This document shows positions 1 to 64,000 of a stretch of DNA of 64,000 nucleotides, piece by piece. A program made the translations under genes and the position numbers. The stretch is from the sequence record OQ067376.1. One strand, given 5' to 3'. How positions within the stretch are numbered: the first letter of the stretch is position 1; each line of letters begins with the position of its first letter. The stretch is from Escherichia phage a51. Under the pieces are notes generated by a model. It saw only the letters and a program-made list of their open reading frames with translations, ran no database searches and was not told where the DNA came from.

Positions 1-812
1 AGTCTATTAAAATACCCTGCGTCGCCAGGCTTAATATAACTCCACGTATGGAATGGATGCATCTGATGTGAGTGTGTATAATATGGATGATATGGATTAT
101 AAGGATTAAATCCAGGAGTTCTCCAAGTAGTGTTCCAACGAAAAGAATCGTTTTTAATCATCTTCTCAATTACATCTTTTATAACTTTTTCACTATCAAA
201 ACTTTCTTTATTTTCCTTCGATGGAAAAAGCTTATTCTCTACATCATTCCATGTATAAACTCGCTGTGCAGTTTTTGGAATACTGTCACGTTCCCCTCGA
301 GCCATCCAATAAACAGGAACATTTAATATTTCACTTGCGTGATCGCAGTGGTGAGCGAGATCGTCAATATAACAAATTACGTTATATTTTTCTTTTGCCT
401 TTTTGAACAACTCTTCTTTTGAAGAATCATGACCACACATCAGTACTTCTGAGAAGGCACCAGGAAAAAGAGCATTCAAATTAAATTGACGATTCAGCAG
501 AGCGTCAATAGAATCACCCAATGCTGTAACAGCTACAAAATTATAATCTTCTTTTAATTTGTTAATTACACACAGGGCATCTTTATATGGAGACAAGTAT
601 CGAATAAAATCCGAACGATTGTATTTTTCAATTAGCTTAACGCCAAGTTCTTCATCGCAATTAAATAGTTTACCAGGAGAAATAAATTTCTCATCCTGGA
701 TCATTTTTAAAATATGTTCTAACGGAAGATTATATTTCTGAGCAAAATAAGGAAGGCCTGATTGCCAGCTTAAACATACTCCATCAATATCAGTTAAAAT
801 AGTAGGCTTCAT
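1..812 (-). CDS. hypothetical protein, partial (3' end lies beyond window start); HAD-like DxDG motif at N-terminus
   Basis: Own translation of minus strand from ATG at 812 (MKPTILTDIDGVCLSWQSG...) stays open to position 1; ATGA overlap with upstream stop at 809-811; absent from ORF track because the stop is outside the window. Confidence 0.5.
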   Translation of the reverse strand, partial: MKPTILTDIDGVCLSWQSGLPYFAQKYNLPLEHILKMIQDEKFISPGKLFNCDEELGVKLIEKYNRSDFIRYLSPYKDALCVINKLKEDYNFVAVTALGDSIDALLNRQFNLNALFPGAFSEVLMCGHDSSKEELFKKAKEKYNVICYIDDLAHHCDHASEILNVPVYWMARGERDSIPKTAQRVYTWNDVENKLFPSKENKESFDSEKVIKDVIEKMIKNDSFRWNTTWRTPGFNPYNPYHPYYTHSHQMHPFHTWSYIKPGDAGYFNR

Positions 813-1267
813 AGAGAGTCTCTTAATAGGTTTAACACATCAATAAATTCAGCTTCGGTTAGTATTGTATCATCTTTTGTTAGACCACTAGCCATGCTGT
901 GCTTCAAAATTTTTCCTTTCGAGGCTTGTAATGCATCACGGAAGCCCTTGTTTTGGATCGCTGCTTCAAAATATGCATTTGTGTATAATTCTTTCCACGC
1001 CGGGGAGTATCTTGAAAATGGAACTCCAAGCCAGAAGAGGGTCCCACGGTCCTGAGCTCTTGCATAAGACCTTCCAGCTTGTTGGGCGGCAAGCCCGGAT
1101 AACCCAAATATACGACGTTGTTGTTCAACATTTTTCACTTTGCATCCTTGGAGGAATCCTTCAAGACCTCCAAATTGAATGCCATCCATAACGAAAGGCC
1201 AATGGGCGAAATTACTTAATGCACATGATGGCCACCTAAAATTGCTTCTAATCTCTAACTCAGACAT
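809..1267 (-). CDS. hypothetical protein (T4 30.x-region type)
   Basis: ORF track 809..1273 (154 aa); first ATG is at 1267 (MSELEIRSNF...), the track start at 1273 is TTG. Confidence 0.5.
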   Translation of the reverse strand: MSELEIRSNFRWPSCALSNFAHWPFVMDGIQFGGLEGFLQGCKVKNVEQQRRIFGLSGLAAQQAGRSYARAQDRGTLFWLGVPFSRYSPAWKELYTNAYFEAAIQNKGFRDALQASKGKILKHSMASGLTKDDTILTEAEFIDVLNLLRDSL

Positions 1268-1468
1268 TTTCAATGCTTATAATTTCAACATCAGCCCAAT
1301 GACCATAGCAAGGAAGACGAAATTCAACTGGCCAGTTAGGGTCCTTTTCTAATATAATAGACTCAACTTGCGGTTCTTCATGTTCATCAGTATATGGATT
1401 TTTATCTGTTACTTTATATGTGAGACCTTAATGTACTGAATTCCAAAAATCTTATTAATTATATTCAT
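1263..1468 (-). pseudogene. small gene apparently split between two reading frames (19-codon ORF 1412-1468 plus start-less 55-codon open frame 1263-1427)
   Basis: Own translation: MNIINKIFGIQYIKVSHIK* then, in the -1 frame, GLTYKVTDKNPYTDEHEEPQVESIILEKDPNWPVEFRLPCYGHWADVEIISIENV* with no ATG/GTG/TTG start; fills an otherwise unexplained 190 nt gap. Confidence 0.3.
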
Positions 1469-1662
1469 ACTATTTCCTTTAATCCGTAGATAGGAGATAA
1501 TTCATCACCCATACGAAGGTCTTCATTTCCATCTACCCAGAAAACAATATAAGCCTCTTTTATTTGAATACCACTCCATTTAAACGGAGGTAGAACCTTA
1601 GAAATTAATCCAGGTATACCAACTCCCTTTAATTCAACAGTTTGACCTAAAAAGAATTTCAT
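1465..1662 (-). CDS. hypothetical protein (65 aa)
   Basis: ORF track; tight packing with neighbours. Confidence 0.45.
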   Translation of the reverse strand: MKFFLGQTVELKGVGIPGLISKVLPPFKWSGIQIKEAYIVFWVDGNEDLRMGDELSPIYGLKEIV

Positions 1663-2000
1663 TAAAACCTCATCTGAAAACCGTGCGATTTAACATTACC
1701 GCCATTAATATCAGAACTATTAATTTCACGTGCAATTGAGGGATCAATGTCAATTTCGCGATTGAGTTTAGTGATAGCTAAAGTATCGCGCCCATTTACA
1801 GTACGGAACTCTAAAGGGCAGACTACATTAACGTAGTTTTTAATCGATTCACTGGTAGGTTGCAAATGTGCAGGAAGGTCTTTAGGCGCCTTTGAGAAAA
1901 CTACTTCGCAGAAGTTTTTACGGGTATCAAAATAAGTAGTCATAAACATAACATTTTCCTCAGTAAGGGGCCAAAGCCCCTCATTTATTTTAAATATCAA
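1662..2000 (-). CDS. hypothetical protein (112 aa)
   Basis: ORF track; start overlaps upstream stop. Confidence 0.5.
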   Translation of the reverse strand: MIFKINEGLWPLTEENVMFMTTYFDTRKNFCEVVFSKAPKDLPAHLQPTSESIKNYVNVVCPLEFRTVNGRDTLAITKLNREIDIDPSIAREINSSDINGGNVKSHGFQMRF

Positions 2001-2367
2001 ATTCGTTAAGAACTACATCAAAGATTGCTTCAAGATGCTCAGGTTTAGCTCTGTTACTCAGAATATGACGAATCCAAGTTTTAACCAAAAGCTTGCGATT
2101 AACGCCATTCCAGCAAGGATGAGTCCCTAAATCGCGTTCACGGAAATCATCATCCAGAGCGATTTTAAAGTTGGAACCTTCCATCGTGATTGAAACCGTG
2201 ATACCGTTTTCAAATCGCATATAAACGTAATTAGGAGTCATATACTGCTCAATTTCGCATACTGATCCATTTTGATGTTTCCAAAGGCAAATAGTATCAA
2301 TAGAACCTGCAATACCGTTAGAAACATATTTACGTTCAAAGTTGATGTAGTTCATTTTATTCTCCAA
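1990..2367 (-). CDS. hypothetical protein (125 aa)
   Basis: ORF track; preceded by early-type promoter. Confidence 0.5.
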   Translation of the reverse strand: MENKMNYINFERKYVSNGIAGSIDTICLWKHQNGSVCEIEQYMTPNYVYMRFENGITVSITMEGSNFKIALDDDFRERDLGTHPCWNGVNRKLLVKTWIRHILSNRAKPEHLEAIFDVVLNEFDI

Positions 2368-2389
2368 GATGTTTAATTGCGGTACAGGT

Positions 2390-2420
2390 ATATAATATCA
2401 TATCCTGTACCAAAGTAAAC
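2390..2420 (-). promoter_or_regulatory. T4 early-type promoter (GTTTAC -35, TATTAT -10, 17 nt spacer)
   Basis: Minus-strand read gtttactttggtacaggatatgatattatata; plus strand shows gtaaac at 2415-2420. Confidence 0.5.
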
Positions 2421-2422
2421 AA

Positions 2423-2755
2423 TTATTTTACTACTTTCCAATGCTGCATGTCAAGTTTACCAACTTTTTTCATCTTCTCAATTAAGCGTTCGGCACGTTG
2501 GCGAGCTGTAACATAATACCATTCACCTAATTCATTTTGTTCAATTTTTCCAACGATTACTGTATTCAATTCATAAATCCAACCAGTAAAGAAATTATGA
2601 ACTTGAATTGTAAAGGTGAAATCTGTTCCCATACCTTCTGTTGTTTCTACTTCAATAATATCACCTTCAACTGCCATTAAGAACCACATAGTTTCATCAT
2701 ATTTACCATTGAAGCATTTAGTTTTAACTGCAGCGTTCAGATTAATCGTTTTCAT
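2423..2755 (-). CDS. hypothetical protein (110 aa)
   Basis: ORF track; promoter immediately upstream. Confidence 0.5.
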   Translation of the reverse strand: MKTINLNAAVKTKCFNGKYDETMWFLMAVEGDIIEVETTEGMGTDFTFTIQVHNFFTGWIYELNTVIVGKIEQNELGEWYYVTARQRAERLIEKMKKVGKLDMQHWKVVK

Positions 2756-2780
2756 TTTATTCTCCTTTGTTTGTGTAAGA

Positions 2781-2812
2781 TAATACTATCACAAAGGAAC
2801 CATACTGTAAAC
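2781..2812 (-). promoter_or_regulatory. T4 early-type promoter
   Basis: gtaaac at 2807-2812 (plus) with ATACTA/TAGTAT-type -10 region 2781-2792. Confidence 0.45.
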
Positions 2813-2830
2813 AACTTTATGCAATCTTTG

Positions 2831-2861
2831 GAAAATAAAAAAGGACTCCCGAAGGAGTCCT
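2831..2861 (-). terminator. rho-independent terminator (8 bp stem, CGAA/TTCG loop, T-run on minus strand)
   Basis: aggactcccgaaggagtcct at 2842-2861 preceded on plus strand by aaaataaaaaa; identical hairpin recurs at 55828-55847. Confidence 0.6.
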
Positions 2862-2865
2862 CAAC

Positions 2866-3042
2866 TTATGCTTTCTGCTTACCAAAACGAGAAGCATCAT
2901 CTCGAAGAACCGCACGTGCTCGGCGCATGATCTTCTCAACAGTTTGATTGATACGAGAGTTCGACCCACGCTTGTAGCCAGCGCGTTTAGAATCACCAAC
3001 TTTCTTTTCAACTGCTTTCTTTGCTTTAGCTTGTTTTGCCAT
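2866..3042 (-). CDS. small highly basic protein (58 aa, MAKQAKAKKAVEKK...)
   Basis: ORF track 2866..3084; internal ATG at 3042 preferred because the upstream extension lacks a ribosome-binding site. Confidence 0.5.
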   Translation of the reverse strand: MAKQAKAKKAVEKKVGDSKRAGYKRGSNSRINQTVEKIMRRARAVLRDDASRFGKQKA

Positions 3043-3440
3043 TATAAATTCTCTTTTAAATGAAAATGCAGGACTTATTGGCATTGCCTGCGCAAGCCCT
3101 CAAGGGGAACATAGGTTTTTTGATATTTAACGACCAGGATAACCATAAACCCGTCATCATACCTTATAGCTCTTATCTGTTGCACACCGTTAGCTTAAAG
3201 GTTCCGGGTTCGATTTCTCGAGGATAAGATATATACTGATGGATATATAGGCCTTGAGGCGTACTCCCGATTGGCCATCACCTCGGGGTAGCATGCACTT
3301 GCCGCTATAAGAATAACATTCAAGAGGTACACCGTAAAACTGCCGGGGTCTTAAAACTATAATGATTCGCAAATCATTAATCAGACAGTTCGACGGCTCC
3401 TCGTTTTAACTTCACACTAAGGCAGTGACTCTCCAATAAA

Positions 3441-3689
3441 TTACTTCAGTGTTACCACAAAGTGACGAACTGCTTTTCGTGCAGCAGAAGCCAGAGGCTT
3501 AGCATATTTAAGTTCATCTTTTTCCTGAAGCTCAGCAGCTAATGCAGTTTGAGCAGGATTCAGATGTTTGAAATAACGCAGGATTTCAAGAGCTTCGGCT
3601 TCAACATCAATAGATGCGCCATAGTTTTCGTGACCATTATTCCATGCGTTTCGTTGCAGTTCAAGAGCGTGTTGTAATTGTTTAATCAT
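3441..3689 (-). CDS. rIII: rIII lysis-inhibition accessory protein
   Basis: 82 aa ORF, length and position (adjacent to gene 31) match T4 rIII. Confidence 0.8.
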   Translation of the reverse strand: MIKQLQHALELQRNAWNNGHENYGASIDVEAEALEILRYFKHLNPAQTALAAELQEKDELKYAKPLASAARKAVRHFVVTLK

Positions 3690-3827
3690 TTAAAATTCTC
3701 ATTAGAGATTAAAACTCGGTAGTCACGTTCTTCTGAATTTCATCTTCTTTCGACAGATCTCTCAGTTGTAGACCACCACGTAGAATTGTTCGGTTAACTT
3801 ATTATTCCGACACCCAATTCATATTAT

Positions 3828-3835
3828 TATTTATA
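3828..3835 (-). promoter_or_regulatory. late-promoter-like TATAAATA box upstream of rIII
   Basis: plus strand tatttata at 3828-3835 = TATAAATA on minus strand, directly after gene 31 stop. Confidence 0.3.
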
Positions 3836-4171
3836 TCACTTATAAAGACACGGAATAGCTTTATAGTGACAAGTAACGAATTTTTGTTTAATTTCTTTTG
3901 GCTGCTTAAGACCCAGAGCTACAAAAGGATGCGGAACGTTTCGAATTTGACCAACTGGAAGAGAAGTCAAATCACCAACTTCGCAGAAACCTTCAGGAAC
4001 ATCAGGACCAACAGAGTGAACTACACACAGTTCAGGAACTTCACCTTGAACACGTTTACCGATAATGAGTCCTGATTCTGTAACTTCTTCATCACCGGCT
4101 TGCGCAGGTTCAGAAACTAAAATAACATATTCACCGACAGCACGAATTGGTAGCTGTTGTACTTCAGACAT
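3836..4171 (-). CDS. 31: gp31 co-chaperonin (GroES-like)
   Basis: 111 aa ORF, sequence recognised as T4 gp31; position between rIII and cd. Confidence 0.9.
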
Positions 4172-4227
4172 CGTTTTTCCTTTTTGTTAACAGATGAATT
4201 AATAATAACAAATAATTCTTAAAGCAT

Positions 4228-4536
4228 TTATTTACCAATAAATTGAAGCAAATGCTCAACTTTCATACCATTAACAGAAATCAATTTGTCAATAGAAAAA
4301 CCTCGCCATGCACCAAGTTCAACATCAAATACTGGAATCATATCAGTAGATTCTTTCCGAGTAGATTCAGTCAATTTACCGGTTTGCATGGTTGGCATAA
4401 AGTCTGCATCACGAGTGCCTTTCATAGTACGAATAGTACCGTCAGACTTTTCAAAAACTACATTTGAAATACCCATGGACAATTTAGTTTTCAAAATTTC
4501 ACGAATTGCTATTTTTTGTTCAGTCGTCAGTTTCAT
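4228..4536 (-). CDS. hypothetical protein (102 aa)
   Basis: ORF track. Confidence 0.5.
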   Translation of the reverse strand: MKLTTEQKIAIREILKTKLSMGISNVVFEKSDGTIRTMKGTRDADFMPTMQTGKLTESTRKESTDMIPVFDVELGAWRGFSIDKLISVNGMKVEHLLQFIGK

Positions 4537-4773
4537 TTATTTACCTATTACAGTTTTAATATGAGTTGTTCCACGTTCTTTAAGAGTGGAAAGTAATTTT
4601 TGGCATTTTTCTAAATCAGATTTCCAACTATGTGGTCTATCAATACAAACCCAGTTTGACTTATAATACTGCTTCCATTTAGAGAAAAAATACTTCTTAT
4701 ACTCTACAGCAAATGAAATGTTCTCGTTGGAATAAGAACTAATTGCTGTGAGCTGTACCAAACGAAATTTCAT
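4537..4773 (-). CDS. hypothetical protein (78 aa)
   Basis: ORF track. Confidence 0.5.
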   Translation of the reverse strand: MKFRLVQLTAISSYSNENISFAVEYKKYFFSKWKQYYKSNWVCIDRPHSWKSDLEKCQKLLSTLKERGTTHIKTVIGK

Positions 4774-5354
4774 TATTCACCACAGAATTCGTTGATATTT
4801 TCCCAGTTTAACTTATTTAAGTTTTTCTTAGGAACATTAAACACTTCAATACCTGCATTTCGCAGAATATCATCCCAGCCAGGTTTATTTTTATCGTATG
4901 TTTCACAATAAACCAGCTTTTTAATTCCAGATTGAGCTATTGCTTTTGCACAATCTGGGCAAGGAGAAAGTGTTACATACATAGTAGCACCTTCAATTGA
5001 AGAACCGTTTCGTGCAGCAAACAAAATCGCATTTAGTTCAGCATGAATTTCATTTTTAGACGACCATTCAGAGTGCGCGCTACGATGTTCTTTCGCCAAT
5101 ACAAAACGATCAGTTGAACCAAACGATACACATTCAGGCTTATGACCTTGAATGATAGTATGTTTAGGCTTATTCAGCAACCAACCTTGCTCAGCAGCAT
5201 AATCACAGCAGTTCACACCACCTGCAGGTGAACCATTATATCCAGTAGAAATAATACGTCCATTCTTTTCAATTACTGCTCCTACTTTCCAGGAGCAACA
5301 TTTTGATTCTTGTGATACTAAATATGCAATTTGAAGTACTGTACTCGCTTTCAT
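4773..5354 (-). CDS. cd: dCMP deaminase
   Basis: 193 aa ORF with cytidine/dCMP deaminase zinc-binding motifs (HAE...PCxxC). Confidence 0.9.
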   Translation of the reverse strand: MKASTVLQIAYLVSQESKCCSWKVGAVIEKNGRIISTGYNGSPAGGVNCCDYAAEQGWLLNKPKHTIIQGHKPECVSFGSTDRFVLAKEHRSAHSEWSSKNEIHAELNAILFAARNGSSIEGATMYVTLSPCPDCAKAIAQSGIKKLVYCETYDKNKPGWDDILRNAGIEVFNVPKKNLNKLNWENINEFCGE

Positions 5355-5689
5355 TTCATAATCACCAGATAAGCAGATTTAGCAGTTTCAACACGATAAA
5401 TTTCGTGACGAAGTTTAGTTATACTTTTAATAACAGAACTAATTATATTCTGCCCATCTTTAAAGCGGTTTTTCTTATCAATAAAAATTGCGCCAACCAT
5501 CTTTTTGTGAAGCTCAACCGGATACTTCGTCACAATAATAGCATCATACACAGAAGGATGAATACTATTCACCAGAGTATCATTCATTAAAGTTATTCTA
5601 ATGAACTGTGCTGTTTCAGAATCAAGCGCTCTATGATCGCCAGTATCATTTTCAAGACAATTATCAAATATATCAGTTAAATTCATCAT
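5351..5689 (-). CDS. hypothetical protein (112 aa)
   Basis: ORF track; 4 nt overlap with cd. Confidence 0.5.
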   Translation of the reverse strand: MMNLTDIFDNCLENDTGDHRALDSETAQFIRITLMNDTLVNSIHPSVYDAIIVTKYPVELHKKMVGAIFIDKKNRFKDGQNIISSVIKSITKLRHEIYRVETAKSAYLVIMK

Positions 5690-5922
5690 AGTACGCCATA
5701 CACCCTTTGTGCTTCAACTAATCCATCAAAATCCAATTTGAGATGTGTTATTTGGTCACCATCACCTGGATTCACAATTACTAATACCGAACGAGGAGTT
5801 TCGGTAATAACACGAACCGACGTTTCAGGAAATCGTTCAGAAACCTTATTTACCAATTCTTGAGCAAATAGTTTAACTTTTTCTTGGAATTCTTTAACAG
5901 TAATTGGTTTTTCGCTTAGCAT
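5686..5922 (-). CDS. hypothetical protein (78 aa)
   Basis: ORF track. Confidence 0.5.
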   Translation of the reverse strand: MLSEKPITVKEFQEKVKLFAQELVNKVSERFPETSVRVITETPRSVLVIVNPGDGDQITHLKLDFDGLVEAQRVYGVL

Positions 5923-6443
5923 GTTGATCCTAGCTCCTTACTTTCAACATTTTTAACTAATTTGACAGAAACTAATTCAGCATCTTGGGTAATCATTACC
6001 GGACCTTCTTCATACTCTTCAAGATATTCTAGAGCTTTCTTTTTAGCTTCTTCCTTCGTATCAGTTTGAGCATAGATATAAAACATACAACCAGTAATAC
6101 CTACTACTTTCCACTTAATTTCTTTATCAGTTTTAATTTCAAATTTACTTACAGAATCATCTTTTTGAACTTCTTCGAAAAAAGAATATTCTAACATATA
6201 AGCAATTGAAAATAACGGGCTAACTTTATAGGATTCACCCATTACATCAACAGCTTTATACCAACAATCATCAATTTCACGTTTAATGCTAATAACATTT
6301 TTCGCAGGATCTATTTTTACTTTAAATGAATTTTCCCCAATAAACTGGGCAATTCGTTTATTAGCCCCGCAAGTTTCATTAAAAATATCTTTATACCCAG
6401 TTTTAAAGCGATAAACCTTATCTTCTTCAAACCATTCGCTCAT
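5916..6443 (-). CDS. hypothetical protein (175 aa)
   Basis: ORF track. Confidence 0.5.
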   Translation of the reverse strand: MSEWFEEDKVYRFKTGYKDIFNETCGANKRIAQFIGENSFKVKIDPAKNVISIKREIDDCWYKAVDVMGESYKVSPLFSIAYMLEYSFFEEVQKDDSVSKFEIKTDKEIKWKVVGITGCMFYIYAQTDTKEEAKKKALEYLEEYEEGPVMITQDAELVSVKLVKNVESKELGSTC

Positions 6444-6469
6444 TTCAATTTCCTCGTTTGTTTTGGTAG

Positions 6470-6503
6470 AGCTATAATATCACAACTCTACCGTAAAGTA
6501 AAC
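6470..6503 (-). promoter_or_regulatory. T4 early-type promoter
   Basis: gtaaac at 6498-6503 (plus) and gctataatatcac -10 region. Confidence 0.45.
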
Positions 6504-6504
6504 T

Positions 6505-6810
6505 TTAAATTGCTTTGAATTCTGATGTCTGTGATTCAAAGCGAATATCGCCTTTGATGACTAGCTCAGCATCAAGACCGAATACGACAATGATATGCGC
6601 GGAACCTGGATACAACGTGATGGCAACAGAATCCACCTGGTCTGGAAGCAAAGTGTTCAATACATGAGTCACTTGAGCATGGATTCGAAGCTCAGCTGCG
6701 TTATCAAGTTTTTCAAACATATTATTAGCGATAATTTGGCTAAACACTACTTCTACGATTTTAGAGTAAGTCGGAAACATATTTACCTCACATAATTTTC
6801 TTCGAGCCAA
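6505..6810 (-). CDS. hypothetical protein (101 aa)
   Basis: ORF track. Confidence 0.5.
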   Translation of the reverse strand: MARRKLCEVNMFPTYSKIVEVVFSQIIANNMFEKLDNAAELRIHAQVTHVLNTLLPDQVDSVAITLYPGSAHIIVVFGLDAELVIKGDIRFESQTSEFKAI

Positions 6811-6983
6811 TCAATAACATCCAAAGCGTTATCAAAAGTTGCGCCATCTACTTTGTCTTCTGTTTCATAATCAAGAACATCTAGGCCTACTCTTCCGTCA
6901 ACAATAGGCCATAGACAAAATAGATATTTCTTTTCTTTTTCAATTTTATCACAAAGACGATAAATCTTTTCTAGGTTATTCAT
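6783..6983 (-). CDS. hypothetical protein (66 aa)
   Basis: ORF track. Confidence 0.45.
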   Translation of the reverse strand: MNNLEKIYRLCDKIEKEKKYLFCLWPIVDGRVGLDVLDYETEDKVDGATFDNALDVIDWLEENYVR

Positions 6984-7172
6984 ACGTTTTCCATGGTAAA
7001 GGCAGTTTAGTTTTCTTTACTACTAGTTCAACATCAGGATTCTTTTCTCTTAATTTAAGGCATTCCTCCCATGCTCTATTTTCACTAGTAAATACACAAA
7101 ATTGCCCATTACTAGTACCAACTAAACCGCTATTTACAATAACAATAGCCCAAGTTTCATGGTGCCAAGCCA

Positions 7173-7173
<1 letters not shown>
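6976..7173 (-). CDS. hypothetical protein (65 aa)
   Basis: ORF track. Confidence 0.45.
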
Positions 7174-8394
<1,221 letters not shown>

Positions 8395-8398
<4 letters not shown>

Positions 8399-8625
8399 TT
8401 ATTTTTCTCAACTAATGATTGAATATAATCATGCAGGTCTTTAGATGCTTTACCCCACTTATTTTGATATTCATTTTTGAGATTAGCACGGGATTGAGCT
8501 AATAAAACATCATTAGTTGGAGGTAAAGATTCTAACCGCTGAATCTGGCGTCCATAAATCATTGCAGCCATCTCGGATTCATAAATCAATCCTTTGAGAT
8601 GTTCAAATTGATGCCATGAAATCAT
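8395..8625 (-). CDS. hypothetical protein (76 aa)
   Basis: ORF track. Confidence 0.5.
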
Positions 8626-8921
8626 TTACATTTATCCTCTTTTAACTCTTGACGATAATAACATATCATAGTTTTTTGGTCATGTACATATCGTTTTACA
8701 TCATTAAGCCAAATACGAAATTCCTGGGAATCTTCAAATGGCATACCGACCCAAGCTTTACCATCAATAACTTTAACTTGCCAAGATAGTTTAGCTTCAT
8801 CATATGACTTTATCTGTACAGGCCAATTAGGATGAACTGTTTCTTTCTTTACTTCTAGAGGCTTTGTCGAACAACCAGCTAGAAGACCGATAGATAATAT
8901 TACTGCTGATAGTCTAATCAT
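8622..8921 (-). CDS. o-spanin-like outer-membrane lipoprotein (T4 pseT.2 type)
   Basis: Signal peptide with lipobox LLAGC; overlaps i-spanin-like gene by 4 nt. Confidence 0.6.
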   Translation of the reverse strand: MIRLSAVILSIGLLAGCSTKPLEVKKETVHPNWPVQIKSYDEAKLSWQVKVIDGKAWVGMPFEDSQEFRIWLNDVKRYVHDQKTMICYYRQELKEDKCK

Positions 8922-9271
8922 TTAGAAAGGTCCTGGATGTCTTCTGCGAACTTGTTGAAGGAGTTGTTGATTTGTTTTTCAACCAATCCTGGCTTACGAG
9001 CCACCACATCCGCCTTCTTTGCATCTTTGCGCAGTTTTTCATTTTCACGCTCAATAGCAGCAATCGCCTCACGATTTTTATTATTCATCGCATCAATATA
9101 ATTATACTGAATTCGCAAATTATTTAATGCTAAGGCGTTTTCATTGGCCGTTTTTGTAATTTCTACAACAGACGTTTCTAATCTTTCAATTTTATTTTTT
9201 AAAATTAAAGAAGTTCCGCCTAATGCAATTACAATTAATAGCAAACCTGCTGTCGTATTACTTAATTGCAT
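8918..9271 (-). CDS. i-spanin-like protein (T4 pseT.3 type)
   Basis: N-terminal transmembrane helix then coiled-coil-like sequence; sits immediately upstream of the lipoprotein gene. Confidence 0.6.
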   Translation of the reverse strand: MQLSNTTAGLLLIVIALGGTSLILKNKIERLETSVVEITKTANENALALNNLRIQYNYIDAMNNKNREAIAAIERENEKLRKDAKKADVVARKPGLVEKQINNSFNKFAEDIQDLSK

Positions 9272-9768
9272 AAAGTTTTAATAACCTCTATAATATCGTC
9301 TTGAGAAAGACCGTTAATTAAAATATGATGTTCAGCCGGAGATTTAGAAATTTTAAAGCATGCCTCAACATCTTCTGCCATATCCGATGCGCTACGATTT
9401 GGATTACTAATTCCAAGACGATGTTTTCCCGTTAAAGGATTAACGATGATATAGCATTTACAGTTGTTAATATGAACATTAGGTTGAGTCTGATTAATGA
9501 ACACTTCACAATCATACTTAGCGAGTTGATTTTCTAAAAAGACTTTCATCTCTTCAACCGCATCAGGAAGCATATCACGGGCTTGCTCAAGACGACGATT
9601 TTGATATTCTTTAATGGTCGTTTTCCGCTTGACTTGCTTAGCTAAATCTTTCTTAAGATCAGTGATATATCCAACTCGACGGTTTCCTTTAAATACAGAA
9701 ATCCCATCTGTAGTATCACCGTATGCTTCAACGACCATTTCAGTAGTAATGAGCTGCAAATCCATCAT
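9262..9768 (-). CDS. alc: Alc, inhibitor of host transcription
   Basis: 168 aa ORF between pseT region and rnlA, size and position as T4 alc. Confidence 0.7.
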   Translation of the reverse strand: MMDLQLITTEMVVEAYGDTTDGISVFKGNRRVGYITDLKKDLAKQVKRKTTIKEYQNRRLEQARDMLPDAVEEMKVFLENQLAKYDCEVFINQTQPNVHINNCKCYIIVNPLTGKHRLGISNPNRSASDMAEDVEACFKISKSPAEHHILINGLSQDDIIEVIKTLCN

Positions 9769-9794
9769 AAAGTCCTCATGTTATGTCAGTAAGA

Positions 9795-9826
9795 CTACTG
9801 TAACACAACACGAGGGACTTGTAAAC
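9795..9826 (-). promoter_or_regulatory. possible early-type promoter upstream of alc
   Basis: gtaaac at 9821-9826 (plus); -10 region is a weaker match. Confidence 0.35.
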
Positions 9827-9829
9827 AGC

Positions 9830-11417
<1,588 letters not shown>

Positions 11418-11444
11418 AATAAAATGGGCCTTGCGGCCCACTCC

Positions 11445-12623
11445 TTAAAAGTATTTTTTAAAACTCATCATAACTTTATCATCAACATCATTATCAATCT
11501 GTGCAACAAGATAAGATGACAGTTCTACTTCTTGTGGCGCTGATTGAACATTATCAGAATTAAGATATTCACGAATCCAAGGATATGGATGTTTAACCGG
11601 AGCATCGGTAATTGGGCATGGAAGACCACACTGTTTCATACGAGATACAGTTAAGTAATCAATAAAGCTCCACATGCTATTTGTATTTAATCCAGGAACA
11701 TCGCCATCTTTAAATAAATGAACTGCCCAATCTTTTTCTTGGCGGTTAACTTCCATGAAAATATCAACTGCTTCTTGCTCGCACTCTTGAACAATTTTAA
11801 CCCATTCATCGCCATCAGTACCAGATTGAAGTTGACGAATAATATATTGTGTACCTTTAAGATGAAGCTGCTCATCACGTGCAATGAACTTCATAATCTT
11901 GGCATTACCTTCCATGATTTCCATGTTTTTATGGAAGTTAAAGGTACACGCAAAGGATACATAAAAACGAATAGCTTCTAATGCATTAATAACGTGCAAA
12001 CAGAGGTAAAGAGATTTCATTAGCTCACGCTTCCAATATGTCTCATGCTCAATAGCATCTTCAATAACGTCTTCGTCTGCATTAATTTCTTTTTGGTATT
12101 CGATATCAGCTTTAGCGTTTTCCCAATAACGAGTTTTAATCAGAACATCATCATAATAACGTCCAATGGATTCAGCACGTTTCATAATAGCTTCATCTAA
12201 TACAATTTCATCAAATACCTTCGATGGATCAGTATAAAGATTTCGCATGATATGAGTATATGAACGACTGTGAATAGTTTCACTAAAAGTCCATGTAGCA
12301 ACCCATGTATCAAGGCTTGGGTCTGAAATTAATGACATAAGTACAGCAGATGGCGCGCGACCCTGAATGCTATCTAAAAGTGATTGATACTTCAAGTTAT
12401 TAGTAAAAATATTTTGCTGATACTGAGGAAGCTTATTAAACTGTGCAGCATCCATCATCAAGTTTACTTCTTCAGGACGCCAGAAAAATGATAATTGCTT
12501 TTCGGTTAAATCTTCAAAAACTTTATGACGTTGAATATCATAACGCGCAATACCAAGACCTGAACCAAAAAACATAGGTTCTTTTAAAACATCAACTGGA
12601 TTTGTATTAAAAACTGTGCTCAT
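11445..12623 (-). CDS. nrdB: ribonucleotide reductase beta subunit, uninterrupted
   Basis: 392 aa contiguous ORF with di-iron/tyrosyl radical protein features; no intron. Confidence 0.95.
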   Translation of the reverse strand: MSTVFNTNPVDVLKEPMFFGSGLGIARYDIQRHKVFEDLTEKQLSFFWRPEEVNLMMDAAQFNKLPQYQQNIFTNNLKYQSLLDSIQGRAPSAVLMSLISDPSLDTWVATWTFSETIHSRSYTHIMRNLYTDPSKVFDEIVLDEAIMKRAESIGRYYDDVLIKTRYWENAKADIEYQKEINADEDVIEDAIEHETYWKRELMKSLYLCLHVINALEAIRFYVSFACTFNFHKNMEIMEGNAKIMKFIARDEQLHLKGTQYIIRQLQSGTDGDEWVKIVQECEQEAVDIFMEVNRQEKDWAVHLFKDGDVPGLNTNSMWSFIDYLTVSRMKQCGLPCPITDAPVKHPYPWIREYLNSDNVQSAPQEVELSSYLVAQIDNDVDDKVMMSFKKYF

Positions 12624-12674
12624 AAATTTTCCGCTTAGTTAATAGTTGGTGACTCGTCCGTGAGTCAAATTATA

Positions 12675-14939
12675 TCATAATTTACAGGATGAACAATCTT
12701 CAGCTTTTGGAGTTTCTATTTCATAATCATCAGTACCAGAACCATCGCGGGTATTATGATAATAGAAATTTTTTCCGCCAAAATACCAAAAATACAAAAG
12801 GTCATCAATCATTATTGACATTGGAACCTTGCCTTTAGGGAAGATTTGGGGGTCATAGTATGTATTCGCCGAAGCTGATTGACAAACCCATTTCAGCATA
12901 ATAGCTACCTGCGTAAGATAAGGTTTATTACCTTTCTTAGCTAATTTCCATGTATAGTCGTAAAGGTCTATGTTATGCTCAATATTGGGCACGACTTGAT
13001 TAAAGGAGCCCTCTTTTGATTCTTTAACAGAGACTGGTCCACGTGGAGGCTCGATACCGTTTGTACTGTTAGATACCTGACTGGACGATTCGCAAGGCAT
13101 CAACGCGGATAAAGTAGAATTTCTAATTCCATGCTGTTTGAGTTCAGATCGAAGTTCGTCCCAATCACAAACGTATTTTGGAGCTGCGATTTGGTCAATC
13201 TTTTTATTGTACCAGTCAATAGGTAATTCGCCTCGAGACCAACGAGTGTCTGAATAATATTCGCAAGGTCCTTTTTCTTTGGCGAGTTTAATGGATGCTT
13301 TAATGAGTCCATACTGTAATCTCTCAAATAGTTCATGTGTTAAATCGTTAGCATCTTCATAAGAAGCAAAGTTACTTGCCAGCCAAGCTGCATAGTTAGT
13401 AACACCTACACCGAGGTTACGACGCTTTTTAGCTTTTTCTGCTTCAGGAACTGGATATCCTTGGTAATCCAAAAGATTATCAAGAGCACGAACTTGAACT
13501 TCTGCCAATTCATTAATTTTATCTTGGTCTTGCCAGTCAAAATTATCTAGTACGAATGCAGAGAGAGTACACAATCCAATTTCAGCATCAGGACTATTCA
13601 CATCATTTGTTGGAATAGCAATTTCACAACACAAGTTACTCTGACGAATAGGCGCCTTTTCACGAATAAACGGAGTATAGTTATTCGTATTATCAATGAA
13701 CTGCACATAAATCCTTGCGGTTCCTGAACGTTCAGTCATGAGCAATTCAAATAGTTCACGGGCTTTAATACGCTTTTTACGAATATTAGGGTCTTTTTCT
13801 GCTGCTTCGTATAATTCACGGAAACGGTTTTGGTCTTTAAAATAAGAATAATAAAGCTCGCCACCCATTTCATGTGGACTGAACAAAGTAATGTAATCGT
13901 TCTTTCCGAATCGTTCCATCATCAAATCATTCAGTTGAACACCATAATCCATATGACGAATGCGGTTTTCTTCTACGCCTTTGTTATTTTTCAAAACGAG
14001 AAGATTTTCAACTTCCAAATGCCAAATAGGATAATAAGCAGTAGCAGCGCCGCCACGAATTCCGCCCTGTGAGCATGATTTAACAGCAGTCTGAAAATGT
14101 TTCCAAAAAGGAATAACACCAGTATGACGCACTTCACCCATGCCAATCTTAGAACCTTCGGCACGAATCATACCAACGTTAATACCAATTCCAGCACGTT
14201 TGGAGATATATTCAACAATTGAAGCAGAAGCCTTATTAATAGACTTTAATGAATCACCTGCCTCAATAACAACGCATGAACTAAACTGCCGAGTTGGAGT
14301 ACGGCAACCAGCCATAATAGGAGTTGGTAATGAAATCTGTCGAGTAGATACTGCTTCATAAAAACGAATAACATGTTTTAATCTATCAACAGGTTCATCT
14401 TGATGCAATGCCATTCCAATAGTCATAAATGCAAACTGAGGAGTTTCATAAATTTGACCAGTGGTTTTATCTTTAACGAGATATTTTTCTTTTAATTGCA
14501 TCGCCCCGGAATAAGTAAATTCCATATCCCGCTCATGCTTAATTTTTGATTCTAAAAATGTAATTTCTTCTGCTGAATATTTTGACAACAATTCAGGGTC
14601 ATATTTACCTTCATTTACGCAGTAAGAAATATGGTCAATAAATGAACGTGGTTCATACTGCCCATAAACATGCTTACGAAGAGCGAACATTAAACAGCGC
14701 GCAGCTACGTATTGATAATCAGGCTCTTCAACTGAAATAGAATTCGCAGCAGCCTTAATGACAATAGTCTGAATGTCATCAGTTGTCATTCCATCACGGA
14801 GATATGATTTAATATTTTCATATAATTCATAAGGATCTACAGATGTTCCTTCAGCTGCCCAAGATAAAACTTTAATAATTTTTTGCGGGTCAAAGCTCTG
14901 AGAAACACCACTACTTTTGATAACATTAATTAATTGCAT
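12675..14939 (-). CDS. nrdA: ribonucleotide reductase alpha subunit
   Basis: 754 aa with N-terminal ATP-cone and class Ia active-site cysteine motifs. Confidence 0.95.
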   Translation of the reverse strand: MQLINVIKSSGVSQSFDPQKIIKVLSWAAEGTSVDPYELYENIKSYLRDGMTTDDIQTIVIKAAANSISVEEPDYQYVAARCLMFALRKHVYGQYEPRSFIDHISYCVNEGKYDPELLSKYSAEEITFLESKIKHERDMEFTYSGAMQLKEKYLVKDKTTGQIYETPQFAFMTIGMALHQDEPVDRLKHVIRFYEAVSTRQISLPTPIMAGCRTPTRQFSSCVVIEAGDSLKSINKASASIVEYISKRAGIGINVGMIRAEGSKIGMGEVRHTGVIPFWKHFQTAVKSCSQGGIRGGAATAYYPIWHLEVENLLVLKNNKGVEENRIRHMDYGVQLNDLMMERFGKNDYITLFSPHEMGGELYYSYFKDQNRFRELYEAAEKDPNIRKKRIKARELFELLMTERSGTARIYVQFIDNTNNYTPFIREKAPIRQSNLCCEIAIPTNDVNSPDAEIGLCTLSAFVLDNFDWQDQDKINELAEVQVRALDNLLDYQGYPVPEAEKAKKRRNLGVGVTNYAAWLASNFASYEDANDLTHELFERLQYGLIKASIKLAKEKGPCEYYSDTRWSRGELPIDWYNKKIDQIAAPKYVCDWDELRSELKQHGIRNSTLSALMPCESSSQVSNSTNGIEPPRGPVSVKESKEGSFNQVVPNIEHNIDLYDYTWKLAKKGNKPYLTQVAIMLKWVCQSASANTYYDPQIFPKGKVPMSIMIDDLLYFWYFGGKNFYYHNTRDGSGTDDYEIETPKAEDCSSCKL

Positions 14940-15256
14940 AAGTCCTCAACTTGAAAATCGTCTTTAAACAATCGGTTAACTATATGAGCTATTATATCAC
15001 CATGACACGGCTTTGGTTTACATGTGCATCCTAGCCTCATTCCACGTAAAGGCTCTAAATGTGCTTTAGTTATTTCTCCGGATTTAATTCGACGTATAAA
15101 ATCTTTTTTGAATAATTCAATGGCAGCCTCCCGGCTGCCAGCATCTTTACCGACGTAATTTCCCCAAAATGTACCACGGTGAATATTAACATCAAAGTTG
15201 GATTTATATTTATTCACTACCTGGCATAGACGGCCCGCGCGGCGATAATTCGTCAT
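14930..15256 (-). CDS. hypothetical protein (108 aa, Cys/His-containing)
   Basis: ORF track; between td and nrdA as T4 nrdA.1/nrdA.2. Confidence 0.5.
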
Positions 15257-15473
15257 ATTGTTTTTCCGTTAAAACAGTAATATCATAGTAACAATCAGAA
15301 GAAGTTTTAACTGTGGAAATTTTATTATCAAAATACTCACGAGTCATTTTATGAGTATAATATTTTTTGCCATAAATGACAATAGGCTGATTTGGTCCTG
15401 GAACTTCTAACTCGCTTGGGTTAGGAAGTGTAAAAAGAACTACACCAGAAGTATCTTTAAATCGTAAAATCAT
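15210..15473 (-). CDS. hypothetical protein (87 aa)
   Basis: ORF track. Confidence 0.45.
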
Positions 15474-15492
15474 ATATCCTCACAATTAATAA

Positions 15493-16352
15493 TTACACCG
15501 CCATTTTTCCTTTCAAGACACCATGGGACTGATAATCTTTGAGAACGAAATCTTTAGGCCTGAGTTTAAGAATGTATTCCAATTGTTCTTTAGTAGAAAG
15601 ATAGCGGAATTTATAAGGCAATCCGCCTATTACCAGTTCACAGAGCTCTTTAGGTTCACGACGCAAAATTTCTTTACATTGTTCTACGTGATTCATATAG
15701 ATATGAGTATTACCACCAGAAAATATCAGATCTCCTGGAATAAGATTACACATCTTAGCTACAATATGAACTAACGCAGCATATGATGCAATATTAAATG
15801 GAAGACCAAGAAAAACATCTACCGAACGTTGATACCACTGCAAATCCAAATATCCATTACGCACATTAAACTGATAAAACATATGACAAGGCGGTAATGA
15901 CATATATTTAAGTTCAGCTGGATTCCACGCAGAAACAATTTGACGCCTATCATTCGGCAGTTTTTTAATACGATCAACAACTTCTACAATTTGGTCTACA
16001 CCGCCAAAATCACGCCATTGTTTTCCATAAATTGGACCAAGTTCACCGCTATGGTATCCTAAATCTTTTGCTTGATTTTCGTAATTTTCATCCCAGACTG
16101 TTTTGCCTTGAATTAATGAATCATGTTGAATTAATCGCAAATCATTGACATTTGTGCTTCCCGATAAAAACCATATTAGCTCAGCAATGCAAGCTTTCCA
16201 GACGAGCTTCTTAGTCGTTACTGCAGGAAAACCTTTAGTTAAATCCCAGCGTAATTTAGTACCGAACAAAGCAATTGTTCCTGTGCCTGTTCGGTCATCG
16301 GTTTCATAACCGTTTTCCAGGATATCTTTAATTAAAAATTGGTATTGTTTCA

Positions 16353-16353
<1 letters not shown>
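15493..16353 (-). CDS. td: thymidylate synthase, uninterrupted
   Basis: From ATG at 16353 gives 286 aa beginning MKQYQ; ORF track start at 16365 is a TTG; no intron. Confidence 0.95.
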
Positions 16354-17364
<1,011 letters not shown>

Positions 17365-17397
17365 AAATTCTCAAATACAAAAATCATATTATTTTCC

Positions 17398-17640
17398 TTA
17401 AACAGACTTTTTCACAATTTTCCAATCAGCTTTAAACTGTTCAACGTCAGAATGGTAAATCCAGAATCCTGCGCTTTCTCCATCCTCATAAAGAGGGCAT
17501 CCATCGCATTCATCTTCCCATCCCATATCACGTAAAAGTTGTTCAGCTTTTTCAACAAGTTCAGAATCTTTACCAATGATATTAAAATACCATTTACCTT
17601 TAACTTCTGAATCTTTGATGCTCTGACGTTGTAATCTCAT
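17398..17640 (-). CDS. hypothetical protein (80 aa)
   Basis: ORF track. Confidence 0.5.
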   Translation of the reverse strand: MRLQRQSIKDSEVKGKWYFNIIGKDSELVEKAEQLLRDMGWEDECDGCPLYEDGESAGFWIYHSDVEQFKADWKIVKKSV

Positions 17641-17663
17641 TTTATTCTCCTTAGTTGATAGGG

Positions 17664-17695
17664 TAATAGTATCACACTACTACCCTACTGTAAAC
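17664..17695 (-). promoter_or_regulatory. T4 early-type promoter
   Basis: gtaaac at 17690-17695 (plus); taatagtatcac -10 region. Confidence 0.5.
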
Positions 17696-18081
17696 TACTT
17701 TTTGAAAGTTTTTCGCAAAAGTTCAATGATTTCATCTACATTGTTTTCGTCTACAATGCAGTGAATTTTTGTTACGCCAGAAATCTTGTCTTCGACTTCA
17801 TCTTCTTCAGAAGTCGGTTCTTTATACTCGCGGAAACAATAAAACTCTTCTTCACTAAGTTCAAAATAATCATCACCCATACCATCATCATTATAGATTT
17901 CGCCATTAGCACAAATGATTTCAGTTACATAATCAAAGCCATCTAAACTTGATATTGATTTAACTTCAAACCAACCACCATTTTCTTGAATGATGCCGAC
18001 CATATTAGCATTTGATGAACTAATATCAATGAAAGATTTAATACGATGTGGATTTAACTCATATTTTTTGCCGATTTCCAT
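17695..18081 (-). CDS. hypothetical protein (128 aa)
   Basis: ORF track. Confidence 0.5.
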   Translation of the reverse strand: MEIGKKYELNPHRIKSFIDISSSNANMVGIIQENGGWFEVKSISSLDGFDYVTEIICANGEIYNDDGMGDDYFELSEEEFYCFREYKEPTSEEDEVEDKISGVTKIHCIVDENNVDEIIELLRKTFKK

Positions 18082-18127
18082 TTTTGATTTTCCTCATTTT
18101 GATAGGGGCTTGACAGCCCCTTGATAA

Positions 18128-18355
18128 TTATTGTTCGATCAGTCCCATGTAAAATTCTGCGTCTTCAGCATCCATACCATCACAATATTCATTAGCCATA
18201 AAGCGGGTGAGGTCTTCAAGAGGACCTTCAATAACGATTTGAATGCTCCAAAACTTAGAATCTTGTACACTTGTGATACTAAGTTCAGGATAACGATTAC
18301 GAATAATTTCTTCAATATATTCAAAATCAACGATGTCAATATCAACTTTAGCCAT
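18128..18355 (-). CDS. hypothetical protein (75 aa)
   Basis: ORF track. Confidence 0.5.
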
Positions 18356-18396
18356 ATTATTTTCCTCTTTAATCGTCAGCAGTATTGCCGATAGTT

Positions 18397-18428
18397 GTAT
18401 AGTACCATAGAAGAACAGGGATGTAAAC
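18397..18428 (-). promoter_or_regulatory. T4 early-type promoter with A/T-rich upstream element
   Basis: gtaaac at 18423-18428 (plus); tatagtacca -10 region; 40 nt nearly identical to 35821-35860. Confidence 0.5.
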
Positions 18429-18450
18429 TGTTTTGTGAAAAAATTTTTGA

Positions 18451-18478
18451 AATAAAAAAGGGGACCTCTAGGGTCCCC
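18451..18478 (-). terminator. rho-independent terminator downstream of gene 32
   Basis: ggggacctctagggtcccc hairpin 18460-18478 with T-run on minus strand. Confidence 0.6.
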
Positions 18479-18500
18479 AATTAATTAGTAATATAATCTA

Positions 18501-19409
18501 TTAAAGGTCATTCAAAAGGTCATCCAGGTCCGTGTCATCAGCACTAGATGAACTGCCAGAGCTTGAGCTCATAAAATCATCTTCAGTTTTTGTTTTGAAG
18601 TCATCAACATTGAATGCATCCAAATCATCAGCAACTTTATCGGCTTTCTTAGCGGCAGTTGCTGCGGCACCACCCATAGCAGCAGTTCCCATAACTTGAC
18701 TGAACTTAGTGCTCAGTTCTTCAAACGATTTGAATTTATCTTTAGAAGTCATTTCAGAAAGGTCAACCATTTGTTCGAACAGTTCTTTCTGGAAAGATTC
18801 ATCATCAATGTTTGGAATCGCAGATTGATTCAGGAATTTAGATTCGTCGTAGTTACTAAAACCAGAAACTTGTTTAACTTTCAGTACAAAGTTAGCACCT
18901 TCCCACGGACAAGTTACATCAACCGGAGTTTCACCCATTTCAACATCAACTGCAATCATTGCATTGATTTTATCCCAAATTTTCTTACCGAAACGGTATT
19001 TAAATACTTTACCTTCATTTTCTGGAGCAGCTGGGTCTTTTACTACAAGAATGTTAGCCCAGTAAGAAGTTTTACGTTTAACAAGACCATACTCTTTATT
19101 GTCAGTGTTATACAAATCATTTTTACTGATGTACTGACATACTGGACAAGAATCGTAATCACCGTAGGTAGATGAGCATGTTTCGATATACCATTTACCA
19201 TTTTTCTTGAAACCGTGATTTACAAGAAGTGCGAATGGTGCTTGTTCATCATTTTTAGACGGAAGAAAACGAATTACTGCTTGGCCGTTACCCGCATTGT
19301 CGAGTTTCAGTTTCCACTCGCCTTTATCTTCAGAAGAAAAACCACCTTTATTTCCAGCCAGTTTAGCCATTTGTGCAGCGAGTTCAGCAGTAGATTTACG
19401 TTTAAACAT
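18501..19409 (-). CDS. 32: gp32 single-stranded DNA-binding protein
   Basis: 302 aa, sequence recognised as T4 gp32 including acidic C-terminal tail. Confidence 0.95.
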
Positions 19410-19470
19410 TTTTATTTCCTTTTTAATTTAATTAACAGTTGGTGCTATGACACTTTACCTCATAGCTGGC
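19410..19470 (-). promoter_or_regulatory. gene 32 translational operator region (AU-rich UUAAA repeats upstream of start)
   Basis: Minus-strand leader reads ...ctgttaattaaattaaaaaggaaataaaATG, resembling the T4 gp32 autoregulatory site. Confidence 0.5.
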
Positions 19471-19557
19471 ATAATTCGCAATACTCTGGGTCTTCGAGAG
19501 GTATCCAACCTGAGTTGAAATACTTTACCATCGATTTAGCAGTTGTATCAGTTATAT

Positions 19558-20094
19558 TTATATTACCTTTAACTCTTCGCCATCCAGGAGTTTTACCGTA
19601 CAGATTAGAGGATAATAATAACACATAATTCTCGTAAGCAATATGAGAGATAATTTCCAAGACTCTATATTAGCTCGTGATGTTTTCCAAGGTCTAAAAT
19701 CGTCACGGTTCATATAATTAGCCAATCTCATATGCTCTCTAACTTCCGGGTCTTTGGCTGGATGAGTTTCACCACTCACACCAAATCCGCCGCCAGCATA
19801 TACCAGATTAAAATAGTCTGGATTATCTCTGGCATTTACTTCAAGTTGGTATTTTCGCTCTGCTTCAATAACATCCAAATCATCATCAATTTGAATTATT
19901 TTAACGCTCGGTTTTTGAAGCATCACCGCATTTAAAAATCTTTTTTGTTTGCACGAGCTCCAGTATTCCTTTCCGGAAGAGTCATATATTATTCCATTCT
20001 CAAATGAGCAATTTAATTTACTGCCGATATAGTAGTACGGCGGAGTCTTATTTTTGACACGGTCTTCAAATGTAAACCAATATACTATATTCAT
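19558..20094 (-). CDS. GIY-YIG homing-endonuclease-like protein (SegG-like, between 32 and 59)
   Basis: N-terminal IVYWF...YYYIGSK motif; position matches T4 segG; C-terminus uncertain (overlapping frame 19460-19660 also open). Confidence 0.55.
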   Translation of the reverse strand: MNIVYWFTFEDRVKNKTPPYYYIGSKLNCSFENGIIYDSSGKEYWSSCKQKRFLNAVMLQKPSVKIIQIDDDLDVIEAERKYQLEVNARDNPDYFNLVYAGGGFGVSGETHPAKDPEVREHMRLANYMNRDDFRPWKTSRANIESWKLSLILLTRIMCYYYPLICTVKLLDGEELKVI

Positions 20095-20095
20095 A

Positions 20096-20749
20096 TCAAT
20101 ACTTACAGGATTTCACAGTTTCAATGAAAACACTTTTGGCTTTCTGTGAATCAATATTTAAAATTTTTCTATAAGCCTTTAACTTTATAGAATAATTATT
20201 CCAGACTAAATTATCAGTCTGTTCATCATGTTTATCAATTATATTTAAAAACGAATCAAGCAAGATAAACGTCTCAAACGAAATTATATTCGATTGAAGT
20301 AGTTTAAAAATATAACTTGATTGAACTTTTGGATTATATTCAAAAATTTCTTTAAAAGCAGAAACTTCAACTTTTTTACTAAAATAATAAATGTTGCGAA
20401 TATCTTCTTCAAACTTAAATTTAATTTGCTTTAAGCGTCCGATATATTCACGATAAAACACAAGTGCATCAGCGTCAGAGATGTCACCAATCCAAGCATC
20501 CTGGTTAGCAACAAGATTGCTTATAAAGATTAAAGCAAGTTCCTTTAATTTATATTTTTCTGATAACTTCTGGAAAAAATACTTATCCCTTCGCTTTTGA
20601 TAAGCGGCATCAGACACCCGCATGCACCAATTATACTTAATTACATCATACTTTCCATTCATATGTTGTTTTATCATTAAGTATAATTTATAAACTGATT
20701 TACCATCAATGTATCTTTCACCACCAGCAGGCATGCGGAGTTTAATCAT
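20096..20749 (-). CDS. 59: gp59 helicase loader
   Basis: 217 aa, matches T4 gp59. Confidence 0.9.
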   Translation of the reverse strand: MIKLRMPAGGERYIDGKSVYKLYLMIKQHMNGKYDVIKYNWCMRVSDAAYQKRRDKYFFQKLSEKYKLKELALIFISNLVANQDAWIGDISDADALVFYREYIGRLKQIKFKFEEDIRNIYYFSKKVEVSAFKEIFEYNPKVQSSYIFKLLQSNIISFETFILLDSFLNIIDKHDEQTDNLVWNNYSIKLKAYRKILNIDSQKAKSVFIETVKSCKY

Positions 20750-21084
20750 AGTAGAAAATCTAATGTATTAGTTTTTTCACAACGAACAACAGAAGGACGT
20801 AAAAGATTTTCGTCAATAGCTTCTGACTGAATTTTTTCAATTATACCCGAAGGAATAAATTTAGCAAATTGAGTTTCAGGAATAGAATTTTCTTCTAAGA
20901 ATGCTGTTGTAGCTTCAAGATAACTCATTCCAAACTCTTCTACCATTTTTTCAATAATAAATCCATTTTCTTGACGATCAAGAAGCTTTGCTATTTCATC
21001 CTTTTCTTTCTTAATTGAAAGTTCTTTTTCTGAAAGACCGGTCTCATCGACCGGACGAATATCATTTAGAGAAAACTGTGTCAT
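20746..21084 (-). CDS. 33: gp33 late-transcription co-activator
   Basis: From ATG at 21084 gives 112 aa (MTQFSLNDIRPVD...). Confidence 0.9.
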   Translation of the reverse strand: MTQFSLNDIRPVDETGLSEKELSIKKEKDEIAKLLDRQENGFIIEKMVEEFGMSYLEATTAFLEENSIPETQFAKFIPSGIIEKIQSEAIDENLLRPSVVRCEKTNTLDFLL

Positions 21085-21331
21085 AAAGTTCAACTACCTC
21101 TTCGGTTTCAGCTTCAAACACATCACGGTTATCTTTATGATACAAAGCTAACAGACGATTAAACATCTTTCCATCAACGCCAAGTTCATCTTTGGCGCGA
21201 ATTCGAATATCTTTAATCAATTCATTATAACCAGAAATTTTCAGTTTATGATCAGATGCTTCTTTGATAAATTTAGCCAAGTCTTCGCCATGGATAGCTT
21301 CATCAAATTCGACCATTTCTTTTTTAGCCAT
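21062..21331 (-). CDS. dsbA: DsbA double-stranded DNA-binding protein
   Basis: 89 aa, position between 33 and rnh. Confidence 0.8.
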   Translation of the reverse strand: MAKKEMVEFDEAIHGEDLAKFIKEASDHKLKISGYNELIKDIRIRAKDELGVDGKMFNRLLALYHKDNRDVFEAETEEVVELYDTVFSK

Positions 21332-21339
21332 TATTCACC

Positions 21340-22257
21340 TCAAAATTCATTAATGCTATTAGTTAATTTAGAAAGACCCGCTTTTACAAAATATGAATAA
21401 ATTTTGCCACGCGGTGGTAATTTATATGAATTATAGTAATTCACAATGTTTGAAGCAATATTATCAGGAATATAATCAAAATCAATTAGAACTAAATTTT
21501 CTTTATATCGATTATATTCAGATTCAGTGAGAAGCACCTTAGCTTGCTCACGGTCATTAGCAATAGCTTCAACAACAGATGTTTTCATTGAAGGAGTTCG
21601 TTCACCTTCAACTCTGGTAAACCAAAAGTCAGATCGTACTTTAACTGAAGCGACGTTATCCTTTTTATCACCCTTAAGAATTTTAGTCATGCAATCAATT
21701 TCAGCAGAACCGCTTTTAATTTTAACCCATTTCTTGTGCATCGGTGACCATTGCTTAACATTTGGATATTTGTGAAGTTGAGTAAAGTCACCGTCCGATG
21801 AAATGATTAAAATCTTATGTCCTTCTAAAGAGAACTTTTTAACAAGAACAGCAATGTGGTCATCTGCTTCATACTTATCAATATCCATAACAATGTATGG
21901 CATATAAGCTTTCAATTCATCTATAACTTTATGACTGGATTCAAAATAACCTTCCCAGTCCCAAGTAGATTCTTCTCGTGCTTTTCCACGGTTTTTCTTA
22001 TAATAATAAGCGAAATCACGACGCCAGTATCCAGATTTCGCGTTATCAATACATAGTACAATTTTAGTGTATCCAAGCGTTTTTGCTTTTTTGACATTAA
22101 ACTTAATTGAGTTCAATATCAAATGACGAACCATCGATAAATTAATTTTTTCTTTATCTGGGAAGTTTACCAGAGCAGTTGAAAGAGCAATTTGACTAAA
22201 GTCAATAAAGCAAATTCCTTCTTTGTAATCTTCATCCAGCATCATTTCTAAATCCAT
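21340..22257 (-). CDS. rnh: RNase H / 5'-3' flap exonuclease
   Basis: From ATG at 22257 gives 305 aa beginning MDLEMMLDEDYKEG. Confidence 0.95.
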   Translation of the reverse strand: MDLEMMLDEDYKEGICFIDFSQIALSTALVNFPDKEKINLSMVRHLILNSIKFNVKKAKTLGYTKIVLCIDNAKSGYWRRDFAYYYKKNRGKAREESTWDWEGYFESSHKVIDELKAYMPYIVMDIDKYEADDHIAVLVKKFSLEGHKILIISSDGDFTQLHKYPNVKQWSPMHKKWVKIKSGSAEIDCMTKILKGDKKDNVASVKVRSDFWFTRVEGERTPSMKTSVVEAIANDREQAKVLLTESEYNRYKENLVLIDFDYIPDNIASNIVNYYNSYKLPPRGKIYSYFVKAGLSKLTNSINEF

Positions 22258-22286
22258 ATGAACCTCGTTCAATTAGTGAGATTTCT

Positions 22287-22316
22287 ATTATATACTATCT
22301 AAATCTTAAAGTAAAC
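22287..22316 (-). promoter_or_regulatory. T4 early-type promoter for rnh
   Basis: gtaaac 22311-22316 (plus), TATAAT -10 on minus from attata 22287-22292. Confidence 0.5.
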
Positions 22317-22319
22317 AGG

Positions 22320-22327
22320 TATAAATA
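22320..22327 (+). promoter_or_regulatory. late promoter TATAAATA upstream of gene 34
   Basis: Exact tataaata about 35 nt upstream of the gene 34 ATG. Confidence 0.7.
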
Positions 22328-22361
22328 CTTATTATTGAAAACACAATAGGAGCCCGGGAGA

Positions 22362-25300
22362 ATGGCCGAGATTAAAAGAAAGTTCAGAGCAGAAGATGGT
22401 CTGGACGCAGGTGGCGATAAAATAATCAACGTAGCTTTAGCTGATCGTACCGTAGGAACTGACGGTGTTAACGTTGATTACTTAATTCAAGAAAACACAG
22501 TTCAGCAATATGATCCAACTCGTGGATATTTAAAAGATTTTGTAATCATTTATAATAATCGTTTTTGGGCAGCAACGGATAATATTCCAAAACCTGCTGG
22601 AAATTTTAATAGAATTCGTTGGAAAGCATTACGTACTGATGCCGTATATACAACTGTATCATCTGGACCATATCAATTAAAATCCGGAGAAGCAATTTCA
22701 GTAGATACATCAGTTGGCAATGACATTGAGTTTACTTTACCACCTTCTCCGCTTGATGGAGAAACCGTAATAATTCAAGATATCGGTGGAAAACCTGGCA
22801 TAAATCAGGTTAAAATAAATTCTTCAAATCAGAGTATTGTCAATTTTAGAGGTGAACAGGTACGTTCAGTTTTAATGACTCATCCAAAGTCACAGATGAT
22901 ATTCATTTTTAATAATCGTTTGTGGCAAATGTATGTTGCTGATTATAGCAGAGAAGCTGCGATTGTTACTCCATCGACTGCGTATCAAGCACAATCTAAT
23001 GATTTTATCGTACGTAGATTTACTTCTGCTGCACCAATTAATGTTAAACTTCCGAGATTTGCTAATCATGGCGATATTATTAATTTCGTTGATTTAGATA
23101 AACTGAATCCACTTTATCATACAATTGTTACTACATACGATGAAACGACTTCAGTACAAGAAGTTGGAACTCATTCCATTGAAGGCCGTACATCGATTGA
23201 CGGTTTCTTGATGTTTGACGATAATGAGAAATTGTGGAGATTGTTTGACGGGGATAGTAAAGCACGTTTACGCATTATAACAACTAATTCAAATATTCGT
23301 CCAAATGAAGAAGTCATGGTATTTGGCGCGAATAATGGAACAACCCAAACAATTGAACTTCAGCTTCCGACTGATATTTCTGTTGGTGATACTGTTAAAA
23401 TTTCCATGAATTACATGAGAAAAGGACAAACAGTTAAAATCAAAGCTGCTGGTGAAGATAAAATTGCTTCTTCAGTTCAATTGCTGCAATTCCCAAAACG
23501 TTCAGAATATCCGCCTGAAGCTGAATGGGTAACAGTTCAAGAATTAGTTTTTAATGGTGAAACTAATTATGTTCCAGTTTTACAACTTGCTTATATAGAA
23601 GATTCTGATGGAAAATACTGGGTTGTACAGCAAAACGTTCCAACTGTAGAAAGAGTAGACTCTTTAAATGCTTCTACTAGAGCAAGATTAGGCGTAATTG
23701 CTTTAGCTACGCAAGCTCAAGCAAATGCTGATTTAGAAAATTCTCCACAAAAAGAATTAGCAATTACTCCAGAAACGTTAGCTAATCGTACTGCTACTGA
23801 AACTCGCAGAGGTATTGCAAGAATAGCAACTACTGCTCAAGTAAATCAGAACACTACATTCTCTTTTGCAGATGACCTTATCATCACTCCTAAAAAGCTG
23901 AATGAAAGAACTGCTACAGAAACTCGCAGAGGTGTTGCTGAAATTGCTACGCAGCAGGAAACTAATACAGGTATCGATGATACTACAATCATCACTCCTA
24001 AAAAGCTTCAAGCTCGTCAAGGTTCTGAAACATTATCGGGTATTGTAACTTTTGTATCTACTGCAGGAGCTACTCCAGCTTCTAGTCGTGAATTAAATGG
24101 TACAAATGTTTATAATAAAAACACTAATAATTTAGTTGTTTCACCTAAAGCTTTGGATCAGTATAAAGCTACTCCAACGCAACAGGGCGCAGTAATTTTA
24201 GCAGTTGAAAGTGAAGTAATTGCTGGACAAAGCCAAGAAGGATGGGCAAATGCGGTTGTAACACCAGAAACGTTACATAAAAAGACATCAACTGATGGAA
24301 GAATTGGTTTAATTGAAATTGCTACGCAAAGTGAAGTTAATACAGGAACTGATTATACTCGTGCAGTCACTCCTAAAACTTTAAATGACCGTAAAGCAAC
24401 TGAAAGTTTAACTGGTATAGCTGAAATTGCTACGCAAGTTGAATTCGACGCAGGCGTCGACGATACTCGTATCTCTACACCATTAAAAATTAAAACCAGA
24501 TTTAATAGTACTGATCGTACTTCTGTTGTTGCTCTATCTGGATTAGTTGAATCAGGAACTCTCTGGGACCATTATACCCTTAATATTCTTGAAGCAAATG
24601 AGACACAGCGTGGTACACTTCGTGTAGCTACACAAGTTGAAGCTGCTGCAGGAACATTGGATAATGTTCTAATAACTCCTAAAAAGCTTTTAGGTACTAA
24701 ATCTACTGAAGCACAGGAAGGCGTTATTAAAGTTGCAACTCGGTCTGAAACTGTAGCTGGAACGTCAGCAAATACTGCTGTATCTCCAAAAAATTTAAAA
24801 TGGATTGTGCAGAGTGAACCTACTTGGGCAGCGACTACTGCGATAAGAGGTTTTGTTAAAACTTCGTCTGGTTCAATTACATTCGTTGGTAATGATACAG
24901 CTGGTTCAACACAGCCATTAGAATCATATGAGAAAAATGGTTATGCAGTATCACCATATGAATTAAATCGCGTATTAGCAAATTATTTGCCATTAAAAGC
25001 AAAAGCCGTAGATAGTAATTTATTAGATGGTCTAGATTCGCTCCAGTTCATTCGTAGGGACATTGCACAAACAGTTAATGGTTCACTAACCTTAACCCAA
25101 CAAACGAATCTGGGTGCCCCTCTTGTATCATCTAGTACTGCTACATTCGGTGGATCAGTTTCAGCAAATAGTACATTAACTATTTCTAATACTGGAACGG
25201 CAACTCGTCTGATTTTTGAGAAAGGACCTCAAACTGGAACAAACCCGGCTCAAACGATGACAGTCAGAGTGTGGGGAAATCAATTTAGTGGGGAATCAGA

Positions 25301-26231
25301 CACAACACGTTCTACCGTATTTGAAGTTAGTGATGAAACGTCTAGTCATTTTTATTCTCAGCGTAATAAAGCTGGAAATATAACATTTAATATCAACGGT
25401 ACAGTAACACCGATAAATGTTAATGCTTCAGGAACATTGAATGCGAATGGCGTTGCTACATTTGGTAATTCAGTCACTGCAACTGGTGAAATTATTTCTC
25501 GAAGCGCAAATGCTTTCCGTGCTATTAATGGAAATTATGGTTTCATTATTCGTAATGACGGGTCAGTAACGAATTTTATGCTTACTGCATCAGGCAATCA
25601 AACTGGTGGATTTAATGGATTACGTCCATTGTCCATTAATAATCAATCTGGGCAGGTCACAATTGGTGAAAGCTTGATCATTGCTAAAGGTGCTACTATA
25701 AATTCAGGTGGTTTAACTGTTAACTCGAGAATTCGTTCTCAAGGTGTTAAAACATCTGATTTATATACCCGTGCGCCGACATCTGATACTGTAGGATTCT
25801 GGTCAATCGATATTAATGATTCAGCCACTTATAACCAGTTCCCGGGTTATTTTAAAATGGTTGAAAAAACTAATGAAGTGACTGGACTTCCATACTTAGA
25901 ACGTGGTGAAGAAGTTAAATCTCCTGGTACATTGACTCAGTTTGGTAACACACTTGATTCACTTTACCAAGATTGGATTACTTATCCAACGACCCCAGAA
26001 GCACGTACCACTCGCTGGACACGTACATGGCAGAAAACCAAAAACTCTTGGTCAAGTTTTGTTCAGGTATTTGACGGAGGTAACCCTCCTCAACCTTCAG
26101 ATATAGGAGCGATCCCATCTGATAATGGAATAATAGGTAATCTTACTATTCGCGATTTCTTGCGAATTGGTAATGTTCGCATTATTCCTGACCCAGTGAA
26201 TAAAACTGTTAAATTTGAGTGGATTGAATAA
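22362..26231 (+). CDS. 34: gp34 long tail fibre proximal subunit
   Basis: 1289 aa, same length as T4 gp34; internal ~40 aa repeats. Confidence 0.95.
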   Translation: MAEIKRKFRAEDGLDAGGDKIINVALADRTVGTDGVNVDYLIQENTVQQYDPTRGYLKDFVIIYNNRFWAATDNIPKPAGNFNRIRWKALRTDAVYTTVSSGPYQLKSGEAISVDTSVGNDIEFTLPPSPLDGETVIIQDIGGKPGINQVKINSSNQSIVNFRGEQVRSVLMTHPKSQMIFIFNNRLWQMYVADYSREAAIVTPSTAYQAQSNDFIVRRFTSAAPINVKLPRFANHGDIINFVDLDKLNPLYHTIVTTYDETTSVQEVGTHSIEGRTSIDGFLMFDDNEKLWRLFDGDSKARLRIITTNSNIRPNEEVMVFGANNGTTQTIELQLPTDISVGDTVKISMNYMRKGQTVKIKAAGEDKIASSVQLLQFPKRSEYPPEAEWVTVQELVFNGETNYVPVLQLAYIEDSDGKYWVVQQNVPTVERVDSLNASTRARLGVIALATQAQANADLENSPQKELAITPETLANRTATETRRGIARIATTAQVNQNTTFSFADDLIITPKKLNERTATETRRGVAEIATQQETNTGIDDTTIITPKKLQARQGSETLSGIVTFVSTAGATPASSRELNGTNVYNKNTNNLVVSPKALDQYKATPTQQGAVILAVESEVIAGQSQEGWANAVVTPETLHKKTSTDGRIGLIEIATQSEVNTGTDYTRAVTPKTLNDRKATESLTGIAEIATQVEFDAGVDDTRISTPLKIKTRFNSTDRTSVVALSGLVESGTLWDHYTLNILEANETQRGTLRVATQVEAAAGTLDNVLITPKKLLGTKSTEAQEGVIKVATRSETVAGTSANTAVSPKNLKWIVQSEPTWAATTAIRGFVKTSSGSITFVGNDTAGSTQPLESYEKNGYAVSPYELNRVLANYLPLKAKAVDSNLLDGLDSLQFIRRDIAQTVNGSLTLTQQTNLGAPLVSSSTATFGGSVSANSTLTISNTGTATRLIFEKGPQTGTNPAQTMTVRVWGNQFSGESDTTRSTVFEVSDETSSHFYSQRNKAGNITFNINGTVTPINVNASGTLNANGVATFGNSVTATGEIISRSANAFRAINGNYGFIIRNDGSVTNFMLTASGNQTGGFNGLRPLSINNQSGQVTIGESLIIAKGATINSGGLTVNSRIRSQGVKTSDLYTRAPTSDTVGFWSIDINDSATYNQFPGYFKMVEKTNEVTGLPYLERGEEVKSPGTLTQFGNTLDSLYQDWITYPTTPEARTTRWTRTWQKTKNSWSSFVQVFDGGNPPQPSDIGAIPSDNGIIGNLTIRDFLRIGNVRIIPDPVNKTVKFEWIE
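23760..24860 (+). repeat. tandem imperfect repeats within gene 34 (ITPKKL...ATE..RG.A.IATQ units)
   Basis: Repeated DNA stretches such as atcatcactcctaaaaagct at 23881 and 23989, actgaaactcgcagaggt at 23797 and 23923. Confidence 0.7.
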
Positions 26232-26239
26232 GAGGTATT

Positions 26240-27355
26240 ATGGAAAAATTTATGGCAGAGTTTGGACAAGGATATGTCCAAACGCCATTTTTATCGGAAA
26301 GCAATTCAGTAAGATATAAAATAAGCATAGCGGGTTCTTGCCCGCTTTCTACTGCGGGGCCATATGTTAAATTTCAGGATAATCCCGTTGGAAATCAAAC
26401 ATTTAGTGCAGGTCTTCATTTAAGAGTTTTTGACCCTTCTACGGGAGCATTAGTTGATAGCAAGTCATATGCTTTTTCTGCTTCAAACAATACAACATCT
26501 GCCGCTTTTGTCAGTTTCATGAATTCTTTGTCAAACAATAGACTTGTTGCTATATTAACTAGCGGAAAGGTTAATTTTCCTCCTGAAGTGGTATCTTGGT
26601 TAAGGGGAGCAGGAACTTCAGTTTTTCCATCAGATTCAGTATTGTCAAGATTTGACGTATCATATGCTGCTTTTTATACTTCTTCTAAAAGAGCTATTGC
26701 ATTAGAGCATGTTAAACTAAGTAATAGAAAAAGCACAGATGATTATCAAACTATTTTAGATGTTGTATTTGATAGTTTAGAAGACGTCGGAGCTACGGGA
26801 TTTCCTAAAAGAACATATGAAAGTGTCGAGCAATTTATGTCAGCGGTTGGTGGAACTAACAACGAAATTGCGCGATTGCCAACTTCAGCTGCTATAAGTA
26901 AACTATCTGATTATAATTTAATTCCTGGTGATGTTCTTTATCTTAAAGCACAGTTATATGCTGATGCTGATTTACTTGATCTTGGAACTGCAAATATATC
27001 TATTCGTTTTTATGATGCATCAAATGGATATATTTCCTCGACCCAAGCTGAGTTTACTGGGCAAGCTGGGTCTTGGGAATTAAAAGAAGACTATGTAGTT
27101 GTTCCAGAAAACGCCGTAGGATTTACGATATATGCACAAAGAACTGCTCAAGCAGGTCAAGGCGGCATGAGAAATTTAAGTTTTTCTGAAGTATCAAGAA
27201 ATGGCGGCATTTCAAAACCTGCCGAATTTGGCGTCAACGGTATTCGCGTTAATTATGTCTGTGAATCGGCTTCACCTCCAGATATAATGGTACTTCCTAC
27301 ACAAGCCTCTTCTAAAACTGGCAAAGTGTTTGGGCAGGAATTTAGAGAAGTTTAA
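26240..27355 (+). CDS. 35: gp35 long tail fibre hinge connector
   Basis: 371 aa, follows gene 34. Confidence 0.9.
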   Translation: MEKFMAEFGQGYVQTPFLSESNSVRYKISIAGSCPLSTAGPYVKFQDNPVGNQTFSAGLHLRVFDPSTGALVDSKSYAFSASNNTTSAAFVSFMNSLSNNRLVAILTSGKVNFPPEVVSWLRGAGTSVFPSDSVLSRFDVSYAAFYTSSKRAIALEHVKLSNRKSTDDYQTILDVVFDSLEDVGATGFPKRTYESVEQFMSAVGGTNNEIARLPTSAAISKLSDYNLIPGDVLYLKAQLYADADLLDLGTANISIRFYDASNGYISSTQAEFTGQAGSWELKEDYVVVPENAVGFTIYAQRTAQAGQGGMRNLSFSEVSRNGGISKPAEFGVNGIRVNYVCESASPPDIMVLPTQASSKTGKVFGQEFREV

Positions 27356-27360
27356 ACTGA

Positions 27361-27385
27361 GGGAGCCTTCGGGTTCCCTTTTTCT
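27361..27385 (+). terminator. hairpin plus T-run after gene 35
   Basis: gggagccttcgggttccc followed by tttttcttt. Confidence 0.5.
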
Positions 27386-27386
27386 T

Positions 27387-27394
27387 TATAAATA
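27387..27394 (+). promoter_or_regulatory. late promoter TATAAATA upstream of gene 36
   Basis: Exact tataaata about 24 nt upstream of the gene 36 ATG. Confidence 0.7.
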
Positions 27395-27417
27395 ATATTA
27401 AAATAAAGGGGCATATA

Positions 27418-28068
27418 ATGGCTGATTTAAAAGTAGGTTCAACTGTGGGTGGATCTGTCATTTGGCATCAAGGAAATTTTCCATTGAATTCAGCCGGTGA
27501 CGATGTACTCTACAAATCATTTAAAATATATTCAGAATATAATAAACCGCAGGCAGCTGATAACGATTTCGTTTCTAAAGCTAATGGTGGTACTTACGCC
27601 GGTCCAATTACTATTAATTACGGGGTAAATAGTTATCTTCAATTAAGTAATAATGAAACCCCTATCCGAATTCGTTCTGGTGGCGGCACTGGTAATACTC
27701 TTGTAGTTGGCGGCTCTTCCGGTGGTATTAGTTTTAGACCTGCAGGTAGTGAAATCACTACTGGACAAATTACTATTACGCCAGAAGGTTTGACAACATT
27801 TACCAGGGCTGTAACGGCTCCATCTGTAACTGTTACATCTACTCCTTCCGCAGCATCTGATGTTACTCGCAAAGATTATGTTGATGGAGCAATAAATACT
27901 GTTACAGCAAATGCAAACTCTAGGGTATTACGCTCTGGAGACACTATGACAGGAAATTTAACTGCGCCAAACCTTTTTTCACAGAATCCTGCATCTCAAC
28001 CTTCACACGTTCCACGATTTGACCAAATCGTAATTAAGGATTCTGTTCAAGATTTCGGCTATTATTAA
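27418..28068 (+). CDS. 36: gp36 long tail fibre distal connector
   Basis: 216 aa, position between 35 and 37. Confidence 0.9.
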
Positions 28069-28076
28069 GAGGACTT

Positions 28077-31025
28077 ATGGCTACTTTAAAACAAATACAA
28101 TTTAAAAGAAGCAAAATTGCAGGTCAACGTCCTGCAGCTTCAGTATTAGCCGAAGGTGAATTGGCTATAAACTTAAAAGATAAAACAATTTTCACAAAAG
28201 ATGACTCAGGTAGTGTTATAGAATTAGGTTTAAAATATGGAGGAACTATAAATGGGTCTTTAGAGGTTACAGAAAATATAACTGGAACTTTAATTGGAAA
28301 TTCTAGCACAGCTACTAAATTGCAAACACCTAGGAAAATTAATGGTATATCTTTTGATGGGTCAAAGGACATTACCTTAACTCCATCTGACATAAATGTC
28401 AATAGCACAACATTTATAAAAAATAATGGCGAATTACCTACTGATGCTAATTTAGATACGTATGGGCCCATTGAAGAATATCTTGGTGTTTGGTCGAAAT
28501 CTACTTCAACAAATGCGCAACCAGCAAATAAATTCCCAGAAGAAAATGCCGTAGGTGTACTAGAAGTGTTTGTGGCCGGCCAATTTGCTGGCACTCAGCG
28601 TTATACTGTAAGATCTGGTAACGTCTATATTCGTTCCTTATCTGCTAAATGGAATGGCGTCGATGGTCCATGGGGTGTGTGGCGTAATGTTCAAGCGTCA
28701 ACTCGTCCACTTTCACAAACGATTGACCTTGATAGCTTGGGAGAATTAGAACATTGTGGCTTATGGCGAAACAGTTCAAGCGCAATCGCATCATTTGATC
28801 GCCATTATCCAGAAGAAGGATCAGCCGCACAAGGATTTTTAGAAATATTTGAAGGTGGTTTATACACGAGAACTCAGCGTTATACTACCCGCATGGGTAT
28901 GGTTTATACTCGTTGTCTCGCTGCTGCATGGGATGCTAGTGCACCTAAGTGGGAGGAATGGAAGCAGGTTGGTCATGGCACACCAGCGACTTTCTATGAT
29001 GGAGATCTGAATGATTTTAAAACTCCCGGGTTATATAATATTTTAGGCACTGATGCCGTTATTAACTGTCCTACAGGTGAAGGTTTGCCGACTGTTATTG
29101 TTGGTTTGCTGGAAGTTAAACAGCGTGCTTCTGGCGGTGCTATTTTCCAACGTTTCACTACCGCAGGAACGGGTGCAACTACTCGCGATCGTATTTTTGA
29201 GCGTGCATATACTGGTGGTGCGTGGGGTGCATGGAACGAAGTATATACATCTTATTCTCTGCCAATTACTTTGGGTATGGGTGGTATTAAAGCTCAATTA
29301 GCGGAGTTAGATTGGCAAACCTTTGATTTTGTCCCTGGTAGTATGTTTAGCGTTCCTTTGAACAAAATAAAGAACATGCCAGCTAATATGGATTGGGGTA
29401 CGATTGACGGAAACTTAATTATGTTTTCTGTTGGTCCTAGCGAACATACTGGCACAGGACGTACTGTTCAGGTTTGGCGTGGTACTGTATCCCAGACAAA
29501 CTACCGTTATTTTGTTGTGCGTATAGCTGGAAATCCAGGAAACAGGACTAACACTTGTCGCCGTGTTGTTCTTGAAGACGGATCACATACTTGGACTGCT
29601 CAACAAAACTTTAGGGGATTGCTAAATATCACCGCTGATATTAATCTTGGTGCTAATAAGAAAATTTCAATTGCTCCTGGAGCATATATTCAAGGCCCTG
29701 CTAGCGGTTCTGGTTCAAATACTTACGCAAATCAGAATACTACTATTGCGCCATTATATCAGGCCATTGACGATTCAAATAAAAACCAGTTTGCTCCTAT
29801 TGTAAAACAGAAAAACACTGTAACAAATATTACTATGGCTTCTGGTATGGATATTGCTAGTTCAGAATATCGTATCATTGCTCAAGGTGATTTATCCGCT
29901 ACTGGAACTACAGCTAATGAATTAGCTACATGGCGTTTCTTGCCGTCTGGCCGATTCATGTCACAAAGCCGAGTTTATGCTGGCGCAGCATTCTTGAACA
30001 CTGATGGTAACATTGCTGGTTCAATCTGGAAGAAATACAACAATGCAACCAACTTAGACGCTGCTTTGAATACTCGCGTAGGTAAAAGCGGTGATACGAT
30101 GACAGGTCGGTTAACAATCAATGCACCTAATGATGTTATTGTATTATCAACAACTGCTAGTAATTCTTTGCATATTCGCGGTGATATAGACGGGACTGGT
30201 AACTGGTATATTGGTAAGGGTGGTGCTGATAATTCGCTAGCATTTTATAGCTATGCTTCTCAGGCGGCAGTACATATCACAAACAATGGTGAGATTGCGT
30301 TAAACCCGCAAAATACCGCAATGGTTAACGTTAACCGCGACCGTGTACACATTAACGGTTCTGGATGGATTGCTAGACAACCGGGTGATTGGGGCAACCA
30401 ATGGCGAGTAGAAGCTCCATTATTCGTTGATCATGGTTATGTTAGTCAAGATAGTTATTATCCTATTCTTAAAGCAAGAAGCGTTATAACCAATCAAGGA
30501 TATAGCACCGCTGTTGACTTTGGTATGCGTCGTATTCCATCACAGTGGGGGCAAGCAATCATTCGTGTCGGATCCACGGAGGCTTCTCCTGATGCTGGAC
30601 ACCCACAAGCTGTGTTTGAATTCCATCATGATGGATTCTTTTATACACCAGGAAATGGTAGCTTTAGCGATGTGTATATTCGTTCTGACTCCCGTCTCAA
30701 GATTAATAAAGAAGAATTAGAATATGGAGCGGTCGAAAAAGTTTGCCGACTGAAAGTTTATATTTACGATAAAGTTAAGTCTATTAAAGACCGTAGTGTT
30801 ATTAAACGTGAAGTTGGTATTATTGCTCAGGACCTTGAAAAGGAATTACCGGAAGCTGTATCTAAAGTTGAAGTTGATGGATCTGATGTTCTGACAATTT
30901 CTAACTCTGCTGTGAATGCTCTTTTAATTAAGGCTATTCAGGAAATGAGTGAAGAAATTAAAGAATTGAAAACGCCTTTCTTCACTAAAATTGCTCGCAA
31001 AATTAGTAATTATTTTAAATTCTAA
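28077..31025 (+). CDS. 37: gp37 long tail fibre distal subunit with C-terminal intramolecular-chaperone-like domain
   Basis: 982 aa; C-terminal ~110 aa ([11 protein letters not shown]...[15 protein letters not shown]...[18 protein letters not shown]) resemble auto-cleaving chaperone domains of fibre proteins. Confidence 0.9.
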
Positions 31026-31057
31026 CAACAAGGGGCTTTGCCCCTTTGGAGAAAATT

Positions 31058-31840
31058 ATGGCAGTAGTTGGTGTTCCCGGTTGGATTGGAAGTTCATCTG
31101 TAAATGAAACAGGACAACGATGGATGAGTCAAGCGGCTGGTCAATTAAGATTGGGTGTTCCTTGCTGGATGAGCCAATTCGCCGGACGCTCAAGAGAGAT
31201 TATTCATACCGTAACAGCAAACCATAACTTTAATGGTCAATGGTTCCGCGACCGTTGCTTTGAAGCTGGCGGTGCACCCATTGTATTCAATATTGTTGGT
31301 GATATCGTTTCTTATTCTAAAGATGTGCCACTTTTCTTTATGTACGGAGATACACCAAATGAATATGTTCAGTTAAATATACATGGCGTAACGATGTATG
31401 GACGTGGCGGTAATGGTGGTAGCAATAGTCCTGGCTCAGCTGGAGGTCATTGTATTCAAAACGATATTGGTGGGAGACTAAGAATTAATAATGGTGGAGC
31501 TATTGCTGGCGGTGGCGGTGGCGGTGGCGGCGGATATTATTCTCCTTTTTCACAAATGAGATTAACCTTTGGCGGTGGTGGTGGGCGTCCGTTTGGTGCA
31601 CCTGGCGGATCTATTGATATGCAATCAGGCGCAACTGCTGGTACTATTTCTGCACCTGGCTCAGGATCCGTGAATGGTATCTATAATGGTGGAAACGGTG
31701 GTGAAGTAGGTTCCGCGGGAGGTAGATGCAATATTCGCGGTCAAGGATCTGAATATAATGGCGGCGCTGCTGGTTATGCTGTCATAGGGTCTGCTCCAAC
31801 GTGGCAAAATGTTGGAGCAATATATGGTCCAAGAGTATAA
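31058..31840 (+). CDS. 38: gp38 receptor-recognising adhesin with glycine-rich motifs (T2-type)
   Basis: Start at ATG 31058 with GGAG six nt upstream (track start 31046 is TTG); multiple poly-Gly runs. Confidence 0.85.
31508..31534 (+). repeat. GGC/GGT codon repeat encoding nine consecutive glycines in gp38
   Basis: ggcggtggcggtggcggtggcggcgga. Confidence 0.8.
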
Positions 31841-31870
31841 TGTGAATAAATACCCTTAAAAGGAGGGTCT

Positions 31871-32527
31871 ATGGCAGCACCTAGAATATCATTTTCGCCC
31901 TCTGATATTCTGTTTGGTGTTCTAGATCGCTTGTTCAAAGATAACGCTACCGGGAAGGTTCTTGCTTCCCGAGTAGCTGTCGTAATTCTTTTATTTATGA
32001 TGGCGATTGTTTGGTATAGGGGAGATAGTTTCTTTGAGTACTATAAGCAATCAAAGTATGAAACATACAGTGAAATTATTGAAAAGGAAAGAAATGCACG
32101 CTTTGAATCTGTCGCCCTGGAACAACTCCAGATAGTTCATATATCATCTGAGGCAGACTTTAGTGCGGTGTATTCTTTCCGCCCTAAAAACTTAAACTAT
32201 TTTGTTGATATTATAGCATATGAAGGAAAATTACCTTCAACAATAAGTGAAAAATCACTTGGAGGATATCCTGTTGATAAAACTATGGATGAATATACAG
32301 TTCATTTAAATGGACGTCATTATTATTCCGACTCAAAATTTGCTTTTTTACCAACTAAAAAGCCTACTCCCGAAATAAATTACATGTACAGTTGTCCATA
32401 TTTCAATTTGGATAATATCTATGCTGGAACGATAACCATGTACTGGTATAGAAATGATCATATAAGTAATGACCGCCTTGAATCAATATGTGCTCAGGCG
32501 GCCAGAATATTAGGAAGGGCTAAATAA
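31871..32527 (+). CDS. t: holin
   Basis: 218 aa with single N-terminal transmembrane segment, matches T4 T holin. Confidence 0.95.
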   Translation: MAAPRISFSPSDILFGVLDRLFKDNATGKVLASRVAVVILLFMMAIVWYRGDSFFEYYKQSKYETYSEIIEKERNARFESVALEQLQIVHISSEADFSAVYSFRPKNLNYFVDIIAYEGKLPSTISEKSLGGYPVDKTMDEYTVHLNGRHYYSDSKFAFLPTKKPTPEINYMYSCPYFNLDNIYAGTITMYWYRNDHISNDRLESICAQAARILGRAK

Positions 32528-32800
32528 TTATTTGTTCGTATACATTTCTAGATATCGATATACACCCTCAAAACCCTCGTTGAATTCATCGATGAGGGTT
32601 TTCTTATCTTCTTGAGTTAATTCAGAAACAATTTTACGAAATGAATTCTGATTTAACTTTCTACCTTCATGCGTTACTCCAATCTCATTAAGAAATGCAA
32701 TAAAATTAGCACGATTCTCAACAATATCTTCTCTGGAAAATTTAATCAAAATAGATGCAACAGTAATAATTTCACGAACTGTATCAATGTTTTTATTCAT
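32528..32800 (-). CDS. asiA: anti-sigma-70 factor AsiA
   Basis: 90 aa, sequence recognised as T4 AsiA. Confidence 0.95.
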   Translation of the reverse strand: MNKNIDTVREIITVASILIKFSREDIVENRANFIAFLNEIGVTHEGRKLNQNSFRKIVSELTQEDKKTLIDEFNEGFEGVYRYLEMYTNK

Positions 32801-32812
32801 TAACTATACCAC

Positions 32813-32965
32813 TCAATTAGTTGACTTTGTTATAATATCATCAGACGCTTGATTTGTAAACTGGTCTGTGTTATTTTCTTCAAAAATTTTTTCTACGAAT
32901 TCCTTGAACGACTCGCGTTCCTGAGCTACATTATGCTCGATTACCTTTTCAAGATTATGACTCAT
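32813..32965 (-). CDS. small hypothetical protein (50 aa)
   Basis: Own translation (MSHNLEKVIEHNVAQERESFKEF...); ATGA overlap with arn stop; below ORF-track size cutoff. Confidence 0.35.
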   Translation of the reverse strand: MSHNLEKVIEHNVAQERESFKEFVEKIFEENNTDQFTNQASDDIITKSTN

Positions 32966-33240
32966 TCGAAATAATCTTCAATTTCGTAATCATGGACATA
33001 AATCATTATAGTTTCTAATACATCATCAATACTTTTTCCTGGAGCTGGAATTACGTAAAAATATCCTGCTTTTGAGAGGTCTTTATAAGTTCCAATCAAG
33101 AAATCATTATTCTCAAGATGTAACTCTTCAACTAATTCATTGACAATTGAATGGTATAGGTTTGGTAGAAACTTATATAGCTTTTCTAGAATATCAATTT
33201 TGATTGTGTATTGAACCACGGACTGAGAATCAATAATCAT
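32962..33240 (-). CDS. arn: Arn anti-restriction nuclease inhibitor
   Basis: 92 aa ORF directly upstream of asiA as in T4. Confidence 0.7.
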   Translation of the reverse strand: MIIDSQSVVQYTIKIDILEKLYKFLPNLYHSIVNELVEELHLENNDFLIGTYKDLSKAGYFYVIPAPGKSIDDVLETIMIYVHDYEIEDYFE

Positions 33241-33323
33241 AGACCTTCCCCTTATGTTTCTGTTTGCGATTAGATTCTTTAAACGCTTTCTTCTTATCCT
33301 TATGAACAGAAGCTTTATTAAAA

Positions 33324-33542
33324 TTATGCTTTGCGACTAAATTGTTCATAGTGCTGAATTACCTCTCTTAAACATTTGCATGTGAATGAAAACTTTTTAG
33401 CTACACCACATTCAAATATATGTTCTCTTAAATCGCGTGTATCGGTATATCCCATCTCAACAATAAAATGCCGTATTAGATTTTTATCTTTATCGTTGAG
33501 AGAATTAAAATAATCGGATTTTGAATTAATTTCCCTGGCCAA
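33324..33542 (-). CDS. hypothetical protein (72 aa, Cys-containing)
   Basis: ORF track; arn.x position. Confidence 0.5.
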   Translation of the reverse strand: MAREINSKSDYFNSLNDKDKNLIRHFIVEMGYTDTRDLREHIFECGVAKKFSFTCKCLREVIQHYEQFSRKA

Positions 33543-33822
33543 ATTGAATCACCTTCAGTTGGCGTTTTAGCTCTTTTATCATCTCTTCGTTCATCGCAAT
33601 ATAAAGATCGCGTAAAGCAAGTTTTAGCATTCCATTTACTGGATAACTAAATGGGCATACATAATCTTTTCCTACGAGCTTTTTAGTGAATTCCATATCA
33701 CAAAACTGAAATGCAGGTTCATTAGCATAAATTCCCCAATTGGTTGACATCATTTTATTGGCATATTCCAACGCCTGGATTTGATTAGTAATTCCATCAA
33801 TTTGAAACTTTTTAATATTCAT
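33526..33822 (-). CDS. hypothetical protein (98 aa)
   Basis: ORF track. Confidence 0.5.
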   Translation of the reverse strand: MNIKKFQIDGITNQIQALEYANKMMSTNWGIYANEPAFQFCDMEFTKKLVGKDYVCPFSYPVNGMLKLALRDLYIAMNEEMIKELKRQLKVIQFGQGN

Positions 33823-34289
33823 TAGTAAAGGTCCTCAGAGTAAAGTTCTTTTTCACTACCACCACGTTCAATACGCACTTGTCCAGCGTAAGTTGCAATA
33901 ATCATTGCTTCTTCACGTGTCCAGTAATTGCTATACTGGTCAATAAATCCTTGGTCTTCACCACAAACATGGTCTGATACAAGTTTATCACTTACCTGGT
34001 CAAGAACTTCAGCCATATCTTTAGAATAATGACGAGCACCAGGAATAACCAGAGTCCCACCATCTTTTAACTTAAAGCGGTTGGCTGCACACACAATTCG
34101 ACGTTGATATTTTTCATTATTGTTCCAATGAGCTACTTGCCAACAGATTTCAGGAACCTCTTCTAAAACATCCTCTTCCGTATATTCGGTGTAGTCGCCA
34201 TAGGCCTGTAATTTAGCTGCTAGACTTTCTGGAGTTTCACGTAATAAAGCCAGGTCTAATAATTCAAGACGCTCTTTGAAGGTTTTCAT
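33822..34289 (-). CDS. hypothetical protein (155 aa)
   Basis: ORF track. Confidence 0.5.
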
Positions 34290-34441
34290 TTGGTTTCCTC
34301 AACACTTTTAATTTTTATAGCTTGTTTAGAACTTTCAAAGCATTGACAATATACTCTTACCGCATCAAACTGGTTGGCCGCTTTAAGATGGACTACACCT
34401 TCGCCGTTATAAAATTCTACGACAATTTTAAATGTTTTCAT
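34286..34441 (-). CDS. small hypothetical protein (51 aa)
   Basis: Own translation ([40 protein letters not shown]...); ATGA overlaps at both ends. Confidence 0.35.
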
Positions 34442-34767
34442 TTAAACCATCCTTTAATACGTTGCCATAAAGTTTTCTGTTGAGCTTTGTTAACACCAAT
34501 TGAACGAATAACTGGTTGAGATTCCTGAAATTCTTTATAATCAGCAAGGTAAATTTCGTAAGCTGCATCCGTAAATGAACTTATCGCTGCCATAAAATTA
34601 TTGCGAATACCTACTGGAGCATCTTTACTTTCACGAATAATCATGTATTTACCAGTCTTAATCTTTACGATAGTTCCAAGATAAGCTCCATGGTACCAGA
34701 TGTCCCAACCCTCTTGAGTAGGTTCTACACAACGACGAAGTTCATTGACAATTTCTAACTTGTTCAT
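34438..34767 (-). CDS. hypothetical protein (109 aa)
   Basis: ORF track. Confidence 0.5.
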   Translation of the reverse strand: MNKLEIVNELRRCVEPTQEGWDIWYHGAYLGTIVKIKTGKYMIIRESKDAPVGIRNNFMAAISSFTDAAYEIYLADYKEFQESQPVIRSIGVNKAQQKTLWQRIKGWFK

Positions 34768-34777
34768 TATTTATTCC

Positions 34778-35413
34778 TCACAGTTCAGATGCTACAGTGA
34801 TTACAGCTTCAATGTTTTCTGCCGAGCGTTTAATGTCAAGATACACATTACCGTTTTTAGCGATTTTACATGACATTCCGATATCAGTAAATTTCTGAAT
34901 ATGATGTTCCATCATTTTGTATCCAAAAATTCGCATATTTCCATTGTTATTAATTTCAAAATTACGAATTCCGTGAGTGCGTTTTTCTAAAATAGCAAGA
35001 TAGTTACTGCGGTAAGTTTCAACCTTTTTAAGAACAAATCCATTTTCATCTAAAAGTTTTAGCATAAGGTCTTTATCTTCTTCCATATCAGAAGTAATTT
35101 CGCGAGCTTTACGAGTTGCTCGTTTTTTCAGCAGTTCCGGAGCGTTTTCCTGTGCGTATAAAGTTGCTGCATTTGAAATAATATCCTGAGCTTCACCAGT
35201 AATGATTAATCCATCACCAGATTTCTCCACCAGGCCTTTTTTAATCAATACCCCAATATTACTATTAACTACTGCGTTACCTAAATCTGGATGCACCTCA
35301 CGAACTTCTGCGGCTGTAATGAAATCTTTCTTAGCAATGGTAATTAAAATCGCAGCAGTTTTTTCATTCAGAACATCGTTAGAAGCTTTGATGATGTAAG
35401 TTACTTTAGACAT
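34778..35413 (-). CDS. motA: MotA middle-transcription activator
   Basis: 211 aa, sequence recognised as T4 MotA. Confidence 0.95.
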   Translation of the reverse strand: MSKVTYIIKASNDVLNEKTAAILITIAKKDFITAAEVREVHPDLGNAVVNSNIGVLIKKGLVEKSGDGLIITGEAQDIISNAATLYAQENAPELLKKRATRKAREITSDMEEDKDLMLKLLDENGFVLKKVETYRSNYLAILEKRTHGIRNFEINNNGNMRIFGYKMMEHHIQKFTDIGMSCKIAKNGNVYLDIKRSAENIEAVITVASEL

Positions 35414-35448
35414 TTTAATCTCCGTTTCAGTTCATTTATTTGATAGGT

Positions 35449-35479
35449 CTATAGTATCATGTTTAAAGCAGAAGTAAAC
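35449..35479 (-). promoter_or_regulatory. T4 early-type promoter upstream of motA
   Basis: gtaaac 35474-35479 (plus); ctatagtatcat -10 region. Confidence 0.5.
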
Positions 35480-35518
35480 ACTTTTTTGCACTCTTTTTCA
35501 AGAGCTCTAATAAAGTAC

Positions 35519-35746
35519 TTACTTAATGTTCAGATTACGAACTTCGATTTCGTCTTCATGGGCAAAATCAAACTGTTTGAATTCTGTGTCACCTTTAAAT
35601 TTAAAAATCATTGTGAAGAAAGTCAGAACACCAGGTTTTTCTTCACGAACTCCACAGATATCATATTCAATACCATCTACAACCAGTTTGTTAGCAGTCA
35701 GAGCATTTTTAGCTTTAACGATTTCGTTTTCGATTTTAAATTTCAT
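35519..35746 (-). CDS. hypothetical protein (75 aa; T4 52.1 position)
   Basis: ORF track. Confidence 0.5.
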   Translation of the reverse strand: MKFKIENEIVKAKNALTANKLVVDGIEYDICGVREEKPGVLTFFTMIFKFKGDTEFKQFDFAHEDEIEVRNLNIK

Positions 35747-35793
35747 TTTTTGTATCTCCGGGTTGTTTGTTTCAGTTCATTTATTTGATAGTT

Positions 35794-35825
35794 GTATAGT
35801 ACCACAGTATGCTTTGGTTGTAAAC
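35794..35825 (-). promoter_or_regulatory. T4 early-type promoter
   Basis: gtaaac 35820-35825 (plus); gtatagtaccac -10 region; upstream segment duplicated from 35434. Confidence 0.5.
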
Positions 35826-35849
35826 CGTTTTGTGAAAAAATTTTTGAAA

Positions 35850-35876
35850 TAAAAAAGGGAGAGCCGAGGCTCTCCC
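35850..35876 (-). terminator. rho-independent terminator
   Basis: gggagagccgaggctctccc hairpin with T-run on minus strand. Confidence 0.55.
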
Positions 35877-35881
35877 TAAAA

Positions 35882-36031
35882 TTACTGCATGACTGTGATA
35901 ACTGTCATGATAACACGTTGAATTCCGAACGCAAGAAGACCTCCTGCTACGGCAGGAACAACACCTAAACCCGCCAGTAAAATGCCACCAGATACTAATG
36001 CAGCGCTTGTGATACCAATGAATGGACTCAT
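35882..36031 (-). CDS. small hydrophobic membrane protein (49 aa)
   Basis: Own translation MSPFIGITSAALVSGGILLAGLGVVPAVAGGLLAFGIQRVIMTVITVMQ; ATGA overlap with gene 52 stop. Confidence 0.4.
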   Translation of the reverse strand: MSPFIGITSAALVSGGILLAGLGVVPAVAGGLLAFGIQRVIMTVITVMQ

Positions 36032-37356
36032 TTGATTTCCTCTAAATCTTTGGTGTATTCTGTAACTACATCAGTAGTTTTCCAATATTCGTTTTCTTCT
36101 TTTTTGGCTTTAGCTTCTTCAGCAAGTTTCTTTGCTTCGTCGGAAGTCATATGAAAAATGTTCATTCCAACTAGTTTATCAACATAAGAAGAATACATAT
36201 CAATTTTAGAAAGTTCTTCGGTCAGTTCTTTGCGAGTTTTACCTTGTACAACAATTTCACCTGAAATTACTTTCTTAATGAAATGTGCCTTGGCAAAAGC
36301 TAAACGAAATGCTGATTCAGTTTCTTTGATTTTGTTATCAATTCGTTTTTGGACATAAGTTTTACGAACTTCAACGAAGTCTTTGATTAAATCAACTACA
36401 TTATCGTAAACTTGCAGCTTTCCTTTCTCATTAATGACGGTAATATTCTGGGAACGACGCTCAATCAACCCGAAGTCTTTCATAATTTTTGCATGGCGTT
36501 CTTCTTCATTATCGCTCAAAGAGTATTCTTTTCGGAATTTAACTTTGAAGCCAAAGCCATGCTCACCACAAGCATCATCCCATGTAATGAAGCCTTTATC
36601 TTCAAGCGGGTCTAAGATTTTACTCACATAAGTTTCACGATCATACTTATATGGAATCTCAGTGATATGCATTTGAGTTCGTGAAGTAAACTTATATGTT
36701 CCACGAATTTCATATTGCCCATCAATTTCAACGACTTCACCACGAAATTCTGGGAATTCTACCTTCGGTTTAGTTACTTTCTTTCCTTGAAGAGCTTGCA
36801 GTACAGCTTTCTTGACAGAAGAAACACTATGAGGAAGAATGTAAGTTGCATAACCAGTTGCAATACCGGAAACGCCATTAAGAAGAACAGTAGGAATAAT
36901 AGGCAAATAGAAAGCAGGCGGAATGTGTTCTTTATCTTGATGTACTGGAGCATATTCAGTATCTTTATATACGTTATAGAAATTTTTACTTACACGAGCA
37001 AAAATATAACGACTTGCTGCTGCCTTTTGGACAGTACGAGAACCAAAGTTTCCTTGACCGTCTAACAGAGGAAAGTTATTATTCCAAGTGTTAGCCATCA
37101 AAGCACCTGCGTCTTGCGCAGAGTTTTCACCATGATGATATCCAAGGTCCGCTACACCGCCTGCGATAGAAGCGAGTTTGTGAAACTTATCTTTATTTCC
37201 TCGTGCCAAATCAAGAGCTCGAGCAATAACAAATCGTTGAACTGGCTTAAATCCGTCAATCATATTTGGAATGGCACGATTTTCAACCGTGTACATAGCA
37301 TAAGCCAATGCTTCATTATCAATGATACTTTTTAAATCACGATTATTCAGTTGCAT
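36028..37356 (-). CDS. 52: gp52 topoisomerase II medium subunit (GyrA-like N-terminal part)
   Basis: 442 aa, same length as T4 gp52, DNA breakage-reunion domain. Confidence 0.95.
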   Translation of the reverse strand: MQLNNRDLKSIIDNEALAYAMYTVENRAIPNMIDGFKPVQRFVIARALDLARGNKDKFHKLASIAGGVADLGYHHGENSAQDAGALMANTWNNNFPLLDGQGNFGSRTVQKAAASRYIFARVSKNFYNVYKDTEYAPVHQDKEHIPPAFYLPIIPTVLLNGVSGIATGYATYILPHSVSSVKKAVLQALQGKKVTKPKVEFPEFRGEVVEIDGQYEIRGTYKFTSRTQMHITEIPYKYDRETYVSKILDPLEDKGFITWDDACGEHGFGFKVKFRKEYSLSDNEEERHAKIMKDFGLIERRSQNITVINEKGKLQVYDNVVDLIKDFVEVRKTYVQKRIDNKIKETESAFRLAFAKAHFIKKVISGEIVVQGKTRKELTEELSKIDMYSSYVDKLVGMNIFHMTSDEAKKLAEEAKAKKEENEYWKTTDVVTEYTKDLEEIK

Positions 37357-37493
37357 AAATTTACCATACTAGTGAATGTAGTGCCATAATAACATCAGAA
37401 ATGAAAAGCACGACTTGAATTAATCCGAACATTATTCCGTAATATAATGCTATCAATAAAATAGCAAGGGCTAATGAATAGCCCAAGATTTTC

Positions 37494-37652
37494 TTAATCA
37501 TTAGTAGATAACAACACAAATGTTAAATATGCACACATACCCTGAGCTAAAGCTTGCGAAAACACACTGCTGGCATCAATACAGATAGTTAAAACACATG
37601 CTACTATCCAACAAATAAATGAAATAACTCCTAATAATTTTGCAATATTCAT
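37494..37652 (-). CDS. ac: Ac (acridine sensitivity) small membrane protein
   Basis: Own translation, 52 aa hydrophobic (MNIAKLLGVISFICWIVACVL...); between 52 and stp as in T4. Confidence 0.6.
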   Translation of the reverse strand: MNIAKLLGVISFICWIVACVLTICIDASSVFSQALAQGMCAYLTFVLLSTND

Positions 37653-37659
37653 ATTTTCC

Positions 37660-37740
37660 TCACTGGCGTCCGAAGACGCCTTTAGTTTTAAGATTGTTAC
37701 GATAGAACTGCATTACGTGTTCGTTATGGAAATTACTCAT
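37660..37740 (-). CDS. stp: Stp peptide (activator of host anticodon nuclease)
   Basis: Own translation [26 protein letters not shown] (26 aa); start overlaps ndd stop. Confidence 0.7.
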
Positions 37741-38195
37741 TAATATGCCTGCAAAACAAATTTAAAGTTATCAGCCAACATACGGTTCATTTCTTCAAGT
37801 GTTTGATACTCAGAATGATGATTACGAGTAAACGCCAAAGCTAACTGACCTTTTCCAAATCCTGTCGTCAAAGGTTTCATCTTAGAAGCAGGAAGATAAA
37901 ATACTGTGTATGGAACATTGTTATTTGCAATAGTACGCGCAAGCTGAGACCGACGCTGACGAATATGACTTAGAACTGCACTGAATCCTTGCTTAGAACG
38001 CTGATTACCTACATAAAATCGTGCAGATACACACGGACTATCAAATGGACCACCAAATTTGCTCACTAAAAAGTAAAATCCAGGGTTAGACAAAATGTCT
38101 TTATGCGGAGTTCCAAAAACCCATTCACCACCCTTGATTGTACCAATAACAGTTGCGCCTGCGTTGTTCAGATCAGTAACAGTCATGTATTTCAT
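37740..38195 (-). CDS. ndd: Ndd nucleoid disruption protein
   Basis: 151 aa, length and position as T4 Ndd. Confidence 0.85.
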
Positions 38196-38255
38196 ATTAA
38201 TTTCCTCTAATTATTTTCTACTCCATGGCCGCATGAATACACACGGCCTGTTAAA

Positions 38256-38471
38256 TTAATCGTCGCAGTCGACGCTCAATTCCCAAAACTCTTCTACAGT
38301 ATAAGTTTCAGTATCATTTTCAATACAGAAACGTTCATTACTGTTATTTGCTAAAGTAGCGTTAACTGTCGGTTTCTCGCTAGTGCTCTTAAGAGGTGAA
38401 ATACGAATTAACTGATCACCATTATCTAAACAGAAAATTTCACCAACTTTTACATCTTTAAAAATTTTCAT
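38256..38471 (-). CDS. hypothetical protein (71 aa)
   Basis: ORF track. Confidence 0.5.
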   Translation of the reverse strand: MKIFKDVKVGEIFCLDNGDQLIRISPLKSTSEKPTVNATLANNSNERFCIENDTETYTVEEFWELSVDCDD

Positions 38472-38574
38472 AATTCACCTCAGGGAGTATAAAATCCAAA
38501 TGCAGTTGTTGACCATCCCATCCAATATGGGATATTTGCGCCAATGTAAAACATAAGAATATAAAACCAAATGC

Positions 38575-38793
38575 TTATTTTACACCATTCCAAATTGTTT
38601 CAACCACGGATTTTAAACCATTTTGATGAATATCAATTCCGACTACTGTCATCAAATAGATTCCAACTACAACTGAACCTAAGGCAAAAATCAGCATGAA
38701 AATGAATAAAGCCGGAAAAATATTATCGAAAAACCATTCAATAAATGTAAAAGCACTGCGTTTACGCTTCATATTTTCCTCACATAAATCCAA
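38575..38793 (-). CDS. hypothetical membrane protein (72 aa)
   Basis: ORF track; hydrophobic core FIFMLIFALGSVVVGIYLMTVVGI. Confidence 0.5.
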   Translation of the reverse strand: MDLCEENMKRKRSAFTFIEWFFDNIFPALFIFMLIFALGSVVVGIYLMTVVGIDIHQNGLKSVVETIWNGVK

Positions 38794-38893
38794 AGTAAGC
38801 GTTTAATACATCAATCATTAAAACGATTGGGAATATACTCAAAACTATTAGTATTATAACTACATTCCATATAGCTTTAACAATCTTTTTCAT
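38783..38893 (-). CDS. small hydrophobic peptide (36 aa)
   Basis: Internal ATG at 38893 with GGAGG eight nt upstream; the longer 82 aa track ORF reads through the upstream promoter and is rejected. Confidence 0.35.
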
Positions 38894-38919
38894 TTTCTGT
38901 TCCTCCGTAGTTGATAGGG

Positions 38920-38951
38920 TAATAGTACCACGGAAGAACAGTCTTGTAAAC
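38920..38951 (-). promoter_or_regulatory. T4 early-type promoter
   Basis: gtaaac 38946-38951 (plus); taatagtaccac -10 region. Confidence 0.5.
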
Positions 38952-39136
38952 AACTTTTTTAAAAATATTCGTAATAAATGTGAATACCAACTACTACCGC
39001 TGAAACCTGTGCAACCCACCACGCACAAGCAATAAGTACAGAATTCAAAATTTTCATAATAACCTCATCACAAAAGTAAATGTTAAACAAATTACTGGAA
39101 TACTAATTAACCAAACAAAACACCACCACAGTGAAC

Positions 39137-39400
39137 TCATAGTTCAATCTCAACGATTTCCAGGTGTTTTTGTTTTATTGCCTTTTTAACACAATCATGG
39201 ACTAAATATGACCATGAATCATTATATTCTCCATTAACTAATCGTTGGAGATCTTCACGTGATGATAAGTAAGGTTGATCTGATTCCCATTTTGATAAAA
39301 ATACTGCAGTAAAAATATCTCCTTCACCTGTAGTTGAAGTCGTAAATGCAATAAATTCACCGGTAATTTTATGTTTAGCGTAATAAAATTTAAATTTCAT
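39137..39400 (-). CDS. hypothetical protein (87 aa)
   Basis: ATG at 39400 with GGAGG upstream; longer track ORF (to 39493) would read through the promoter. Confidence 0.5.
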   Translation of the reverse strand: MKFKFYYAKHKITGEFIAFTTSTTGEGDIFTAVFLSKWESDQPYLSSREDLQRLVNGEYNDSWSYLVHDCVKKAIKQKHLEIVEIEL

Positions 39401-39424
39401 TTTTACTCCTCCGTAGCTGATAGT

Positions 39425-39457
39425 TGTATAGTACCACGGTCCTTGTGGTATGTAAAC
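39425..39457 (-). promoter_or_regulatory. T4 early-type promoter
   Basis: gtaaac 39452-39457 (plus); gtatagtaccac -10 region. Confidence 0.5.
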
Positions 39458-39474
39458 TGTTTTGTGAAAATTTT

Positions 39475-40032
39475 TTAAATGGAAAGATACCATCCGTTGT
39501 AGTTGCTTTTTCTTACAACCTTACGAAGGTCTTCTCTATCACCGATGAACTTCGGAGTGTACTGGATGACACCTGGATGAATTTCTTTAGTGTTGAATAT
39601 AATTATACAGTCAGCGACTTGATGATTCAGAATGGGCCCTAGATTTATTCCAGAACCGTATGGATACTCTCCGCTGCATCCTGTTGTTACCGAAATCCAA
39701 CGTGAGTCAGTTTGATGTGTCTTAACTTCTACACGAAGTCCACAGTATCTTGGGTGTGCCAATACATCCCATGCGTACGTATACGGGTCATTAACATCCT
39801 CTTGGCCTTTGTTAACATACCCGCTCAGCCAATTTGCTACAAAAAACTCTGCATACACAGCGATACGGCATCTTTCAATAACTTCTGCTTTATCCTGATT
39901 AGGATTTTGTTTTAAAGAGTATCTTGCTGTATCAGCAATTTTGACCTTCATTTCACTAGTCAAGTCACTGTTCGATAGGGTAAATGTCGGAATCTGAAAT
40001 AGTCTCTGTAAACCCGGATTCGTTTTCTGCAT
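39475..40032 (-). CDS. denB: endonuclease IV
   Basis: 185 aa as T4 DenB; good AAGGA ribosome-binding site; 68 nt overlap with upstream ORF is unusual. Confidence 0.8.
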   Translation of the reverse strand: MQKTNPGLQRLFQIPTFTLSNSDLTSEMKVKIADTARYSLKQNPNQDKAEVIERCRIAVYAEFFVANWLSGYVNKGQEDVNDPYTYAWDVLAHPRYCGLRVEVKTHQTDSRWISVTTGCSGEYPYGSGINLGPILNHQVADCIIIFNTKEIHPGVIQYTPKFIGDREDLRKVVRKSNYNGWYLSI

Positions 40033-40294
40033 TTAGACTTTCCTTTTTACCACTAAGATAAGCGTTATATACTTTAAGAGTACCATAATAAATTCGATCA
40101 TTTTCATTTAAAGACTCACGGTCAAGTTCATCGAGCTCCTTTTTATCCATGACTATAACATCATTACAGTAAAGAAACCCAAGTTTTTCGTGACCAAACT
40201 CAAATTTATTACAGTACACAATATTAGCGTGATGATTTCCGTGCAGTTTAATCTCTTTTATGTCGGAATCACCGATATTCATACAATAAATCAT
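39965..40294 (-). CDS. hypothetical protein (109 aa)
   Basis: ORF track. Confidence 0.5.
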   Translation of the reverse strand: MIYCMNIGDSDIKEIKLHGNHHANIVYCNKFEFGHEKLGFLYCNDVIVMDKKELDELDRESLNENDRIYYGTLKVYNAYLSGKKESLNAENESGFTETISDSDIYPIEQ

Positions 40295-40302
40295 AATTTT
40301 TC

Positions 40303-40328
40303 CTTAAAACAAAAGGGCCGAAGCCCTT
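40303..40328 (-). terminator. rho-independent terminator (GGGC-CGAA-GCCC hairpin)
   Basis: aagggccgaagccctt flanked by A/T runs; degenerate copy at 40544-40557. Confidence 0.5.
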
Positions 40329-40332
40329 TATT

Positions 40333-40527
40333 TTACTTGAATTGTGCAATTCTTTTCTCTAGACATTCAGCATAAGATTTCATTGAGATAAACTGCGAAA
40401 GTAGCAGTTCTTGCTCAACTGCGCTAACTGTTAGAAACTTTGCGCTTTCTAAAAATTTGCTCAGTGCATTAATTTTGAGCATTAATTGATCGTATTCTTC
40501 TTTTACTCGTGCTTGATAACCTAACAT
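40333..40527 (-). CDS. hypothetical protein (64 aa)
   Basis: ORF track. Confidence 0.5.
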   Translation of the reverse strand: MLGYQARVKEEYDQLMLKINALSKFLESAKFLTVSAVEQELLLSQFISMKSYAECLEKRIAQFK

Positions 40528-40559
40528 AATTTTCCTTAATGTAATAAGGGCCGAAGCCT

Positions 40560-41498
40560 TTATTTGAATTGTTCAGTAACGTCTTCAACTACTTCGTATT
40601 GGCAGGTACGCATTTTAGCATCGTTGTAATCAATCGGAATTGATACTACATCACGCGGATGTACTTTAACTTTTACAACTCGGCTGGTTGAACTGCCAAA
40701 GTGACGAATATAAGATTTAGAACACACATGCAGACCATGAGAACAAGTTTGTGTATCATCGTCATTCACACGAGTACGTGGCATTTTAACTACTTTACCC
40801 GGACTGTTATCAAAGGTGTTTGAGTGACAGTCAAAGTAATTGCTACGAACTACTTTCCAAGCATAGAAGTAACCATCTTCTGTAATTTCAATATCGTTTG
40901 CTACCAAGAAATCAAAGAGTCGAGATACCGCTTTTTGGCTTGGGTTTTCCAACAGATTTTCCAGGAACGGAAAATAAAATTCAAAGTTTTCGCCTTTTTC
41001 CATCGAATCGAGAATACGATCAACTAAACCAGACCGCAATTCAATGTTTTGATAGAACAAGCTTCCACCTTCAATTCGAACATCGCCGGAAATATATTTT
41101 TCAACAGCGCGACGAACATTAATTTTTTGTGCCGCTTCTTCCAATTTATCTGCAACAAGCAGATTAAGAATTTCCTGGAAGTTTGAATGAGTATTAGGAG
41201 TTGCGTTATAAGTTACACCGTCAACAGTAATTGAAATGAATTTTTTAGATGCATTCCAAATAATGTCAGATTTAGCAACTGGAGCAATAACTGCATCGCT
41301 ATTAACTTTAACTGTAATATCACCACTAATAGTAACTTTAGAGCGCTCAGCTTCTTCAGCATTTTTCAAAACACGACGGATTGTGTCCACCGATACACCT
41401 TGCCAATCAGCCAATTCCTGTTGGGTGTAATTACCACTTGAATACAGTTTGACAATTTCAGATTGTTCGTTTTTGGTCAGGCATTTAATATTGTACAT
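40560..41498 (-). CDS. rIIB: rIIB
   Basis: 312 aa, same length as T4 rIIB. Confidence 0.95.
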   Translation of the reverse strand: MYNIKCLTKNEQSEIVKLYSSGNYTQQELADWQGVSVDTIRRVLKNAEEAERSKVTISGDITVKVNSDAVIAPVAKSDIIWNASKKFISITVDGVTYNATPNTHSNFQEILNLLVADKLEEAAQKINVRRAVEKYISGDVRIEGGSLFYQNIELRSGLVDRILDSMEKGENFEFYFPFLENLLENPSQKAVSRLFDFLVANDIEITEDGYFYAWKVVRSNYFDCHSNTFDNSPGKVVKMPRTRVNDDDTQTCSHGLHVCSKSYIRHFGSSTSRVVKVKVHPRDVVSIPIDYNDAKMRTCQYEVVEDVTEQFK

Positions 41499-41509
41499 AA
41501 TTTTCCTTA

Positions 41510-43668
41510 TTAGGCCGCAAGGGCCTTCATAGTTTTAGCGATTTGGGAAACTTCATCATCACTTAAAGAGTTGCGATATCCGATGAAGTCGGAAACAATA
41601 CGGAATTTCTTAGTAAACTCAGCAACCATTTTATCACTGTTTTTTGAAGCATTATTTGATAATACATCAAAAAGATTAGTTACCGTCCAGATGTCATGAC
41701 CGATGGTATCTTTTCCACCGTTGAAATATACACCCTGTAATGAACTAACCATATTAGCGAGTCGTGTATATTCTTCGGAAACTTCATCATAAAATCTAGT
41801 TCAGGATACTTGATAATTTTATCAATATATCGTTGAGCTGAACTTGAATAACCTACGTACTTATCATAATCTACATCATCAAAAGCATCTACATATAAAT
41901 CACGCAGAGTTTCAAAAATACATTGGCACTGACCAAGTTCTTTTACCTTTTTCTGCAAAAGCGGACGAATAACATAAAATTCATTAATGCCAATAAGATT
42001 AGCCATACGAGTCAAAATACTCGTAGATGGATGACAGAGAGATGTAGTACCATCCATAGAGAAAATATCAGAACGATGCATATATGCTACATAACCAGTA
42101 ATTTCATCTGCTTCTGATGTGAGTGTAAACAGTTCCTCTTTTTCCCAGCGTCCGTCTTTAATTTCAAACTTAAATGCAGTAGCAGCTTTAGGACGAGGAG
42201 CTTTACTTTTAACTACCTTCGGAATATAACTTTTAACTAAAGCTTCAATTTCTGACAAATAATGAATGTTAACTTCATCACTTTCAAACATCGCCATAAT
42301 ATCAGGGAGTAAATCAATCTGCGATTCTACTTCTGGATTAATAAACAGAAGACGCTCATTGTGATGAATATTTAAAGTGTTATTAAATTCACTATCATCT
42401 AACGCATGTGCTAATCCACGAACAATATTAACACGATTTTTAATATCATCAATAACGATATTAATTTTTGTTGTATTAATACCAAACAGACGATAACTTG
42501 ATGCGACGGCTGAAGTTTCATGACTTTGCTTAATGCGTTTCAGTCGAGGGTCAAGATTTACTTCATACACAACCCCTGCATTGCATAACTTACTGTCAGG
42601 TTCAAACATGCTCTGCATCTTTTTATATGACAGATTTTTAGTCGTGAATTTGACTGAATTACTAATCATATAATCTCGAGCAGAATACCCCATCTTCATC
42701 AATTCACGGTATGTGTGACGAGGAGATGTAGATTCTTTAAATCGTTTTACATCTTCATTAAATGCTTTCTCACTGAGTTCTTTAACTCGTTCAATAATAT
42801 TTTTACGAGTACGATCGTCCAGTGAAAGAGCCTCACGCGATGGAGCAATATCAAGTGAACCCATTGGAAACTTAATGTAATTCACTTCATTGCGGATGCT
42901 TAACCAGTTACGGTCTTTAATAACACCATCAATAGGATAAACAATACCACCATAGATAGCATATAATCCACCACGATCTGGCCAGTATCTTTCTGGATTT
43001 ACGCCGTAATAGTCATCAAAATCCGGAAAATAATCAATTTCGCGATCAAGACCATTAATGATAGCCAAATCTTTGAATGGTCGCATGATATAAGAAACTT
43101 CATAAGCAAAGTTTCTAAAGTCTTTTTCTTCAACTGGAACTACGATTTCAATACCAGTTTTATCGTTTGGACCCATTTCTTTTACGAATGTAGGTTTAAT
43201 CTGCGGACCGTCACCATCCATGTAAGCTACATAACCACGAATTTCACCTTTATGATATGAAGTAATACTAAATGTATCAGTATAACTAAACGGAGATTTA
43301 GAACCTAAACCAAATCCACCAATGAAATCATTAGATTCAGCCTTAGATGAACTGAAGTATGAATTATACAACCCAGGAGAATTATCATCACCCTGAATAT
43401 CAAAATCGCTCATACCCGGACCAAAATCTCGACAAACAAATCGCGGATCTAATCGTCCTGGAACTTGAATGATAAATTTTTCAGGATTTCCATTAAGAGC
43501 ATGGGCATCAATCATGTTGGTAATCAATTCACGGACTACTGCGCGAATCTTGTTTGTATACAAATCAGATGATAGAATTTTAAATACTTTAGGAGATGCT
43601 GTGATGCTAAATGCTTTTGATTTAGAACCATTACCAAGAATTGTTTCTTTTTCAGTGGTGATAATCAT
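41510..43668 (-). pseudogene. rIIA: rIIA carrying an apparent frameshift near the 3' end (662 aa ORF 41680-43668 plus C-terminal segment in another frame, 41510-41800)
   Basis: Two ORF-track entries (662 aa and 80 aa) in different frames together span the expected single ~725 aa rIIA. Confidence 0.75.
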
Positions 43669-43678
43669 AATTTCCTCA

Positions 43679-43882
43679 TTAATTCATATTGCGTTTAATA
43701 ACTTCAACAACTTCTAGTAGTTCATCTTTAGTTGCGGTGTCGGATTGAATTTTATCTCTAATATCCTTAAAGCGGTTTTTAAACTCTTCAGCTTCTCCCA
43801 TATCGAAAAAGCGTTGAATGATTCTATATTCTCGATGAACTGCTTTATCAAAAAGTTCTAAATTTACTTTGTATGATTTCAT
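43679..43882 (-). CDS. hypothetical protein (67 aa; rIIA.1 position)
   Basis: ORF track. Confidence 0.5.
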
Positions 43883-43905
43883 TTCAATATCCTCATTTGC
43901 TCAAT

Positions 43906-43937
43906 TAATTATACCACATCCTTGTGGTAAAGTAAAC
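43906..43937 (-). promoter_or_regulatory. T4 early-type promoter
   Basis: gtaaac 43932-43937 (plus); aattataccac -10 region. Confidence 0.5.
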
Positions 43938-45757
43938 TACTGGCTCATCCATTCTTTACGAAGGTCAGCATTATCTCCCATGAGCATTTCAAAAAGCTCT
44001 TTCCAGTTCTCAGGAAGTTTAACAACATCATATACTGGGTTTTGAATCATCTCACGATATTCAGATTTTTCCAAAGAGCCAAGTCCCTTAATATAACGGA
44101 TGCTATGTTTAGGTAGAGCATCTTTGGCACTCTCATATTCAGCGACTGTATAAAACCATTCTTGTTTTTTGCCGACCTGAGCGATGATTACAGGAGTTTT
44201 GACAAAGCGAATTCTTCCTTGTTCAAACAATTCTGGCCAATTACTAAAAAATCCGAGCAGAGAAGGATAAATGCTTCCTAGACCATCATGGTCAGCATCG
44301 GTCATAATTGCAATATTATGATAATTCAAGTTTTCGGCTTTTTCACCAAGAACTAATCCAGTGATTGCGCAAATATCAAATAGTTCTTTGTTTTTAAGCA
44401 TATCAGCATATGACATACCCCAGCTATTAAGAACTTTACCACGCAATGGATAACCACCATGAAGTTCTTTATCACGAACATCAATAAGATATCCGATAGC
44501 AGAATCACCCTCAGTCAAGAAAAGAGTAGTGTCAGCATCTTTACCACAAAGATTCGCTTTGATATGTTTATGAACCTTAGCTTTAGAAGCCTTTTTAGCT
44601 GCTTTAGTTTCTGCTGCTTTTTCTGCCGCCAATTTACGAGCCAAAGCAGCTTCAATAATCGGCATTAGAATTGCTTCATTATTTAGAATAGCGCGTGAAA
44701 TCTTTTTAGCATCAAGTTGAATATGACTACGAATTTCGCCAAATGGAGAAGTCAAACGCTCTTTAGTTTGAGAATCAAATCGCATGTTTTTCATATCACG
44801 AACAAACATGACGATAGTCAAACATTCTTTGACACGTGCTTTAGTTACATCAATTTTGAACTTACGTTTGATTTGTGGAATAAGGTCTTCACAAATATCA
44901 TCCATAACACAGTCAATGTGATGGCCACCATTCTTAGTGTGAATGTTATTCACATAAGTTAATTGACGAAAACCATCCGGTGAACGACCAACTGCAATAG
45001 AACAATTTTCTTGTTCTTGAACGATAGCATGCTCATCATATTGGCGTGCATATTTCTTAAAATTACCCTGAACCTTTTTACCATTAAAGGTAAATTGAAT
45101 ATCAGGATAAACAACAGCAAGTGTCTGGAGACGATCTAGTGTAATGTCAAGATAAACTTGGGACAGCTCATTAGTTTCAAATGACATAAAATCAGGAATG
45201 AAAGTAACACGAGTTCCTTTCCATTTTCCTGGAATAGTTTCCCATGATTTATTTTCCATGCCATTTGAACAACGAACTACAATATTATTTTGACCATCAC
45301 CAGTTTCACCGACAAACATCACAGAAAAAATGTTTGTCAAACTAGAACCAACACCATTCATACCACCGGTGACGCGTTCTTTATCATCACCAAAGTTACC
45401 ACCTGCTTTTGGAATAGTCCATGCAGCAACAGGACCAGGAATTTCTTCACCGGTAGGTGTTTTAACCATCGCCTGTGGAATACCGCGACCGTTATCTTCA
45501 ACTGTTACTTGATTGTTTTTAATAGTAACATTAATTTTATTTGCGAATTTAAACTTAGTACGAATACCTTCATCTACTGAGTTATCGATAATTTCATCAA
45601 TAAGCTTAACAAGACCAGGTACATACTGAACACTTTCCCATTTACCAAACAGAAAGCGCTCATGCATTTCATTAGCAGAAGAGCCAATGTACATGCCGCT
45701 ACGCTTTTTGATATGTTCAATATCGCTCAGAATTTTAATTTCATTCTTAATCATCAC
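43937..45757 (-). CDS. 39: topoisomerase II large (ATPase, GyrB-like) subunit, unsplit gene 39
   Basis: 606 aa contiguous ORF with GHKL ATPase and toprim regions; no gene 60 split. Confidence 0.95.
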   Translation of the reverse strand: MMIKNEIKILSDIEHIKKRSGMYIGSSANEMHERFLFGKWESVQYVPGLVKLIDEIIDNSVDEGIRTKFKFANKINVTIKNNQVTVEDNGRGIPQAMVKTPTGEEIPGPVAAWTIPKAGGNFGDDKERVTGGMNGVGSSLTNIFSVMFVGETGDGQNNIVVRCSNGMENKSWETIPGKWKGTRVTFIPDFMSFETNELSQVYLDITLDRLQTLAVVYPDIQFTFNGKKVQGNFKKYARQYDEHAIVQEQENCSIAVGRSPDGFRQLTYVNNIHTKNGGHHIDCVMDDICEDLIPQIKRKFKIDVTKARVKECLTIVMFVRDMKNMRFDSQTKERLTSPFGEIRSHIQLDAKKISRAILNNEAILMPIIEAALARKLAAEKAAETKAAKKASKAKVHKHIKANLCGKDADTTLFLTEGDSAIGYLIDVRDKELHGGYPLRGKVLNSWGMSYADMLKNKELFDICAITGLVLGEKAENLNYHNIAIMTDADHDGLGSIYPSLLGFFSNWPELFEQGRIRFVKTPVIIAQVGKKQEWFYTVAEYESAKDALPKHSIRYIKGLGSLEKSEYREMIQNPVYDVVKLPENWKELFEMLMGDNADLRKEWMSQ

Positions 45758-45806
45758 TTATCCTCGTTTGGTTTCGGGAATATTATACTCCGGTAATCAT
45801 AAAGCT

Positions 45807-45825
45807 AAAGGCCCGAAGGCCTTTT
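45807..45825 (-). terminator. GGCC-CGAA-GGCC hairpin overlapping the lipoprotein gene stop
   Basis: aaaggcccgaaggcctttt; weak T-run on minus strand, may instead be an RNA stability element. Confidence 0.35.
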
Positions 45826-46084
45826 ATTTAAAACGGATAGTCGAATCCTTGAAGAATAGACCAGAACATACTGTTCCTTCTACTTTCTGCCCAGTAGGTC
45901 CAACAGCACGAAATCCAGTGTGTTGGAAATCATTTTCAGAGCAACCGAACCAGTTATATCCAGTGATTTCAATATTAGTAAAACCACTTGAAGACAAAAC
46001 TTTGGTTGCATTATCAGCATCAGTACATCCTACTAAAGACACTGCTAATACTAATGCTGCGATAGAACGATTAACATATTTCAT
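45824..46084 (-). CDS. putative lipoprotein (86 aa)
   Basis: Signal peptide with lipobox LVGC. Confidence 0.55.
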   Translation of the reverse strand: MKYVNRSIAALVLAVSLVGCTDADNATKVLSSSGFTNIEITGYNWFGCSENDFQHTGFRAVGPTGQKVEGTVCSGLFFKDSTIRFK

Positions 46085-46086
46085 AA

Positions 46087-46263
46087 TTACCCTTTAAGTA
46101 AGTCGTAAAATCCACCGTTCACATGCTTAGGAGCGGAAACTAACCGAATAGCAATCCGATGACAATCAGGACATACATCAGTATCCCTTTCAGAAATTTT
46201 CTTGATTTTTTCGTATTCTTTTGCACAGTCTTTGGATTGACATTTATAATCATAAAGAGGCAT
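46087..46263 (-). CDS. small zinc-ribbon protein (58 aa, CxxC...CPDC)
   Basis: Own translation MPLYDYKCQSKDCAKEYEKIKKISERDTDVCPDCHRIAIRLVSAPKHVNGGFYDLLKG. Confidence 0.4.
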   Translation of the reverse strand: MPLYDYKCQSKDCAKEYEKIKKISERDTDVCPDCHRIAIRLVSAPKHVNGGFYDLLKG

Positions 46264-46265
46264 AA

Positions 46266-46679
46266 TTATTCCTTAAAGTGAGCTTTCAACATCTGATACA
46301 AGGACCATGCCTGTTCATTATTTTCAATAGTAACTTTCATGATCGGGAATTCAGATGGTTCAGTTACTGGTGCAGGGTCTTCCTGCTCTTCAGCAGCCTG
46401 ATATGGATTTTCCACTTCATTAAAGAACTCGGCTTCGTTGCTAGAAAGCCAGATAAAGTTTTCGTCAATGACTGTACCTCGTGATGAATATCCAACTATG
46501 CCAGTAGATGTCACAATTTTAGTAGGACGCCCGTAATAGTCAACATCTAAAATTTTAAAAGGTTCCATACCTAAACGCCGCGCATAGATTCCGTTATCAG
46601 TATGGTCTTTAATAAAATTTTCTTGAGCTTGTTTATTTTTGAATTGATACCATTTATTAACTTCAAATTTAATAGCCAT
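46266..46679 (-). CDS. hypothetical protein (137 aa; T4 goF position)
   Basis: ORF track. Confidence 0.5.
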
Positions 46680-46897
46680 TAATAAATTTCCTTCCAGTAA
46701 GTTGTGCCGTCTTCAGTAATTTCACGAAATACACCGTAAATTGGCTGTTTATCACCGACTTTCTCATACACATAAACAGAAGTCAAGTGAGTAAACTTGC
46801 TAGTATGTTCCTTTTGAACTACTACCAAATTTGGATCAAATAATACATCTTCAAATTCATCATTAGTGCAATTCTGAACAATTTTACGTTTCATCAT
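46679..46897 (-). CDS. hypothetical protein (72 aa; T4 cef position)
   Basis: ORF track. Confidence 0.45.
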
Positions 46898-47065
46898 AAT
46901 TTCCTCATTAATTGAACATTGGAGCGATGCGTTTCAGAAGAGTATCAGCACCTTTAGCGAATTTCCATTTTATTCTCCAAGTTGTTTTCTGTATCAGTAG
47001 TTGATATTGATATAGTACCATAATCAACTACTGATGTATATAGTTTTATGAAAAAATTTTAAACT

Positions 47066-47563
47066 TTATGCACAGCGAGCTTTGCTATAGTGTTTAATCC
47101 AACTTTCAGGAATGACTTTGTATGTTCCTAAAAATACCGCATTGTACAGCTTAACACCATCTTCTACCCATTGATCGGTAATGTATGCGCACATAGCACG
47201 AGTACGGCGTTTTTGAACAACCCCTTCCTCATCTTCAGTAAATTCGAATTCATAAGGAGCAACGAACTTAATAGCCTGACCGAGTTTCCACTTAAAGTCT
47301 ACACCTACATGCGAAGTATCAATCGTTTCAATTCCTTTAGCGGGAACAGCTTTCAAAAACGCAGATTCAAGAAATTTCGCGCGAACATAACCAAACTGAG
47401 GTTTAGACTTTCCATCTTTAGGAATGATACGAACTTTTACTTCAGAATCTTCATCTTTAACGCCGTGTTTAAGCTGAATGCTTACAATTTCGACCAATTT
47501 TCCTGCTGCTTTAGAGCGGGATTTATCAGATACACGAGCAATTTCACCAATATTAATAATCAT
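47066..47563 (-). CDS. hypothetical protein (165 aa; T4 motB position), paralogue of next gene
   Basis: C-terminus ...CAYITDQWVEDGVKLYNAVFLG shared with the 181 aa neighbour. Confidence 0.5.
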   Translation of the reverse strand: MIINIGEIARVSDKSRSKAAGKLVEIVSIQLKHGVKDEDSEVKVRIIPKDGKSKPQFGYVRAKFLESAFLKAVPAKGIETIDTSHVGVDFKWKLGQAIKFVAPYEFEFTEDEEGVVQKRRTRAMCAYITDQWVEDGVKLYNAVFLGTYKVIPESWIKHYSKARCA

Positions 47564-47597
47564 AGTTATCTCTCACTTGTTAAAAAGATTTTATACT

Positions 47598-47627
47598 CCA
47601 CAGGACCATTATACTCTGGTCCCAAGA
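47598..47627 (-). promoter_or_regulatory. T4 early-type promoter
   Basis: gtaaac 47622-47627 (plus); attatactctgg -10 region. Confidence 0.5.
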
Positions 47628-47639
47628 GTTTGTAAACTA

Positions 47640-48185
47640 TTAATTCAAAATAGCTACCACCGCACTACGAGGTACTACACTAAAATCTCCTGCATGGACA
47701 ACGTTCAGAAGCTCAACACCATCTTCAATCCACTGGTCTGTTACCCAACCACAGATAGGATTATCAAAAGGACGACGGATAGACACAGCAGCACACAACA
47801 GGTCTGTAGGGTCTTGTTCTTCAACTTCTTGGAACAGGATGAACTCATCTTCATAAACCAGGTTTTTCTTTATTTTGTTATTATCTAACCGGCGACCGTG
47901 GATGACGTAAGATTTGTCAAACCACTCACTTTTGGCAAATTCTTCAACAATAAATTCGCCTTCGCCAAAAACATCAGTCAGAGTTTTATGACCAGAAATC
48001 AAGGCATTAGTTTTAATTTTAGGTTCAACCAGTTTGTAGGTTTTGCCGATTTCAATAGCGGTAGTCATAGTAGGTTCCTTAATTTCCAGTGGTTTAACAG
48101 GGCATACATAAGTGCTTACAACATCAAAATCAATCAGTTTATCTACAGGATTCGATGTGTATTCAGGATTATAATTAAATTTCAT
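47640..48185 (-). CDS. hypothetical protein (181 aa), paralogue of previous gene
   Basis: C-terminus ...ICGWVTDQWIEDGVELLNVVHAG. Confidence 0.5.
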   Translation of the reverse strand: MKFNYNPEYTSNPVDKLIDFDVVSTYVCPVKPLEIKEPTMTTAIEIGKTYKLVEPKIKTNALISGHKTLTDVFGEGEFIVEEFAKSEWFDKSYVIHGRRLDNNKIKKNLVYEDEFILFQEVEEQDPTDLLCAAVSIRRPFDNPICGWVTDQWIEDGVELLNVVHAGDFSVVPRSAVVAILN

Positions 48186-48187
48186 AA

Positions 48188-48688
48188 TTATCTCATTTCA
48201 ATAAAATCTACGAGTTCAGCATGGGATTTGCGGAACATTACTTGGTGTCCACCAATGACAACTTGATCATCTGGCACTTCGTATACAGCGAGATAAAATC
48301 CTTTAGAAGATAATTCTTCCCGCTCTTCTCGCGTGAACCATCTCATCATATCATATTCACTAGCGAAAGCAAAATGATAAAGAGCTATAAACCATCCTGG
48401 AATATGATATTCTACTCCAACATAATCTTTCTTGAACTTAGTATTAATTGCTATATTAGCGTTTTTAACTAATAATTTGTCTTCGTGTGGTAAAGGAATT
48501 CTTTTATTATTATCGCTATGATGCATAAAATTAGGTCTGTCATAACCTACGTGTAATAACCACTCTTCGCTCCATGAATCTATTATACTCCTGTACGGCG
48601 TTATTTGAACACAAAGATTTCGACGTATTGTTATAGCATCTTCATTATTAAGAATACTAAACGATGATTCAACGCGATAAATTTTCAT
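48188..48688 (-). CDS. hypothetical protein (166 aa)
   Basis: ATG at 48688 with GAGG upstream; track start 48727 would overlap the promoter. Confidence 0.5.
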   Translation of the reverse strand: MKIYRVESSFSILNNEDAITIRRNLCVQITPYRSIIDSWSEEWLLHVGYDRPNFMHHSDNNKRIPLPHEDKLLVKNANIAINTKFKKDYVGVEYHIPGWFIALYHFAFASEYDMMRWFTREEREELSSKGFYLAVYEVPDDQVVIGGHQVMFRKSHAELVDFIEMR

Positions 48689-48712
48689 TTTATTATCCTC
48701 AGTAGCTATGGT

Positions 48713-48745
48713 GTTATAATACCACAACTAACCGAGGAAGTAAAC
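48713..48745 (-). promoter_or_regulatory. T4 early-type promoter
   Basis: gtaaac 48740-48745 (plus); gttataatacca -10 region. Confidence 0.5.
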
Positions 48746-48751
48746 AACTTT

Positions 48752-49435
48752 TTATCGTTTTGTTGGAAGAGACAGAGGATCGCATTCTTCCTCTGACGGA
48801 GCATCTTCAAGACCCATAGCGTATCGCAAAGCATACTTCATCATCAGGATGTCTTTCGCACAGTCATGAATAGAATTATGCGCAACAAATCCATCTAAAG
48901 TTCCCTTTGGAAGGGGGCATGTTGTCATATCACGAACAAGCAGAAGTGCTTCAATTCTGGTACGAATATCACGCTGATTCCAGAATTTACATGGTTCTAA
49001 CTTAAATGTGTCAAGTTCATTCTCAGAAACGCCATTAAGACGTTGAATATCGCGAATGAGATCGACTAAAATTGGAAAATCAAACGACATTCCACGGCAC
49101 CATCCTTGAGATTTCCAAGGATCGATGTTATGTGCATTGATGTAATCATTAAATTTTACAATACCATCGATAGTGCTTACATCTTCATCTGATGGTGCAA
49201 TATTTTTTCGAGCTTCAGGAGACTGATTTTTCCACCATTCGATAGTGCTTTTAGTAAAAAGACGATGTCCTTTTTGGCTTTTTAAATCAAACTTGATTTT
49301 AATGCCGCGTGAAACTAATTCATCAAATGTTTCAATCACTTCTGGGTTAGGGTCAAAGGCAATAACAGCCAAATCAATAACGGCTGCTTTTTCACCACTT
49401 CCCATTGTTTCAAAATCTATAATAAAATCAAACAT
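48752..49435 (-). CDS. dexA: exonuclease A (DEDDh 3'-5' exonuclease)
   Basis: 227 aa as T4 DexA; DFETMG exonuclease motif near N-terminus. Confidence 0.9.
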   Translation of the reverse strand: MFDFIIDFETMGSGEKAAVIDLAVIAFDPNPEVIETFDELVSRGIKIKFDLKSQKGHRLFTKSTIEWWKNQSPEARKNIAPSDEDVSTIDGIVKFNDYINAHNIDPWKSQGWCRGMSFDFPILVDLIRDIQRLNGVSENELDTFKLEPCKFWNQRDIRTRIEALLLVRDMTTCPLPKGTLDGFVAHNSIHDCAKDILMMKYALRYAMGLEDAPSEEECDPLSLPTKR

Positions 49436-49710
49436 TAAATTTTCCTTGCTAAATCGCGAATTTGACCTACAGTATAGTCTTGAATATAAACTTTATTAAT
49501 GGGCTCATCAATAAATTTTGCCACAGATTCAATGTCTTTTTGTATCTCTTCAAGACTGTATACTATCTTTGAAGCTTTTTCGCGAATAGTAATATTTTCA
49601 GGACCTGGATTTTCTTCAATGACATCTTTAACATTTGTTATAAGAGATTTAAACTGCCACCAACTTAATTCAATCATTAATAACCGCCTTATAAAGATAG
49701 CTAATTTCAC
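49435..49710 (-). CDS. hypothetical protein (91 aa)
   Basis: ORF track. Confidence 0.5.
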   Translation of the reverse strand: MKLAIFIRRLLMIELSWWQFKSLITNVKDVIEENPGPENITIREKASKIVYSLEEIQKDIESVAKFIDEPINKVYIQDYTVGQIRDLARKI

Positions 49711-49930
49711 CTAAAATATAATCACTGATTGTAACAGTTTTTACTTCACCACAAAAGAATTCTAACGCAATTAAATCTCGTTCAATTTCTTCTAATTGAA
49801 GCATCAACTTACTAGATTCAGTTTTCACATTTTTGCGATTTTTGCTATAAGCTATTTCATAAATTTCGCTTACTTTATCTTGAAGAAGATAAAACTGATC
49901 TTTAGTTATTTCCACGAATAGCTTCCTCAA
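49670..49930 (-). CDS. hypothetical protein (86 aa)
   Basis: ORF track. Confidence 0.45.
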   Translation of the reverse strand: MRKLFVEITKDQFYLLQDKVSEIYEIAYSKNRKNVKTESSKLMLQLEEIERDLIALEFFCGEVKTVTISDYILGEISYLYKAVIND

Positions 49931-49936
49931 ATTTAA

Positions 49937-51256
49937 TCATACATAAAATACATCATAACGACCACGGGTAACACCAACATAAAGAAGTTGTTGGGCCAAT
50001 TCAGCATCTGCATAATGAATACAAGGCGTATAAATGAAAGCACGGTCTACAGACATACCTTGAGCTTTATGGAATGTTGATGCAGGAAGTGCTTTCACTT
50101 TACTAAACTGTGATTTAGCATCCCAAAAATCACTCCATGGAGCTTTTCCGCCTTTGTTCCAATTTTTATAAGTTTCTGCCGTTTTACCTAAAAATAGGTT
50201 AAACTTATATAACTCTTCATCAGATGAAATTATTTTAATCTTTTCACGATAATATTCATCATCGCCGTAAGTTTCTACTGTTAAATCCCAATGACGAATT
50301 AAGTATTCTCCAGGAACACCACGAGCTTTAACAAACGTCGATGTATACTCTGCTTCTATAATACGAACTAATTGTCCGTTATTAAAAATAATTTCTGACA
50401 CAGGCTTTCCATCAATTTTATATGTTTTAATTAATGGTTCCTGCATTACAATAATTTCACCGACAATAAAATCTTTATCAGTTTCAAAAATCTTTTTACG
50501 AATAATGCTATTTAACTTGTCAACAGATTTATTCGTAAATGCCATTACGCGATTTTCAAACAAATCATCTAGTGATTTTACGATTGAAAAATAATTTACC
50601 ATAAAATCGCGTAAAGCGGTATCACCTGTAAATCCACGTACTCCATGCCCGTCAACAATTTTATCATAAATCCACTTACCGTTACGAACGTCAGTAGCTA
50701 CATCAATAATAGGAGCATTACTGCGTTTAACTTCAGTGAGTTCACACTGATAAAAATCTTTGTGTGTAAAGAATGGACTGATATAAGCAGTGTTTTCTCC
50801 TGGGTCAACAGGTCTAATCTGCTTATTATCACCTATTCCAATTATAGTACACCATGGCGGGATAGTTGAAAGCAGAATTTTAAATAGCTTTCTATCATAC
50901 ATTGACACTTCGTCGCAGATTAATACTCTGCATTTAGCTAAATCCGGTACTTCTTTTTGTTCAAAAAGAACGTTTTCTTCATATGTTACTGGGTTAATTT
51001 TAAGAATGCTATGAATAGTACTTGCTTCTTTCCCTGATAGTTTTGAAAGAATCTTTTTAGCTGCATGAGTAGGAGCTGCTAAAATAATACCAGTTTCACC
51101 CGTAGATATTAAAGCTTCAATGATGAACTTAGTAAGAGTAGTCTTACCGGTACCAGCAGGTCCATTAATAGTTACATGATGTTTCTTTTCTTTAATAGCC
51201 CTCATAACGATGTTAAAGGCATTTTTCTGGCCTTCTGTCAAATCATCAAATGTCAT
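49937..51256 (-). CDS. dda: Dda DNA helicase (SF1B)
   Basis: 439 aa as T4 Dda; Walker A GPAGTGKT. Confidence 0.95.
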   Translation of the reverse strand: MTFDDLTEGQKNAFNIVMRAIKEKKHHVTINGPAGTGKTTLTKFIIEALISTGETGIILAAPTHAAKKILSKLSGKEASTIHSILKINPVTYEENVLFEQKEVPDLAKCRVLICDEVSMYDRKLFKILLSTIPPWCTIIGIGDNKQIRPVDPGENTAYISPFFTHKDFYQCELTEVKRSNAPIIDVATDVRNGKWIYDKIVDGHGVRGFTGDTALRDFMVNYFSIVKSLDDLFENRVMAFTNKSVDKLNSIIRKKIFETDKDFIVGEIIVMQEPLIKTYKIDGKPVSEIIFNNGQLVRIIEAEYTSTFVKARGVPGEYLIRHWDLTVETYGDDEYYREKIKIISSDEELYKFNLFLGKTAETYKNWNKGGKAPWSDFWDAKSQFSKVKALPASTFHKAQGMSVDRAFIYTPCIHYADAELAQQLLYVGVTRGRYDVFYV

Positions 51257-51564
51257 CGGAAAGTCCCTGCAATTGGAATACTAACAATACGCCCAGTATC
51301 TAGAATTCGTTGATATAATCTTTGTGTATCTACATCAGGCTTAACATGTTTAACTTCTATTTTATTAAACCAAAATTTACGTGGAGTCTCAACTAATCTT
51401 GGAATTCCTTTACCTAAAGCTAGTCGATACTGCTCTTTAAGAGTGGTAAATACTTTATCAGCAATCTTCCATTCAAAAAATACAGCAGGACGATGTTCAT
51501 CAAGTGGAACTGGCGCCGTAAATCCGTCTTTGTCTCGGTAAACTATCGCATATACATAAACCAT
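51253..51564 (-). CDS. hypothetical protein (103 aa)
   Basis: ORF track. Confidence 0.5.
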   Translation of the reverse strand: MVYVYAIVYRDKDGFTAPVPLDEHRPAVFFEWKIADKVFTTLKEQYRLALGKGIPRLVETPRKFWFNKIEVKHVKPDVDTQRLYQRILDTGRIVSIPIAGTFR

Positions 51565-51565
51565 A

Positions 51566-52312
51566 TTATCCTCGGATAAGTTTAAAAATTGAACAATTTA
51601 GCGGGTATCCTCTTTTCAGTTTAAGTTTATCAATAAAAGACAAATTTTGATACCGCTCTACACCTTGAATAATTTTATCACACATATCATATTGCATTTC
51701 TGCTTCTGACAGCTTTTTCACAATTTTCCAATCCGAGCCTTTAAGAAGAACGTTCAATTTAACAACTTCAGCGCCTTCTGCTATGCGAGAACCATCAATA
51801 CGTGCTTTAAGTGCTATAATTCTTAGCTTAATGTCAGAGGTCTGTTTTGATTTAGAAAGCTGAGAAATGTGTTCAATTCGGTTTTCACGTTTTTTCTGTA
51901 TAGCTTTAATTTGATTATAAGTCTTTTTGATTTTAGCCCATTTCTTTTCATCTAAATTTAGTTTATGAACTTTTTTCGCAGATGAACGACCAATTCGCAA
52001 AGCAAATAAATCACGCTTTTCAATCAACTCTTCTAAAGTATAATCAGAACGAAATGTATTATACTTTTTCTTTACTGCAATAACATTCCCTTTAATGTAT
52101 CCAACGTTATTATCAAAACGTTCTAACGATAATTTCTCTCCTTCAATACGATTATCAAAAGGTTCTCCCGAGTAAGCACAAACTTTTTGATCTAAAATGT
52201 TCTTAATGTAATTGAAGTCTAAGTTAAAATCTTTAGAACGTCTTTTTGCAGATGCCTGAGTATGCTCTAGACGACGTTTAATTTTACGAATTTGGTTATT
52301 AGACAGCTTCAT
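51566..52312 (-). CDS. hypothetical basic protein (248 aa; T4 srd position)
   Basis: Position between dda.1-like ORF and modA. Confidence 0.5.
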   Translation of the reverse strand: MKLSNNQIRKIKRRLEHTQASAKRRSKDFNLDFNYIKNILDQKVCAYSGEPFDNRIEGEKLSLERFDNNVGYIKGNVIAVKKKYNTFRSDYTLEELIEKRDLFALRIGRSSAKKVHKLNLDEKKWAKIKKTYNQIKAIQKKRENRIEHISQLSKSKQTSDIKLRIIALKARIDGSRIAEGAEVVKLNVLLKGSDWKIVKKLSEAEMQYDMCDKIIQGVERYQNLSFIDKLKLKRGYPLNCSIFKLIRG

Positions 52313-52338
52313 ATTTTTCTCACGGACGGGTTAACTAC

Positions 52339-52372
52339 TTATACTATAACATTTTTACTTCAGCTTGTAAAC
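52339..52372 (-). promoter_or_regulatory. T4 early-type promoter
   Basis: gtaaac 52367-52372 (plus); ttatactataac -10 region. Confidence 0.5.
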
Positions 52373-52428
52373 AACTTTATGAAAAATGCTTTAAAACTTT
52401 CATGGTATAATGAATCTAAGTCCTTCCA

Positions 52429-53031
52429 TTATAGATTAAATCCTTCAAAATCAAGAGTATAGATAGTATATGTTGAATACTTTTTGTACTCATATCTATC
52501 TGCAATTCTAAATACACTTCCAGCTGGTATCATTACTTCTTGTTCATCTGAAACTAATTCCATATTACGATAGCGATGGCTATCTGGAAACTTAAAACTT
52601 GGACTATATTCTTTACAACGTAGAGCTTTTATAGCATACTCCTGGAAATTAAATACCATAGGAGCTTTGAATTCAAAAATAACTTGTGTATTGTATTCTA
52701 ATCCAGAAGCAAAATGTAGAGCTATATTTTTATCATATGAAGCTGATACTACTTTATCAAATGTAATAATATCAATTCCTTGATTTAACACCTGTTTAGT
52801 CTCAACTGGAACACCTCTCCAAAGAGGTTTATCGTTTGGAACCAAACGAGATTTGACTATTTCATTTAACCAAGAATGATCGTCTGGTTTATTAGTAATA
52901 CAATGAATTAAAAGTTCAATTTCAGATAAATTAAATCCTTCAGAAAGTAATTCTTCACGAATAGAAGCACGCACCGATGCATCCATTGATTTTATTTTAA
53001 AATCTTTTAGTTGCATTACTGAGTATTTCAT
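52429..53031 (-). CDS. modA: ADP-ribosyltransferase ModA
   Basis: 200 aa as T4 ModA; tandem with paralogous 207 aa gene. Confidence 0.8.
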   Translation of the reverse strand: MKYSVMQLKDFKIKSMDASVRASIREELLSEGFNLSEIELLIHCITNKPDDHSWLNEIVKSRLVPNDKPLWRGVPVETKQVLNQGIDIITFDKVVSASYDKNIALHFASGLEYNTQVIFEFKAPMVFNFQEYAIKALRCKEYSPSFKFPDSHRYRNMELVSDEQEVMIPAGSVFRIADRYEYKKYSTYTIYTLDFEGFNL

Positions 53032-53651
53032 TCAACTACCTCAATATCATAAACTTTAAATGTTCCAAATGAATCGTGTAATTTTTCTTTTGAAATAGAA
53101 GTTATTCTATACTTTCCAATTGGAATCATCCATTCTTGTTCACGCACAATCATCATTAAGTTATCAGTACGCTCTGAATCTAATCCATCAGTATCTTCAT
53201 ATGTATACTTAAATTCAGTATTAGGAGAAGAAAGTATAATATCGCTGATATGGTCAGAATAATTAAAAGCTTTATCAGTTTTTAAGCGAAATATTATTTC
53301 AGTGAAATACTCAACATAAGAAAAACCACATGCTGTGTGCAAACTAGTAGTAAATGAATCTACTCTGTTCGTTGAAAACACTTCTCCAACTTGTAAATCT
53401 TTAATGAGTTCTTTTGTCGATTTTGATATACCACGATATAGCTGATAAGGCGATTTAGTTAAATGCTTTTTAACGATTTTATTCAACTGCCGATGAAGAG
53501 CTTCATTCTTTTTGGCTTCCATACACTGCCAAAGAATTGACTGCTCAAAGTCAGTAAATTTTTCACAGACTTTTTTATACATATCATATTGAAAATCAAC
53601 GCTTTCAGCTTTTATAGATAACTGTTCAACATCTGCAAGATTAATAATCAT
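53028..53651 (-). CDS. modB: ADP-ribosyltransferase ModB
   Basis: 207 aa as T4 ModB. Confidence 0.8.
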   Translation of the reverse strand: MIINLADVEQLSIKAESVDFQYDMYKKVCEKFTDFEQSILWQCMEAKKNEALHRQLNKIVKKHLTKSPYQLYRGISKSTKELIKDLQVGEVFSTNRVDSFTTSLHTACGFSYVEYFTEIIFRLKTDKAFNYSDHISDIILSSPNTEFKYTYEDTDGLDSERTDNLMMIVREQEWMIPIGKYRITSISKEKLHDSFGTFKVYDIEVVE

Positions 53652-53675
53652 GATAGCCTCCGTATACTTCAGAAG

Positions 53676-53707
53676 CTATCATATCATCGTTAGAAAGGAA
53701 AGTAAAC
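53676..53707 (-). promoter_or_regulatory. T4 early-type promoter
   Basis: gtaaac 53702-53707 (plus). Confidence 0.45.
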
Positions 53708-53718
53708 AACTTTTTGAA

Positions 53719-53901
53719 TTATTTTGCCCAGGGAGCCCAAGGCGGAGGGTCAAGATGGTATGAAGCTAGTTCTTCTAGAAGAGCATCTGGGGCTTCAATT
53801 CCATAATTCTGTAATACTATACGGTACTCTTTCTTATAATCACTAGAATCATTCTGGTTATTCGTAGAATGATTATCTTCTAACATCTCAAATAAATCCA
53901 T
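53719..53901 (-). CDS. hypothetical protein (60 aa)
   Basis: ORF track. Confidence 0.45.
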   Translation of the reverse strand: MDLFEMLEDNHSTNNQNDSSDYKKEYRIVLQNYGIEAPDALLEELASYHLDPPPWAPWAK

Positions 53902-53909
53902 ATTAATTC

Positions 53910-54380
53910 CTAGCGATAAAAACCAAATTGACGATTAGCTTCAATAATCTTTCTTTCTTCTTCGGACATTCTCCAGCGTAGTCCAACGTCAAAATGAGCC
54001 CAGACCATCTTAACAAATGCATTTATATCTTTAATATCTTCAATAATGAATGTTTTACTTTTCGAAGGTTGACTCGCTAATTTAACTTTATCATCTTCAA
54101 ACAGGTCAAAAAGACCATATTCATGAGCTCTTTTATAGCCTTTAATAGTTAAAGCTTCAGAAGAAGAAAACGGTGAATCAGTATTCTGTAAAATATCTTC
54201 AGTATGCTTTATAATTAGAATAACATTTTCTGGATATTTTCTTTCTTTTATATCTTTAATTAAAAGATCCGGATTTTCTGCTAAAGGAATAATTAATGAG
54301 CATTTTTTATCAAGTGCATTTACTGATTTACCTTCTTTAGACATAAATTCTATTGAATAATGTTTTGCTACTTCAATCAT
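53910..54380 (-). CDS. hypothetical protein (156 aa)
   Basis: ORF track. Confidence 0.5.
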
Positions 54381-54537
54381 GTGATTTCCTTTTGCCTACT
54401 AATGGGCCGTCAGGAATTTTGTTTTCCTGGATATATTTCTCATTTTCTTCCATCATTTTACTGCCAATTTTAAGAAGCAAATCCAGTGCTTCATTTGCTT
54501 TAGCCTTGGCCTCTTCTAGCGTCATATCTCTGTTCAT
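54373..54537 (-). CDS. small hypothetical protein (54 aa)
   Basis: Own translation [54 protein letters not shown]; ATGA overlap with upstream stop. Confidence 0.35.
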
Positions 54538-54737
54538 GATTTATCCCCATAGATATCTCTCATCAATTTAAGCGCTGAGCGTTCTAATTTCTTTTCTTTC
54601 TCAGCACTAATCATTGATTTCATCCATTCTTCCGATTCGTTCTGCATTTCTTTATTTGCTTGTTCAACCCAACCATCATCAATGTACATTGAGTTTGGTC
54701 TATTGAACCATTCAAACATTTTCTTCAGAACTTTCAT
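54534..54737 (-). CDS. hypothetical protein (67 aa)
   Basis: ORF track. Confidence 0.5.
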
Positions 54738-55209
54738 TTGTTTTACCTAAAACGACAGTAGAAGCATCGTCAAATTCATGAATTTTTAGCAAATTTGGAT
54801 GTAAACTATTCCATACAGAAGAAATAAAATATGATAAAGCGTCTTCACTCGCAATTATAAATTTATTTCCTTTATCTATTTTCCAACTATATAATGAATC
54901 GTACGAATAGAAAGATAAAGGTTTATCATTATATTGTTCTGCGCTAACATTAATGTATTCGGATTTAGTAAATGCTTCAATTGCTCTAAATGGAATATTT
55001 GGTACAGTTTCAATAATTCCGATCTTTTTAAGTTTTATTTCAGCATCTTCTGGAACTGGCATTGAAACGAAATTTTCTACGAGATACATTGGGTCACAAT
55101 AACCCTTATCAATCATTACTGCTACGGTAATTGGAACATCTTTAGCAAATGACATGCTATTACTGCTAATATACATTTCAAACAAAATCGCTTCCATAAT
55201 TTTCCTCAA
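54712..55209 (-). CDS. hypothetical protein (165 aa)
   Basis: ORF track. Confidence 0.5.
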
Positions 55210-55589
55210 TCACAAGATGTAGATGAACAACTAGAATCACAAGAACTTCCACATGAATCGCCCGTCCACACATGAACAGGAACATTAGTATCATATGAAT
55301 CAGAACTAGACTGTGTATTCTGCGTATTAGATGATGTAGGTGTTGACCAACGCCAAGGATTTTTATAATATTCCTGGGCTTCTTCATAAGTCATAGTAAC
55401 TGCTTCTACTGTTCCATCTCCCATATAAACATATTCAACTACAGTTAAAGGAAGGTAGTCATTTGAAATAGGAACTACACCTTCTCCGGGAGTTGTAGAG
55501 AAAAAATCCGTAAAGAAACTTTTAAACCAATTAAAGATAAACATTACAAAAAGCCTCTTTGAAATTCGACTCTTTGAAATCCACCCCAA
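55206..55589 (-). CDS. hypothetical protein with hydrophobic N-terminus and Cys/Ser-rich C-terminal tail ([17 protein letters not shown])
   Basis: ORF track; 4 nt overlap with downstream gene. Confidence 0.5.
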
Positions 55590-55756
55590 TCAGTGTATCG
55601 CATTTCAGCATTGAACTCGACTGAACCATCTGCATGCATCATGAATGAATGCGTGACGATATCACAATCCCAGCTTTTCATACCCCATTTATCAGAGATA
55701 GCTTTATCAAGAACCTTCTGGAGGTCTTCATTTGGTTTAATCCAGCGATTTAACAT
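55544..55756 (-). CDS. hypothetical protein (70 aa)
   Basis: ORF track. Confidence 0.45.
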   Translation of the reverse strand: MLNRWIKPNEDLQKVLDKAISDKWGMKSWDCDIVTHSFMMHADGSVEFNAEMRYTDWGGFQRVEFQRGFL

Positions 55757-55780
55757 AGTGCTCTCCTCTATAAGATAATT

Positions 55781-55812
55781 TTATTATACCATACTCATTT
55801 TGGAAAGTAAAC
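55781..55812 (-). promoter_or_regulatory. T4 early-type promoter
   Basis: gtaaac 55807-55812 (plus); ttattataccat -10 region. Confidence 0.5.
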
Positions 55813-55822
55813 CGGTAAAATG

Positions 55823-55847
55823 AAAAAAGGACTCCCGAAGGAGTCCT
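55823..55847 (-). terminator. rho-independent terminator downstream of soc (identical hairpin to 2842-2861)
   Basis: aggactcccgaaggagtcct with T-run on minus strand. Confidence 0.6.
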
Positions 55848-55852
55848 TGAAT

Positions 55853-56098
55853 TTATTCACCAGTTACTTTCCACAAATCTTCGTTTGCAGTAATCCATTC
55901 AGTACGTTGATTTTCTTCATATACTGTAGAATATGCTGCTTTTTCTGAAGGGAATATCTGATAATGAGCGCCAGAAATTTTGTGAACGTCAGAATAAAGA
56001 GGGAAAGCTACAGAAATTTCCTTTCCTTCAATTTTCTTATTTCCATCTAATTTTTGCTCAAATGTTTTAATATTAACATAACCGCGAGTACTAGCCAT
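55853..56098 (-). CDS. soc: Soc small outer capsid protein
   Basis: 81 aa, recognised as T4 Soc. Confidence 0.9.
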   Translation of the reverse strand: MASTRGYVNIKTFEQKLDGNKKIEGKEISVAFPLYSDVHKISGAHYQIFPSEKAAYSTVYEENQRTEWITANEDLWKVTGE

Positions 56099-56113
56099 GT
56101 AATTCTCCTTTAT

Positions 56114-56323
56114 TTAAATTACATGACTATTTATAATAAATTCTTGCGGAACGTTAAAATACCCAATTTTAGTTAATATAACAACATCACCGTTAATAAT
56201 TACCGGAGAATAATCGGCTGGAGCATTAAACTTCCAATGAGCTCTAATATTATATCCATCAGAACCAAATGCTCAACTAGCCGGTCTCCCGGCTTTTTGC
56301 CATGCATAAAAATCAAATTTCAT
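56114..56323 (-). pseudogene. small ORF interrupted by an in-frame TGA (16 codons, TGA, then 52 open codons)
   Basis: Own translation MKFDFYAWQKAGRPAS-TGA-AFGSDGYNIRAHWKFNAPADYSPVIINGDVVILTKIGYFNVPQEFIINSHVI; ATGA start overlap; contains the soc late promoter in its 3' end. Confidence 0.3.
56128..56135 (-). promoter_or_regulatory. late promoter TATAAATA for soc
   Basis: plus strand tatttata = TATAAATA on minus, about 30 nt upstream of soc ATG. Confidence 0.65.
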
Positions 56324-56520
56324 TTTGAATGCTCTATAATTAATTTTAAGGCTTCTTCATGCACCTTACCTAATTGTATATGTCCAGTTTTAATTGTGTA
56401 AGCTTTGTGGAGCTGATTAGATAGGAGCTCGTATGTGAGCTCCTTGTCATAATTTTTAAATAGCTGGTCAATACGTTTCTTGTGGGCTTTCTTAAGTTGA
56501 CGTTTATTTAAACGAGCCAT
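56320..56520 (-). CDS. hypothetical protein (66 aa)
   Basis: ORF track. Confidence 0.5.
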   Translation of the reverse strand: MARLNKRQLKKAHKKRIDQLFKNYDKELTYELLSNQLHKAYTIKTGHIQLGKVHEEALKLIIEHSK

Positions 56521-57038
56521 TAATAACCTCGGTCTTGACGAGCGAAGTTTTCAGCATTTTTCAGATAATAAAGTTTAAAGATTTCTTCAGCCGTAAGACC
56601 GAGACCTTGGAACATGTTCAGAACGAAATGAAGAATATCAATCATTTCGAATTTAATTTCCAACTGGTCTTGTGGAGACAAATCAGTAATCAGAGTTTCA
56701 CGTCGTTCACCATGTTGAGCTTTCCAAGGCTTCCATACAGCAGATGCATCTTTTTCACCATTGCTCATACCACCAAGAGAAGTCAATAGTTCGCGGAATT
56801 CATCATCAATATAATCTTTCTGATTACGCAGCCAATCAACAACTTCACCCGCAGTAGCCAAATCATCAGGATGACGGTTATATTCAGGTTTATCTTTAGC
56901 TAAACGAACCTGTAGAGATTTCTGCATATCAAGCATAACCTGCAGCGGGTCTTTTTCATCACCGAGAATATCCCAGTATTCATTTTGAGCTTTATCAGCG
57001 CCTTCGATCAGTTGACTACATTCGTTAAAGTAAGCCAT
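56520..57038 (-). CDS. 56: dCTP pyrophosphatase
   Basis: From ATG at 57038 (MAYFNEC...), about 172 aa, matches T4 gp56. Confidence 0.85.
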   Translation of the reverse strand: MAYFNECSQLIEGADKAQNEYWDILGDEKDPLQVMLDMQKSLQVRLAKDKPEYNRHPDDLATAGEVVDWLRNQKDYIDDEFRELLTSLGGMSNGEKDASAVWKPWKAQHGERRETLITDLSPQDQLEIKFEMIDILHFVLNMFQGLGLTAEEIFKLYYLKNAENFARQDRGY

Positions 57039-57098
57039 TATTTTTCCTTTCAATTCATTAATAAGTTAAATAATTATATCATTTGAGTATGTAAGCAA

Positions 57099-58438
<1,340 letters not shown>

Positions 58439-58460
58439 TATATCATCCTCAGCAATTTAT

Positions 58461-58493
58461 TTTATAATACCATAACAAGCTGAGAAAGTAAAC
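58461..58493 (-). promoter_or_regulatory. T4 early-type promoter
   Basis: gtaaac 58488-58493 (plus); tttataatacca -10 region. Confidence 0.5.
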
Positions 58494-58537
58494 AAATTTA
58501 TGAAATTTGTGATAAATATTAATTTAAAGGAGGACAT

Positions 58538-58738
58538 ATGGCACAAAAATTAATGGCACTTGTTAATGCCATCAAAGGTAATAAGAAACGTATAGCTTTT
58601 ACTATTTCTGCTATGGTAGGAATTTTACTCTGGAACTTTATTTTATCACCAATTGCAATTGCGCATGGTGTTAATATTCCAGTAGTTACTCTTGATACAT
58701 TCGTAGATCTAGCATTTGCTTTAGTTGGGTTAATTTAA
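58538..58738 (+). CDS. small two-helix membrane protein (66 aa) on the plus strand
   Basis: Strong ribosome-binding site aaggagga four nt upstream of ATG; convergent with gene 61 and overlapping its stop by 4 nt. Confidence 0.45.
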   Translation: MAQKLMALVNAIKGNKKRIAFTISAMVGILLWNFILSPIAIAHGVNIPVVTLDTFVDLAFALVGLI

Positions 58739-59763
58739 ATCTTGGCATATTTAGATAACCGCATTTTAGCCATTAACCCCTGGGCAATATTATTTTTCAT
58801 ATATTCCATAATTTGTTCAGGGGTTGCACCTTCCTTTCTAATCATATCATTAACATCTTTTGATTTCCAGGGAGATTTATCCCAAAACATAACCCTTTCT
58901 CCTGCATCAACTAATTTAGTCATTCGCTTGATAGTGTCAGGGTGACGAGGTTCATTATCTAAAACCCACACTCGTCTATCTTTAAATGGAACAACTTCTA
59001 GGTCTAATTGACCACCCGTAATAGCTATACCATTTTCAATAAAAAGCGAATCTATAGGTCCTTCTAGAACATATACATCACCATCTTTGACTCGTTCGAC
59101 TCCATAGATTTTTGTTGCCTCAGGATAAGCTTTGATGGTGATATATTTTTGAGGAGCATCTTTCTTTAATGCACGTCCTTGAAAAGACTCAGCTTTTCCG
59201 TTAGCATTATAAATTGGAATAACAAGACGAGGCTCAGGTGTTTCCTTTTTATATGTTCCTGGAGCTATACTATTAACTAATTTAGGCCATTCAGTTGTAA
59301 ACCAAAGATATTTCCATTTATCCTTTGGAATACAACGAGCTTTTACATATTTTATAATTGGATGGTCTTCCGCCAATTTATCTAATCTGATGCATGACGG
59401 AAGAGATTTAATTATTTTCTTCTCAGGTTGTTTAGGAAGTTCTTTAGGTTTTTCTACTGGACGACTTTTACCTTTTTCTTTTCTTATTTCAAAGATATAC
59501 TCACGATATAAATCAGGTTCAAACTCCTTTAAATATATTCCGATTGGTGCATGATAGTTACAGTTATAACAATGAATATTTCCTTCATTATTATCGCCAT
59601 AATACCATCCACGGGCTTTATTTTGATCGGTTTTTGAATCTCCACAAACGGGACATCTAAACCGTAATTTAAAAGTTGAACTATTATTTACTTGTGCGAA
59701 TTTAGGTAAATGAGCCAATGCACGGTATGCAAACTCATTATCAATCCAAGGTATTGATGACAT
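58735..59763 (-). CDS. 61: DNA primase
   Basis: 342 aa as T4 gp61; N-terminal zinc ribbon CPVC...CYNC. Confidence 0.95.
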   Translation of the reverse strand: MSSIPWIDNEFAYRALAHLPKFAQVNNSSTFKLRFRCPVCGDSKTDQNKARGWYYGDNNEGNIHCYNCNYHAPIGIYLKEFEPDLYREYIFEIRKEKGKSRPVEKPKELPKQPEKKIIKSLPSCIRLDKLAEDHPIIKYVKARCIPKDKWKYLWFTTEWPKLVNSIAPGTYKKETPEPRLVIPIYNANGKAESFQGRALKKDAPQKYITIKAYPEATKIYGVERVKDGDVYVLEGPIDSLFIENGIAITGGQLDLEVVPFKDRRVWVLDNEPRHPDTIKRMTKLVDAGERVMFWDKSPWKSKDVNDMIRKEGATPEQIMEYMKNNIAQGLMAKMRLSKYAKI

Positions 59764-59765
59764 TT

Positions 59766-59930
59766 TTACTCTTCTTTTTCTTTAGATTCCTCTTTTTTCT
59801 TTTTAGGAATCTGTTCAGGACCTTTATTTACTACAGCACCTGACGTTGTTCCAGTGGAGATATTTTCAGGATTACCACCTGAATCTCCAGCTACCATATC
59901 TTCTTTAATAAATTCTTTATATGTTTTCAT
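59766..59930 (-). CDS. small hypothetical protein (54 aa)
   Basis: Own translation MKTYKEFIKEDMVAGDSGGNPENISTGTT...; tight packing. Confidence 0.35.
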   Translation of the reverse strand: MKTYKEFIKEDMVAGDSGGNPENISTGTTSGAVVNKGPEQIPKKKKEESKEKEE

Positions 59931-59931
59931 A

Positions 59932-60558
59932 TTAACCTCTATTCATAAAAGCATTAAAAATTTGGTCATCAATAGAAACATTCACTTTAGACTGTTTTTC
60001 TGATGGTAATTCATATCCACATATTACAATTTTGTGATCAATGTCAAAATACACAGAAGCAATATGATTAATGATGTTTTCAGTAAAGTCTAAATCAACA
60101 TCAATATCTTTTTGACCACAACCCAAAGGATAAATAATGCGAGTAATTCGATTATCTTTAACAAAGATTCCACCGACATACTCTGTGCTGCGTTTAAAGT
60201 CTACACGCCGACGAAATGAAAAATATTCAGGCTCTTTATGAGCTCGGCTCATAGGACACAACGAGTAACTAGAATAAGAGATGTCAAATCCTACGCCTTC
60301 AATATGAGCCAAAGTATCATGATTAAACCAATTATAATCGTACGCCAAATCCATTAGATTATAATACGTAAAAGGCACCGAATTAACATCATTAGTCACA
60401 AGCATGTAATTAGCAACTGCTATAATTTCATTATTTTTAACGAATACAAACCGTGATTGATGCGAATGACCTGGACCCGCGTTTTCACGATTAATGATAT
60501 AACACTGGGCACCTTTATATTTGTATGTATCTTTGCACTTGTGCATTTGATAGAGCAT
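59932..60558 (-). CDS. hypothetical protein (208 aa)
   Basis: ORF track. Confidence 0.5.
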   Translation of the reverse strand: MLYQMHKCKDTYKYKGAQCYIINRENAGPGHSHQSRFVFVKNNEIIAVANYMLVTNDVNSVPFTYYNLMDLAYDYNWFNHDTLAHIEGVGFDISYSSYSLCPMSRAHKEPEYFSFRRRVDFKRSTEYVGGIFVKDNRITRIIYPLGCGQKDIDVDLDFTENIINHIASVYFDIDHKIVICGYELPSEKQSKVNVSIDDQIFNAFMNRG

Positions 60559-60851
60559 TATTCACCTACCACTTCAGCGATGATATTTTTATTATTAAAG
60601 TTTTTATCGCAATACAGAACATAATTATACTGCATTACACCACCAGATTTAAGTTGTTTTTGCACTTTAGCTTTCATTTCAGGACGATCGCGCTCAACGA
60701 TATTCATAATATCCGCTTCAATTTGAGTTTCAACTTCAGTCTGATCTGCAGTCATAGACCATTCGCACAAATCTTTGTCATAACCCGCCATAGCAGGCTG
60801 AGCAGCGCAAGAAGATAAAGCAAAAATTGCAGCAAAGATAAATTTTTTCAT
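60558..60851 (-). CDS. sp: Spackle-like periplasmic protein
   Basis: 97 aa with N-terminal signal peptide; length and position (61.3) as T4 sp. Confidence 0.65.
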   Translation of the reverse strand: MKKFIFAAIFALSSCAAQPAMAGYDKDLCEWSMTADQTEVETQIEADIMNIVERDRPEMKAKVQKQLKSGGVMQYNYVLYCDKNFNNKNIIAEVVGE

Positions 60852-60876
60852 GATAATCTCCTCAGTAGTTTATGTT

Positions 60877-60909
60877 TATATAGTATCTCAATTTCCAATA
60901 AAAGTAAAC
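60877..60909 (-). promoter_or_regulatory. T4 early-type promoter
   Basis: gtaaac 60904-60909 (plus); tatatagtatct -10 region. Confidence 0.5.
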
Positions 60910-60911
60910 AG

Positions 60912-61211
60912 TTATTTTAAAACTTCTGCATAATCACATGTTACAAACTGTTTCTCTAACTTGGCGATTTTACGAAAGTATCTTTTGCATTGACGAATCT
61001 GTCGCTTTGTAGGGCGCACAGCAAACTTAATAAATTCCACTCGACCAAATGGAGGGCTTTCTTCTGCCGGAATATCTAATACTAATTCCCACGTATCTGC
61101 AATAAGTGCTTTGAATTGAGTATTTTTCCTGACATTATACGGAGTAGGTTTAAATAAAACGATATGCATATTATCCTCGGCAATCCACTTCACATACCTT
61201 CTTGTCATCAA
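60912..61211 (-). CDS. hypothetical protein (99 aa)
   Basis: ORF track. Confidence 0.5.
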   Translation of the reverse strand: MMTRRYVKWIAEDNMHIVLFKPTPYNVRKNTQFKALIADTWELVLDIPAEESPPFGRVEFIKFAVRPTKRQIRQCKRYFRKIAKLEKQFVTCDYAEVLK

Positions 61212-61353
61212 TGAAAGCTTTAACTAGTGCTTTATTAACTTCAGCATATTGAGTAGTAGCCCATTGAACGTCATCTTTCATCATTGTGATCTCTTTAGTA
61301 AACATGCTTTCATTCTTAAACCACCCCATAAAAACTACCTTTACCAATTCCAT
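61171..61353 (-). CDS. dmd: Dmd-like protein (60 aa; antitoxin against host RnlA/LsoA in T4)
   Basis: 60 aa ORF immediately downstream of gene 41, the T4 61.5/dmd position and length. Confidence 0.55.
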   Translation of the reverse strand: MELVKVVFMGWFKNESMFTKEITMMKDDVQWATTQYAEVNKALVKAFIDDKKVCEVDCRG

Positions 61354-61389
61354 AACAATCTCCTAATTTAACCAACAAGACTACTATAC

Positions 61390-61421
61390 CATAGTCTTGT
61401 CAGCTTGTAAACTAAAATTTT
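61390..61421 (-). promoter_or_regulatory. T4 early-type promoter
   Basis: gtaaac 61416-61421 (plus); ctactatacca -10 region inside a palindrome. Confidence 0.5.
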
Positions 61422-62839
61422 AATTCATTTGCCAAAGCATCTAACTGAGCTCGAGTCGATTCGTTTCTTTGATAGCGATTCTGCTCAGCTTGTATCTGTT
61501 GTGAACCTGCTACCTCACTCACTTCAGTTGGAGTAGAATCTTGTTCAATTTCTACCCATTTCTGATTTCCTTTTTGAACACCCATCAAAAACTTATTCCA
61601 TTTGTTCTTATCGCCATATCGTGATTTGATTTGCTTAATGAGTTGTTGTTCAGCAGCTGCTAGCTCCTCGGTTTCAATGACCGCAAGCATAAAATCAGCT
61701 GTTGCTGGAAGACCGGCAGATTCTGCGATATCACTCATGTTAACATCAGAAGAATCCCAAGCTTGTTTACCAACCTGTGCTGCAGTCCAAAGAACAGTTT
61801 CGGTTTCAACAGCCAGAGCACGCAATTCCTCTGCAATAGCTTTAACAGTTGTGTAACTATTTTCTGAATAAACTCGGATGCGACAAGATTTACAAATACC
61901 TAGATAGTCGACAATAATGATTGTTGGAACAAAATTCTTCTTGAGCTTCAATTCGTTTAAAAGTGATCGAAATGTATTAGCGTCTGCTCCACCAGTAGGA
62001 TACTGTTTAACGATTAAACGACCAAGAGTAGATTTCTCACGCCATTTTTCCATTTTTCCTTTATACTCAGCGTAAGAAATATGCCCATCATCAATGTCAT
62101 CAAGAGAAACATCAAGCATATTAGCATCAATACGCTTAGCACAGACTTCTTCTGCCATTTCCATGGAAATGTAAAGAACATTATGTCCGAGCTGCAAATA
62201 ATCTGCTGCCAATGAACACAGACCTAATGACTTACCAACGTTAACGCCAGCCATTAAAACGTTCAGTGTTCCTGTCTCAGCTCCGCCTTTAGTAATTTTG
62301 TTTAGAATTCTGAGTTTAAATGGAACTTTACGAGCTTTATTCATATAAGATAGCCAGCGTGCTTCGTAGTCATCCATCCAATCATGACCAACGTAGCTAT
62401 CAAATGAAATTGATAATGCTTGACGCATGATATCAGGAATAGCACCTACATCTGGCATTTTCTTATTTCGTTTTTCCGGAGGAAGCTCAGCATTAGTTTG
62501 AATTTCGATTATTTTAGACGTAGCATTAAACATCGCCCTTTGCTGAACATATTTTTCTGTTTCTTTTACTAACCAACTGTGGTCTTCCGGAGAATCAGCC
62601 AGTTTTGAAATAAGTGTTTTTACACCAGAATATTCTGTTTCAGTAAATGAACTATTTTCTAATGCAACATTTAACGCATTAATAGATGGAACGCTATGAT
62701 ACTCATTAACATGAGATTTAATTAATTTGAACGTATTTTTAGCTGGACCACTTTCAAAATATTCTGAATCCATATATGGCCAAACTTTTGAAAAATAAGC
62801 TTGATCAAATATGAGATGAGAAAGAATAATTTCTACCAC
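61412..62839 (-). CDS. 41: replicative DNA helicase (DnaB-like)
   Basis: 475 aa as T4 gp41; Walker A GVNVGKS. Confidence 0.95.
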   Translation of the reverse strand: MVEIILSHLIFDQAYFSKVWPYMDSEYFESGPAKNTFKLIKSHVNEYHSVPSINALNVALENSSFTETEYSGVKTLISKLADSPEDHSWLVKETEKYVQQRAMFNATSKIIEIQTNAELPPEKRNKKMPDVGAIPDIMRQALSISFDSYVGHDWMDDYEARWLSYMNKARKVPFKLRILNKITKGGAETGTLNVLMAGVNVGKSLGLCSLAADYLQLGHNVLYISMEMAEEVCAKRIDANMLDVSLDDIDDGHISYAEYKGKMEKWREKSTLGRLIVKQYPTGGADANTFRSLLNELKLKKNFVPTIIIVDYLGICKSCRIRVYSENSYTTVKAIAEELRALAVETETVLWTAAQVGKQAWDSSDVNMSDIAESAGLPATADFMLAVIETEELAAAEQQLIKQIKSRYGDKNKWNKFLMGVQKGNQKWVEIEQDSTPTEVSEVAGSQQIQAEQNRYQRNESTRAQLDALANELKF

Positions 62840-62848
62840 ACTTACTCC

Positions 62849-63211
62849 TTAAAAGAATTTAAACTTTTTCTTTGACCTTTTATTAAATGCATCTTGTAGT
62901 TGCATTGTAATACATTTTTCTACATGAGGAGCTAACTCAGCTTTTCTTTCTTGGTCAAGAACAGCAAAGTCCATTACGACTTTTCCATCAACCCAATCTA
63001 ATTTTGTCACATACACAATGTGTGTAGAACCATCTTCTAGTTTAATGACAATCTCCTGGATAACATTTTCCATGGCAGATTTAATTATCTTAAGAGATTC
63101 ATTAAAAAGACGTTCTTTTCTTTCTTCTTCCCCCTCCGAAGAGGGGGATTCATCGATAATTTCTAGATCTAAATCTAAATCATCTTTATTCATTAAATTC
63201 TTCCATATCAC
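62849..63211 (-). CDS. 40: gp40 head vertex assembly chaperone
   Basis: 120 aa ORF between 41 and uvsX. Confidence 0.75.
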   Translation of the reverse strand: MIWKNLMNKDDLDLDLEIIDESPSSEGEEERKERLFNESLKIIKSAMENVIQEIVIKLEDGSTHIVYVTKLDWVDGKVVMDFAVLDQERKAELAPHVEKCITMQLQDAFNKRSKKKFKFF

Positions 63212-64000
63212 TTAACTGCTCGAGGTCAGTTTCTAAATCAGCAGCTGATTTACTTTTACTTTCTGGAGATTTAAATTTTTCAACCTTTGAGTTAATCAAT
63301 TCATCAACTTCAGCTTCAACAATTTCATTACTATCAATAGCACCTAACTGATAAGCACGTTTAATAGCATCTCGGAATGGTTGATGCTTAAATAAAGGAC
63401 CCCAGAATGTAGTGCAGTTGGTATCTTTTGCACGCCAAGATTTTTCTTCGCGAATCATCTCACCGGTTTCTTCATCAAGAAATTCACGGGCATACCAGCC
63501 ATTTTTAGGTTTTACTACAAATCCTAATTCTAGAGCCATATCTAACAATCCAGAATAAGGATCGATACCACCGTCAAATTTAACATCAATAAAGAATTTA
63601 CTTTTTTCTTTAACGGTACGAGATTTTTCTACATTTAGAACAAATTGATACCCCTGAAGATCAGAACCATCTTTAATTTGACGTTTACCGATAATGAATA
63701 CAGTATCAGCCGAATACATTACGCCTGTACCGCCTGTCATCACGGTTTTACTAAACATTTCAATTGTTTCAATTGTATGGTTAACCGCAACGCACGGAAT
63801 ATTTTTAATGCTAAAGTAAGGAGTAACAATACGGAATAATGACTTCAGTGATTTAGCACGAGTCATATCTGCCACAGATTTTTCATTCAAGGCATCTTCC
63901 GTTTCTTTCTTAGAAGCCATATTACCAATTGAGTCGATGAATACTATAACCTTTTCACCACGCTCAATAGCTTCAAGCTGATTCACCATATCAATTTTCA
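63186..64000 (-). CDS. uvsX: UvsX RecA-like recombinase, partial (N-terminus beyond window end)
   Basis: Frame open to the window edge; C-terminus ...LSDMEEFNE as in T4 UvsX. Confidence 0.9.
   Translation of the reverse strand, partial: KIDMVNQLEAIERGEKVIVFIDSIGNMASKKETEDALNEKSVADMTRAKSLKSLFRIVTPYFSIKNIPCVAVNHTIETIEMFSKTVMTGGTGVMYSADTVFIIGKRQIKDGSDLQGYQFVLNVEKSRTVKEKSKFFIDVKFDGGIDPYSGLLDMALELGFVVKPKNGWYAREFLDEETGEMIREEKSWRAKDTNCTTFWGPLFKHQPFRDAIKRAYQLGAIDSNEIVEAEVDELINSKVEKFKSPESKSKSAADLETDLEQLSDMEEFNE

Follow-up and report, generated by a model that had tools for sequence, protein, structure and literature searches.

Several kinds of structured RNA have been described with which the locus reported here can be compared. 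In the purine and lysine riboswitches the arms of the aptamer are clamped by kissing loops, and GOLLD, ROOL and the phi29 pRNA are phage-associated, highly structured RNAs of unknown or non-coding function. T4-type phages reportedly carry cassettes composed of an early promoter and a terminator stem-loop, the PeSLs attributed to Arbiol et al. 2010. GOLLD and ROOL are presented in a preprint as large ornate RNAs associated with phages (bioRxiv 10.1101/2024.12.08.627333). The ToxIN abortive-infection system is triggered when the labile toxI decays once the phage shuts off host transcription (PMC10853763). A 36-nt ToxI repeat has been published (AGGTGATTTGCTACCTTTAAGTGCAGCTAGAAATTC; PMC8610362), and the pattern described for ToxI is that of an H-type pseudoknot with its stems in the order 1a-2a-1b-2b, a first loop of 3-4 nt, a second of 1-2 nt and a third that is longer (PMC3401426); ToxN binding requires single-stranded tails (PMC8860590). 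Pectobacterium phage phiTE has been shown to escape ToxIN by means of an intergenic pseudo-ToxI, a near-copy of the antitoxin repeat of the plasmid system, which is transcribed during infection and suppresses ToxN when expanded, 1.5 repeats giving no protection and escape requiring 4.5-5.5 (Blower et al. 2012, PMC3475682).

The DNA analysed here, a stretch of 64 kb referred to as the window, belongs to a T4-like phage of the genus Tequatrovirus, in which the genes cd, 31.2, 31.1, 31, rIII, 30.9 and 30.8 all lie on the minus strand. Positions 3043-3440 correspond exactly to the spacer between rIII and 30.9, which at 398 nt is the longest ORF-free gap in the 64 kb, and the gap of about 400 nt pointed out by the initial annotation is thus real; its statement that all other gaps measure 0-100 nt was too strong, as a crude ORF map gives ten further gaps of 150-300 nt elsewhere in the window. 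The GC enrichment noted at the same time was also recovered, the spacer having a GC content of 0.42 (0.464 in the 3161-3313 part) against a window mean of 0.355, with equal or higher values in no more than 4% of 398-nt windows. Within 3043-3440 neither promoter-like nor terminator-like sites were detected. The gene downstream of the spacer, 30.9, encodes a protein without a Pfam family or a solved relative, and a 2003 paper in Biologija, cited in PMC9409239, is said to deal with the expression of rIII and 30.9. An unannotated rIII/30.9 gap of 200-400 nt is also present in Jiaodavirus, Karamvirus, Marfavirus and Gaprivervirus phages, and across hundreds of genomes the spacer is either unannotated or labelled 'hypothetical protein'. 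Phage T4 has the spacer minus the 153 nt equivalent to 3161-3313 of the window, so that the island is in part an indel, as the initial annotation had suspected. The folding energy of the whole gap is undistinctive (z-scores of -1.0 and -0.4 for the two strands) and that of the core RNA described below, taken alone, gives a z of -1.9; the evidence for RNA structure comes from covariation and not from folding energy. The features recognised in the region are collected in Table 1.

Table 1. Features of the rIII/30.9 region and their positions in the window.
Feature	Position	Strand	Remarks
Gene rIII	3441-3689	minus	upstream gene of the transcript
Cassette H, long GAAA-capped hairpin	3774-3718	minus	in the gp31/rIII gap, outside 3043-3440
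Putative ToxI-type antitoxin unit, single ('pseudo-ToxI'), UUGGAGAGUCACUGCCUUAGUGUGAAGUUAAAAC	3437-3404	minus	3 nt past the rIII stop codon
Cassette D2, long irregular hairpin	3403-3315	minus	MFE fold; closed by GAGG/CCUC
Core RNA, four-way junction, 156 nt	3314-3159	minus	origin of the GC bump
P1, closing helix	3311-3304/3170-3163	minus	
P2	3303-3301/3252-3250	minus	bears the long P3 hairpin
P3	3292-3283/3270-3259	minus	
Kissing strand in P3 terminal loop, UGAUGG	3275-3280	minus	pairs with 3237-3242
P4, simple hairpin	3249-3243/3236-3230	minus	
Kissing strand in P4 loop, CCAUCA	3237-3242	minus	pairs with 3275-3280
P5	3229-3223/3177-3171	minus	bears P6 and P7
P6, GAAA (GNRA) loop	3221-3218/3213-3210	minus	
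P7, large conserved loop	3209-3205/3189-3184	minus	
Joining segment GCAACA	3183-3178	minus	invariant
Cassette A, H-type pseudoknot, AUGAUGACGGGUUUAUGGUUAUCCUGGUCGUUAAAUAUCAAAAAACCUAU	3160-3111	minus	19 distinct variants keep both stems
Cassette B, small hairpin, GUUCCCCUUGAGGGCUUG	3110-3093	minus	in nearly all gap versions
Hairpin C, GCAGG...CCUGC	3091-3068	minus	
Weak hairpin UUUUC...GAGAA	3066-3049	minus	read from the sequence; would pair the 30.9 Shine-Dalgarno
Gene 30.9	2866-3042	minus	58 aa, very basic, highly conserved; phrog_1427
Intrinsic terminator after 30.9	2862-2841	minus	

Only one kind of plasmid match was obtained by BLAST from the gap of the window, that of the first 34 nt after the rIII stop codon with a plasmid of Pantoea agglomerans. 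On this plasmid, pBH6cv2_D, a 38-nt repeat in 5.8 tandem copies lies between a sigma-70 promoter and a terminator and directly upstream of a type III ToxN/AbiQ toxin gene (Pfam ToxN_toxin, PF13958, E 3e-39); the E. coli IncF plasmid pB207_F carries two units of the same type upstream of a toxN that is 79.6% identical to that of Pantoea. A profile HMM, restricted to bacterial units in order to avoid circularity, has a single match in the window, at 3437-3404 (E 3.5e-7). The phage and Pantoea units are identical at 31 of 33 positions, with two 1-nt gaps in one loop, and the score of the phage unit was reached by none of 2000 shuffles. Read by inspection as GG-AGAG-UCAC-UG-CC-UUAGU-GUGA, the unit has loops of 4, 2 and 5 nt, which together with the stem order fit the published ToxI pattern, although stem 1 has just 2 bp; stem 2 covaries among the bacterial and phage unit types (UCAC/GUGA, UCGC/GCGA and UUGC/GCAG). 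Compared with a genuine bacterial ToxI repeat, the spacer unit appears to keep the stem order and the loop-length pattern of the pseudoknot, whereas its first stem is reduced and one loop is 2 nt shorter; unlike a genuine locus, it has no tandem array, adjacent toxN, dedicated promoter or dedicated terminator. The HMM found no second unit in the 64 kb, and a tblastn search of the window with the Pantoea ToxN gave nothing below E 5.7.

The unit is not peculiar to this phage. T4 carries it with a few substitutions, the D region that comprises it together with cassette D2 is found in 693 phage records, and the rIII/30.9 gap of a Karamvirus holds the same 32 nt, 100% identical, placed after cassette A and not directly after rIII. 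Further ToxI types occupy this gap in other T4-like phages: cassette F of Klebsiella phages (GGTGATTTGCTACCAAAGTGCAGCTAGAAA) matches the ToxI repeat of the P. atrosepticum type, and by BLAST the Klebsiella-phage gap matches 65 small enterobacterial plasmids, in 3-10 tandem places each. It is very probable that the unit at 3437-3404 derives from ToxI. It is a pseudo-ToxI, a known kind of element that is now found in the T4 family, and no description of ToxI-like units in T4-like phages was found in the literature searched. It differs from that of phiTE (1.5-5.5 units) in that the spacer holds one unit, of another subtype (Pantoea/E. coli IncF), which occurs in T4-like phages, T4 included, amid unrelated structured cassettes. 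Whether it neutralises a ToxN is an evenly balanced question: the resemblance to genuine repeats would favour such an activity, and the single unit, the two 1-nt loop deletions and the 2-bp first stem speak against it; its flanks are A-rich only in part.

The remainder of the gap was read in 40 loci and proved to be a mosaic of short conserved elements of variable order and presence. The order is D - core - A - B - C in the window, D - A - B - C in T4 and E - A - F - core - B - H in the Klebsiella JD18 type, and other phages have core - A - B or B - core - A. The junction occupied by the core in the window amounts to 2 nt in T4 and to an unrelated 44-nt element in some Tequatroviruses. The apical stem-loop of cassette D2 (AAUGAUU-UGCG-AAUCAUU) is part of a hairpin kept in T4 and in the Gaprivervirus P479, and L026 has a shorter variant without the apical part. 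Cassette A, which some phages have 5' and others 3' of the core, is built of a stem 1 of the form AUG.../...CGU, a stem 2 of the form ..GGUU/AACC.. and an A-rich third loop; its variants include AUGUGG/CCACGU, AUGUC/GACGU and AUGGCG/UGCCGU for stem 1, and AGUAGUU/AACUACU, UUGGUAG/CUACUAA and CAAGGUU/AAUCUUG for stem 2. Cassettes B and C are hairpins that likewise show compensatory variants, such as CCUC-UUA-GAGG and CCC-UAU-GGG for the stem of B, and in Klebsiella-type phages hairpin C is swapped for a longer GGGAGC...GCUCCC hairpin with GAAA loops, cassette H. In the window an element of the latter kind stands in the gap upstream of rIII (nhmmer, E 8.8e-18), a match that is not independent since the seed alignment included the window sequence; its stem changes relative to the JD18-type hairpin (GGUGGUC/GACUACC for GGGAGC/GCUCCC, and CUGA/UCAG for CCGA/UCGG) mark it, on reading of the sequence, as a homologue of the hairpin that Klebsiella phages have before 30.9. 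Closest to 30.9, the Shine-Dalgarno AAGAG (3055-3051; AUG at 3042) falls within the weak hairpin of 3066-3049, which would sequester the ribosome-binding site, and an analogous UUCUCC...GGAAGA hairpin precedes 30.9 in other genera.

Each cassette is single-copy in the 64 kb. When cassettes including A, D2, E, G and H were examined as candidate copies of antitoxins, plasmids yielded no meaningful match to them, and none at all to A and D2. The short intergenic elements that shuffle between T4-type genomes recall the PeSLs; in contrast to these, the spacer has no promoter-like or terminator-like site and its cassettes are pseudoknots and junction RNAs, and a search for a sigma-70 early promoter with a terminator stem-loop within 3043-3440 was negative. 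The comparison shows the spacer to be an intercistronic minus-strand stretch of independently folding RNA cassettes, the presence and order of which vary among T4-like genera.

The largest of the cassettes, the core, was aligned from 24 distinct copies, and a consensus fold was obtained with RNAalifold. This structure has 43 pairs, with 98.8% of the sequence-by-pair cells paired and compensatory changes at 21 pairs, values that none of 500 column shuffles reached; when the partners were slid by 1-3 columns as a control, pairing fell to 26-42%. The P3 terminal loop and the P4 loop are complementary over 6-7 nt in every variant of the core, and this complementarity occurs in four coordinated versions (UGAUGG/CCAUCA, CGAUGG/CCAUCG, CUAUGG/CCAUAG and CAAUGA(U)/(G)UCAUUG), pair 42:85 being C-G in 14 sequences and U-A in 8, and pair 43:84 being G-C in 20 sequences and U-A in 2. 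The small distal stem that RNAalifold placed in P3 was therefore dropped in favour of the kissing loop, which covaries better; the resulting 46-pair structure is 98.9% paired and has 21 compensatory pairs. A 6-bp kissing loop is thus predicted to clamp two adjacent arms of the core, P3 and P4. Many G-U pairs (for example, U-G at columns 79:86 in 21 sequences) are formed, as are the GNRA loops, on the minus strand only, and the G-U pairs assign the core RNA to that strand, the gene sense. Sixty-five positions are invariant, and the unpaired bases are as conserved as the helices. Inspection of the fold led to the rejection of both a docking like that of the hairpin ribozyme and a tRNA-like geometry, given that the arms with conserved loops are not neighbours and that no core motifs match.

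That the spacer contains a functional structured RNA on the minus strand can be regarded as almost certain. The structured RNA suggested by the initial annotation is in this way strongly supported, in an orientation opposite to the plus strand, since the structure sits on the minus strand. Two other explanations lose nearly all of their weight. A degenerate tRNA or tmRNA gene at the GGTTCGATT string has a negligible probability: letters resembling this T-loop-like string, noted by the initial annotation at about 3201-3215, do occur on the plus strand at about 3206-3216, but they do not form a T-arm, being the complement of the GAAA-capped hairpin P6 and the 5' strand of P7 on the minus strand; ARAGORN found no tRNA anywhere in the window, and no tRNA or tmRNA model matched at E up to 10. 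That the gap encodes a small protein is scarcely more credible. The 55-codon plus-strand ORF at 3060-3227 exists, as do minus-strand ORFs at 3056-3160 and 3190-3372, of which the 34-codon one starts at the conserved AUGAUG. None of these gave a Pfam or PHROG family match, however; the plus-strand ORF is antisense to the RNA elements and its C-terminus differs in T4, and the AUGAUG ORF is frameshifted by indels among relatives in which the RNA pairing is preserved. The relation to antitoxins, for which the initial annotation had proposed a profile search of the 55-aa ORF, did turn out to be relevant, through the RNA of the ToxI-like unit and not through that ORF.

A covariance model of the core has one match in the window (181 bits) and nothing else there. 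With this model the core was found in 20 of 40 IMG/VR loci encoding 30.9, and by BLAST in 403 of 50,697 phage records, one copy per genome and never annotated as an RNA; these records include phages of Klebsiella (158), Escherichia (129), Shigella (27), Enterobacter (27) and Yersinia (18). It always lies between rIII and 30.9 and on their strand, 8-134 nt downstream of rIII and 115-207 nt upstream of 30.9, and in several phages it begins 8-9 nt past the rIII stop codon. A stretch of about 140 nt of the core is 91-96% identical between the window and Klebsiella, Enterobacter, Citrobacter and Edwardsiella phages, whose rIII proteins are merely 64-77% identical to that of the window. Searches against Rfam 15 (riboswitches, ribozymes, sRNAs and introns), with lax filters and E up to 10, gave no match to the core or to any part of 3043-3440, the whole window having no gathering-level match; in the related loci sub-threshold matches were weak and mainly on terminator-like hairpins. 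Neither 5,426 E. coli genomes nor 72,556 plasmids contained a match to the core, an invariant 20-mer of the core occurs in none of 185,579 species genomes of bacteria and archaea, and its viral and metagenomic matches are all T4-like contigs. A looser two-anchor gapped pattern gave 64 bacterial matches in the same species genomes, none of which scored with the covariance model, against a chance expectation of about 67, which is our own estimate and not the output of a tool. The conserved 13-14-mers of the core were not found in the literature searched. The core thus appears to be a phage-specific RNA without known relatives in Rfam or in bacteria. The possibility of a foreign insert, also raised in the initial annotation, holds insofar as the 153-nt core is present or absent relative to T4 and is 91-96% identical across genera, but this insert is of phage and not of bacterial character. 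Like GOLLD, ROOL and the phi29 pRNA, the core is phage-borne and structured, and its complementary loops could also pair between molecules; it differs from them in being far smaller, in having no homology to them and in its confinement to one fixed locus in enterobacterial T4-like phages.

The degree of conservation bears on the view that the gap is evolutionary debris, that is, functionless relics of recombination with toxIN plasmids, of lost genes or of mobile elements. The region is plastic, with many indels among close relatives, and the ToxI-like unit is single and slightly degenerate, as would be expected of relics. Selection on RNA structure is nevertheless shown by the compensatory changes, which affect eight helices and a tertiary contact; across genera the core is better conserved than rIII next to it, and the ToxI-like unit is retained in hundreds of phages; an origin as debris is accordingly improbable. 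It seems slightly less improbable, although still unlikely, that the elements serve the processing or the stability of the polycistronic early mRNA and have no function in trans, such as RNase entry sites, roadblocks or a self-cleaving ribozyme by which the decay of rIII and 30.9 would be separated. Every element is intercistronic and in sense orientation, hairpin H stands before rIII here and before 30.9 elsewhere, like a portable UTR element, and GGAG motifs, GGAG being the target of the T4 nuclease RegB, flank the first cassettes. Simple roadblocks, however, need neither 65 invariant positions nor a covarying kissing loop, no known ribozyme family matches, and it would be left unexplained why one cassette is nearly identical to a bacterial antitoxin.

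Among the alternatives more weight is due to a role in cis, in which the core and cassettes A, B and C would form a 5' leader of 30.9 controlling the hairpin at its ribosome-binding site, either as a riboswitch or as the site of a translational repressor, for which the basic 30.9 protein itself is a candidate; we consider such a leader rather unlikely, yet the main rival of the explanation that we favour. The core is invariably upstream of 30.9, at the distances given above and never elsewhere, 30.9 is very basic and highly conserved, and all genera have a hairpin pairing the Shine-Dalgarno. A junction of several helices, adjacent arms joined by a loop-loop contact and many invariant unpaired bases in the junction and internal loops are moreover typical of aptamers that bind a ligand or a protein, and are shared with the purine and lysine riboswitches, from which the core differs by the lack of an Rfam match, of a recognisable expression platform and of a known ligand. 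Against this explanation, T4 and about half of the 30.9-bearing phages have no core and yet have an identical 30.9 and the same proximal leader. The core is also separated from the ribosome-binding site by one to three unrelated and changing cassettes, so that no alternative pairing between P1 and an expression platform is conserved; the sequence after P1 depends on the genus, and the coupling of an aptamer to a platform competing with the closing helix, which characterises a riboswitch, was not found.

The explanation that we favour, and to which we give about the same weight as to all others together, is that the spacer is an intercistronic array of exchangeable RNA cassettes with at least one antitoxin mimic among them. 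The data suggest that the phage may use the spacer RNAs against suicide defences of its host. As the core can begin 8-9 nt past the rIII stop codon and the gap contains no promoter-like site, the RNAs would be made by read-through transcription from rIII, without a promoter of their own. Upon infection host transcription would be turned off, the labile host ToxI would decay and ToxN would be freed; the ToxI-like unit made by the phage would then bind the freed ToxN and hold it inactive. The gap would be a slot in which phages gather RNAs that counter the particular defences of their hosts.

For the core itself a function in counter-defence is the one that we favour, but it is proposed tentatively, at a probability clearly below even. 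It is favoured by the fact that the core adjoins ToxI-like units, is gained and lost like a cassette and is spread across genera; the constant position upstream of the conserved 30.9 argues against it, fitting a role in cis equally well. The compact tertiary fold, with unpaired bases conserved like the helices, indicates that a protein or a ligand recognises it specifically, and this extreme conservation, together with the association with ToxI-like units and the pattern of gain and loss, leads to the suggestion that the core is most likely a trans-acting RNA that binds a conserved protein. It does not seem to be a simple mimic of a host RNA, since it has no bacterial look-alike; a retron ncRNA and another antitoxin RNA were considered as models, and no bacterial similarity was detected. 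More speculatively, it could be the founder of a new class of trans-acting RNAs in phages, with a conserved protein of the host or the phage as its target; one such RNA would be an inhibitor that blocks an immune effector without copying any host RNA. In that case the gap would be a dedicated RNA counter-defence island; that ToxI types, pseudoknots and the core are swapped in such an island according to host range is likewise a conjecture that we hold to be possible but not probable.

No description of a shuffling array of heterologous RNA cassettes at one fixed locus was found in the literature searched. No lytic phages have been studied more than T4 and its relatives, and they find wide use in phage therapy; even so, hundreds of their genomes give the spacer no annotation beyond 'hypothetical protein'. 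To our knowledge, RNA mimicry of type III antitoxins has so far been known only as the laboratory escape of one Pectobacterium phage. If the ToxI-like units are active, such mimicry would be widespread and naturally diversified in the Tevenvirinae, and the difference in unit types between phages of E. coli and of Klebsiella would bear on the prediction of host range. The core combines a compact and highly conserved fold with an evident tertiary contact and, having no relatives in Rfam, lends itself to study of its structure and function. Anti-defence searches have to date been mostly about proteins; the shuffling of cassettes at a single locus may offer a way to find anti-defence elements that are made of RNA.

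Phages of the genera Jiaodavirus and Marfavirus carry, in the gap between rIII and 30.9, a single unit (GGTGATTTGCTACCAAAGTGCAGCTAGAAA) resembling ToxI, the RNA antitoxin of ToxIN; it was located in the Klebsiella JD18-type phages (L074), and also in the phage loci L003 and L005. This unit matches the ToxI repeat of P. atrosepticum type, tandem copies of which occur on 65 small mobilizable plasmids hosted by E. coli, Salmonella, Klebsiella, Yersinia, Pectobacterium and Serratia, and the core RNA, a 156-nt four-way junction, lies directly 3' of it. In both types of phage ToxI-like unit the loop between stems 1b and 2b is 2 nt shorter than in the bacterial counterparts, the pairs compared being the unit of the window (3404-3437) with the bacterial units of L106 (1469-1688), and that of L074 with the P. 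atrosepticum-type repeat. This common shortening could reflect either adaptation or decay shared by the two unit types. The Vibrio alginolyticus plasmid pMBL128 also carries one orphan ToxI-type unit, with a strong terminator downstream and no annotated toxN gene beside it; four Vibrio megaplasmids contain similar matches. The pMBL128 unit may be a plasmid-borne lone antitoxin.

The slot occupied by the core in the window (3161-3313) is reduced to only 2 nt in T4, and in three closely related Tequatrovirus contigs (L067, L069 and L073) it holds a different element of 44 nt that includes ATGCGTCAGAAAAGTGTTATCTGTGTAAGTC. Within the loop of P7, one helix of the core, is ACCUUUAAG, a 9-nt sequence shared with the central loop of the P. 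atrosepticum ToxI. Since the P7 loop sequence is variable among core copies, this match may be due to chance or may be a recombination scar.

The protein encoded by 30.9, downstream of the gap, has 22 positions that are invariant across genera; the protein belongs to no Pfam family and lacks a relative of solved structure, and its sole family match is PHROG 1427, a function-unassigned family. Two weak Rfam matches, Atu_C8 and Phe_leader, both below the gathering score, correspond to the terminator hairpin 3' of this gene.

Coordinates of features in the window and in the compared loci
Feature	Location	Strand	Description
ToxI-like unit	L074 ~919-949		Klebsiella JD18-type phages
Orphan ToxI-type unit	L107 1503-1540		plasmid pMBL128
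P7 loop of core	3191-3202	-	contains ACCUUUAAG
30.9	2866-3042	-	58 aa, very basic protein
Strong intrinsic terminator	2841-2862	-	3' of 30.9
Cassette H	3718-3774	-	long GAAA-capped hairpin, gp31/rIII gap
Other spacers (200-300 nt) flanked by minus-strand genes	40033-40332
	15257-15492
	49711-49936
	56099-56319
	37520-37739
	61212-61411

Over the whole 64 kb no tRNA gene was found, nor any Rfam family at the gathering score, and the GC-rich stretch at 901-1200 proved to be unremarkable coding sequence, with a 154-aa ORF at 809-1273 (-). The modelled gap cassettes are absent from the six other 200-300 nt spacers tabulated above. The element found upstream of 30.9 in Klebsiella phages is a homologue of cassette H, and therefore the neighbouring gp31/rIII spacer is also occupied by the cassette family.

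Follow-up and report, generated by a model that had tools for sequence, protein, structure and literature searches.

Reading Frames of rIIA in Phage a51

How did rIIA come to be divided between two reading frames in Escherichia phage a51, and what does the division mean for its product? The question was investigated in a window of 64,000 nucleotides from sequence record OQ067376.1. An earlier note, made from the letters alone, had claimed that rIIA was split into open reading frames (ORFs) of 662 and 80 aa and that a single ORF of about 725 aa was the norm, and both claims held. The norm applied to T4, T2, T6, PD112, and the best 120 protein homologues, all of which were 725 aa long, whereas no single uninterrupted ORF of about this length was found in a51. 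The ORF list and the matches to the RIIA profile PHROG 612 (profile length 725) agreed on the split: the 662-aa ORF matched profile positions 1–627 (E = 5e-232), and the 80-aa ORF, in a different frame, matched positions 647–724 (E = 1.7e-11). In tblastn, the second HSP aligned residues 634–725 with 41788–41513 at 98.9% identity. The parts of the gene and its neighbors were as follows.

41680..43668, minus strand: truncated rIIA ORF (662 aa), native residues 1–629 (ending in DFMMK) plus 33 out-of-frame residues, with TAA at 41682–41680
41683..41781, minus strand: frameshifted tail, codons 630–662, with a counterpart in no RIIA
41510..41788, minus strand: orphaned 3' part of rIIA, which keeps the native frame (residues 634–725) and ends in the stop TAA at 41510–41512; it encloses the 80-aa ORF (41510–41752, minus strand)
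40560..41498, minus strand: rIIB, intact, 312 aa, identical to WBF83241.1; 98.4% identity with PD112 RIIB over the full length in one frame
43679–43882, minus strand: rIIA.1
43937–45757, minus strand: gene 39, unsplit, 606 aa

The T-even order of gene 39, rIIA.1, rIIA, and rIIB on the minus strand was kept, and the split gene thus occupied the conserved position of RIIA. The 662-aa product was identical to WBF83243.1, which was deposited as "RIIA lysis inhibitor" of Escherichia phage a51. When 19 nt were restored, the gene encoded a 725-aa protein with 99% identity to the 725-aa RIIA proteins, differing at 8 residues from T6, 11 from T2, 12 from PD112, and 15 from T4. The rIIA of a51 is a member of the RIIA family in the form of a disrupted allele, or pseudogene.

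A 19-nt Deletion between Direct Repeats

To locate the frame change, rIIA was aligned with its counterparts in T4 (NC_000866), T2 (AP018813), T6 (AP018814), and PD112 (NC_054928), and locally with that of Shigella phage BCPShso_001. In all of these alignments the sole lesion was the absence of exactly 19 nt from a51. Of these, 8 nt are a copy of the direct repeat GATGAAGT and 11 nt are the spacer that separates it from the second copy. The undeleted relatives read TTTTAT-GATGAAGT-ACTTCAGTRTA-GATGAAGT-TTC, while a51 reads TTTTAT-GATGAAGT-TTC; the full-length undeleted sequence at the site is GATGAAGTACTTCAGTRTAGATGAAGT, and the deletion junction is TTTTATGATGAAGTTTCYGAAGA. The two repeat copies lie 19 nt apart, at nt 1881 and 1900 of the gene, in T4, T2, T6, and PD112, and both are also present in BCPShso_001.

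41781..41788, minus strand: deletion junction with the lone remaining GATGAAGT copy, placed from the alignments and the repeat positions
41550..41557, minus strand: a further GATGAAGT copy near the 3' end of rIIA, in the context GATGATGAAGTTTCCC, uninvolved in the deletion

Because a repeat copy was retained at the junction, the protein is native through Lys629; residues 630–662 are out of frame (41781–41683), and the TAA at 41682–41680 follows. The second frame was open from 41800, just inside a TGA at 41803–41801, to the natural RIIA C-terminus (...KTMKALAA). The earlier note had read this TGA correctly and had predicted a frame change between 41683 and 41800, an interval that the alignments narrowed to 41781–41788. 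It had also proposed a short out-of-frame deletion between direct repeats. The deletion and its kind were borne out, but the letters quoted for the repeats, atgatgaag and tttccgaag, are not the repeats, and the actual repeat is GATGAAGT.

Replication-slippage deletions classically show a direct repeat at their ends and a looped-out segment able to form a hairpin. Wild-type rIIA genes contained only 4–10 sites at which an 8-mer recurred directly within 60 nt, about the number given by chance (3.7 ± 2.6), and the deletion falls precisely on one such site. Read as ACTTCAGTRTAGATGAAGT, the missing 19 nt can pair perfectly into a hairpin of 6 bp in the stem and 7 nt in the loop. Folded as DNA, ACTTCAGTGTAGATGAAGT gave −2.9 kcal/mol (z = −2.0), a modest value that 15 of 200 shuffles equalled. 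Judged from these comparisons, the lesion fits a slipped-mispairing deletion, in which one repeat copy and the spacer are gone and one copy is kept, with both copies present in the relatives. According to this mechanism, once replication had passed one GATGAAGT, the newly made strand would have slipped onto the second GATGAAGT, at a distance of 19 nt; the looped-out segment may fold into the hairpin just described, and one repeat copy and the spacer would be dropped.

A more complex origin was also considered. A synonymous C at 41777 lies only 4 nt from the junction, and together they make a 14-nt identity to the GATGAAGT copy at 41550–41557, as might be expected of a templated mutation in which that copy served for template switching. 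This candidate was dropped, since the same C was found in 35 undeleted GenBank records and is therefore an older polymorphism.

Distribution and Age of the Deletion

The closest intact rIIA genes, those of T6, T2, PD112, and T4, are found at the same locus and in the same gene order, with 96.4–97.5% nucleotide identity. The wider set of records was searched with a 101-nt junction query, which spans 120 nt in the undeleted form. All 491 of the GenBank phage records with full coverage were undeleted, and among the 492 GenBank records queried with the undeleted form, the segment was missing from none. The earlier note had named a similar split in related phages as the observation that would speak against its reading. 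Such a split was looked for and was not encountered: neither the deletion nor the two-ORF arrangement of rIIA was carried by any of about 491 GenBank Tequatrovirus records. The junction pattern had 0 matches in GTDB genomes and 0 in IMG/VR, the latter being uninformative with just 2 contigs of the wild-type pattern. In the JGI metagenomes it had 1 match, by chance, in an unrelated contig of 32% GC for which blastn found nothing similar in the window.

The orphaned 3' part was then compared in its old frame. Over 91 codons, 0 nonsynonymous and 7 synonymous differences were counted against each of T4, T2, and T6. A stretch released from translation had thus kept every amino acid, and the deletion is therefore recent. 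On the evidence of these comparisons, we infer that it is both private to a51 and recent.

Comparison with Known rII Alleles

Repeat-ended spontaneous deletions in the distal rII region of T4 were reportedly described by Pribnow et al. in 1981 and by Singer and Westlye in 1988, and Glickman and Ripley are said to have dealt in 1984 with palindrome-aided slipped-mispairing deletions in general. The a51 deletion resembles these classical T4 rII deletions in that one repeat copy and the spacer were lost, the segment is capable of forming a hairpin, and distal rIIA was hit. The classical deletions are in T4, however, whereas a51 is a natural isolate that resembles T2 and T6 and has gene 39 in one piece.

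Disrupted rIIA genes have been met in other sequenced stocks. One culture-collection stock of T4 was found to carry an r1589-type deletion fusing rIIA to rIIB and was sensitive to RexAB (PMC8594841, S5 Fig). As in a51, the distal end of rIIA was removed, and the change was found unexpectedly by genome sequencing. The a51 deletion differs in being only 19 bp long and internal to rIIA and in producing no fusion protein: rIIB is complete at 312 aa, and the natural stop region of rIIA and the stretch between the two genes are also retained. Another parallel is RB55/RB59 (KM607002; AIT74913.1, 628 aa), in which an out-of-frame deletion removed 11 nt of rIIA (gene nt 302–312). There too, a sequenced T-even stock has rIIA as two annotated ORFs owing to a short out-of-frame deletion, but that deletion lies near the 5' end and lacks a flanking direct repeat.

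Null mutants of rIIA show rapid lysis and RexAB sensitivity, and an A6 tract in the gene has been described as a homopolymer contingency locus (bioRxiv 10.1101/2025.10.21.683753). The contingency locus is similar to the a51 lesion in that polymerase slippage leads to a frameshift that inactivates rIIA, with rapid lysis traded against RexAB sensitivity. In contrast, the a51 lesion lies outside any simple-sequence tract and is irreversible by slippage.

Effect of the Deletion on the RIIA Protein

Compared with the intact T-even genes, the a51 ORF is broken past residue 629: the last 96 residues of RIIA (630–725) are untranslated, and 33 unrelated residues are appended after Lys629. Residues 1–629, including the putative GHKL-like ATPase region, are intact.

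The importance of the lost part was assessed in the RIIA family, for which 13,842 representatives were collected at E ≤ 1e-3. The 14 closest family clusters (29–63% identity) aligned to the extreme C-terminus, with 4.7% gaps over residues 628–725. Mean identity across the 14 representatives was 58% over residues 1–150, 23–28% over residues 301–627, and 19% over residues 628–725. As the C-terminal tail is kept with few gaps across the family, it is a retained part of the protein rather than a disposable appendage.

A sequence search returned no solved structure of RIIA. An AlphaFold2 model of an intact orthologue (P0001) was built on the family alignment, with a mean pLDDT of 81.5. In this model, residues ~584–724 form seven helices, the break falls inside the helix at 622–630, and the helices at 638–649, 662–694, 696–703, and 710–724 are lost after it. 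Foldseek found that the model resembles the Hsp90 family over its whole length (TRAP1 4j0b_B, E = 2e-15), at a TM score of only 0.28–0.33. For the N-terminal ATPase fold of the GHKL type (Hsp90, gyrase B, histidine-kinase-like) expected of RIIA, the Pfam model HATPase_c_3 scored 22.8 bits, under the cut-off of 25 bits. If the Hsp90 analogy holds, the lost helices would match the C-terminal dimerization region of that family, which we offer as a lead.

With the break inside a C-terminal domain predicted to be helical, and four of the seven helices there gone, a loss of RIIA function is expected, and the truncated protein is probably null or strongly hypomorphic. Intact RIIA guards the phage against RexAB and contributes to lysis inhibition on E. 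coli B. With RIIA probably inactive, the gene sequence and the model together predict an rII phenotype: hosts of the E. coli B type should be lysed rapidly, and RexAB should exclude the phage.

Alternative Explanations of the Split

No paper on the phage or its sequencing method was found. The 662-aa product is known from a single NCBI contig of 168,771 bp, that of phage a51, with no independent assembly on record, and the deletion could be an artefact. The rIIA of a51 would then be intact, and the 19-nt gap would have come from library preparation (a polymerase jump over the hairpin or repeat), assembly, or polishing. Polymerases in vitro also slip between direct repeats over a hairpin, and the anatomy of the lesion is thus no proof of an origin in vivo. 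The quality of the rest of the window was checked by listing every indel between the window and PD112 and by a tblastn search of ~105 PD112 proteins against the window. With paralogue cross-hits and diverged patches set aside, frame changes were found in only 2 of the ~105 compared genes: rIIA and one other.

1263–1468: gene of 68 aa, function unassigned, with a TC-to-TCTC duplication near 1422 and a stop after 19 codons

This second frameshift, a 2-nt insertion in the same 64 kb, is also private (259 nt in near relatives vs. 261 nt in the window) and could mean imperfect consensus calling. Elsewhere among the ~105 genes there were no in-frame stops and no homopolymer frameshifts, so that about 103 of 105 genes were frame-perfect. 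With just one other frame break, a generally error-prone assembly is unlikely. Moreover, repeats of 8 bp are not collapsed by assemblers, jumps during amplification are minority events that seldom reach the consensus, and genuine rIIA indel alleles are known in other sequenced stocks. An artefact is therefore rather unlikely, though it is the alternative to be taken most seriously. The earlier note had offered an rII mutant allele or an assembly error, and these two readings still compete. Since the structure of the lesion is just that left by replication slippage and the window is otherwise clean, we regard a real allele as the probable explanation.

A real deletion would matter less if the protein could still be made or could be spared. 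The two frames overlap over ~118 nt (41683–41800), where a shift by −1 would lead back into the native C-terminus. Programmed −1 ribosomal frameshifting or some other recoding could in principle rejoin them into a near-full-length RIIA. Yet the interval contains neither an in-frame X_XXY_YYZ heptamer nor a homopolymer of ≥5, and an arrangement unique to a51 and born of a recent deletion cannot be an evolved recoding site. Programmed frameshifting was effectively ruled out by the missing slippery site and the missing conservation (0/491 records), and the chance of any recoding at this site is close to nil. A contingency locus, i.e., a reversible frameshift in a homopolymer of ≥6 identical bases, was rejected as well: homopolymers around the lesion stay below 5 identical bases, and with 19 nt lost, slippage cannot bring about reversion, so the deletion is not a reversible switch. 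It is also conceivable, though quite improbable, that the allele is real but tolerated, the phage being rII+ or only hypomorphic, either because RIIA can do without its C-terminal 96 residues or because the 80-aa ORF, translated separately, complements in trans. The 629 N-terminal residues, with the best-conserved, putatively GHKL-like part, are untouched, and the 80-aa ORF has an ATG and has kept its native sequence. However, no Shine–Dalgarno-like sequence precedes this internal ATG at 41752 (upstream sequence cgactcgctaat). The C-terminal region is gap-poor over deep divergence and free of nonsynonymous changes among the T-evens, the break is within a predicted helix of a helical domain, and no relative has the split arrangement. 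In classical rII genetics, moreover, the A function is missing in r1589, whose deletion takes away the distal end of rIIA.

Origin and Significance

Thus, we consider it likely that a recent, spontaneous 19-bp slippage deletion occurred in the a51 stock, whose phage should behave as an rIIA mutant. Such a phage would be excluded by RexAB on lambda lysogens and, on hosts of the E. coli B type, would form plaques of the rapid-lysis kind, while its growth should be normal on hosts without RexAB-like systems. As the loss of rIIA would be tolerated on the latter hosts, the allele could have been maintained, or even chosen when plaques were purified.

A different origin would be that the knockout was selected, through a defense of the isolation host that senses RII proteins or through conditions favoring rapid lysis, and that the GATGAAGT/hairpin site is a recurrent hotspot at which T-even phages shed RIIA. 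The site is conserved in all T-evens examined, and a bacterial gasdermin system senses RIIB (bioRxiv 10.1101/2023.05.28.542683). We hold selection at such a hotspot to be a distinctly improbable explanation.

The allele is new, but its kind is ordinary: it is a predicted loss of function by a textbook repeat-mediated deletion, with no new biological feature, and it raises no new question. Its consequences are practical. The deposited label "RIIA lysis inhibitor" covers the 662-aa product of a disrupted gene, and those who use a51 in studies of host range, defense systems, or therapy should expect rII-type behavior: prophage systems like RexAB would exclude the phage, and the timing of lysis would change on some hosts. 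For teaching, a51 provides a clean natural example of a repeat-plus-hairpin deletion in the gene where the mechanism was first worked out.

Sites and Genes around the Deletion

The deletion lies between two sites that resemble MotA boxes, and the start of rIIB and its Shine–Dalgarno context are unaltered.

41628..41651, minus strand: MotA-box-like site with a −10 element (TGCTTCAAAAAACAGTGATAAAAT), intact, upstream of rIIB and downstream of the deletion; pattern match only
41863..41887, minus strand: second MotA-box-like site (TGCTTTTGATGATGTAGATTATGAT), intact, upstream of the deletion; pattern match only

The pattern discriminates weakly: chance alone would give 14 matches in the window, and 23 were counted. 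The site at 41628–41651 may correspond to a T4 rIIB middle promoter. Because both flanking sites are unchanged, expression of rIIB is probably little affected by the deletion. Two further genes were compared with PD112 and were intact.

3444–3689: rIII, intact, 100% identical to PD112
31871–32527: holin t, intact, 99.1% vs. PD112

Repeat Copies and Mutant Alleles of rIIA

The rIIA deletion of phage a51 lies between two copies of an 8-bp direct repeat, GATGAAGT. We found this repeat four times in wild-type rIIA and three times in the rIIA of the window, as follows.

42272-42279 (-), GATGAAGT copy
41781-41788 (-), GATGAAGT copy
41550-41557 (-), GATGAAGT copy

The peptide motif DEVS is encoded twice, by the two 3' copies (SxDEVSEEY and SDDEVSQIA). 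Wild-type rIIA genes could also undergo other GATGAAGT-mediated deletions, with lengths of 231 or 250 nt.

Altered rIIA sequences were also found in other T-even records.

rIIA of RB55 (KM607002), 1-2167, with a deletion at gene nt 302-312

This 11-nt out-of-frame deletion (ATAATTCATAC) is present in both RB55 and RB59, where it leads to the annotation of rIIA as two ORFs of 104 and 628 aa; it is a further mutant rIIA allele in GenBank, so far unremarked. Apart from the deletion, RB55 rIIA is identical to T4 rIIA except for a pair of compensating indels (-1/+1) in the T4 RefSeq record (NC_000866), at gene nt 1526 and 1546. The corresponding patch of five residues reads RNYLR in T4 RefSeq, in contrast to EELFT in T2, T6, PD112, RB55, and the window. 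The indel pair probably stems from an old sequencing error carried in this reference record.

Predicted Fold of RIIA

When the AlphaFold2 model of the intact RIIA orthologue was compared with the PDB, Hsp90-family chaperones (TRAP1, HtpG, Hsc82, and GRP94) were matched over the full length, with 660-760 alignment columns and E values down to 2e-15, but with a TM score of only ~0.3. This similarity suggests that RIIA may have an Hsp90-like architecture of N-terminal, middle, and C-terminal domains.

A Second Frameshift in the Window

1263-1468 (-), 68-aa gene of PHROG 2042, homologue of PD112 gp040, with an insertion near 1422-1425

A duplication of TC to TCTC cuts this conserved gene to 19 codons. 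The region measures 261 nt in the window versus 259 nt in all the nearest GenBank relatives; on this comparison, the duplication is a second private frameshift, besides that in rIIA.

Differences from T4 and PD112

Three genes of the window are uninterrupted.

43937-45757 (-), gene 39, one ORF of 606 aa
11445-12623 (-), nrdB, one unbroken ORF of 392 aa
15493-16365 (-), td, one unbroken ORF of 290 aa

The gene 60/mobA split of gene 39 occurs in T4 and PD112; nrdB and td are each annotated in two pieces in PD112. Because all three are single ORFs here, the genome is without those insertions.

Other loci also differ from PD112.

5916-6443, 19558-20094, and 57878-58438 (all -), three ORFs
59932-60558 (-), AdfA (anti-DarT factor A), full-length (Pfam PF23813, E 2e-135)
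28077-31840 (+), gene 37 (distal tail fibre, 982 aa), then gp38 adhesin (264 aa)

The segments containing the first three ORFs had no blastn match >300 nt to PD112 loci. One ORF, between genes 32 and 59, belongs to a homing-endonuclease family (PHROG 7504, E 3e-96), and the other two to PHROG 3710 and PHROG 8706. AdfA is only ~35% identical to the PD112 protein in the same position; therefore, the locus was replaced by a divergent allele. The gene 37 product shares only ~48% identity with PD112 gp37, and the adhesin that follows is T2-type (Pfam GP38 and Gp38_N). Compared with the genomes that are otherwise closest, the receptor-binding module is thus mosaic.

Follow-up and report, generated by a model that had tools for sequence, protein, structure and literature searches.

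Between gene 56 and soc of Escherichia phage a51 (sequence record OQ067376.1), a small open reading frame ends at a TGA after only 16 codons, and the same frame then stays open for 52 further codons, almost up to the start of soc. A perfect GC-rich hairpin lies just ahead of the TGA. The question raised by this locus is whether the stop codon is a plain nonsense mutation, the end of a leader peptide that acts together with the hairpin, or a stop which is meant to be read through. The first-pass annotation had placed these three interpretations side by side. In the analysis reported here, which covered a stretch of 64,000 nucleotides (the window, to which all positions refer), the nonsense mutation is retained, and the leader peptide and programmed readthrough are set aside. 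The feature is best explained as a natural opal nonsense allele of the accessory gene soc.1, an ordinary polymorphism, and the probability of this reading is put at about 85 %.

The interrupted gene

The genes concerned lie on the minus strand in the order dam (57099-57878), gene 56, a soc.2-like ORF, the interval under study (56114-56323), and soc. Gene 56 (56520-57053), which codes for the dCTPase, forms the upstream boundary of the variable 56-soc interval. The soc.2-like ORF (56320-56520) is intact, has 66 codons, matches phrog_5782 with an E value of 3.9e-37, and bears the name soc.2 in relatives. It is translationally coupled to gene 56 on its upstream side and to soc.1 on its downstream side, where its TGA stop overlaps the ATG of soc.1 (56321-56323) as ATGA. 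The soc gene for the small outer capsid protein (55853-56098) is intact as well (Pfam PF16855 Soc, 180 bits) and is followed by an intrinsic terminator that is bidirectional (55827-55848, both strands).

On the minus strand, the interval reads ATG AAA TTT ... GCT AGT TGA, followed by 52 sense codons and TAA; its translation is MKFDFYAWQKAGRPAS*AFGSDGYNIRAHWKFNAPADYSPVIINGDVVILTKIGYFNVPQEFIINSHVI*. The truncated frame (56273-56323) consists of the ATG, 15 sense codons and the opal stop, which is codon 17 (56273-56275; the mutated base is 56275). The orphaned 3′ part occupies 56114-56272, and its TAA (56114-56116), just ahead of the soc ribosome-binding site, is separated by 15 nt from the ATG of soc (56096-56098). 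The hairpin AGCCGG-GAGA-CCGGCT (56279-56294) is formed by codons 10-15, which encode K-A-G-R-P-A, and the single codon AGT, 3 nt, stands between it and the TGA. The first-pass annotation was correct, on this strand, in all that it read directly from the letters: the coupled 16-codon ORF, the frame that remains open for 52 codons up to the soc ribosome-binding site, and, apart from the intervening AGT, the perfect hairpin immediately before the stop.

Profile matches, database names and one paper identify the interrupted ORF as soc.1 (Pfam PF24197, DUF7422; phrog_5773), an accessory gene that replaces segF in T2-like phages. When Arg17 is restored, the ORF aligns with profile positions 1-69 of the 69 in DUF7422 at 155.9 bits, and it also matches phrog_5773. 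The unrepaired 52-codon fragment alone covers positions 18-69 at 108.5 bits (E 1.8e-31), the Pfam gathering score for membership being 27 bits; the earlier remark that the downstream frame is protein-like is borne out by this match. Every soc.1 homologue examined is located between the dCTPase gene and soc, and the copy in the window occupies the same position on the same strand. The uninterrupted frame of about 67-74 codons is broken in the window by the TGA at codon 17, and judged by its sequence, this copy is a nonsense allele (pseudogene) of the soc.1 family and not an intact member. The homing endonuclease gene segF lies between 56 and soc in T4, as had been stated, and soc.1 is absent there. 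According to PMC5931544, which cites Belle et al. (2002) on this point, soc.1 and soc.2 stand in for segF in T2-type phages.

Intact soc.1 alleles show dN/dS values of 0.12-0.22 (codons 18-61, eight pairwise comparisons). These values indicate that they evolve as a real protein, with the C-terminal 52 residues under purifying selection. The AlphaFold model of Soc.1 is poor (pLDDT 62.6, pTM 0.42), no solved structure matched it in sequence, and the literature search found no functional account of soc.1 or DUF7422. Scans of IMG/VR and of metagenomes added only 7 and 3 further loci, respectively. Some family members depart from the usual length. Two DUF7422 variants of 121 residues occur, in Cronobacter phage Pet-CM3-4 (L014 401-766) and at a second locus (L033 401-766; P0007); one continues beyond its soc.1-like part at the C-terminus, and the other is longer at the N-terminus by 54 residues, beginning at the end of gene 56. 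In Escherichia phage ERS-1 (an UNVERIFIED record; L017 401-605), soc.1 differs from that of all relatives by numerous indels, and these look like uncorrected long-read sequencing error rather than biology.

Origin, spread and presumed tolerance of the TGA allele

Alignments with near-identical relatives show that the TGA differs from CGA (Arg17) by a single C-to-T transition. Phages EPIMAM01, PP01, and A6-6 have an uninterrupted 210-nt CDS annotated at the same place, with an intact 69-residue protein, and the C/T at codon 17 is the sole difference between them and the window within this ORF. T2 and Shfl2 also have CGA at codon 17 of an uninterrupted 69-codon soc.1. It is on these relatives that the proposal of a nonsense-mutated gene stands.

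A megablast search with 801 nt around the interval returned 555 records of T-even-type phages, 173 of which align over 80 % or more of the query and 8 of which are 100 % identical to it. The alleles were counted with a 55-mer centred on the variable base; as megablast needs an exact 28-mer, only records that match at this base are reported. The TGA was found in 22 records (three phages being counted twice, as GenBank and RefSeq copies) and the CGA in 148, so that the TGA accounts for about 13 % of close relatives. The TGA records comprise ES19/ES21, ZN18, YUEEL01/TOPO13, seven vB_EcoM-CHD/G3 phages, ECO07P4/P5, phage 107, DCP2, and the HP3 group, which are isolates of several countries, continents and hosts. 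Sequencing error is ruled out as the source of the TGA, since the identical base is present in 22 records from several laboratories.

The three TGA backgrounds examined in a 680-nt alignment, namely, the window, HP3, and TOPO13, share a C at the upstream marker column 107, which is missing from the CGA alleles of that alignment. Given this linked marker, the TGA allele most likely had one origin and was then carried by recombination to other backgrounds. Upstream and at the TGA itself, TOPO13 follows the window, and it carries the Shfl2 haplotype from within 58 nt downstream of the stop; HP3 agrees with EPIMAM01 at the two markers that lie farthest upstream. The allele has persisted through at least two recombination events. 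In none of the TGA lineages examined were TGA-specific changes found downstream of the stop. Frame decay was considered for TOPO13 and rejected, because its three non-synonymous differences are residues of the intact Shfl2 allele and represent inherited polymorphism. The lack of further decay indicates that the TGA allele is young. It is too young for the intact downstream frame to say anything on continued use, and relaxed selection cannot be demonstrated with no extra substitutions to draw on. The persistence of the allele is compatible with neutrality and hitch-hiking, with weak positive selection, or with sufficient low-level readthrough.

A simple course of events can be proposed for the nonsense allele. 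Once Arg17 had been changed from CGA to TGA by the one transition, ribosomes coupled from soc.2 via the ATGA would make the 16-residue peptide and terminate. The remaining 52 codons would then be translated only through the ordinary low UGA leak of the host, with Trp inserted. The allele would be tolerated for two reasons, namely, that soc.1 is dispensable and that soc has late expression signals of its own, so that a stop at codon 17 would be harmless to it. The dispensability of soc.1 is suggested by the ability of the isolates with the TGA to form plaques on E. coli, E. fergusonii, and Yersinia, by the lack of soc.1 in T4, and by the existence of disrupted soc.1 alleles other than the TGA. 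The 16-residue product keeps the most conserved segment of the family; a complete loss of Soc.1 function in the TGA phages is assumed here. Taken in this sense, lytic phages can do without soc.1 and still function, the therapeutic candidate HP3 among them, and the locus offers a compact example of one nonsense allele moved between T-even backgrounds by short-patch recombination.

The broken gene is treated in different ways in sequence records. In phage 107, a spurious 38-residue “putative transmembrane protein” in an alternative frame has been placed over it (L001 585-701, equivalent to 56200-56316 of the window, minus strand), and in TOPO13 a spurious hypothetical protein of 35 residues in an alternative frame (L006 696-803). 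In the remaining style of annotation of the TGA allele, the soc.1 interval is left empty by gene callers. Other records label soc.1 or soc.2 as head, virion structural or small outer capsid protein, and such labels appear to stem from the gene name or from the map position next to soc. The original UniRef entry Q94MW2 (P0011; the 40-residue “ORF soc.1” of T2) and the entries P0006, P0009, and P0010 are frameshifted into the same alternative frame (..IGSLMLQPIILR). Current T2 genomes have an intact 69-codon soc.1 (L007 680-889). The frameshifted entries represent either further natural disruptions or sequencing errors. The main value of the present analysis lies in the correction of annotation, both for the broken soc.1 and for labels based on position.

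The soc.1 hairpin and the soc expression cassette

The hairpin of codons 10-15 is found in every intact soc.1 allele, which indicates that it predates the TGA and is unrelated to the stop. Its pattern has one occurrence in the window and none in 100 shuffles. The local 36-nt fold has a z score of -3.0 in the window, and wherever a lineage has retained the stem the score lies between -2.5 and -4.2; Moonvirus homologues, with Asp at residue 11, have no stem and a z score of +1.3. Four of the six stem pairs are dictated by the peptide Ala-Gly ... Pro-Ala (GCN GGN ... CCN GCN), and the two free pairs use third codon positions, those of Lys10/Ala15 and Ala11/Pro14. The free pairs were compared in a set of 15 different sequences, drawn from metagenomic contigs as well as from Tequatro-, Mosig-, and Karamvirus-like phages. 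Pair 1 (Lys10/Ala15) is A-U in 9 of them, G-C in 5, and mismatched in 1; pair 4 (Ala11/Pro14) is C-G in 8, U-A in 6, and U.G in 1. Four backgrounds show U-A at pair 4, one of them that of a close Tequatrovirus relative (L026), and both free pairs are switched together in one sequence (L030). The observed covariation score was reached by none of 500 shuffles of a 12-sequence alignment, which is a small sample of related sequences. These compensatory changes at both free pairs constitute moderate evidence for a conserved stem. The stem is also built from codons that are rare in this genome, whose G+C content is 35.5 %: GCC has a share of 7 % among the codons for Ala, GGG of 5 % among those for Gly, and CCG of 15 % among those for Pro. 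Rare codons and compensatory changes across genera together suggest that the hairpin is probably a functional RNA, a candidate cis-acting element kept across Tequatro-, Mosig-, and Karamvirus-like phages. As a candidate cis-regulatory RNA in the 56-soc interval, this covarying hairpin within a coding region is the only item of possible wider interest at the locus.

The limits of the element and its possible nature were considered in several respects. When single sequences are folded, a lower helix forms in which the C of CGA is paired to a G of the Trp8 codon, and the C-to-U change turns this G-C pair into G.U, shifting the energy from -16.8 to -14.1 kcal/mol; the lower helix was rejected as a part of the conserved element, since RNAalifold retains only the 6-bp stem across all lineages. 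A RegB site in the GGGAGA loop is unlikely, as the GGA is partly paired, its 3′ context is unlike GGAGRAYARAA (PMC3014915), and Karamvirus-type loops are without GGAG yet keep the stem. The hairpin of the window does not have the form of an intrinsic terminator either: the stem is followed by AGUUGAGC, with no U-tract, and the terminator scan gives no call.

A U-tract is present only in HP3 (CCGGCUUUUUGA). In this phage (L005 704-730, equivalent to 56274-56300 of the window), an AG-to-TT double change has turned the AGT beside the TGA into TTT, and the stem has become AAAAAGCCGG-GAGA-CCGGCTTTTT, an 11-bp perfect palindrome with a U5 tail and an energy of -18.4 kcal/mol. The palindrome looks like a bidirectional intrinsic terminator, and the tandem change toward perfect complementarity suggests a templated quasi-palindrome correction. 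Perfect GC-rich 6-bp hairpins with 3-5-nt loops are abundant as a class, with 10 in the window against about 0.2 expected from a first-order Markov model (about 40-fold); examples are found at 1966-1981, 11425-11440, 18105-18120, 37665-37680, and 63131-63146. Roughly half of the ten are followed on one strand by a T-rich tail and probably act as terminators.

A second structure lies at the other end of soc.1. The start codon of soc is buried in a 14-bp hairpin (56092-56129, minus strand), whose 5′ arm (56116-56129) falls in the last soc.1 codons and whose 3′ arm (56092-56105) holds the AUG; its energy is -19.4 kcal/mol with a z score of -3.74, which no shuffle out of 200 attained. The T4-type late promoter box TATAAATA (56128-56135), within soc.1 codons 63-66, is presumably the late promoter of soc, its function being taken over from what is known of T4. 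As far as the letters go, the window holds the cassette of late promoter and start hairpin, with the box so placed that late transcripts would begin within the 5′ arm. The late promoter and translation-start hairpin of T4 soc were described by Macdonald, Kutter and Mosig (1984), as cited in PMC2988022 and PMC3014915, and the translation start of T4 soc is sequestered in early polycistronic transcripts (PMC2988022; PMC3014915). Because both elements sit in the last soc.1 codons and are shared with T4, soc expression would be independent of soc.1 translation.

The two structures can be linked in a more ambitious account, in which the soc.1 hairpin is a cis-acting RNA element and the opal allele is kept because it tightens the late-only expression of soc. 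Ribosomes that finish an intact soc.1 traverse the 5′ arm of the soc hairpin and could couple soc to early transcripts. The stop at codon 17 would keep ribosomes off this arm, and the TGA allele would thereby remove the coupling. The soc.1 hairpin might serve as a barrier to decay or processing, or as a weak attenuator analogous to the T4 56/segF terminator, and the AG-to-TT change of HP3, with its U5 palindrome, would be a second step in the same direction. This combination is regarded as unlikely.

Readthrough, other readings and known systems

Very unlikely is a functional form of low-level readthrough, in which the host tRNA-Trp decodes the UGA and yields a small, selected amount of Soc.1 R17W, so that the stop tunes dosage and is not a null. 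In an E. coli K-12 reporter, basal UGA readthrough amounts to about 2 % at 37°C and about 4 % at 25°C (PMC10570021), the downstream frame is intact in all 22 carriers, and the family tolerates R, K, and P at position 17, all of which favour such a role. However, the intact frame is uninformative, since the allele has no changes anywhere, and the stop is derived, confined to a minority and unconserved. Tequatrovirus homologues have R at residue 17, those of Mosigvirus have K, and Karamvirus-like ones have P, the codon in other genera is AAA or CCN, and a stop at this position is absent from every other homologue lineage examined. The conservation expected of programmed readthrough is therefore lacking. 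Nor does the sequence after the stop offer a stimulatory structure, as the fold 3′ of the TGA contains only a weak 4-bp stem. Rfam gave no relevant match, and its sole hit was a sub-threshold chance match to the soc hairpin.

Ribosome footprints imply that a ribosome at a stop codon has already melted structure lying upstream. The soc.1 hairpin, being 5′ of the TGA, would be unwound by the ribosome at the TGA and so should be unable to work like the 3′ stimulators of readthrough. No suppressor was found among the tRNAs that were inspected. There are no tRNA genes in the window, and phage 107, which has the identical allele and matches the window without a difference across the 801-nt query, has 11 tRNAs, and UCA is not among their anticodons. 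The tRNA-Arg of T4 can mutate to an opal suppressor, and that of phage 107 has the ordinary anticodon UCU, for which reason a phage-encoded opal suppressor was discarded. Hence, only the ordinary basal UGA leak is to be expected at the soc.1 TGA.

Other ways around the stop fail on direct grounds. Reassignment of TGA is ruled out, as TGA ends 23 of the 70 long ORFs in the window, and so is reinitiation, as no in-frame ATG, GTG or TTG occurs downstream of the TGA. Selenocysteine insertion was dismissed because there is no SECIS hairpin 3′ of the UGA, either as a fold or as an Rfam match, and because the UGA is a recent derivative of CGA. The suggestion of stop-codon readthrough as a programmed mechanism is thus not sustained, with a stop that is not conserved, no suppressor tRNA, and a hairpin upstream of the stop. 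The comparison of the 56-soc interval across T-even phages, which had been proposed as a check, speaks against recoding in general: the homologues have an uninterrupted ORF, and the TGA of the window is itself real.

The three remaining readings are all highly improbable. In the first, the 16-codon ORF and the hairpin form a leader peptide and attenuator that jointly regulate soc transcription or translation. The covarying, conserved hairpin, the intrinsic terminator that T4 has at the equivalent place, within the 5′ coding region of segF (PMC2988022), and the U5 tail gained by the hairpin of HP3 lend it some colour. Yet only the minority TGA allele contains the short ORF, whereas all alleles contain the hairpin; the window has neither the U-tract nor the alternative pairings of an attenuator, and the terminator scan makes no call there; and soc is under its own late promoter and start-codon hairpin. 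The leader peptide with a regulatory hairpin, as it had been put forward, is for these reasons not supported.

The second holds that the C-to-T change was selected for turning TCGAGC into the -35-like TTGAGC, which would create a new early promoter inside soc.1. The predicted sigma-70-like site (56276-56249, on the gene strand, minus) matches the consensus in 10 of 12 positions in a consensus scan, the mutation supplies the second T of the -35 hexamer, and the hexamer sits 16 nt upstream of a perfect TATAAT. Such sites are, however, frequent in AT-rich DNA (11 found against 6.3 +/- 2.8 in shuffles), and the transcript would still hold the soc-AUG hairpin and end at the soc terminator, with no plausible benefit visible. 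The third, in which the 16-residue peptide is itself the active product, a functional micro-peptide variant with an invariant N-terminal motif (FDFYAWQKAGRPA), can point to residues D4-A15, which are invariant in the family alignment and are the only part (residues 4-15) that aligns with the Moonvirus homologues, but it is opposed by the purifying selection on the C-terminal 52 residues in intact lineages (dN/dS 0.12-0.22) and by the confounding of N-terminal conservation with the RNA hairpin and translation-initiation signals.

Programmed UGA readthrough, such as that producing the Q-beta A1 protein, and selenocysteine recoding likewise present an in-frame UGA followed by an open, protein-like frame. 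Unlike in these systems, the stop of the window is recent, in the minority and unconserved, and the only structure lies 5′ of it.

By analogy, the closest counterpart of the soc.1 hairpin is the terminator within the 5′ coding region of T4 segF. The T4 56/segF terminator, GACGCC-GAAA-GGCGTC, and the soc.1 hairpin both have a 6-bp GC-rich stem with a GNRA tetraloop, and each falls among the first ~20 codons of the gene ahead of soc. The T4 terminator has a UUUU tail, whereas the hairpin of the window runs into AGUUGAGC, and the two sequences are not homologous. The soc cassettes resemble each other closely: that of T4 reads TATAAATA and then ..TCATGTAATTTAAATAAAGGAGAATTACATGGCTAG, nearly the same as in the window, with one A/G difference. 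They differ in what overlaps them, as the cassette of the window is overlapped by the last eight soc.1 codons, while in T4 segF ends inside the TATAAATA box.

The nearest known system is the soc.1 of T2-type phages. The order gene 56 - soc.2 - soc.1 - soc and the ATGA coupling are as in the window, and the intact genes of EPIMAM01 and PP01 share 68 of 69 codons with it. The difference is confined to codon 17, which is CGA in T2-type soc.1 and TGA in the window, where it splits the frame into 16 + 52 codons.
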